31,320 nt of DNA, from assembly GCA_050010515.1 (NCBI GenBank), contig JBEKKX010000028.1, positions 1 through 31,320 on the forward strand, in the 5' to 3' direction. Made by a program: the position numbers and the translations under genes. The stretch is from Candidatus Bathyarchaeia archaeon. GTDB taxonomy: Archaea; Thermoproteota; Bathyarchaeia; Bathyarchaeales; Bathycorpusculaceae. Shown one piece after another: positions 1 to 31,320 of the stretch; positions within the stretch are counted from its first letter, which is position 1, and each line of letters opens with the position of its first letter. A model generated the notes under the pieces. The model saw only the letters and a list, made by a program, of their open reading frames with translations. It was not told the DNA's origin and made no database searches.

Positions 1-57
1 TCCATATGTCCATAACCAGCATACAAGACTTGTTTGAAAAGTAGATAACTCAGCTCC

Positions 58-117
58 AGTCGGTTGACTCTTCTAAAGTTTTCTGTTTCTTGTCGGTTAG
101 TTGGTAGTCGGATGACT
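58..117. promoter_or_regulatory. Two AGTC-N4-GACT palindromes (58-69, 106-117), candidate operator sites
   Basis: agtcggttgact and agtcggatgact lie 48 bp apart, with a degenerate tgtcggttagtt at 91-102, directly upstream of the TATA boxes of the 186..2822 gene. Confidence 0.4.
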
Positions 118-125
118 TACTGGCA

Positions 126-166
126 CCCTTTATAAATAGTTTTGAACGATACCCCCTTTATAAATA
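126..166 (+). promoter_or_regulatory. Duplicated TATA-box-containing 13-mer upstream of the first PQQ-like gene
   Basis: ccctttataaata occurs at 126-138 and 154-166; TTTATAAA matches the archaeal TATA consensus; ATG at 186. Confidence 0.55.
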
Positions 167-185
167 AAATTGAAGGAAAATAAAA

Positions 186-2822
186 ATGCAAAAACTGAAA
201 AGTAAAACTATGGCTATTCTTATTGCAGCACTTTTAACATTTTCAATGACAGCTTCAATGACACTAATACCAAACGCTAACGCCCACACACCACCATTGA
301 AAATTCCAACGTATTCTTTCATCAGTGCTTCACCCAACCCCGCAGGTGTCAATCAAACTGTTTACGTTAATTATTGGATTGACAAGGTTCCGCCAACAGC
401 AGAGGGCATATGGGGTTATAGGTGGCACAATATGATGGTGACAGTTACGAAGCCCGACGGAACCACTGCAATTGTGTACACAGCGAATTCTGATGCCGCA
501 GGAGGAACATGGGGCTCGTATGTGCCCGACGAAGTTGGCAACTACACTTTCGTAGGTACATTCCCTGACCAAATCGTAACAGTCGAAAATCCCACTCCCT
601 ATCCCAAACTATACTACCCCTATACCACCAATAACATTGGAATGATGAACATCAACGATACTTATACAGCCAGCAGCGCAAAAATGACGCTTAATGTACA
701 AGAGAAACCAATTTACACAGCTTATCCAAGTACTCCGCTTCCCACCCAATACTGGACTACCCCCATAAACTCGATGAACACGGAATGGTACAATATCAGC
801 GGAAATTGGCTTGGCCTCGGAGTACCACCATCAAGCTATAATGGAGCGTACAGCAGTAATGGGAACTTCGATCCATACACAACGGCGCCAAACAGCGCCC
901 ATATTTTGTGGACAAAGCCACTTGCTTTCGGGGGCCAAATTGGAGGAGCATTTAACGATAGCGAAACTGGTGTTTACGCGACAGGTTCACCCTATGAAAG
1001 CAAATTTGGAGCAGTAATAATAGACGGCGTACTCTACTATACCGAATCTCCAGGGGCTGCTAACGACATAGGACCTTTAACAGCTGTAAACCTACACACT
1101 GGAGAAACACTGTGGACTGTACAAGCTAATGCAACCCTAAGGGGTGGTATGGTATACAACTTTATAACCGGCGACCAATACGGCGCACACGCTTATCTAT
1201 TCACCGCTCCTCCGGCAAATTATGGATCCGTATTGCCACTTCCTCCAACCAACCTATGGTCAATGTATGATGCTATGACGGGACAGTGGATACTGAACAT
1301 TGCCAACGTAACCGCTGGAACGCTAGTTACGGGTCCAAACGGTGAACTTTTAAGTTACCGTGTGGCTGGTGGTATGTTGAGTCTGTGGAACGCAAGCAAA
1401 TGCATCGCAGCAGCTTCCCAAAAGTATAACACCTATTACCAATATAGCAGTCAGGAGATCTGGCGTCCTCCACCAGGAGCAACTATTGACTGGAAGGGTG
1501 GATACGAATGGAGCGTACCCGTAGCTAGTAAGAGCGCGAGCGGCGCGCCTATAAGTCTGGGACTTGTAAAAGTTGACACCTCAGACGGTGTAGCACTTTT
1601 GGATTGTTCACCCCCATTGCCACCGCCTGGAGGTTCCCAGACGGGTTGGCGAATTGACGCAGGCTATAGTACAATTGACGGGCATCTTTTGTGGGGTCCA
1701 CTAAACAGAACATTAACACCATACACAAACGTAATTATATCATACGCATCGGCGGGAGAGGGAGTCTACGTTGAATACACTAATCAATTTGAGACTTGGA
1801 CCGGTTACAGCATTTTAACAGGAGCTAAACTTTGGGGACCAACCGTGCCCTATAACAATCCTTGGGGATATTACGATTGGTATGACAAGGGAGTTATCGG
1901 CTATGGCAACTTGTACACATGGAGTATGGACGGTCATGTCTATTGTTACGACGTTAAAACGGGTACTGAGAAATGGAATTGGACCGCTGGAAATGCTGGA
2001 GCCGACACTCCCTACGGTACATGGCCTCTTGGCACGCGACCGTATGAATATATTCTTGCGGACGGAAAGATTTACGTAGATGCAGGTCATGACTACACTC
2101 CACCCTTGTTCAAAGGTGCACAGATATACTGCCTAAATGCTACTACCGGAGAGCTAATTTGGAGCTCTTTGAGCTTTAATGTTGAGGCCTCGCCTGCTAT
2201 AGCCGATGGCATCATGCTTTGGGACAATGCCTATGATACTCAGCTATACGCTTACGGCATGGGACCAAGCGCTACCACTGTTACGGCACCTGACGTTGGC
2301 GTGACAACCGCCACACCAGTGACGATAACGGGTTCAGTGATGGACATCTCTGCCGGCTCACAACAAAACGCAGTAGCAATGAACTTCCCACATGGTCTTC
2401 CATGCGTATCTGATGCAAGCATGAGTCAGTGGATGGAATACGTTTACGAGCAGCAGCCAATGCCAACAAACGCGACCGGCGTCCAAGTTACCCTGACAGC
2501 CATTGACCCCAACCACAACTTTATCACCCTTGGTACAGCTACAACTGACACCAGCGGCAACTACGGCTTCATTTGGACTCCTCCACAAATCCCAGGAACC
2601 TACCATATCACAGCCACATTCAACGGAACCAATTCCTACTACAGCTCATCCGACACAACCTATATGAACGTGCAAGCATCGGCAACACCAGCGCCAACCG
2701 CTACACCTATAACAGGCCTAGCAACAATGTCAGCCCTAACTTATGGAATCGTTGCTGTAATAATCGTAATAATCATTGCAATCGCCATAGTCGGCTTACT
2801 CTTACTAAGAAAAAAGCCATAA
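186..2822 (+). CDS. Secreted, C-terminally membrane-anchored PQQ-binding-like beta-propeller protein (paralog 1)
   Basis: 878 aa; N-terminal signal peptide (MQKLKSK...ANA/H); tryptophan-docking repeats (AVNLHTGETLW, CYDVKTGTEKW, CLNATTGELIW); C-terminal Ig-like region, PT linker and TM helix followed by RKKP. Confidence 0.85.
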   Translation: MQKLKSKTMAILIAALLTFSMTASMTLIPNANAHTPPLKIPTYSFISASPNPAGVNQTVYVNYWIDKVPPTAEGIWGYRWHNMMVTVTKPDGTTAIVYTANSDAAGGTWGSYVPDEVGNYTFVGTFPDQIVTVENPTPYPKLYYPYTTNNIGMMNINDTYTASSAKMTLNVQEKPIYTAYPSTPLPTQYWTTPINSMNTEWYNISGNWLGLGVPPSSYNGAYSSNGNFDPYTTAPNSAHILWTKPLAFGGQIGGAFNDSETGVYATGSPYESKFGAVIIDGVLYYTESPGAANDIGPLTAVNLHTGETLWTVQANATLRGGMVYNFITGDQYGAHAYLFTAPPANYGSVLPLPPTNLWSMYDAMTGQWILNIANVTAGTLVTGPNGELLSYRVAGGMLSLWNASKCIAAASQKYNTYYQYSSQEIWRPPPGATIDWKGGYEWSVPVASKSASGAPISLGLVKVDTSDGVALLDCSPPLPPPGGSQTGWRIDAGYSTIDGHLLWGPLNRTLTPYTNVIISYASAGEGVYVEYTNQFETWTGYSILTGAKLWGPTVPYNNPWGYYDWYDKGVIGYGNLYTWSMDGHVYCYDVKTGTEKWNWTAGNAGADTPYGTWPLGTRPYEYILADGKIYVDAGHDYTPPLFKGAQIYCLNATTGELIWSSLSFNVEASPAIADGIMLWDNAYDTQLYAYGMGPSATTVTAPDVGVTTATPVTITGSVMDISAGSQQNAVAMNFPHGLPCVSDASMSQWMEYVYEQQPMPTNATGVQVTLTAIDPNHNFITLGTATTDTSGNYGFIWTPPQIPGTYHITATFNGTNSYYSSSDTTYMNVQASATPAPTATPITGLATMSALTYGIVAVIIVIIIAIAIVGLLLLRKKP
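2682..2791 (+). repeat. 110-bp tract nearly identical to 7951-8060 (linker and TM anchor coding region)
   Basis: Manual alignment gives 108/110 identical; both differences are synonymous. Confidence 0.9.
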
Positions 2823-2850
2823 AAACAAAACAATAAAACAACCACAATCT

Positions 2851-2866
2851 CTCTTTCCCCTTTTTT
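2851..2866 (+). terminator. Pyrimidine-rich/oligo-T archaeal terminator candidate
   Basis: ctctttcccctttttt about 30 nt after the stop codon; similar motifs at 8111-8127 and on the minus strand at 21324-21345. Confidence 0.5.
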
Positions 2867-3002
2867 AGTCTTTAGAAAGCAATGGAGAAAAAGGATAAGG
2901 GCTGAGAAGGCTCTGGTCAAATTCACGATGTTAGCCATAGCAATCGTGATAGCTTTTGCATTCTTTTCTCCTAAAGAGTGTTCCAGAGCCTCAGCAAACC
3001 CT
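2867..3002 (+). ncRNA. Putative structured RNA element, copy 1 (BHB-like closing stem, anti-RBS loop)
   Basis: Arms conserved with copy 2 (59/60 and 48/48 nt); inverted repeat aggg-ctga-gaa-ggctctgg (2898-2916) / ccagagcc-tcag-caaa-ccct (2983-3002); second pairing ggagaaaa (2884-2891) / ttttctcc (2964-2971). Strand inferred from BHB geometry. Confidence 0.55.
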
Positions 3003-3039
3003 CTCTGTACAAAGAAGAAAGTAGGCCGTCCAATTTAGA

Positions 3040-4023
3040 TCAGAATGTGGATATATATTGTTGTGGCGTTGGCCATCTGTCCGGGATTTTCCTTGAGCTA
3101 GCTTCAACTTTTGTTATACCACAGATTCTGGCGATTTGATCTTGGATGGCGAATGCTTGCGCAATGTCTCTTATCATAGCTGTTAATTGTAGATCATAAT
3201 CGCCGCTAGTTTTTGTAATTATAATTACATCGGGTATTTTCGCAAGTGACTCAACTATTGGCTCCGACAAGCCGCCGGGAGTGGTAAAAGCTATGTTGAA
3301 ATCTAATATCGAGGTGTATCCAATTTTATTTGGGTTTATTTGGATTGAAACCTTTATTGCGCCCTTTTCCGTGAGCTTGTGATATCTTTTTACGACTGTG
3401 TCAGTTGATAATCCTATTTCTTTTGCAATTTTAGTAAACGAGGCGCGTCCGTCCAACGTAAGTTTTCCTACTATTTGCTTGTCCAACTCATCAATTATGA
3501 TTCTATCACCCAGTGTACGGATTGCTTTGATTGAATTCCGTTGATTGCTTTCGCTGGTATCTTTCAGAGTGCCTGTCAGGTTCAAGTTTTCAGGAATGTT
3601 TCTAACGCCAGTCCAGATGTAAGTTTTTAATCCCATAGTAGGCAGCTTTCGCTTAATTACCTGCTTCACATGATCCAATTCATTTAGGTCCCTTAAAGTT
3701 GCAACTGCTCTAACATTGTAAACACTGTTATACTGCCGGTAAGCACGCGCCTCAGTTATTTTCCCTATAAATTCCATAACCTGTTCCATTTGCTGAGCCT
3801 CAACACTTATGAGCAGAGTTGCAAGTGCTTCATAACCGAAATGACCAAAATTCATCTGAGTTGTTGCTCCTTTAATTATGCCTCTTTTTTCCATCGCCCT
3901 GCAGCGTTTCCAAACTTTGTTTTTTGATACTCCACATTGTTTTGCTATTTCATAATAGCCGGTCCGACCATCTTGTAGCAGATTTTTAAGTATTTTTGAG
4001 TCAAGCTCATTGATTTTAGGCAC
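3040..4023 (-). CDS. Lrp/AsnC family transcriptional regulator with two HTH+RAM units
   Basis: 327 aa, GTG start; ELDSKILKNLLQDGR...EIAKQCGVS and DELDKQIVGKLTLDGRASFTKIAKEIGLS HTH motifs; TSGDYDL RAM motif. Confidence 0.9.
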   Translation of the reverse strand: MPKINELDSKILKNLLQDGRTGYYEIAKQCGVSKNKVWKRCRAMEKRGIIKGATTQMNFGHFGYEALATLLISVEAQQMEQVMEFIGKITEARAYRQYNSVYNVRAVATLRDLNELDHVKQVIKRKLPTMGLKTYIWTGVRNIPENLNLTGTLKDTSESNQRNSIKAIRTLGDRIIIDELDKQIVGKLTLDGRASFTKIAKEIGLSTDTVVKRYHKLTEKGAIKVSIQINPNKIGYTSILDFNIAFTTPGGLSEPIVESLAKIPDVIIITKTSGDYDLQLTAMIRDIAQAFAIQDQIARICGITKVEASSRKIPDRWPTPQQYISTF

Positions 4024-4151
4024 GCAGTTTTCCCTTATGTAAAGCCTGTGTGAATTTTTGAGATTTAAAATTTCTTGTTTTCTCGAAACATTTTAGCTAA
4101 AAATGCAAATTTATTTAATTTTTGGCTAATTTGACGACCAGATAGCTTTGT

Positions 4152-5162
4152 TTAAAAAGTCGATATATATTGGCGCGGCGTTGGCCATTTGCCTCGTACT
4201 CTCACTACCTCCATATCAATTTTCAATATTCCTCGAATTTTTCCAAGCTCTTCTTGAATTGAAAGCAACTGCTCTACATCCTGTACCATTGCCCATATTT
4301 GCAAATCGTAGTCTCCTGTTGTTTTCATGATGCTTATGATGTCAGGTATCTTGCTGATTTTCTCAATAATTAATAATGAATTTTCGTGCGAGGTGATAGT
4401 GAAAAAAAGGCATAAAGCTTGATAGCCAATTTTAATAGGGTTAATTTGAATTGTGACTTTTAATACACCGTTTTTCTTTAGTTTTTCGTATCTCCTTTTA
4501 GCAATATCAGATGAGATTCCTATTTCTCTACTGAGTGTCTCCATGGACAGCCGTCCGTTCTCAGAGAGTTTATCCGCTATTTTTTGATCAATCTGATCGA
4601 TAACCATGGTTTGAGGATTGCTTTTTTTCTGAGTCTTCGTCTGATAATTGATTGTTTCCACAACATTTTTCCTGTTATCAGGAATTATTGCCAAGTTATC
4701 GTTCATTTCTTTTACATCTGTCCAGATTGCAGTTTTCATTTCTAAGACCGAAAAATGCCTTTTGATGGCATCTTTGATCTCGTTCAATTGTTCAAGCGTT
4801 TTAAGGGTTGTAATAACATCTATGTTCCCTTTGACTCCCCTTTTATAGAAGGAATAAACCTCTGGCATTTTTTGCAAGTATTCGATAAACTGATCTTCTT
4901 GCCGTGAGTCAACATTGATTAGGAGGTGTGCTACCGCTTTGTAACCAAAGCTTTTATAATTAATATGTATTGTCGCTCCTGTAATTATGCCAGCTTGTTC
5001 CATTTGGCCACGATTTTTCTTAACAATTTCTTTGGTCAAGCCTATTTTTTTCGCAATTTCACTATCACTTTTGCGACCATCCGCTATTAACTCTTTGAGA
5101 ATTTTTGCCTGAACTGCGCTAACTTGCTCGGTTAAGACTACTATCCCTCTTTTGACGTTCAT
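4152..5162 (-). CDS. Lrp/AsnC family transcriptional regulator with two HTH+RAM units (paralog)
   Basis: 336 aa; KILKELIADGRKSDSEIAKKIGL and DQIDQKIADKLSENGR HTHs; TTGDYDL; shares C-terminus WPTPxQYISTF with its neighbour; exact start uncertain. Confidence 0.9.
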   Translation of the reverse strand: MNVKRGIVVLTEQVSAVQAKILKELIADGRKSDSEIAKKIGLTKEIVKKNRGQMEQAGIITGATIHINYKSFGYKAVAHLLINVDSRQEDQFIEYLQKMPEVYSFYKRGVKGNIDVITTLKTLEQLNEIKDAIKRHFSVLEMKTAIWTDVKEMNDNLAIIPDNRKNVVETINYQTKTQKKSNPQTMVIDQIDQKIADKLSENGRLSMETLSREIGISSDIAKRRYEKLKKNGVLKVTIQINPIKIGYQALCLFFTITSHENSLLIIEKISKIPDIISIMKTTGDYDLQIWAMVQDVEQLLSIQEELGKIRGILKIDMEVVRVRGKWPTPRQYISTF

Positions 5163-5327
5163 GGTACTTTTTCATCATATTTAAATTCATCGCACATGTT
5201 ACTTTTTCAGTTCTATTCGTTTTTATATTTATTTAGATTTTTGTTCTTCCGACTTTAAAGCTTATATTATTGCCTTTTATTGTAGAAAATGGCGATTTTA
5301 TTCGGCATTTTTGTTAATTTTCCAAAG

Positions 5328-5377
5328 TTTTAAATATGAAACAACAGGAAGACCTTGATTACCGAAAAAGGAGAAAA
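5328..5377 (+). promoter_or_regulatory. TATA box and Shine-Dalgarno-like site of the second PQQ-like gene
   Basis: ttttaaata at 5328-5336; aggag at 5369-5373 before the ATG at 5386. Confidence 0.5.
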
Positions 5378-5385
5378 AAAGAAAA

Positions 5386-8091
5386 ATGACAAATAAACTA
5401 ATGGGAATTTCTAAAAACAAAATACGAGCTATTGCGATCGCTATATTCTTTATGTTTTCAATGACAGCTTCAATGATGCTAGTGCCAACTACTAGTGCAC
5501 ATTCGCCAGCATGGAAAATTCCAACATATGCTTACATTAACGTTTCACCTAACCCAGTAGGTACCGGTCAATCAGTGGAAGTTATCATGTGGCTTAACTT
5601 GGTAATAGATGGAGCAGCAATACCCAATGATGTTCGATGGCATAACTACAGTCTCACCATTACTGCGCCTGACGGCACAAAAACAACAACGAGTTGGGCT
5701 GTTGTCCAAGATTCAACAGGAAATCAGGACTATTTCTTCACACCAACCCAAGTAGGCACGTACACATTTACCTTCACTTTCCCAGGACAACAGTACACTT
5801 ACACTGAGCCAGTTTTATCCTTCATCTACTTTACTTATGGAGAAAGCCCATACTATGGCGATACTTATGAAGCCAGCACTGCGTCAACAAATCTCACTGT
5901 GCAAAGCTCACCAGTAGCCGCAATTCCAGCAACTCCGCTTCCGACTGCATACTGGACACGACCAATATACGGTGAGAACTCTAACTGGTACACGATTTCA
6001 TCAAACTGGTTAGGTGACGGCGCACCAGGATATTATGGGTTCGCTAATACATACAATTTGGGAGGCAACGGTGAACAATTAGCAGGAGCAGGAGACCTAG
6101 TAGGTTCTCTTACCAGCCACGTTATGTGGACTAAGCCCCTGCAAATGGGCGGCATTGTCGGAGGAAACCAAACTGCAATCCAAGGAGACTCATTCTTCGA
6201 GGGTTCCGCGTACAATCAGAGATACAACAATCCGATAATTGTTGGCGGATTTTTGTACTACACTGAACCTATATCATTCGCAGGTGTTCCTGGTTCAATG
6301 ACTGGTAGTGCTTATGGACCAACCGACTGCGTCAACCTGCAAACAGGGCAACTTGTTTGGTCTCGCAGCGACGTACCTGCACTGTCATTCGCCTACATTT
6401 ATGACGTTCAAGACTCTAACCAACACGGAGTTTACCCGCCAATACTCTTCACGTCAAATTGGGAGGCTTTTGATGCATACACAGGAGATCCAATGTTTAC
6501 CGTAACTAATGTTCCCTCAGGCACAACAATACTCGGTTCAAATGGCGAACACCTAATAATAAGCATGGTAAACTATGGTCCAGTCAACGAATATGGTGCT
6601 CCTACAGGTCCTCCAAAATACTATCTGCAAGAGTGGAACTCATCTCGACTGTGGACTGGTCAATACAATGGTGAATCAACATCGCCCGCTGTAGTTCCTC
6701 CATATCTTAACGGAGCCAATCCAGTCATGCTAGACTGGAACGTTTCCGTGCCGTACCTGAACACTGCGGGGTCTACCACCGAAGTAGGAGCAATCAATAA
6801 TGATCTGCTGCTTTGTTACAACGGTAGTCTACCTGCAATTGGCGCCGTGTTCATGGGTTTACCAAGCTGGACTCCCTACGAGTACTTCGCAGTCAACATT
6901 GACCAAAGTAGCGGCAGTCTCGGTTCGATACTATGGCACCAGACCTATAACCCGCCAGCAGGAAATATCACTGTCCTAGAGGCCGGAATTGACCCAGTAA
7001 ACCGTGTCTTCGTCGAAAACTACAGGGAAACTGCGCAATATGTAGGCTACAGCTTGGATACAGGTCTGAAGCTCTGGGGTCCAACTACACCGCAAGCATA
7101 CCTTGATTACTATGGCAGCCCAGCATCCGGCAGCTTGGCAAATGCGTTTGCTTATGGTAAAATGTACAGTAGCGCATACGCAGGAATAGTCTATTGCTAC
7201 GACACAAAGACTGGCGACTTACTATGGACCTACGGCAATGGCGGCGAAGGCAACAGCACAAATTCTGGTGTTGAAACTCCATTCAGCCACTATCCAACCT
7301 TCGTTAACGCTATCGGCAACGGAGTAGTATATACTGTTACCACTGAACATACCCCTGAAACACCACTTTTCAAGGGTGGATTAGCACGCGCTATTAACGC
7401 TACAACTGGAGCAGAAATCTGGACAATCTCAGAGTATACTGGTGAATTCGAGAGTTTCAGTTACGCTATGGCAGACGGCTACAATACATGGTTCAACGGT
7501 TATGACAACCAAATCTACGTTGTAGGCAGAGGACCAAGCGCTACCACAGTTACCGCACCTAACATTGGCGTGACAACCGCCACACCAATAACGATAACAG
7601 GTACAGTAATGGATGTTTCCACGGGCACACAACAAACAGAGCAGAAAGGAGACTTTCCGAATGGTGTTCCAGTTGCATCTGATGCAAGCATGACTCAGTG
7701 GATGGGCTACGTTTACCAGCAACAACCAGAACCAACCAACTTCAAAGGCGTTCCAGTACAAATCGCGGTCTTAGACTCTAACGGAAACCACTATCCAATC
7801 GGCACTGCCACAACTGATGAATATGGCACTTACAGCCTTACATGGACACCTATCATTTCAGGCAACTACACTGTTTACGCTACTTTCGCTGGCACCAACG
7901 GTTACTGGCCATCATCTGCAGACACACACATCTATGCTAGCGCGCCACCAGCAACACCAGCGCCAACCGCTACACCTATAACAGGCCTAGCAACAATGTC
8001 AGCTCTAACTTATGGAATCGTTGCTGTAATAATCGTAATAATCATTGCAATAGCCATAGTTGGATTGTTAATACTCAGGAAACACGCATAG
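5386..8091 (+). CDS. Secreted, C-terminally membrane-anchored PQQ-binding-like beta-propeller protein (paralog 2)
   Basis: 901 aa; signal peptide; CVNLQTGQLVW, CYDTKTGDLLW, AINATTGAEIW repeats; same domain order and C-terminal anchor as 186..2822. Confidence 0.85.
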   Translation: MTNKLMGISKNKIRAIAIAIFFMFSMTASMMLVPTTSAHSPAWKIPTYAYINVSPNPVGTGQSVEVIMWLNLVIDGAAIPNDVRWHNYSLTITAPDGTKTTTSWAVVQDSTGNQDYFFTPTQVGTYTFTFTFPGQQYTYTEPVLSFIYFTYGESPYYGDTYEASTASTNLTVQSSPVAAIPATPLPTAYWTRPIYGENSNWYTISSNWLGDGAPGYYGFANTYNLGGNGEQLAGAGDLVGSLTSHVMWTKPLQMGGIVGGNQTAIQGDSFFEGSAYNQRYNNPIIVGGFLYYTEPISFAGVPGSMTGSAYGPTDCVNLQTGQLVWSRSDVPALSFAYIYDVQDSNQHGVYPPILFTSNWEAFDAYTGDPMFTVTNVPSGTTILGSNGEHLIISMVNYGPVNEYGAPTGPPKYYLQEWNSSRLWTGQYNGESTSPAVVPPYLNGANPVMLDWNVSVPYLNTAGSTTEVGAINNDLLLCYNGSLPAIGAVFMGLPSWTPYEYFAVNIDQSSGSLGSILWHQTYNPPAGNITVLEAGIDPVNRVFVENYRETAQYVGYSLDTGLKLWGPTTPQAYLDYYGSPASGSLANAFAYGKMYSSAYAGIVYCYDTKTGDLLWTYGNGGEGNSTNSGVETPFSHYPTFVNAIGNGVVYTVTTEHTPETPLFKGGLARAINATTGAEIWTISEYTGEFESFSYAMADGYNTWFNGYDNQIYVVGRGPSATTVTAPNIGVTTATPITITGTVMDVSTGTQQTEQKGDFPNGVPVASDASMTQWMGYVYQQQPEPTNFKGVPVQIAVLDSNGNHYPIGTATTDEYGTYSLTWTPIISGNYTVYATFAGTNGYWPSSADTHIYASAPPATPAPTATPITGLATMSALTYGIVAVIIVIIIAIAIVGLLILRKHA
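7951..8060 (+). repeat. 110-bp tract nearly identical to 2682-2791
   Basis: 108/110 identical by manual alignment. Confidence 0.9.
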
Positions 8092-8110
8092 AAACAGCAC
8101 AACCAAAAAT

Positions 8111-8127
8111 CCACTTCCCCCTTTTTT
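8111..8127 (+). terminator. Pyrimidine-rich/oligo-T terminator candidate
   Basis: ccacttccccctttttt about 20 nt after the stop of 5386..8091. Confidence 0.5.
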
Positions 8128-8259
8128 AGTCTCTAGAAAGCAATGGAGAAAAAGGATAAGGGCTGAGAAGGCTCTGGTCAAATTCACAAGAAACAGTAGC
8201 CATTAGCAAGCTTTGCATTCTTTTCTCCTAAAGAGTGTTCCAGAGCCTCAGCAAACCCT
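8128..8259 (+). ncRNA. Putative structured RNA element, copy 2
   Basis: Same arms as 2867-3002 with a different 24-nt core (8188-8211). Confidence 0.55.
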
Positions 8260-8654
8260 AAATGCTAAGATGCCACCTGTCCCTCATGGTTTTTTTAAGA
8301 AAACATGGCTTAGTTTTTCCAAGAGATGCCGGGGCAGTTTTGATTTATGATAGCTATTGGGGATTAAACGATTTTTTGTATAAGCCAAATATCAGTTTTA
8401 ACATAAAATTCTATGTTCGAAGCGCCTTTTTATGCACTCCTTGGCACTATTGGTGCTGTTCTTCTGCTTGTTGGCTGAATGGATATATTTTTTAAAAAAT
8501 CACGGATGCCAATGCGATTGGAATCAAGCTTGGTTTCTAAGATTAAAGCCCAAGAGAACTTACCGCGGATGTGTTGTTATATTTTTTGTGTCTGTTTTGA
8601 TAAGGCTTAATAGTTTCCTATGCCGTGTCATCTTAATTATAACGTGACCTTGTT

Positions 8655-9938
8655 ATGGTTGATGTTTGGCTTCCCTACGGAAAAACCGACGTGTGCGTCC
8701 GTGTTCCAGCCCGAAACCTCCTTGGAACAATCGAGCCCACTGAGCGCCAAGGCGCATTGGATGCTAAGGCTGAGGTGGAGCGGGCTCTAAAAGAACCCAT
8801 AGGCTCAAAACGCCTATGCGAAATCGTCAAGCCCGAGAGCAAAGTGGCTATTGTTGTTGACGATGCTACTAGGAAAGCGCCGAGTGAAGTGATGCTTTTG
8901 CCAGTGCTCGCCGAACTGAATCTAGCTGGCGTAAAAGATGAGAATGTCATGGTTATTTTCGGTTGCGGAACGCACCGGGCGGTTAAGCCTGAGGAAGCGA
9001 CGGCGCTGCTTGGTGCGGAAGCGCTTAAACGGGTGAAAACCATCAGCCATGACTGCCGAGCGCAAGATTTAGTTTACTTGGGCACAACTAAGACGCATGG
9101 CAACAAAGTGCATGTTAACCGCGTGTTCGCAAAGGCAGACGTGAAAGTGCTCTTGGGAGATGTTGGCTTCCACTATTATGCTGGTTACGGCGGTGGAAGA
9201 AAAAGCGTTTTACCAGCGGTCTGCGGCGAAGAAACCATAAAGCAAAATCATGCAATGCTACTTCACGCCAATGCACGAACTGGAGTTCTGGAAGATAATC
9301 CAGTGCATCGCGACATGACTGAGGCAGCAAGATTAGCCAAAATAGACTTCATAGTAAACGTTGTTGCGAACAAGAAGGGCGAAATCGTAAAAGCCTTTGC
9401 TGGGGATTTAGAGCAGGCATTTCTGGAAGCCGTAAAACTGGTCGACGAAATGTACCGCATAACAGTGGACCGTCGAGCAGACATCATAGTTGTAAGTGCA
9501 GGCGGCCATCCAGCGGACATGAATCTGTACCAAGCTTACAAAGCGGTCGACAACGCGTTGGACGCAGTTAAACGCGGAGGAGTAATAATACTTGTCGCTG
9601 AGTGTCCTGAAGGGCACGGGAACCAAGTGTTTTATGATTGGATGACGCGTTTGGGGGATTTGAAAAATGTTGAACGTGAAATTAAACGCAACTTTGTTTT
9701 GGGCGGCCACAAGGCTTATTACCTTTTAAAAGCTCTGCAGAACCACCAAATCATATTGGTATCATCCTTGCCTGATTACTATGCGACGAGCATATTCAAG
9801 TTGAAGACGGCTCGAGCCGTAAATGACGCTTTTGCTGAAGCGTTGAAAATTACGGGTTCAGCTTCAAGAGTTTGGGCGATGCCTCAGGGCAGCAACACCT
9901 TATCCGTGTTCAAGGCGCCGGAAGAAACAAAGACTTAG
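8655..9938 (+). CDS. larA: Nickel-pincer-dependent lactate racemase family (LarA-like) protein
   Basis: 427 aa; DDATR, GCGTHR, HYYAGYGGGRKSVLP, DMNLYQAYKA motifs typical of the LarA family; substrate not determinable. Confidence 0.85.
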   Translation: MVDVWLPYGKTDVCVRVPARNLLGTIEPTERQGALDAKAEVERALKEPIGSKRLCEIVKPESKVAIVVDDATRKAPSEVMLLPVLAELNLAGVKDENVMVIFGCGTHRAVKPEEATALLGAEALKRVKTISHDCRAQDLVYLGTTKTHGNKVHVNRVFAKADVKVLLGDVGFHYYAGYGGGRKSVLPAVCGEETIKQNHAMLLHANARTGVLEDNPVHRDMTEAARLAKIDFIVNVVANKKGEIVKAFAGDLEQAFLEAVKLVDEMYRITVDRRADIIVVSAGGHPADMNLYQAYKAVDNALDAVKRGGVIILVAECPEGHGNQVFYDWMTRLGDLKNVEREIKRNFVLGGHKAYYLLKALQNHQIILVSSLPDYYATSIFKLKTARAVNDAFAEALKITGSASRVWAMPQGSNTLSVFKAPEETKT

Positions 9939-10034
9939 ACAATCTGCCTATGCAATGCAAGAAAGCAAGAGATTGTTGCGTAAAGCGTAACCTTTAAGTT
10001 GCAACGGTGAAATTTGGTTTAAGAAGGCGAAACA

Positions 10035-10511
10035 ATGCAACAAACCTTCAAGCTCCGCAAATTTGTCCCCGATGATTTACAAAGTGTAATGCAAATCAAC
10101 CGCGTCTGCCTTCCAGAAAACTATACTGACTTCTTCTTCATGGACTTGCATCAACGGTTTCCTGAGACCTTTATTGTAGCAGAAGAGAACGGAGTTATTG
10201 CAGGTTACACCATGTGCCGAATTGAAGTTGGCTTATCAAATTATGGTTTCGGCGGCTTAATAAGAAAAGGACACGTGGTATCCATAGCGGTTCTGCCACA
10301 ATACAGGCGCAAGGGGATTGCCCAAGCAGTAATCACCAAAGCGTTGGAGGGCATGCAATATTACAAAGCTAAACAATGCTTCCTAGAAGTCAGAGTGACA
10401 AATGAGGCTGCAATTTCGCTCTATAAGAAGTTAGGATTTGAAGTTACCCGAACCATTAATGGGTACTATTCAGACGGCGAAGACGCAAACGTCATGGCAA
10501 AACGACTTTAA
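10035..10511 (+). CDS. ard1: Archaeal N-terminal protein acetyltransferase (Ard1/RimI-like GNAT)
   Basis: 158 aa; CLPENY, GHVVSIAVLPQYRRKGIA, LEVRVTN, YYSDGEDA motifs. Confidence 0.88.
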   Translation: MQQTFKLRKFVPDDLQSVMQINRVCLPENYTDFFFMDLHQRFPETFIVAEENGVIAGYTMCRIEVGLSNYGFGGLIRKGHVVSIAVLPQYRRKGIAQAVITKALEGMQYYKAKQCFLEVRVTNEAAISLYKKLGFEVTRTINGYYSDGEDANVMAKRL

Positions 10512-11121
10512 GCTGAGTTACCATTCTTTTTAAGGCTAACGGAACCGTCAAGTTCACCGTAATAATCAACGCTAATAGTCCATATTGTACTCCCGTTGCC
10601 AAAGCGGCAGTGTCAACGAATACTTGGAAGTTTTGTGCTCCAGCCATCAAGTTCATCATGCCCATGCCAAGTGTCAACAGCGTTAACGGTATGGTAGCGT
10701 AGAGGGCGATGCTTTCCTTAATTTTAAAGAGCAAAATATAGGAGAAAATTAATGTTGGAGCGTAATATGCGAATGCGCCTAAAATGCCAAGCGGCCACCC
10801 GAGCGGATTCAACTCTACCGCTAAACCTGTAACGTTAATGGCGTAGAATGTTGTTGCAATATCAAACATCCAGAAGGCTAACGCAACACCTTGAAAAGAA
10901 AACAGCAAATTCCGCCATTTCTCAGAAGTGTCTGGCGCTGCTTTTGGGTTAGTATTTTTCAGCTTAAGATATGTTATGCTGGAGACCGGAATAAGCAAGA
11001 TGAGCGCGTATGTTAAGCCTAGCCAAGCGTCGCCAGCTCTGATGAGCGCGGCGATGTTGAATATCCAGATTAGTCCTGTGGCAACTAGAAAGCCTTGAGC
11101 TAAGCTTTTCAGTGACCCCAT
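10492..11121 (-). CDS. Hypothetical multi-pass membrane protein
   Basis: 209 aa with about six hydrophobic segments; DxxTT...ELNPL motif reminiscent of DUF5658-type proteins; 20-nt convergent overlap with ard1. Confidence 0.7.
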   Translation of the reverse strand: MGSLKSLAQGFLVATGLIWIFNIAALIRAGDAWLGLTYALILLIPVSSITYLKLKNTNPKAAPDTSEKWRNLLFSFQGVALAFWMFDIATTFYAINVTGLAVELNPLGWPLGILGAFAYYAPTLIFSYILLFKIKESIALYATIPLTLLTLGMGMMNLMAGAQNFQVFVDTAALATGVQYGLLALIITVNLTVPLALKRMVTQLKVVLP

Positions 11122-11307
11122 AACAGTTTTTCTCCCCCATTATCGCCCTTTAGGGTAGTTACCTACATAACTTTTATTCCCAAAACGCAGTTTCAACCGT
11201 CCTGTTGCACAACGGAACAATATACGTCAACATCTTTTCCGATGAATCGAACGAATAACCAACTTCTTTAAAACGCTGGGCACATAATTATCTTTGAGGA
11301 ATCAAGT

Positions 11308-11997
11308 TTGTCAATCCAGAAAATACCAGAAAAAAACACTATCTTATTCGTGTGGTTTAACCAGTATGCTGGAATAGTCCTAAAAACCCCCAGTAAAACC
11401 CTTGCCATAGACCCAGTCGACATCAAACCCAAAAGCCTCCAAAATGTAGATGCAATCCTAATAACACACGAGCATTATGACCACTTGGACCCAAGACTAA
11501 TCACAGCAATCCAGAAAGCGACAAACTGTACAATAATCGCTGATTCAGCCTCAACTAAAAAACTGCAACACGCAATACCCGCAGAAAAACTCCAAGAAAT
11601 CAAACCAGGCGCTGAAATAAAAATCGGCGAAGTCTCCGTTAAAGCAGAAAAATGCAACCACAATGCTCAAGCGCCAGTAACTTACATAATAACCAGTGAA
11701 GACGAAGTCAAAGTCTACCATACAGCAGACAGTTTACCCTTTCCAGAACTAGCAGCTATAGGGCAAAGAGAAAAATTCGACGTAGTCTTCTGCACAGTTG
11801 GCATAGCGCCGGGCTCCACGCCGCAAACAGGATTTGAAATAGCGCGGTTAACTAAGCCTCAAGTCGTAGTGCCCTATCATACAGCGTCAGCAGCTAGCCA
11901 AACAGAATTCGCGCAAATAATAAAGAAGGAATTGCCTAGAACTGCATGCTTGATTCCTGAACAAAATAAAATCTATCAGGTATCAAAAAGGAAGTGA
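11308..11997 (+). CDS. MBL-fold metallo-hydrolase
   Basis: 229 aa, TTG start; IDP, THEHYDH, YHTADS, VVPYH motifs. Confidence 0.85.
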   Translation: MSIQKIPEKNTILFVWFNQYAGIVLKTPSKTLAIDPVDIKPKSLQNVDAILITHEHYDHLDPRLITAIQKATNCTIIADSASTKKLQHAIPAEKLQEIKPGAEIKIGEVSVKAEKCNHNAQAPVTYIITSEDEVKVYHTADSLPFPELAAIGQREKFDVVFCTVGIAPGSTPQTGFEIARLTKPQVVVPYHTASAASQTEFAQIIKKELPRTACLIPEQNKIYQVSKRK

Positions 11998-12632
11998 AAA
12001 AATTGAAAATAGACAAAGTGGTCCAAGACAAGAAAGACAAAGTGGCAAACATACTCTTCAAAATTGACGCAATAAAATTTGGAGTGTTCAAACTATCTAG
12101 TGGAAAAGCAAGTCCCTACTACATTGATCTTAGAGTAATTCCCAGCTTCCCAGATGCCTTCAGAGAAATCTGCGACTTCTACGCTGAATACATAACCAAC
12201 CAGATTGGAGTAAAAACCTTTGATAGAATGGCAGGAGTACCATTAACAGGAATTATATTTGCGTCCCAAGTTGCGTATAACCTCAAAAAACCCTTCCTTT
12301 ATGTGCGCAAAGGCATCCGACTGCATGGAAGAGAACGGAGGGTGGAAGGACTTCTGGTATCAGGGGACAGAGTTCTATTAATTGATGATTTAGTAACCAC
12401 TGGGTTAACTCTCAAAAAAGCTGCGGAAGCTGTTAGAGCTGAAGGTGGCGTGGTAACAGATGCCGTCGTTTTTCTAGACAGAGAAGAAGGCGGAAACCAA
12501 CAGCTTGAAAAAAACGGAATAAATCTTCATGTATTGCTGAAAATAAGCGAAGTAGCTAACATGCTCTATGAATTAGACGCTATTGACCAAGAAGACCTAA
12601 AAACAATCCTAAAACAGGTAAAAAAACAGTAA
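11994..12632 (+). CDS. pyrE: Orotate phosphoribosyltransferase
   Basis: FKLSSGKASPYYIDLR and PRPP-binding VLLIDDLVTTG motifs. Confidence 0.93.
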   Translation: MKKLKIDKVVQDKKDKVANILFKIDAIKFGVFKLSSGKASPYYIDLRVIPSFPDAFREICDFYAEYITNQIGVKTFDRMAGVPLTGIIFASQVAYNLKKPFLYVRKGIRLHGRERRVEGLLVSGDRVLLIDDLVTTGLTLKKAAEAVRAEGGVVTDAVVFLDREEGGNQQLEKNGINLHVLLKISEVANMLYELDAIDQEDLKTILKQVKKQ

Positions 12633-12642
12633 AGCTCAAATT

Positions 12643-13203
12643 TTATTCATAAAATATTAGACTGGTTTCTTCAAGTAGCGTATGCAATTTTTCCACCGCG
12701 TCATAAACGTCTTGTTCTTTTTTGGCTCCGGTGCAAACGAGCTTTCCACTTGCAAAAAGCAAAATCACAACTTTTGGCTCTTGCATCCTATAGATTAAAC
12801 CTGGGAACTGTTCAGGTTCGTACATTGCGTGTCCAAGCGTGTATGCAGCTTTTTCTAAATCGATCATGCCGCCTAAACCGCCTGCAGCAACGATGTTTTG
12901 TATTTTAAGTTCTGGTTTGCTGATGATTATTATGCCGCCTTTCTTAAGTTCCTTAACAACTTTCATTACGGCTCTACGAGCTTCTTTCTCCGATTTAGCC
13001 CCTGTGCAAACCATCTTTCCAGAACTAAAAATTAAAGTCGCGGTTTTGGGGCGTTTTAACCTGAAAACTAGACCTGGAAACTGTTCAGGGCGATATTCAA
13101 CACCTGGGTAACCCTTTACCACGGCGTTCAAGTCAACTTTCTGGTTCAGCGTTGCGGAAGCGACCACATTCTCGATACTTATTGTAGCTTTAACTTTTGG
13201 CAC
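12643..13203 (-). CDS. tbp: TATA-box-binding protein
   Basis: Two TBP repeats: IENVVAS/IQNIVA, Y(R/E)PEQFPGL, F(S/A)SGK(M/L)VCTGAK. Confidence 0.97.
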   Translation of the reverse strand: MPKVKATISIENVVASATLNQKVDLNAVVKGYPGVEYRPEQFPGLVFRLKRPKTATLIFSSGKMVCTGAKSEKEARRAVMKVVKELKKGGIIIISKPELKIQNIVAAGGLGGMIDLEKAAYTLGHAMYEPEQFPGLIYRMQEPKVVILLFASGKLVCTGAKKEQDVYDAVEKLHTLLEETSLIFYE

Positions 13204-13254
13204 TCAATTTCCCTCTTTCTTTAACGCCCTTTAAATATCCCTTATCAACTGACT

Positions 13255-13971
13255 TTATAAAGACATCTGTGACTGCGGCTGCATTCGGTTCTGTTGTTCA
13301 GGTTTTTTCTCTCTTAATATGGGCATAATAAATTCGATAACTATAAGCAACATTATAAGCGCAATAACCACTGGCAAACCCCAAGAATTATCCCTCATGA
13401 AAAGTGTTACCCAACCAAACCACGGAATACGCATAACAACTATGCCTACTATATAGTTTGAGGGAACTCCTGGTGGATTGCTGCTGTCCCAAGGGTCTAA
13501 GCCTGATGTTGGAGTTTGTGGCCATGGGTTTCCGTTTCCGTCCCCTTTAGTGAGATAATATGTGTTGCCGTTGACTACTACGGTGCCTATTATGCGGTGC
13601 ACAATTAACATATTATAATCGTAGGGGCTATGGAAGACGATTATGTTGCTGTTCGGGTAGTTAGTGTTCAGGTCTTTAGGGTTTACACCTTCGACGATTA
13701 TGATGTCACCCATACTTAGGGTTCGGTCAAACGGGTGAGCTATGCTTAACCAGAAGTTATCGACGCTATCGTAAGGAATACTCATGCTGCCGCTTTCCAC
13801 AGTTAACGCAGGATCAGGCGTGTGAAGCGCTAGTTGCATGCCAAATAAGAAGCCAAGAACAATTGCAACAATCAAGACGATGACAACTACGGTTTTGAAA
13901 TAATCGTTTTTCCAGATCATTTTTAGATCGCTCAAATTTTTGCCTCGGCTATTTGAAGTATTCCTTTTCAT
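13255..13971 (-). CDS. Signal peptidase I (archaeal Sec11/SipW type, S26)
   Basis: N-terminal TM; VESGSM catalytic Ser; IVHRI; TKGDGN; C-terminal TM. Confidence 0.88.
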   Translation of the reverse strand: MKRNTSNSRGKNLSDLKMIWKNDYFKTVVVIVLIVAIVLGFLFGMQLALHTPDPALTVESGSMSIPYDSVDNFWLSIAHPFDRTLSMGDIIIVEGVNPKDLNTNYPNSNIIVFHSPYDYNMLIVHRIIGTVVVNGNTYYLTKGDGNGNPWPQTPTSGLDPWDSSNPPGVPSNYIVGIVVMRIPWFGWVTLFMRDNSWGLPVVIALIMLLIVIEFIMPILREKKPEQQNRMQPQSQMSL

Positions 13972-14064
13972 AAGGAGTTCCTATGTTTTAAAACTTACCG
14001 TTTCATAACAAAGAAAAATAAGAGAGGACAGATAACGCAATCAGTAAGTTTCTGGTTGCACTGT

Positions 14065-14235
14065 TTAGATTTTCTTTTTACTTAACACTTCGCGGAATAC
14101 TTTGCCACATTTTGGGCACTCGTAGAGTCCGATTTCTAGTTGCATGCGTTTTCCAGCTTTATCTGGACGACCAGCCATTTTCCAAGTCTTTTTCGTCTTT
14201 GAAACTTCTGTTCCGCATTTTGGACATTTAGCCAT
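14065..14235 (-). CDS. Cren7-like small basic chromatin protein with two CPKC knuckles (not in ORF track)
   Basis: Manual translation MAKCPKCGTEVSKTKKTWKMAGRPDKAGKRMQLEIGLYECPKCGKVFREVLSKKKI (56 aa); GGAGG RBS upstream; KxW...IGL(Y/F)...GKxFR pattern resembles Cren7. Confidence 0.8.
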   Translation of the reverse strand: MAKCPKCGTEVSKTKKTWKMAGRPDKAGKRMQLEIGLYECPKCGKVFREVLSKKKI

Positions 14236-14551
14236 TCAATTTCCTCCATATTACCGATTCCATGGTTTATCATTATAGAATAAAAAACTTTCCATACCTT
14301 TCCAATACATATTCTGCGTTTCCACGGTATGTTTAAACAATTTTTTGTATACATCATTGAACTTCGTTAAAGGAAATAGTTGAAAGCCTTTAAAATATCA
14401 TATATACTAGCCAAAAACAGCAACAATTAATCGAGCCATTAGCATTAAAAGTTAAAAATTGCCAAGAAAAGCCTGGAGTTCTTGTAAACCTTCCCTAACA
14501 TTTTTTATAGCAGAATCCCAGCTTATCTTACCATTCGAGGTTCAACTTATA

Positions 14552-17422
14552 TTGCAGGCAACTTCTGAAAATGCTTTTGAAATGCTTGTGAAGCCAGTTC
14601 GAAGGCTCGTTGAACAGAAAGGATTCTCTAAACCAACTGAACCTCAAGAAAAAACAATTCCAAAAATCCTTGAAGGAAAAAATGTCCTGTTAATTTCACC
14701 TACAGCCACAGGCAAAACAGAAGCCGCTTTCCTGCCTGTGCTAAGCATGCTTCTTAAAGAACCCAAAACTCCAGGCATAAAAGTGCTATACATCACACCG
14801 TTGCGGGCTTTAAACAGAGACTTGCTTGAGCGGCTTCAGTGGTGGTGCAACAGCCTAGACATAAAACTTGCCGTTAGGCATGGTGACACTGAAACAAAAG
14901 AGAGAACCCGTCAATCCCGAAGCCCGCCTGACATTCTTATAACGACTCCTGAAACCTTGCAAGCTATACTTTCCGGCTGGATTTTACGTCAACACCTGCA
15001 AAGCTTAAGATGGGTAATAATTGATGAAGTACATGAGTTAGCTGACAGCAAAAGGGGAAGCCAGCTGTCATTGGCACTGGAACGGATCAGAAGCCTAATC
15101 GGAAAAGACTTCCAAATGATCGGTTTATCCGCCACCATTGGCAGCCCAGAAAAAGTCGCCCAATTCCTCGTTGGAAGCAAGCGACCAGTCGAAATCATCC
15201 GTGTTCCCGTTGCCAAAATGGTGAAGCTGCAAGTAATCTACCCGAAGCCAAGCGAGGAAGACGTTAGGTTTGCATCGAAAATTTATACGCATCCAGAGGT
15301 GGCGGCTAGACTGCGTATTATTCGCGATTACATGAGCAAACGAAAATCTGTTCTTTTATTTACAAATACACGTTCAATCTCGGAAGTTTTAGCTTCTAGA
15401 TTTAAGGTTTGGGACATTGATTTTCCAATCTCGATCCACCATGGCTCCTTAGCTAAGGTCTCAAGGATAGCTGCTGAAACTGGGTTAAAGCGGGGTGAAC
15501 TTAAGGGTTTAATCGCTACCAGCAGCCTCGAATTAGGCATCGATGTCGGACGCATAGACCTAGTTATTCAGTACATGAGTCCAAGGCAAGTAACCAGGCT
15601 TATCCAGCGCGTAGGACGGGCGGGTCACACTTATGGGCAGGTGGCTGAGGGCGTAATAATTGGCTTGGATTCAGATGATACGCTTGAAGCCTTAGTTATC
15701 GCCCGCAGAGCCCTCATTGAAGAGTTGGAGCCTGTTGAAATTCCAGATAAACCCTATGATGTTTTGGTTCATCAGATTGCTGGCTTGATGCTGAAGAGTA
15801 GGCGATTAGAATTTAACGATGTTCTAGAAATAGCGCGTAACGCTGCACCGTTTGAGAACTTAACATTGGAAGATGTCGGAAAAGCCTTCAAGTATATGCA
15901 TGAGCGTTTTCCACGGTTAGCTTGGGTGTCTTTTGAGGATCAGGTGGCTTTGAAGCCTCAGCGGTCTAAGACTTTGTTTGAGTACTATTTTGATAATTTA
16001 TCAATGATTCCTGAGGAGAAACAATTCCTTGTAATTGACGAGTCATCTGACACTTCAATAGGTGTTTTAGACGAAGCGTTCATGGCGGAGTACGGCAAGC
16101 CTGGAACAAAATTCATCATACGTGGCAGCCCATGGCAAATAATTCATGCCACAGAAGACAAAGTATATGTGCGCCCTGTTGATGACCCGACCGGTTCAAT
16201 TCCCAGCTGGATAGGCGAAGAAATTCCCGTCCCGTATGAGATAGCGCAGGAAGTGGCGGAAATACGTGGTTTTGTGGAAGAAAAAATGCATAATGGGCTT
16301 ACGCCTGAACAGGTTAGCGCTTTGCTTTCTGAGCGTTACGCAGCTGATAAGGAGACTATTTTGCATGCGTTGGCAGAGACGATGGAGCAGGTGAACTGTG
16401 GCTTTGCGGTTCCTACTTCAACGCGGATTGTAGTTGAGGATTGGGGTGAATTTGTTATTATTCACTCTAATTTTGGTTCACTAATTAACCGTGCCTTAGC
16501 GCAGTTCCTTGGGGAAGTGTTGTCTGATAAGCTTGGTCATGGTATCGTGGTTCAGCATGACCCTTACCGCATTTTTGTGCAAACCATGGGCAGTATGAGT
16601 GCTGAGAGGCTGGTTGAAGTTTTCAATGAACTGAAAGGCATGAGTTCCCAAGCGGTTAAGGACACGTTAACTAGGTCAACTGTGAAGACTGGCTTATTCA
16701 AGAGACGGATAATACAAGTAGCAAGACGTTTTGGTGCACTAAAGAAGTGGGCTGACTTTAGCAACGTTAGCATCCAGAAGTTGATTACGAGTTTTGAGGG
16801 TACGCTGATTTATGAGGAGGGTCTAAAGGAGGTTTTCTCTAAAGACCTTGATGCAGATGGGCTTGTCATGGTGCTTAAGCGGATTCATGACGGTAACGTA
16901 GGCTTGCAAGTTGTTGCCACTGGCGGAGATGCGACTCCTGTTGCTCGCGTGGGTATCGAGCGGGTAAGCATGAAAACCGATCTTATTCCGCCTGAGAAAA
17001 TGCGTGCAGTGCTTATTGCGGCAGCCAAAGCACGATTACTTAATGAAACGGGCAATTTTGTTTGCACTAGCTGTTGGGATTACATGGAGACGATTCGCAT
17101 CAAAGATTTGCCTGATAAACCAATGTGTCCCAGATGCGGGTCTTTTGCCATTGGATTGTTGAAGGTGGATGAGGAGAAGGCTTTACCGTTAATTGAGAAG
17201 AAAGGACGCTTAGCTAAGGACGAGGAAAAGATGCAGTTGCAAGCTAAGCACACTGCTGAATTAATAGAAAAGTATGGTAAAGTGGCTGCGGTGGCATTGA
17301 GCGCTCGACGGGTTCCAACGGTGGACATTGCAGCTGTTTTGGAGAAGGAGCCTAAGCTTTCAGACCGATTTTACGAGTTGGTTTTGGAGGCTGAACGTAA
17401 AGCACTGAGTAAGCGGTTTTGA
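14552..17422 (+). CDS. lhr: Lhr-family SF2 DEAD/DEAH-box helicase with C-terminal Zn-finger
   Basis: PTATGKT, PLRALNRD, DEVH, SAT, HHGSL, LELGID, QRVGRAGH, IPSWIGE motifs; CTSC...CPRC near C-terminus; start placed at in-frame TTG 14552 after GAGG (ORF open from 14459). Confidence 0.92.
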   Translation: MQATSENAFEMLVKPVRRLVEQKGFSKPTEPQEKTIPKILEGKNVLLISPTATGKTEAAFLPVLSMLLKEPKTPGIKVLYITPLRALNRDLLERLQWWCNSLDIKLAVRHGDTETKERTRQSRSPPDILITTPETLQAILSGWILRQHLQSLRWVIIDEVHELADSKRGSQLSLALERIRSLIGKDFQMIGLSATIGSPEKVAQFLVGSKRPVEIIRVPVAKMVKLQVIYPKPSEEDVRFASKIYTHPEVAARLRIIRDYMSKRKSVLLFTNTRSISEVLASRFKVWDIDFPISIHHGSLAKVSRIAAETGLKRGELKGLIATSSLELGIDVGRIDLVIQYMSPRQVTRLIQRVGRAGHTYGQVAEGVIIGLDSDDTLEALVIARRALIEELEPVEIPDKPYDVLVHQIAGLMLKSRRLEFNDVLEIARNAAPFENLTLEDVGKAFKYMHERFPRLAWVSFEDQVALKPQRSKTLFEYYFDNLSMIPEEKQFLVIDESSDTSIGVLDEAFMAEYGKPGTKFIIRGSPWQIIHATEDKVYVRPVDDPTGSIPSWIGEEIPVPYEIAQEVAEIRGFVEEKMHNGLTPEQVSALLSERYAADKETILHALAETMEQVNCGFAVPTSTRIVVEDWGEFVIIHSNFGSLINRALAQFLGEVLSDKLGHGIVVQHDPYRIFVQTMGSMSAERLVEVFNELKGMSSQAVKDTLTRSTVKTGLFKRRIIQVARRFGALKKWADFSNVSIQKLITSFEGTLIYEEGLKEVFSKDLDADGLVMVLKRIHDGNVGLQVVATGGDATPVARVGIERVSMKTDLIPPEKMRAVLIAAAKARLLNETGNFVCTSCWDYMETIRIKDLPDKPMCPRCGSFAIGLLKVDEEKALPLIEKKGRLAKDEEKMQLQAKHTAELIEKYGKVAAVALSARRVPTVDIAAVLEKEPKLSDRFYELVLEAERKALSKRF

Positions 17423-17540
17423 TAAAAATGTTTTGATTTCTTTTTTAAAATTGTCTGTTTATGCGGAATAACAGCAACTTTTTAAACCTAGCTGCTTATT
17501 TGCTTATCTGTTTATAGTGCCAGTAGGAGATTTATGAAGC

Positions 17541-17867
17541 GTGGAAATAAGTCGAAAGAATTTACGCAGTGAAGTTCTTGAACGCATCAAATATGTAAAA
17601 ACTTGTGTCATGGCGCGGGAGCTGTGTTTGCTTGTTCGCACCAATAGGGCTATCTTGGAACCTAAAGATGTGCAAGAAGTATGCCAATACATTTCGAAAC
17701 TATGCAAAGAAGAAGGCTGCTCTGAGCCAAGTGAACTCTGCACGAAAGCAGCTAACGCCGTTGGTTCAGCAGATGAAGAAAAATATCTTGATTTATGCGC
17801 TCAAAGCTGTGCAAAATGCGGAGAAGCTAGAAGACCGGTTCCGAAAAAAGACGCTTACGTGGCATAA
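17541..17867 (+). CDS. Small cysteine-rich hypothetical protein
   Basis: 108 aa, GTG start after AGGAG; 9 Cys; co-oriented with flanking genes. Confidence 0.65.
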   Translation: MEISRKNLRSEVLERIKYVKTCVMARELCLLVRTNRAILEPKDVQEVCQYISKLCKEEGCSEPSELCTKAANAVGSADEEKYLDLCAQSCAKCGEARRPVPKKDAYVA

Positions 17868-17897
17868 AAGCATAAATGACATTGGTGAAGTCTGAAA

Positions 17898-18374
17898 ATG
17901 TTTATTGCCCCTTTCGTTCCAAGTCCAAACAGTGTTATAGAATATATGCTAAAGTTGGCTGATTTGAAGGCTGGCGAAGTATTGTTTGATATGGGTTCTG
18001 GAGATGGCAGAACCGTAATAATGGCGGCCAAAACTTTCGGTGCCCGAGGCGTCGGCATCGAGTTGCGTGAGGATTTGGCGAAAAAAGCGTTAGGTACTAT
18101 TCATGAGAATGGTCTTGAGGACAGAGTAACCATTGTGAATGGCAGCATGTTTGATGTTAACTTAACATCGGCTGATGTAGTTTACTTGTATTTGACGACA
18201 AGCGCAAATGAGAAAATCAGGCCTAAGCTTGAAAGCGACCTTAAAAAAGGCGCACGCGTGGTCTCGCATGACTACGAGATTATCGGTTGGCACCCGGAGA
18301 AAGTTGAGAATTTCTGTGAAAACCCCCAACTCGGCTATCCTTCCCACACAATCTATCTTTACAGAAAGCCATAG
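17898..18374 (+). CDS. Class I SAM-dependent methyltransferase, probable protein lysine methyltransferase (aKMT/FAM173-like)
   Basis: 158 aa; APFVPSP, DMGSGDGR, GIE, DVVYLYL, RVVSHDY motifs. Confidence 0.8.
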   Translation: MFIAPFVPSPNSVIEYMLKLADLKAGEVLFDMGSGDGRTVIMAAKTFGARGVGIELREDLAKKALGTIHENGLEDRVTIVNGSMFDVNLTSADVVYLYLTTSANEKIRPKLESDLKKGARVVSHDYEIIGWHPEKVENFCENPQLGYPSHTIYLYRKP

Positions 18375-18510
18375 TTTTTTCGCCTTGTTTATTCAGTAGA
18401 TTGTTAAGCCGTTTTTTTAAACGCCTTGTAACTCTCTTGCGGATTTACTGTTATTGGGAAAACATTTTTAATCTCTATTCTTCATGATTTCCAAAGAGTG
18501 ACCTCTAAAG

Positions 18511-19029
18511 ATGAAGTTTGTTCCATGGCAAAATATAGCTGACTGGCATTGTAAAGCATGTGGTTACTGCTGCAAACTCTACAGCGTGGTCTTAGGCTTC
18601 ACGGAATGGCTGCAATTAGCTAAAACTTTTGGCATGGAAACCACCGTGGCAGGCTTAGATCGCTTCTACATTAAACGTGCCAGCGACGGCTCATGCGCTT
18701 TCCTATGCAACCGCACAAACAACTACTACTGCGGACTGCAAAACATGAAGCCTGAAGCATGCAAACTCTGGCCCTTCAAAGTGCTTTCAGAACCAAAATA
18801 TGGAGAGCCAAACCAAGCAGCCTATGACTATGGAGGAATCCGACTGTACATTTACGGGGACACCATGTGCAGTGGCTTACGTTGTGGAACGCCAACATGG
18901 GACTTCCGTTACACCACCATAAAAGAATTCACAGAACTAGCGCTTGGAGTTAGGCAGGTACAGTATAAAACCACTAGACCTGTTGCGTTTAGGCCACAGC
19001 AACAATGGGGAAGACAACTATTCCCATAA
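18511..19029 (+). CDS. YkgJ-family (CxxCxxCC) cysteine cluster protein
   Basis: CKACGYCC, CAFL, C...KPEACKLWPF motifs. Confidence 0.85.
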   Translation: MKFVPWQNIADWHCKACGYCCKLYSVVLGFTEWLQLAKTFGMETTVAGLDRFYIKRASDGSCAFLCNRTNNYYCGLQNMKPEACKLWPFKVLSEPKYGEPNQAAYDYGGIRLYIYGDTMCSGLRCGTPTWDFRYTTIKEFTELALGVRQVQYKTTRPVAFRPQQQWGRQLFP

Positions 19030-19179
19030 AAAAGGCCTTTTTTAAGAGTTAGTTACGTTTATTTAAAGAGGGAACCGTTTTAAGTATTGGATTTCCCGCT
19101 TGTCTCAATTAGGTTATTAAGCGGGTTTTAAACTCTTAACCAGCAAAACTAATCCGTTAACAAGTGAGGTGACTGTTGT

Positions 19180-19962
19180 ATGCCCAAAGCTAAGGTTGGC
19201 GTTTCAATGCTCTACTGCCTAAGTGAGCCATTCAATCGGATGGTTAAGCGTTTAAACAGCATGAACACACGTACCATTGAAGTTTTAGACGAGGGCACGC
19301 ATGAACTTGACAAAAAACGCGTCGCTACCCTCAAGGAAGCAGCAAAATCATACAGTTTAGAGTATTCGTTGCATGCGCCCTTCGCTGACATCAACATCGC
19401 TTCCCCATCCAAACCAATGCTAAACACCGCAATAAAACGCCTCAAACAATCAATGGCTTTTGCTAACGCGTTGGATGCTAAGGTTTGGGTTTTTCATCCT
19501 GGAACGCAAACAGGCATAGGCCAATTCTATCCTGGTGCGGATTGGAAACAAAACAGCCTAAGCATTCAAGAACTCTATCAGGCAGCGGAAGAATACGGGT
19601 TAAATATTGCTTTAGAGAACTTGCCGGGAAAGTATTGGTTTTTAATGAATAAGCCAGAAGAATTCACGCGATTTTACCGTGAAACCAACCTGCCAATCGG
19701 CATCGTCATGGACCTTGCCCATGCAAACTTGGAAGCCCAAATAGAGCCATTCTTCAATATGTTATCAGACAAAATCGTTCACATCCACGCCAGCGACAAC
19801 AACGGCATAGAAGACCAGCACCTAGGCATAGGAAAAGGCAAAATCGACTGGAACTGGTTCGCACAAACCCTGAAGAAAATGGGCTACGACAAATCTGTAA
19901 TCGTCGAATCCATAACCGATGTCCCAGAAAGCATCAAAAAACTAAAACAGCTCTTAGCTTAG
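19180..19962 (+). CDS. Sugar phosphate isomerase/epimerase family (xylose isomerase-like TIM barrel)
   Basis: SLHAPFADINIAS, FHPG, ALENL, DLAHA, HIHASDN, DQHL motifs. Confidence 0.85.
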   Translation: MPKAKVGVSMLYCLSEPFNRMVKRLNSMNTRTIEVLDEGTHELDKKRVATLKEAAKSYSLEYSLHAPFADINIASPSKPMLNTAIKRLKQSMAFANALDAKVWVFHPGTQTGIGQFYPGADWKQNSLSIQELYQAAEEYGLNIALENLPGKYWFLMNKPEEFTRFYRETNLPIGIVMDLAHANLEAQIEPFFNMLSDKIVHIHASDNNGIEDQHLGIGKGKIDWNWFAQTLKKMGYDKSVIVESITDVPESIKKLKQLLA

Positions 19963-20882
19963 CTCTCGTTAAGCGGCAGTTCCAGCTCCATAAAATCCTC
20001 TGCTAATATGCTATTCGCAAAGACCTTTTTCGCCTGCTCCAAAAGCAAAGTGGCATCGGGATACCTTGCGCTAATATGTGTTAAAACCAGCCGCTTCGCA
20101 TTAGCTGCCTTCGCTTCCTGCGCCGCTTGGCTTGGCGTTGAATGTCCATCCACAGCCGCTTTCTCGGCTAGTGAATCGTCAAAGGTGCTCTCATGAATAA
20201 CTAAGTCTGCATCTGCCGCAAACTTTGCAAACGCTTCGAACGGTCTTGTGTCGCCTGTGTAAACAATTTTTCGTCCAGCTCGAGGCGGCCCCATAACGTC
20301 GTTTGGCTTAACCACTCTGCCGTCTGGCAGCGTGATTTCTTCTCCGCTCTGAAGCTTGGACCATAATTCACCTTTGATAACTCCGAGTGCTTGAGCTTTT
20401 TTGGGGTAAAACTTTCCAGGGCGCGGCTTTTCCACAAATGCGTAAGCGTAACTGTCTACGGCATGGTTGGACCTGGCGGCTGTTAGAGTGTAGTCTTCTT
20501 CATCTAGAATTGTGCCTTCGCTTAGAATTTCGTTGATTTCAACCGGGAACGTTAAGCCAAAATTGAGGGTCTCTTTGGTGCAAACCAGAAAATCCTTAAT
20601 CCCAGGTGGCCCGTACACAACAACTGGTTCTTTGCGGTCCATCAGTGCCATTGTCTGCAAAACGCCTGGTAAACCCAACACGTGGTCCCCATGCAAATGG
20701 GTGAGGAAGACTTTTAGTTTTTTGTGGAAGCTTATTTTTGCCTGCATCATTTGCCGCTGCGTGTTTTCGCCGCAGTCAAACATCCACAGCTCCTTTGGGC
20801 ATTGGACAACGACAGATGGCAAGCTCCGCTTTAGGGTTGGTACGCTGCCGCTTGTTCCCAAAAACACCACGCGAATACTCAC
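19959..20882 (-). CDS. rnz: Ribonuclease Z
   Basis: FLGTSGSVPT, FDCGE, THLHGDH, GP-rich exosite, YTGDT, HEST, HST, LTHISARY motifs. Confidence 0.95.
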   Translation of the reverse strand: MSIRVVFLGTSGSVPTLKRSLPSVVVQCPKELWMFDCGENTQRQMMQAKISFHKKLKVFLTHLHGDHVLGLPGVLQTMALMDRKEPVVVYGPPGIKDFLVCTKETLNFGLTFPVEINEILSEGTILDEEDYTLTAARSNHAVDSYAYAFVEKPRPGKFYPKKAQALGVIKGELWSKLQSGEEITLPDGRVVKPNDVMGPPRAGRKIVYTGDTRPFEAFAKFAADADLVIHESTFDDSLAEKAAVDGHSTPSQAAQEAKAANAKRLVLTHISARYPDATLLLEQAKKVFANSILAEDFMELELPLNES

Positions 20883-21090
20883 TTAGTTTTGCACCTTCTC
20901 GAACACTGTGATTTCCCTTGTAACGTTCTATATGCGTAGGCGAAATGGGACTCCACATGCCTATAGCCCAATGCTGTGCCTAACGCTTTAATGCTTAATG
21001 TTTTAGGCGAAGCAATACAAATTCCTTCCCTTCTCTATTATAGGTGAAACATAGTTTACTGTTTGTAAAGTGCTTTTAAAAACAATTAAA

Positions 21091-21320
21091 GTATGTATTT
21101 AGCTCTCGTTTTTTGTCTCAGGGTATTTGTGTGTGCACAAGCTACCTCCTCGGTCTACTAGATGCGCCTAATATGCCCCAAATATGATTCAACATAGATG
21201 TGCATAGAACTAAGACCGCGCACTTTGCATGCAAAACAGTACTTTTCAACATAGAAAAAGCTGTTTTTTGATGTAGAAAAAAAGCACTAAAAAAAGAAAA
21301 AACAAGAGCTAAATATACAC
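21091..21320. mobile_element. Candidate 230-bp MITE
   Basis: 24-bp terminal inverted repeats (21/24 match) at 21091-21114 and 21297-21320, flanked directly by AATTAAA on both sides; no ORF of 60 aa or more inside. Confidence 0.45.
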
Positions 21321-21350
21321 AATTAAAAAAAGGGAATAGTGGATGTGCTT

Positions 21351-24300
21351 TTACTTTGTTTTAGTTTCTGGCGTCTTAGGCGCAGTTGAATCCAGTTTAA
21401 TAATGTAGTTCGTGTTATTTTTCACTGGAACGGATGCTGGTATTGAAGTGTTGTATCCTGTGGCGTTGGCTTTGATTGTGTAATCGCCTTTTTGTACGTT
21501 GCTGAAAATGATTTGTCCCTGGCTTCCAGTAGTGCCTGTCAAAGTTTTCGGGCCAGTGGCTGAGACAGTTGCTCCAGAAATGGGCGAGTTCGTTTGTGAG
21601 TTTTGCACTGTTACTGTAAGGTTGCGGTGGCGTCTGTACCATGCAAGGATTATGAGGATCAACACTATGATGATGACGATGACCACTATGACCCAGTCAA
21701 CTGGGCCGAAAACGAATGCTGCTGCAGTTGCTGCTGGCGTTAGCGTTGGAGTTGGCGTTGGCGACGCAGTAGGAACTGGAGTGGGCTTTGCAGTAGGAAC
21801 TGGAGTGGGCTTTGCAGTAGGAACTGGAGTGGGCGCCGCAGTGGGAACTGGCGTTGATGTTACAGTGGCCGAAGCCGTGACAGCCGCAGCGGTAGACTGA
21901 GCCGAAGTCGCGCCTGAACTGTCAGTAACCGTCGCAGTAATCGAGTAAGAACCCGCGGAAGCAGGAGAATAACTAAACGTTGACGCAGTCTGACCTGACT
22001 GAGCAACTCCATTCACATACCACTGATAACTTGTGTAAGACCCTGAACCGCCGCTAGGAGTAGCAGTAAACAGTTGAGACTGCCCAACATTCAAAGTCGC
22101 AGTTCCAGGAGAGACAGTAACAGTCGGAGCAGCAACATTCACCGTAACCGAAGCCGCTGCAGACGTAACCACAACCGCGGTAGTGGCGCTGTCAGTCACT
22201 TGAAGCTCAAAACTCCAAACACCCGTAGCCGTAGAACCAGAAGTAACAAAAGAAAAGCTTGCTGAATTCGTACCGACATCAACGTATGAACCGCCAGGAG
22301 CCTTCTCAAACCATTGATACGTGTAAGGAGAAGTACCCGTAGACACAGCAGTAGAAGTCAAACTGCTAGTCTGACCTTGATCAACCGTGCCAGGAGTAGG
22401 CGTCACGGTTGGAGCAGCCAACGCAGGGTTCACCGTTACTGCAACACTGGATGAAGTTGCAGTTGCCGCTGGAGTCGCAGAGCCTGTTCCCGTATCTGTG
22501 AATACTACGTAGATTCCAGTGTCTGAGGCTGCAGGAGCATATGTAGCAGTTGTTCCCGTTCCAGATGCGCCTGATATGCCTGATGGATTGCTACTATCAT
22601 ACCACTGCCATGAAAATGACCCAGTTCCACCAGTCACCGTAGACGATATTGACTGCCCACTGTCTATGGCTGCAGAAGGCTGCACAGATATTGAAGGCGC
22701 AGAGTCCACAGTAACCGATGCAGCATTTGATGGAACCGAAGTCGCACTTAAACTGTCAGTAACCTTCACGGTAATCGAGAAAGTGCCTGCATTTGGAGAC
22801 CCCCAAGTCATCGTTGACGCCGCTCCAGACTGAGCTAATTGCCCATTCACATACCACTGGTAACTTGTGTAAGTGCCTGAGCCGCCGCTGGGCGTAGCAG
22901 TAAACAGTTGAGATTGACCAACATCCATCGTAAACGGACCCACAGGAGCAACACTGACAGTAGGCGAAGTATTCACAGTAACGGATGCAGGGGTTGACTG
23001 TGACGAAGTGGTTCCTGTGTTGTCAGTGACAGTCACAGCTATTGAATGTGAACCTGTTGTTGATGGCGTGTAGCTGAAGCTTGCTGAGGCTGTGCTGCCT
23101 TGTGATGCGCTATCCACGTACCATGTGTAGCTGGTGTAGGTGCCAGAGCCGCCCGTTGCCGTAGCAGTAAACGATTTCGATTGGCCTATGTCCATTGTCC
23201 AACTTGTCGGGGAAAGATTCGCTACTGGAACGTTTGGCGAGACGTATGCGAGCACTTGGCCACCGTAAACGATGTATAGTATGCCGTTTACAACGGGGGT
23301 TGAACTGAAAAGCTGGTATCCGGCGTTTAGGTGCCAGAGTTCTAATCCTGATGTCACGTTAATGGCTTCAAGGCGGTAGGAGTAATAGCCGTTAAATCCC
23401 AAGTACAGTACGTTGCCTGCAATTACTGGAGAGCACCAGGTGCCGTAACCCTGCCCAGTGGGCAGTGAGTAATTCCATACGCTGGCCCCCGTCGCAGCGT
23501 TGACAGCGTAGATGTTGCCGTCCCATGAACCGAAGTAAACCACTCCTGCGAAAACAGCTGGAGTGGAATCGATTGATCCGCCGGTTGTAAAGTTCCATAA
23601 TGATAGCCCTGTGGTAGCGTTGAGAGCGTAGAGGTTCTTGTCCCATGAACCGAAGTAGACTATGCCGTTGCTTACAGTTGGAGAACCATAGTTGTTGCCG
23701 CCTGTGGTATAGTTCCACAATTCATTTCCAGTCGTGGCGTTAAAGGCGAAGAAATTCGGCACCGAGTTGAGAGTGGCATAGAAGGTTACGTAAACGATTC
23801 CGTTAGCGACACCTGGAGCACAGTAAGTACCCCAACCGCCCACTCCCGTTGAGCAATTCCACAGCTGAGCCCCCGTCATCGCGTTGAAAGCAAATACGAC
23901 GCTTTGGCCGTCGCCGATATAGAGGACATGCCCACAACAACTGGGCTTCCAGCGAAATCGTCGCCTGTAATGGAGTAGTCCCATATTATTTGACCTGTGT
24001 TTTCGTTGAAGGCGTAAATGGTTCCGTTCAGTGATCCATCATAGACCATACCGTTTGCGACGGCGGGAGCACCGCGGAACTCGTAATTGTCACCTTCATT
24101 GAAGGCCCAAACTGTCGCTCCATTTGATGCGTTGAAAGCGTACAGGTGACCATCGTCGCCCATAAAAACTAGGCCGTCGGCAATTGTGGGTGAACCTCTG
24201 CCGCCGATAATATCAAGGTTGGCGTGCCACAGCTGGATTGGAGAGGCTGTTGGTCCTGCAGTAGCGGTGTATCCTGAGTTGGTTGCATCATGCGCGAACA

Positions 24301-25354
24301 TGGGCCAGTCCGAGGGCACGCTTATCACCGACACCGAGTTGCCTCCGTTATTTGCAACGTAGACATATGGGCAGTTATTCGGTGCAACCACGCCCCAAGG
24401 GGCGTTTAAACCTAAACCGGTTATCGTGTCCACCACTGTGTTCGTAACCGTGCTTATCACCGCAACTTCATTATCGCCGTAAATTGGAACATAGACATAT
24501 GCGCCGTCGGGTGTTACAGCAAGAGAGTGACCTTGACTTAAACCGGTTATCGTCGCCGTAATCGGATTCGAACCCGTGCCTATCAACGAGGTTTGTATCA
24601 CCGAGACCGTGCCCGTGGCGCTATTCTCAACATAGGCGTGTGAACCGTCGGGCGTTATAGCCACACCCCAAGGGTCGTGGTCAAAACCGCTTATCGTCGC
24701 AATCACATTGTAGGGGCTAGCCGTACTAAACACCGTGACCGAGTTGCTGCCTTGATCTGCGACATAGGCAAGTGAACCGTCGGGTGTTATGGTTATATCG
24801 CGAGGCCGGCTTAAACCAGATACACTCCCCACCTGTGTGTAGCTAGTCGTATTGAACACCAAGACCGAATCGCCCGTTACAACAAAGACGTCACTACCAT
24901 CGTGCGATACAGCCACACCCCACGGGGAGTTGCCAATAAGTGTTGAGGTTTCGATTTGCGTCACCGTATTCGCAGTCGTGTCTATCATGTAGAGCCCTCC
25001 GCCGCTTTCACCTTCGGGGTCAGTTGTAACATAGACATCATGGTCGTTGGGCATGGCCACGCAATCAGGATAGCCATCGGTTACATTAAACGTCGTCACG
25101 GTATTATCGGATGTCCGTATCACCGAGACCGTGCCCCCAGTACTCGAAGCAGTGCCCCCCTGAATCGCAACAGCAACGTATGCACCGTCGGGCGATGCAC
25201 CCATTCCGCGAGGCCCAACGGCCGGAGCTCCAACGGATATCGGGTTCGTAAACGCTCGCACCGGCTGGGGCAATAATGCTAAAGAACTAAACAAGAAGAA
25301 GATGGCGAGAAAGATGCAGCCAACTCTCAAAGTTTTTGTCGTCTCATGCTTCAT
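21351..25354 (-). pseudogene. Large cell-surface protein (signal peptide, YVTN-type propeller, PQQ-like propeller, PKD/Ig-like repeats, PT linker, TM, C-terminal beta-sandwich) split by a 1-nt frameshift near 23928
   Basis: ORFs 23876..25354 and 21351..23984 join inside one PQQ repeat: ...FAGSPVVVG / (N)VLYIGDGQ...; compare intact SPVIAGNVLYLG downstream; repaired length ~1334 aa. Confidence 0.8.
21766..21851 (-). repeat. 24-bp tandem repeat, about 3.6 units, encoding a (PTPVPTAK)n linker
   Basis: gcagtaggaactggagtgggcttt twice exact, plus two variant or partial units. Confidence 0.9.
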
Positions 25355-25670
25355 GCTTTCGCCTCACCAGTCAAACCCTGCGCTGATGTCAACGAAATGC
25401 TCGTAGCGTGAGCGAAAATTATGTTAACTAATGCTCCTTCTCCCCGTAACCTGCCCATTGTATAAACGCCGGTTTTATCTTTTTGGGGCTAGATGTATTT
25501 AGCACTTGCTATCGATTCTCTAATGCACCCATTAATTAAGGCGCCCTTCGTTAACGTGGGCGAAAAGAAGAATAAGAGATAATTTGAAAAGAATAAATAA
25601 GAACTTCACATAGCACACGAGCTTAACTTATTAAAGTGTCATGCATGATTTTTTTTAAAACAAGAAACAG

Positions 25671-26744
25671 CTATTCCTTTTCGTAAACCAATACTTCGCG
25701 TGTTAATGTTCGGTGAACAAAGACTTTATGCGATTCTATTGTGCGGTATCCAAGTTTTTTAACAAAACTGCTTATCTCGGCAGATAACTGCTCAGTTTTG
25801 CCTTCTCCGTTTACCCTTATGGGAAGGGCTATACAAATCCGTTGCCCCGCCCCCAGCAAGTCATGCGCTGAAGCCAAAACTTCTTGTACCAGCTGCTTAG
25901 TCGTGGACCTAAGCGTGCTTGATGAACGTCCATAAGGCGGGTCGGTAACAACGCAATCAACCCTAGTGAAGGGCAACTGGCGTGCGTCAGCCCAGATTAA
26001 CCCTTCAGGCAAGATATTGAAGTGCCGCAGGTTTTTTTGGCAACCCAAAATCATCCTCCTTTGAGCATCAACCCCTAACGCTCGGCAACCGATGTAGGTC
26101 GCTTCAATAAGCGAAGTGCCTGTGCCACAGAACGGGTCCAGCACCAAATCTTCCGTTTTCGCATGCGCCAAATTCACCATGCAACGGGCAAGCTTCGATG
26201 GCATCGCGGACGGGTGGAAGAACGGTTTTTTTCGTGGCCTGCGCTCAGAGAATGTTTTGGTCTGAATTTCTGTAAGCTTTAAGCCGAAAACGAGTTTTTC
26301 GTTGGTGACTATGCCTATGAAGGTTTTATCTGGACTTTTGAGGTTAACTTTTGTGGTTTCTGTGCGTTGCAGTATTATTTTGCCCAGTTTTCCCTCTAGC
26401 CTCATTGTGTTGATGGCTTGGTCAGCGTAGTTTTTTATGCGGTTTATCCGCACCGAGAAGCTTTCGCTGGGTTTTAGGACAGATTTGAAGTCTATGTTGC
26501 CTGCGGCTTCAGCGATGTCTGTTTCAGTGGCGTCTGATTTGAAGAGCTCCAAGGCGCAAAGTCTTGTGAACGCGGCTCTAACCTGCACCGTTTGGACGCT
26601 GCTTAACTCTGCTTCTAACCGTAAGGTCTGGTCGAGAACTTCAGTGTTCGCATATGGGTAGCCTTCGGCTTCCAGTATCGCTTTAACTTCCGCCGCAGGC
26701 AGAGACTCGCTTTCGCCTGATAGGAGGAAAAACAGTTTAGCCAA
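25671..26744 (-). CDS. THUMP-domain tRNA (guanine-N2) methyltransferase, Trm11/TrmG10 family
   Basis: FLLSGE, THUMP region, RRPRKKPFFHPSAM, LDPFCGTG, VTDPPYGRS, VHRTLTR motifs; TTG start. Confidence 0.88.
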   Translation of the reverse strand: MAKLFFLLSGESESLPAAEVKAILEAEGYPYANTEVLDQTLRLEAELSSVQTVQVRAAFTRLCALELFKSDATETDIAEAAGNIDFKSVLKPSESFSVRINRIKNYADQAINTMRLEGKLGKIILQRTETTKVNLKSPDKTFIGIVTNEKLVFGLKLTEIQTKTFSERRPRKKPFFHPSAMPSKLARCMVNLAHAKTEDLVLDPFCGTGTSLIEATYIGCRALGVDAQRRMILGCQKNLRHFNILPEGLIWADARQLPFTRVDCVVTDPPYGRSSSTLRSTTKQLVQEVLASAHDLLGAGQRICIALPIRVNGEGKTEQLSAEISSFVKKLGYRTIESHKVFVHRTLTREVLVYEKE

Positions 26745-27629
26745 CTATTTTTGCGCCCTAAGTTCTTGGCTTAAAAGCGGCGCCAACGAAACCTTGCTCA
26801 CACTGCCTGGTACGCTGTCGGTTCCCACGATTTCCTCCACGCCTGCGTCAAGTATGCGTTTTTCAGCGTCGCCAATGAGCAAACCGTGCACGCAAGCGCA
26901 GAAAACATGTTTGGTGCCCTGTTCGCGGAGAATTTTTGCTGCTCCCACGATGGTGCCGCCTGTACTGATGATGTCATCAAAAATGATTACGGTTTGGCCT
27001 TTAACGTTTAAGCCTTCAGCAGTCTGCTTGGTTTGTCCAGTGTAGCGGTCACGCTGCTTATCCAAATGCCCAGCATCGCCGCCTAAAACCGCTTGCGCCT
27101 GCTTAGCAATATACATCGCACCCTTGTCAGGCGACAATGCAAATGCGCCTTTGTAGCCTTTCTGCACAAAATACTGTGCCAAAAGCGGTATAGCGCTCAC
27201 TGTTTTAGCTGGAAACGGAAACTGCCCCAGCGCCTCCTCCGAGTGAACGTTAACGGTCAATAACTCTTCGACTCCAGCTGCCTTCAGCATCCGCGCCACA
27301 GTTTCAACGCTTATGCCTTCGCCCACTAGAAACATCTTGTCCTGCCGAGCATAAGCCAAATACGGCACAACAGCGGTCACTTTGACGGCGCCGCCTCGCT
27401 TTGCCGCATCAGCCATGAACGCTAACTGAAAAAGCTTCCCATCCTGCGCTGGCGGGCATGTTGTCTGCACAATAGCCACACTTTCGCCTTGAACGCTGCC
27501 TTCCAAACGAACATACGATTCCCCGTCAGGAAAAACCTTGGAAGCAACAGGAACATTCCCAAAGCCAGTTAACGCTGAAACCGCTTCAGCAAGCTCCTTC
27601 GACGCTGGACCACAGATAACCTTCAACAT
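26745..27629 (-). CDS. prs: Ribose-phosphate pyrophosphokinase
   Basis: FPDGESYVR, PYLAYARQDK, SPDKGA, DDIISTGGT motifs. Confidence 0.95.
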   Translation of the reverse strand: MLKVICGPASKELAEAVSALTGFGNVPVASKVFPDGESYVRLEGSVQGESVAIVQTTCPPAQDGKLFQLAFMADAAKRGGAVKVTAVVPYLAYARQDKMFLVGEGISVETVARMLKAAGVEELLTVNVHSEEALGQFPFPAKTVSAIPLLAQYFVQKGYKGAFALSPDKGAMYIAKQAQAVLGGDAGHLDKQRDRYTGQTKQTAEGLNVKGQTVIIFDDIISTGGTIVGAAKILREQGTKHVFCACVHGLLIGDAEKRILDAGVEEIVGTDSVPGSVSKVSLAPLLSQELRAQK

Positions 27630-27688
27630 TAACTCCTCTTTTCATTAAGAATGACAAGCTCAGGTTTTAAGGCTTTATCTCTGCAGAT

Positions 27689-27846
27689 TTAAGCAAGCTT
27701 TTCAGAGAAAATAATTATCGAGGCGTACAGATTTTTTGACCTACTTTCAATAGCTAAAAAGTAATCCCTTTTCCTCTTCTCATCAATTTAGATAGAGAAA
27801 TTCAACAACAAAATTGATACCCTACCCCGCCTCCTACGAACGGCAT
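27689..27846 (-). pseudogene. Probable decayed Fic-domain gene fragment
   Basis: Reads PFVGG-[frameshift]-GRVSILLLNFSI*IDEKRKRDYFLAIE, resembling the Fic motif HPFxDGNGRxxRLLxN and the following Y..A helix. Confidence 0.4.
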
Positions 27847-27851
27847 CGCTT

Positions 27852-28037
27852 TTAGCTATTAAAACGGTCAAGAAGCTTTGCTTTAACTTCCAGATAGCCT
27901 TCGATGGCTTCTTTGATGTTGCTTAAGGCGTCTTCTTTAGTTTCGCCTTCGCTTGCAACTGGAAGCTCCAAGCACTTGACAACAAAACCGCCTTCCTCGG
28001 CAGGTTCAAGTAAAACAGTGAATTTACGTGCAACCAT
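27852..28037 (-). CDS. HicB-like antitoxin (short form, no DNA-binding domain)
   Basis: 61 aa from ATG 28037; FTVLLEPAEEGGFVV..LP..SEGETKEDALSNIKEAIEGYL is a typical HicB fold pattern. Confidence 0.85.
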   Translation of the reverse strand: MVARKFTVLLEPAEEGGFVVKCLELPVASEGETKEDALSNIKEAIEGYLEVKAKLLDRFNS

Positions 28038-28161
28038 TAGGCAATCCCAGCATTGTACTTTATTTTGCAACTTGCATATGAACATATATGCATTAGTACA
28101 TTGTCGTTTGCATAACAGTTTTAAGCAATACTCAATTTTTCATTGGAAAGGGTTGAATTGT

Positions 28162-28947
28162 ATGGATACTTGGCGTTTACTGCCGCTTCAAACTGATAAT
28201 GCGTTTATGAATATGGCAATTGACGAGGCAATCTTAACGGCGCGAATCGCTGGGCAAGTGCCGAACACGCTTCGGTTTTATCGTTGGCAACCATCCACCG
28301 TAAGCATCGGCAAAAACCAGAACCCTGAAGACGAAATTTACCTTGACGCCTGCAAGCAGCTGGGTGTGGATGTGGTTAGGCGCATTAGTGGCGGCGGCAC
28401 CGTTTACCATGACTTTGAAGGCGAAGTCACCTACAGCGTAACCGCCAAAGCCGAAGCCTTAGGCACAGCAGACATCACCAGCGTTTACGCCAAAATTTAC
28501 GAGGCGATAAAGGATGCGCTTAGGCTTTTGGGAATAACAACCGACTTCAGCAGCGGCGACGCCAAAAACTGCCCGAACCTGACCGTTAACGGCAAAAAAA
28601 TCTCAGGAAGCAGCCAAACCATAACCCGAGGTGTTATCTTGCAGCACGGCACGGTGTTGCGGAGTGTTGATTTGCCCAAAATGTTTACGCTTCTAAAACT
28701 AAAAAACGCCAGTTACACTCAAGCCGCTGACATTGCAAAGCGTAAAATCACCAGCATACAAAACGAGTTAGGCCACGCTGTTATGCCTGATACGGTTGCT
28801 AATGCGCTGGCTCAGGGTTTTAGGGCTATGTTGAAGATTCAGCTTGAACCTGGCGAGTTAACGGCTTACGAGGTGGAGCTTGCAAATAAGCTCTGCAAAG
28901 AAAAGTACGGTAGTCAAGAGTGGAATTTTGAGGGCAAAACCGTTTAA
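28162..28947 (+). CDS. Lipoate-protein ligase A / LipM family catalytic domain
   Basis: NMAIDEAIL, LRFYRW, VVRRISGGGTVYHD, GKKISGS, LQHGT motifs; start at ATG 28162 because the upstream extension overlaps hicB; no C-terminal LplB-like domain. Confidence 0.9.
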   Translation: MDTWRLLPLQTDNAFMNMAIDEAILTARIAGQVPNTLRFYRWQPSTVSIGKNQNPEDEIYLDACKQLGVDVVRRISGGGTVYHDFEGEVTYSVTAKAEALGTADITSVYAKIYEAIKDALRLLGITTDFSSGDAKNCPNLTVNGKKISGSSQTITRGVILQHGTVLRSVDLPKMFTLLKLKNASYTQAADIAKRKITSIQNELGHAVMPDTVANALAQGFRAMLKIQLEPGELTAYEVELANKLCKEKYGSQEWNFEGKTV

Positions 28948-30368
28948 GCTTTTTCTTTATGCCACCTTACGCCTTGCGCTGTATCCTCAAGTATGATGCC
29001 CATTGCCTTAAGCTGCGCTCTTATGGCGTCGGCTTCTTTCCAGTTCTTGGCTTTTCGGGCTTCCTCACGCTTCTGCACTAACGCGTCAATGCCAGCAGGC
29101 AGGGCTTCTTCTACTTCCACTTTGCCAATAACACCTAATACCTCATCTATCCACATCATCAAACCGCCAACATCTGCCGCTTCCGACTTGCTTACCATGC
29201 CTGCATCAAGCAGGTTGTTGACGTCCCGCACGAAATCAAACAAGGACGCCAACGCTATCCCAATGTCCAAATCATCATCCAGTGAGCCGCCAAAGCATGC
29301 CTCAAGCTTTGCAGTTAAAACGGCGACTTTTCCCTTGCTATCCTTACCCTCAGTGTCATGCAAGCGCCGAACAAAGTTCCTTAGCCTATCCACTGCGCCT
29401 TTTGCGGATTCTAAGCCTTCAAAAGTAAAGTTGAACTGCTGCCGATAATACGTAGACATCAGCAAGTACCTGATTGCAATCGGATCATAACCCTTAGAAA
29501 GCAACTCGCGGAGCGTGTAGAAATTGCCGAAGCGCTTGGCCATTTTTTTGCCTTCAACAAGCAAATGCTCATTATGCAACCAGTAATTCACAAATTTCTT
29601 ACCTGTCGCAGCCTCGCTTTGCGCAATCTCGTTCTCATGATGCGGAAACATGTTGTCTACTCCGCCGCAGTGAATGTCGAAGGTTTCGCCAAGATACTTC
29701 ATGCTCATAGCGGAGCACTCGATGTGCCAGCCGGGTCTGCCTTTGCCAAGCTCAGTCTCCCAAAACACGTCGCCGTCTTCTGGCGTCCAAGCTTTCCATA
29801 GGGCAAAGTCTTGGGCTTCTTCTTTGGTGTATTCGTCTTGGCTTACTCTTGCGCCCGCCTTGAGCTCGGCAGGTTTGATTTTTGAGAGTTTGCCGTAATC
29901 TGGGAATTTGCTTATGGCGTAGTAGATTGAGCCGTCTTCGCCGCGGTAAGCGTAGCCTTTAGCCATCAAAGTTTTGATTAAAGCAACCATCTCAGGAATA
30001 TGCTCAGTAGCTCTAGGGTAAACATCCGCGGGTTCAATGTTTAAGGCTTTGATATCTTCAAAGAACGCTTTCACGTAAAAATCGGTGTACTGCTTAAGAG
30101 GCACCTGCTGCTTTTGGCTGCCCTTGATGGTTTTATCATCGATGTCCGTTAGGTTCATGACGTGGTTAACTTTGAAGCCTCGGTGCACAAGCCAACGCTT
30201 CAGCAAATCCTCAAACAGAAAAGCCCTGAAATTGCCGATATGAGCATAATCGTAAACCGTGGGGCCGCACGTGTACATTTTCACTTTGCCTGCTTCCAAC
30301 GGCTTAAAAACTTCTTTCTTACGCGTTAAAGTATTAAAAAAGCAAATACTCGCTTGACTCGCTGTCAT
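28944..30368 (-). CDS. cysS: Cysteine--tRNA ligase
   Basis: [41 protein letters not shown] motifs; KMAKR in place of KMSKS. Confidence 0.97.
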
Positions 30369-30498
30369 ATCTATGCACGAAGAAAATACAATAGCCGAAA
30401 TTATTTAAGCATTCACATGCTTCACGCGTCCAGTGTTTTGAGCATGCTTCCTGACCTGTAGCCTTCCAAATTAACTGTCACTAGAAGCTAAATGTACG

Positions 30499-30741
30499 TT
30501 AACTTGTCGTGTCAATTAGAAGGCTTATCCTATTTTGTAATAGGTCAACCAGTTTCTTTGTGTCTTCGATATAGGTAAGTGTTAGTTTGAGGGTTTTTTC
30601 ATTGGTTTTGCACGTTGTGAAATTGAATTTTGCGTTTGCGGTTATTATGGCGATTTCATCTTTGATTCCTTCAAACATGCGTTCGATTTCTCTTTCTTTG
30701 AACTCTGTCCTTTTTCCAGAGGACTGTTTGTCAGTTTCCAT
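30499..30741 (-). CDS. Hypothetical protein (80 aa)
   Basis: ATG preceded by GGGGTG RBS-like site; occupies otherwise free space; no recognisable motif. Confidence 0.5.
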   Translation of the reverse strand: METDKQSSGKRTEFKEREIERMFEGIKDEIAIITANAKFNFTTCKTNEKTLKLTLTYIEDTKKLVDLLQNRISLLIDTTS

Positions 30742-30758
30742 TTTTACACCCCGAATGC

Positions 30759-30827
30759 AGTAACACAGTTTAACAAAAAAGTAACACTTATATTTAAGAG
30801 TAACACTTTTTTAAGAAAAGGTGTTAC
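30759..30827. promoter_or_regulatory. Operator-like GTAACAC array in a divergent promoter region
   Basis: GTAACAC at 30760, 30781 and 30800; inverted GTGTTAC at 30821; TATA-like ttatatttaa between them. Confidence 0.6.
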
Positions 30828-30851
30828 CGTTAATTTGGAGGAAAAACGAAT

Positions 30852-31211
30852 ATGCCATATTTCAGCACTCGAGAAATAGCTACGATAGCAATTATAGCAG
30901 CATTATGGGGAGCTATGAATGACACTGTTCTCCCAATCTTCTTCACTATATTCAATGGCATCCCATTTCTGTGCGAAATGGTAGCGTTAACCGCTTTAAT
31001 CCTAGTCGTAGGTTTGACAAGAAAATTTGGAGCAGCAACAGCCACAGGATTAATTATGGTGCTTATTACTCTCATCGTCTACCCTTCCTCTACCTATATC
31101 CTGGGCTTCATGGCTGCCAGCGTAGTATTTGACATCGCAACAAGACTTGTGGGTTACCGCCTCATCATACGGGTCAAATCAAAGATAGGCGCCGCAGGCC
31201 TAATACAGTAG
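30852..31211 (+). CDS. ECF transporter S-component-like membrane protein, possibly C-terminally truncated
   Basis: GGAGG RBS; FSTREIATIAIIAAL and RKFGAAT..GL motifs typical of S-components; only 119 aa. Confidence 0.6.
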   Translation: MPYFSTREIATIAIIAALWGAMNDTVLPIFFTIFNGIPFLCEMVALTALILVVGLTRKFGAATATGLIMVLITLIVYPSSTYILGFMAASVVFDIATRLVGYRLIIRVKSKIGAAGLIQ

Positions 31212-31303
31212 TTCCGCAAGTAACTTTTCTTGCTTGATTTGACGGCACTGTAGAGTGATTTTAAATCTGGGAGGCATGCACAAGCACCAATCAGGTGACC
31301 CAG

Positions 31304-31320
31304 ATGAAACCAATAGCCCA
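31304..31320 (+). CDS. Possible start of a gene running off the window (MKPIA...)
   Basis: AGGTGA RBS-like site 5 nt before ATG; TTTTAAAT upstream; only 17 nt visible. Confidence 0.3.

Follow-up and report, generated by a model that had tools for sequence, protein, structure and literature searches.

An antisense image of paralog translation starts in a candidate structured RNA element downstream of bathyarchaeal surface-protein genes

Genomic context of the element

The DNA analysed here (the window) is a 31,320-nucleotide stretch from a Candidatus Bathyarchaeia archaeon, and it contains two units of a surface-protein gene family, each followed by a copy of a repeated element. Gene 1 (186-2822, plus strand) is an open reading frame (ORF) for an 878 amino acid protein, one of 11 paralogs in the genome, and incorporates a signal peptide, a PQQ/BamB-like beta-propeller (Pfam PQQ_2), an Ig-like domain (Pfam Big_3_5) and a C-terminal transmembrane anchor ending LLRKKP. 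Gene 2 (5386-8091, plus strand), recognised as an ORF and by Pfam, encodes a paralog of 901 amino acids. Between the two units sit two paralogous genes for double-HTH Lrp/AsnC-type regulators (3040-4023 and 4152-5162, minus strand; Pfam HTH_AsnC-type and AsnC_trans_reg), which are context and lie outside the element.

Downstream of gene 1 is a T-run, CCCCTTTTTT (2857-2866, plus strand), which is presumed to be the oligo-U terminator of the gene and lies 32 nt upstream of P1, the outer stem of the element. Of 103 copies of the element, 84 have a run of at least five T in the 90 nt upstream, at a distance that is mostly 15-35 nt, and the T-run is kept in three paralogs (C6, C11a and C11b) where the element is absent. 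The T-run of gene 1 could also act as a TATA-like box for the element.

This genome holds seven complete copies of the element and one truncated by a contig end. Within the family to which it belongs, 46 of 151 genomes, drawn from 19 of 70 genera, hold 276 matches in total, with as many as 19 in a single genome, and in a second family the element is found in 3 of 5 genomes. The host Bathyarchaeia come from soil and peat. Copies in paralog loci lie on the strand of the gene in 50 of 51 cases, past the T-run of the gene, with a median gap of 64 nt from stop codon to element (range 49-96). The element is therefore tied to the 3' region of mRNA-encoding paralogs on the same strand, as is a 3' UTR-derived sRNA. 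When copies were found independently of genes, with gene starts and 'anchor' tails called by simple rules, 33 of the 50 that could be assessed follow an anchor-type gene and 15 have no upstream gene. Copies of the latter kind have A/T-rich boxes 25-60 nt upstream and, taken together with the extra helix P0 of family f5 described below, they make it plausible, on sequence grounds, that the element has its own transcription unit. A role as the 5' leader of a downstream paralog was rejected, as a signal-peptide-like ORF lies within 800 nt downstream in only 17 of 94 copies.

Structure and conservation

We model the element as a previously undescribed structured RNA candidate of about 105-130 nt, which comprises the stem P1, a variable hairpin (P2) and the tract UUUUCUCCU..CAU, which is predicted to be exposed. 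P1 is a 15-bp stem with two 3-nt bulges, conserved in sequence, and closes the loop that holds P2 and the tract. Its 5' arm, GGGCTGAGAAGGCTCTGG (2899-2916, plus strand; RNAalifold), is made up in order of GG, GCUG, a 3-nt bulge A-R-W and RGGCUCUGG, and its 3' arm, CCAGAGCCTCAGCAAACCC (2983-3001, plus strand; alignment and RNAalifold), carries a near-invariant AAA bulge. Across the alignment 98.1% of P1 cells are paired and both sides change in a compensatory manner in 7 of 13 pairs, which none of 500 shuffles reached. The idea that the P1 bulges form a K-turn was dropped after a by-eye comparison with the K-turn consensus.

Within the loop, the predicted fold places the P2 hairpin at 2923-2949 (plus strand), with arms TCACGAT and ATCGTGA and the apical loop GTTAGCCATAGCA at 2930-2942. 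P2 was rejected as a universal helix: it occurs in part of the family only, and its support is moderate (mean z -1.0, with z < -2 in 26% of copies). It is followed by the putative anti-initiation tract TTTTGCATTCTTTTCTCCT (2954-2972, plus strand), in which AUG is mirrored by CAT (2959-2961) and the GGAG Shine-Dalgarno (SD) core by CTCC (2968-2971), both in antisense. CTCC is found in 97 of 105 distinct copies, and 65 of these also have a CAT at 6-12 nt to its 5' side, which is the distance that separates SD from AUG in the genes. The predicted unpaired probability is 0.79 for CUCC and 0.54 for CAU, compared with 0.42 for the whole element, and predicted folds show partial pairing between CAU and an AAAUG from the 5' portion of the loop. 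The tract is a complement of the target SD and start codon that is accessible and single-stranded by prediction, in the manner of the archaeal sRNA162 discussed below.

Copy 2 of the element, downstream of gene 2 (8158-8260, plus strand), was recognised as a covariance-model match of 91.7 bits and through the repeat families D10 and D12; its P1 arms lie at 8160-8177 and 8240-8258 and its anti-initiation tract at 8212-8229 (plus strand). The tract is 100% identical in the two copies, as is the whole of 2955-3002, whereas coding repeat blocks of genes 1 and 2 share 75-87% DNA identity.

Directly 5' of P1 there is an SD-like purine-rich tract 'S', GGAGAAAAAGG (2884-2894, plus strand), which complements the loop sequence UUUUCUCC. 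Of 95 copies, 40 have GGAG within the 26 nt that flank the element on its 5' side, and the flank-to-tract duplex energy is -8.4, compared with -4.0 and -3.5 for control flanks. This pairing has no cognate specificity, 1,543 of 5,000 permutations reaching the observed value. In family f5 the flanks form the extra helix P0 in 15 of 16 copies; here cognate pairs average -14.5 against -12.1 for non-cognate pairs, a value that none of 10,000 permutations reached.

The evidence for the strand is statistical and modest, and points to a plus-strand RNA. P1 read in the plus orientation contains 45 G.U against 19 A.C oppositions (binomial p 0.0016), an asymmetry that points to RNA, and the better fold is on the plus strand in 65 copies and on the minus strand in 40. 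A run of at least four T after the element is seen in 63 of 103 copies on the minus strand and in 29 of 103 on the plus strand. A conserved minus-strand peptide was rejected, since frames and stop positions differ between copies. Searches against Rfam, including the C/D-box and H/ACA guide RNAs, gave no match at the gathering score, and the best hits below threshold (10.9-15.8 bits, E 3.3-7.1) are at chance level; a literature search on Bathyarchaeia and structured RNA found nothing relevant.

Complementarity to paralog start sites

It was originally predicted that the loop is an antisense image of the translation-initiation regions of the paralogs, and this is borne out, as a conserved feature and not a peculiarity of one copy, by the prevalence of CTCC, by the predicted unpaired state of the loop, by complements that are paralog starts in four lineages and by co-variation with the starts between two families. 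In the window, the reverse complement of 2932-2972 (aggagaaaagaATGcaaaagctatcacgattgctATGgcta) does resemble the start of gene 1 (aaggaaaataaaaATGcaaaaactgaaaagtaaaactATGgcta, compared over 170-216), with an ATG-to-ATG spacing of 23 versus 24 nt. The pairings of 2951-2962 with 185-196 (11/12) and of 2932-2940 with 208-216 (9/9) are both confirmed, and the SD region of gene 2 at 5369-5377 (AGGAGAAAA) is complemented at 9/9 by the loops of both copies (2964-2972 and 8221-8229). Copy 2 also retains TTTGCATT and TAGCCAT. Compared with positions -30 to +75 of gene 1, the reverse complement of the loop scores 26.75, against 15.5 +/- 2.9 in 200 shuffles, none of which attained this score. The apical loop of P2 is antisense to CTATGGCTA, which corresponds to codons 8-10 of MQKLKSKTMAI-type paralogs; this is an 11-nt exact match with paralog coding 5' ends and was equalled by 1 of 100 shuffles.

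Searching the genome with the element by BLAST gives antisense matches at three paralog starts (C6:57686-57714, C12:12092-12115 and C12:15484-15507), and of the 10 genome occurrences of the 11-mer AGGAGAAAAGA, four are in start regions, three of these belonging to paralogs. When the loops were scored by duplex energy with each of the genome's 3,027 candidate start regions, the best target of loop 1 was the paralog at C6:57703 (-49.4 kcal/mol, against a background of -22.5 +/- 5.0 and a best non-paralog of -43.5), and three further paralogs ranked 4, 8 and 12, so that four paralogs stand in the top 12. The two genes of the window rank low, which speaks against the original prediction on this point: gene 1, the host gene of the element and the one with which the loop was first compared, ranks 546 for its own loop (-26.9), and gene 2 ranks 2,631 for loop 1 and 672 for loop 2. 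Other loops of the genome have paralogs at ranks 1, 2 and 3-4, and for three of the seven loops the best paralog is at rank 8, 15 or 47.

Comparable results come from other lineages. Genus g48 has 17 pattern matches (a reversed-pattern control giving 0-1 per genome), of which six are elements; an ORF of at least 78 amino acids begins at the ATG in nine matches, and five of these nine are paralogs. Genus g3 has seven matches, four being elements and both gene starts being paralogs, while family f5 has 13 (control 0), with five elements and five paralog starts. In four lineages, paralog starts are the sequences that complement the tract best across the genome.

Target specificity is nevertheless limited, and many unrelated starts that combine a strong SD with an A-rich spacer come close to the paralogs in pairing strength. 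The coding part of the match is better than shuffles (at most 5 of 100) in only 10 of 46 loops, mostly from close relatives of this genome, and those 10 form two classes, imaging CTATGGCT or AATTGCAGCTAT. A TATA-like box, read from the sequence, ends 20 nt upstream of the gene 1 ATG, the archaeal rule for the distance from TATA to start being -26/-27; the leader may be absent from the mRNA, and in leaderless paralog mRNAs the SD part would be unavailable for pairing.

The three paralogs that lack the element (C6, C11a and C11b) rank highest in this genome, which suggested that element-less genes are the targets. This proposal was rejected: for 67 other paralogs the mean is -26.4 for genes without the element against -24.7 for carriers (p 0.11), 11 of 78 loci with evidently wrong starts having been removed by eye before the paralog energy comparisons, and in the complete genome G284 the element is carried by 14 of 15 paralogs. 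The sequences therefore suggest no clear split of the paralogs into donors and targets.

Co-variation of loops with paralog starts, named as a check of the original prediction, is seen between two families and is not significant between individual genomes. Tract and starts switch together from a GGAG type to a GGUG type: f5 loops read UUCACCUUC, UUCAUUCCUUC or UAUCCUCAA, and f5 paralog starts read GAAGGTGAA, GAAGGAATGAA or TTGAGGAAT. With start sites gathered by protein homology, independently of the loop pattern, f5 loops pair at -18.7 kcal/mol with f5 starts against -14.4 with f1 starts, and f1 loops at -16.2 kcal/mol with f1 starts against -11.6 with f5 starts. Gene conversion between inverted copies could also have produced this between-family pattern. 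Genome by genome, a permutation of cognate against non-cognate loops and starts in 14 genomes was not significant, the observed value being reached by 3,577 of 20,000 permutations for the full region and by 1,204 of 20,000 for the coding part.

Discussion

We tentatively favour, at a little under an even chance, the reading that a plus-strand small RNA or read-through 3' RNA masks paralog start sites in trans. The tract, (U)UGCAUUUUCUCUUUUCUCCU, images in antisense how genes of the C-terminally anchored surface-protein family begin, from the SD through the spacer and AUG to the second codon, and the P2 apical loop adds, in this lineage, an image of codons 8-11. The module may be made by read-through from the gene, or from a promoter of its own overlapping the T-run, and the RNA would then pair in trans with sibling paralog mRNAs at their initiation regions and so block 30S binding, the level of one paralog unit setting the translation of the others. 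The sequences show the structure, its conservation and position, the complementarity, the predicted accessibility of the tract and the lineage-level co-variation; we infer transcription, the strand, trans action and repression. A further step would be an RNA-based sibling-control network, in which each paralog unit carries an antisense RNA against the starts of its family and the units that happen to be transcribed impose a hierarchy, or a near-exclusive choice, of translated surface protein. We consider such a network rather unlikely, and mutually exclusive paralog expression, as raised in the original prediction, is speculation.

The original prediction also envisaged silencing in cis, from 3' to 5' within one mRNA. 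In such a fold-back the element would be the 3' UTR of its own gene and would pair with the start of the same mRNA to circularise, silence or stabilise it. The co-orientation of element and gene, the short distance of 49-96 nt past the stop codon and the matches of gene 1 to its own element (11/12 and 9/9) are consistent with this, and read-through of the T-run is plausible given that archaeal U-tract terminators are described, in the accessible part of the source, as graded in efficacy (PMC8716108). However, own-gene start regions are preferred neither in rank nor in energy. The own genes of the seven loops rank 546, 672, 1254, 106, 93, 940 and 1348 of 3,027, over 26 loops the own gene pairs at -23.1 on average and other genes at -24.8 to -26.5, and in G284 the own gene is at -18.1 against -18.8 for other paralogs. 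A 3' element that prefers the start of its own mRNA, as in the hok fbi type, is thus not what we observe; in addition, 15 of 50 copies have no upstream gene, and we judge the cis reading very improbable. A minus-strand transcript convergent with the gene is improbable to a lesser degree; its loop would present an initiation site, real or decoy, within a stem, and would act as a micro-ORF or sequester either ribosomes or a regulator of the paralog leaders. Read as its reverse complement, the loop shows SD and ATG at the canonical spacing (74 of 97 copies have the ATG), P1 is helical on both strands, and the T-rich stretch that follows the element on this strand in 63 of 103 copies is in keeping with such a transcript. 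Against it stand the G.U excess and the better folding of the plus strand, the replacement of ATG by ACG in two of the copies in this genome, the different frames of copies 1 and 2, and small ORFs of 6-30 amino acids without a conserved end. By eye, that side has no conserved A/T box at a fixed distance, and a minus-strand RNA would extend in antisense into the surface-protein gene.

Two further readings keep the element and dispense with masking. It may be a structured RNA, read from the plus strand, that serves some other purpose, for instance as a protein-binding handle, as a 3'-end stabiliser or through an internal pseudoknot with the SD-like flank, its likeness to starts being inherited from an inverted paralog 5' end and kept by gene conversion. 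The conservation of P1 and its bulges in sequence beyond structure, which suggests a bound partner, the capacity of the purine-rich 5' flank to pair with the tract, the partial pairing of CAU with AAAUG and the lack of cognate specificity all favour this, but it leaves unexplained why the tract follows the paralog starts from family to family in SD type, in spacer length and in the second codon, and why CUCC is the most exposed part. The shared stretches, at about 20-25 nt, are also small by the standards of gene conversion. We regard this reading as unlikely. That the element acts as DNA seems improbable, whether as a site of recombination or the end of a cassette (attC type), as a segment able to invert, or as a relic of a paralog start in inverted orientation. 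Such a reading would fit its place 3' to every gene unit of the tandem arrays, the imperfect bulged inverted repeats with a variable centre, and the assemblies that break there, contigs C30 and C5 ending or starting in or beside copies. Nonetheless, 50 of 51 copies have one orientation and all 105 distinct copies align one way to an asymmetric model, so that the two orientations of an inverton are not seen. The linked genes all belong to one family with the same C-terminal anchor, in place of the mixed, unrelated cassettes of an integron, attC core sites were not seen in the element, and the G.U asymmetry points to RNA. With regard to a relic, the original prediction had allowed that the segment is the decayed start of an oppositely oriented paralog. 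This stands as an account of origin, in that an inverted 5' end looks to be the source of the loop; decay does not stand: a pseudogene start decaying neutrally would be confined to close relatives, while the scaffold is conserved across at least 19 genera, with 19 of 70 genera and a second family represented, and the tract is exposed.

Several known systems share features with trans masking as proposed here. In the fold-back inhibition (fbi/tac) of the hok mRNA of plasmid R1, a 3' element is complementary to the 5' translation region and acts in cis on the same molecule; the complementarity between 3' element and start is shared, and the element differs in showing no cis preference. Integron attC sites are structured imperfect inverted repeats with extrahelical bases and a variable centre, which follow unrelated cassettes and conserve structure over sequence. 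The element likewise is an imperfect inverted repeat, bulged and variable in its middle, that stands 3' of each arrayed gene unit, but it is linked to one gene family, is conserved in sequence across genera and has the asymmetry that points to RNA. Within archaea there is a likeness to sRNA162 of Methanosarcina mazei, for which the accessible part of the report describes an unstructured single-stranded region that pairs with mRNA and masks a predicted ribosome-binding site, with action on distant targets as well as on the neighbouring gene (PMC3510493). Both are archaeal and set a single-stranded tract against a ribosome-binding site, in the case of the element by prediction. However, sRNA162 is a single gene whose binding was shown experimentally, whereas the element is a multi-copy family at the 3' flank of one paralogous gene family, known from sequence alone, and as far as that part of the report goes only the element carries an image of the start region of its host family in a conserved stem scaffold (PMC3510493). 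Bacterial 3' UTR-derived small RNAs, such as that from the glutamine synthetase 3' UTR, are encoded at the mRNA 3' end on the same strand and act in trans, as predicted for the element; judging from the accessible part of the source, the element differs in lying beyond a terminator-like T-run, in having some copies without an upstream gene and in its proposed targets, which are siblings of the host gene (PMC9731577). In haloarchaea a functional interplay of 5' and 3' UTRs in translation control is reported, and the shared feature is that archaeal 3' UTRs can contribute to such control along with the 5' end; this acts in cis and has no sequence or structure relation to the element, and no antisense image of a start was seen in the accessible part of that report (PMC2636863).

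The element has a readable target logic, in which the exposed tract mirrors the starts of the attached gene family and changes with them between families. As yet uncultured, Bathyarchaeia abound in soils, peat and sediments, and to our knowledge almost nothing is known of their gene regulation. If trans masking is correct, it would be a family-wide, self-targeting antisense system that controls the surface-protein repertoire in an archaeal lineage not yet open to genetics, and the sibling-control network, if real, would amount to surface-antigen switching of an archaeal kind, exerted after transcription. Whatever the mechanism, the covariance model offers annotators a new RNA family and accounts for the assembly breaks at these loci. 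Where copies of the element lack an upstream paralog, divergent TrmB- or Lrp-like regulator genes frequently adjoin them.

Complementarity Between the Loop and the Gene Starts

The original prediction held that the loop of the element, a folded module of about 105 bases behind surface-protein paralogs, is antisense to the translation-initiation regions of these genes, and direct reading of the window bears out all of its sequence statements. Specifically, the reverse complement of 2932–2972 reads as a ribosome-binding-site-like stretch and then two ATGs with 20 nt between them, the second one continuing into GCTA; positions 2951–2962 pair with 185–196 at 11 of 12 bases, 2932–2940 with 208–216 at 9 of 9, and 2964–2972 and its counterpart 8221–8229 in the second element copy (8158–8260, plus strand) with 5369–5377, also at 9 of 9. 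The match of the loop to the start of gene 1 (186–2822, plus strand) exceeds chance: in a shuffle control the reverse complement of the loop gave 26.75 against that start region, compared with 15.5 ± 2.9 for 200 shuffles, none of which reached it. A plain BLAST search of the element against its own genome also returned antisense matches at three paralog start sites.

The loop belongs to a block of about 165 nt behind the stop codons of gene 1 and gene 2 (5386–8091, plus strand), parts of which are 92–100% identical between copies, compared with 75–87% for repeat blocks within the genes themselves. In the genome, which spans 2.38 Mb on 66 contigs, seven copies are complete and an eighth is truncated by the end of a contig; all lie immediately 3′ of a member of a set of 11 paralogs, which encode proteins of about 850–930 amino acids with a signal peptide, a PQQ/BamB-like propeller, an Ig-like domain and a C-terminal transmembrane anchor. 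The assembly is broken by these element and paralog repeats: contig C5 begins inside another element copy, and the last ~80 bases of contig C30 are identical to window 1–80, which places a third paralog, with its own element, some 270 nt before gene 1. The window also carries a different, larger surface-protein pair (21351–25354, minus strand), comprising a gene with PQQ propeller, PKD and CarboxypepD_reg domains (21351–23984) and a repeat-rich ORF (23876–25354), with internal direct repeats of 80–85 nt and 12-nt GT-rich tandem units; no element copy lies behind this pair.

Structure and Distribution of the Element

Thirty aligned copies, taken from several genera, gave the plan of the element. 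The 5′ arm of helix P1 consists of GG, GCUG, a 3-nt bulge (A-R-W) and RGGCUCUGG, and is followed by a short A-rich joiner; P2 is a hairpin that varies among copies; and the pyrimidine tract (U)UGCAUUUUCUCUUUUCUCCUUUA precedes the 3′ arm of P1, which reads CCAGAGCCY, CAGC, an AAA bulge and CC. Across 57 distinct copies, in an alignment that had been fitted to the model, 98.1% of P1 cells are paired, and at 7 of the 13 pairs both partners vary; none of 500 shuffles reached these values. P2 is backed in part of the family only (mean z −1.0; z below −2 in 26% of copies). In a second family the flanks form an extra helix of 9–13 bp, P0, in 15 of 16 copies, and pairing is stronger between cognate than between non-cognate flanks, a difference that none of 10,000 permutations matched. 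Within G284, a complete genome of that family, P0 takes in 12 nt on each side of P1 (loci L226–L241), shows compensatory changes, for example AGAAATGG/CCATTTCT versus AAACAAGG/CCTTGTTT, and is followed by a U-rich stretch. This architecture suggests that the second-family element is a separate RNA, about 130 nt long, whose ends pair. By eye, P0 was not seen in the window's family.

An SD-like GGAGAA tract lies 5–25 nt upstream of P1 (window 2884–2894 and equivalent flanks), and 40 of 95 copies have GGAG there. Its complementarity to UUCUCC of the loop means that the two could form a pseudoknot or that the tract could mask itself. The flank pairs with the tract better than control flanks do, with cognate specificity absent. 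The first copy also contains a plus-strand ORF of about 39 codons (2928–3047), read by hand from an ATG in the P2 arm (MLAIAIVIAFAFFSPKE...), which is probably a chance occurrence since the second copy has no ATG at that place.

A covariance model built from aligned copies and used for genome searches recovered 276 matches from 46 of the 151 genomes in the window's family, spread over 19 of 70 genera, with at most 19 per genome. In a sample of the class it matched 8 of 15 genomes of this family, 3 of 5 of the second family, which is of the same order, and single sites in two further families; the model found the element in none of the remaining families sampled. Rfam holds no matching family, and a literature search on Bathyarchaeia and structured RNA yielded nothing relevant.

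Predicted Pairing With Paralog Start Sites

Of 105 distinct copies, 97 contain CTCC, antisense to GGAG, and in 65 of these 97 CAT lies 6–12 nt 5′ of it, a spacing equal to that from GGAG to ATG in the paralog genes. About half of the copies have TTGCAT, the complement of the ATGCAA with which many paralogs begin. The predicted unpaired probability of CUCC is 0.79, compared with 0.42 for the whole element. We scored the loops against 3,027 candidate start regions of the genome by duplex energy, which leaves out intramolecular structure; simple rules served to call gene starts here, as they did 'anchor' tails and signal-peptide-like ORFs. The loop at 2932–2972 paired best with the C6 paralog (−49.4; background −22.5 ± 5.0; best non-paralog −43.5), with further paralogs at ranks 4, 8 and 12. 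For the loops of C5, C28b and C30 paralogs ranked 1, 2 and 3–4, and for the weaker loops of C12a, C12b and C43 the best paralog ranked 8, 15 and 47. The 11-mer AGGAGAAAAGA occurs 10 times in the genome, and paralogs make up three of its four start-region matches.

Silencing in cis, in which the element would fold back from the 3′ end onto the start of its own gene, is not supported because the own gene is never preferred (ranks 546, 672, 1254, 106, 93, 940 and 1348 of the 3,027). Mean pairing was −23.1 with the own gene and −24.8 to −26.5 with other genes, once 11 of 78 loci whose starts were plainly wrong had been removed by eye, as was also done for the between-family energies; in G284 the means were −18.1 for the own gene and −18.8 for other paralogs. 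The best-paired starts in the window's genome belong to paralogs without an element, which is not general (p 0.11), the element being present on 14 of 15 full-length paralogs in G284.

Whole-genome searches for the loop tract, with up to three mismatches and the pattern read backwards as control, replicated the association. Four genomes of genus g48 gave 17 matches (control 0–1 per genome), comprising six elements and nine starts with an ORF of at least 78 amino acids, five of them paralogs; genus g3 gave seven (control 0–1 per genome), with four elements and two gene starts, both paralogs; and the second family (g79) gave 13 (control 0), with five elements, five paralog starts, two small ORFs and one other site. 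Two 'elements' in these counts, missed by the regular expression, were assigned by covariance-model coordinates. The loops of the second family have a shorter spacer and carry UUCACCUUC, UUCAUUCCUUC or UAUCCUCAA; the 15 paralog starts of G284, gathered by protein homology, read GAAGGTGAA, GAAGGAATGAA or TTGAGGAAT. G284 has 17 element matches, 14 of which follow a paralog (coordinates matched by eye), and several loop variants run parallel to several start-site variants within this one genome.

Second-family loops pair with starts of their own family at a mean of −18.7 kcal/mol versus −14.4 kcal/mol with those of the window's family, whose loops give −16.2 versus −11.6 kcal/mol. Tract and start sites thus change together between families. 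The signal weakens at a smaller scale: a permutation over 14 genomes was not significant, and just 10 of 46 loops, mostly of close relatives, match the coding part better than shuffles do. The P2 apical loops of these 10 image CTATGGCT (as 2932–2940 does) or AATTGCAGCTAT, the two common variants of codons 8–11 in the family. Related genomes are not independent samples. Another RNA function, with the likeness to starts inherited, is a rival reading.

Genomic Context, Strand and Possible Action

A search that took no account of genes gave 50 assessable copies: 33 lie behind a co-oriented gene encoding a PT-rich linker, a transmembrane helix and a basic tail, 15 have no gene before them and two come after a gene of another kind. 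At 80 paralog loci the element is on the strand of the gene in 50 of 51 copies. Stop codon and element are separated by 49–96 nt (median 64). A run of at least five T lies within 90 nt upstream of 84 of 103 copies, mostly 15–35 nt before the element; it is kept in the element-less paralogs C6, C11a and C11b, so the run is a feature of the gene, and the element was appended downstream of it. Copies without an upstream gene have A/T-rich boxes 25–60 nt upstream, consistent with a promoter of the element's own, and are often beside divergent TrmB- or Lrp-like regulator genes, whose start is about 150 nt away at seven loci of other genomes without an upstream paralog. Two paralogous double-HTH Lrp/AsnC-type regulator genes (3040–4023 and 4152–5162, both minus strand) also lie between the two surface-protein units of the window, and the system may include a regulator at the protein level. 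A role as 5′ leader was considered and is not general, since just 17 of 94 copies are followed by a signal-peptide-like ORF within 800 nt.

We favour the plus strand, short of proof, from its base pairs and folding. In plus orientation P1 has 45 G·U versus 19 A·C pairs (binomial p 0.0016), and plus-strand folding is better in 65 copies versus 40 (p 0.03), or 62 versus 39 for the loop alone (p 0.0013). T-rich stretches count against it and fit a rival reading, a decoy or micro-ORF on the minus strand: they come after the element in 63 of 103 copies on that strand versus 29 of 103 on the plus strand. An element acting at the DNA level is a further rival, against which the excess of G·U pairs speaks. 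Our own reading, to which we give slightly less than an even chance, is that a plus-strand RNA pairs with the initiation regions of sibling paralogs and blocks initiation. Such an RNA would be read through from the paralog or start from a promoter overlapping the T run; its exposed tract, together with the P2 loop in the window's lineage, would base-pair with sibling mRNAs, and this pairing would prevent initiation there. What the sequences show is the element's structure, conservation and position, the accessibility and complementarity of its tract, and co-variation at family level; its transcription and strand, its action in trans and repression by it are inferred. The closest tested archaeal precedent is sRNA162 of Methanosarcina mazei, in which a single-stranded linker masks a ribosome-binding site (PMC3510493). 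The element differs in its copy number, its tie to one gene family, its self-image of that family's start site and its conserved scaffold.

Two tandem CCCTTTATAAATA TATA-like boxes are found upstream of gene 1 (126–166), the proximal one ending 20 nt before the ATG. By the −26/−27 spacing rule for such boxes, gene 1 could give a leaderless transcript without the SD-like region alongside a leadered one. Were the paralog mRNAs leaderless, the SD part of the pairing would be moot, which bears on any SD-masking model.
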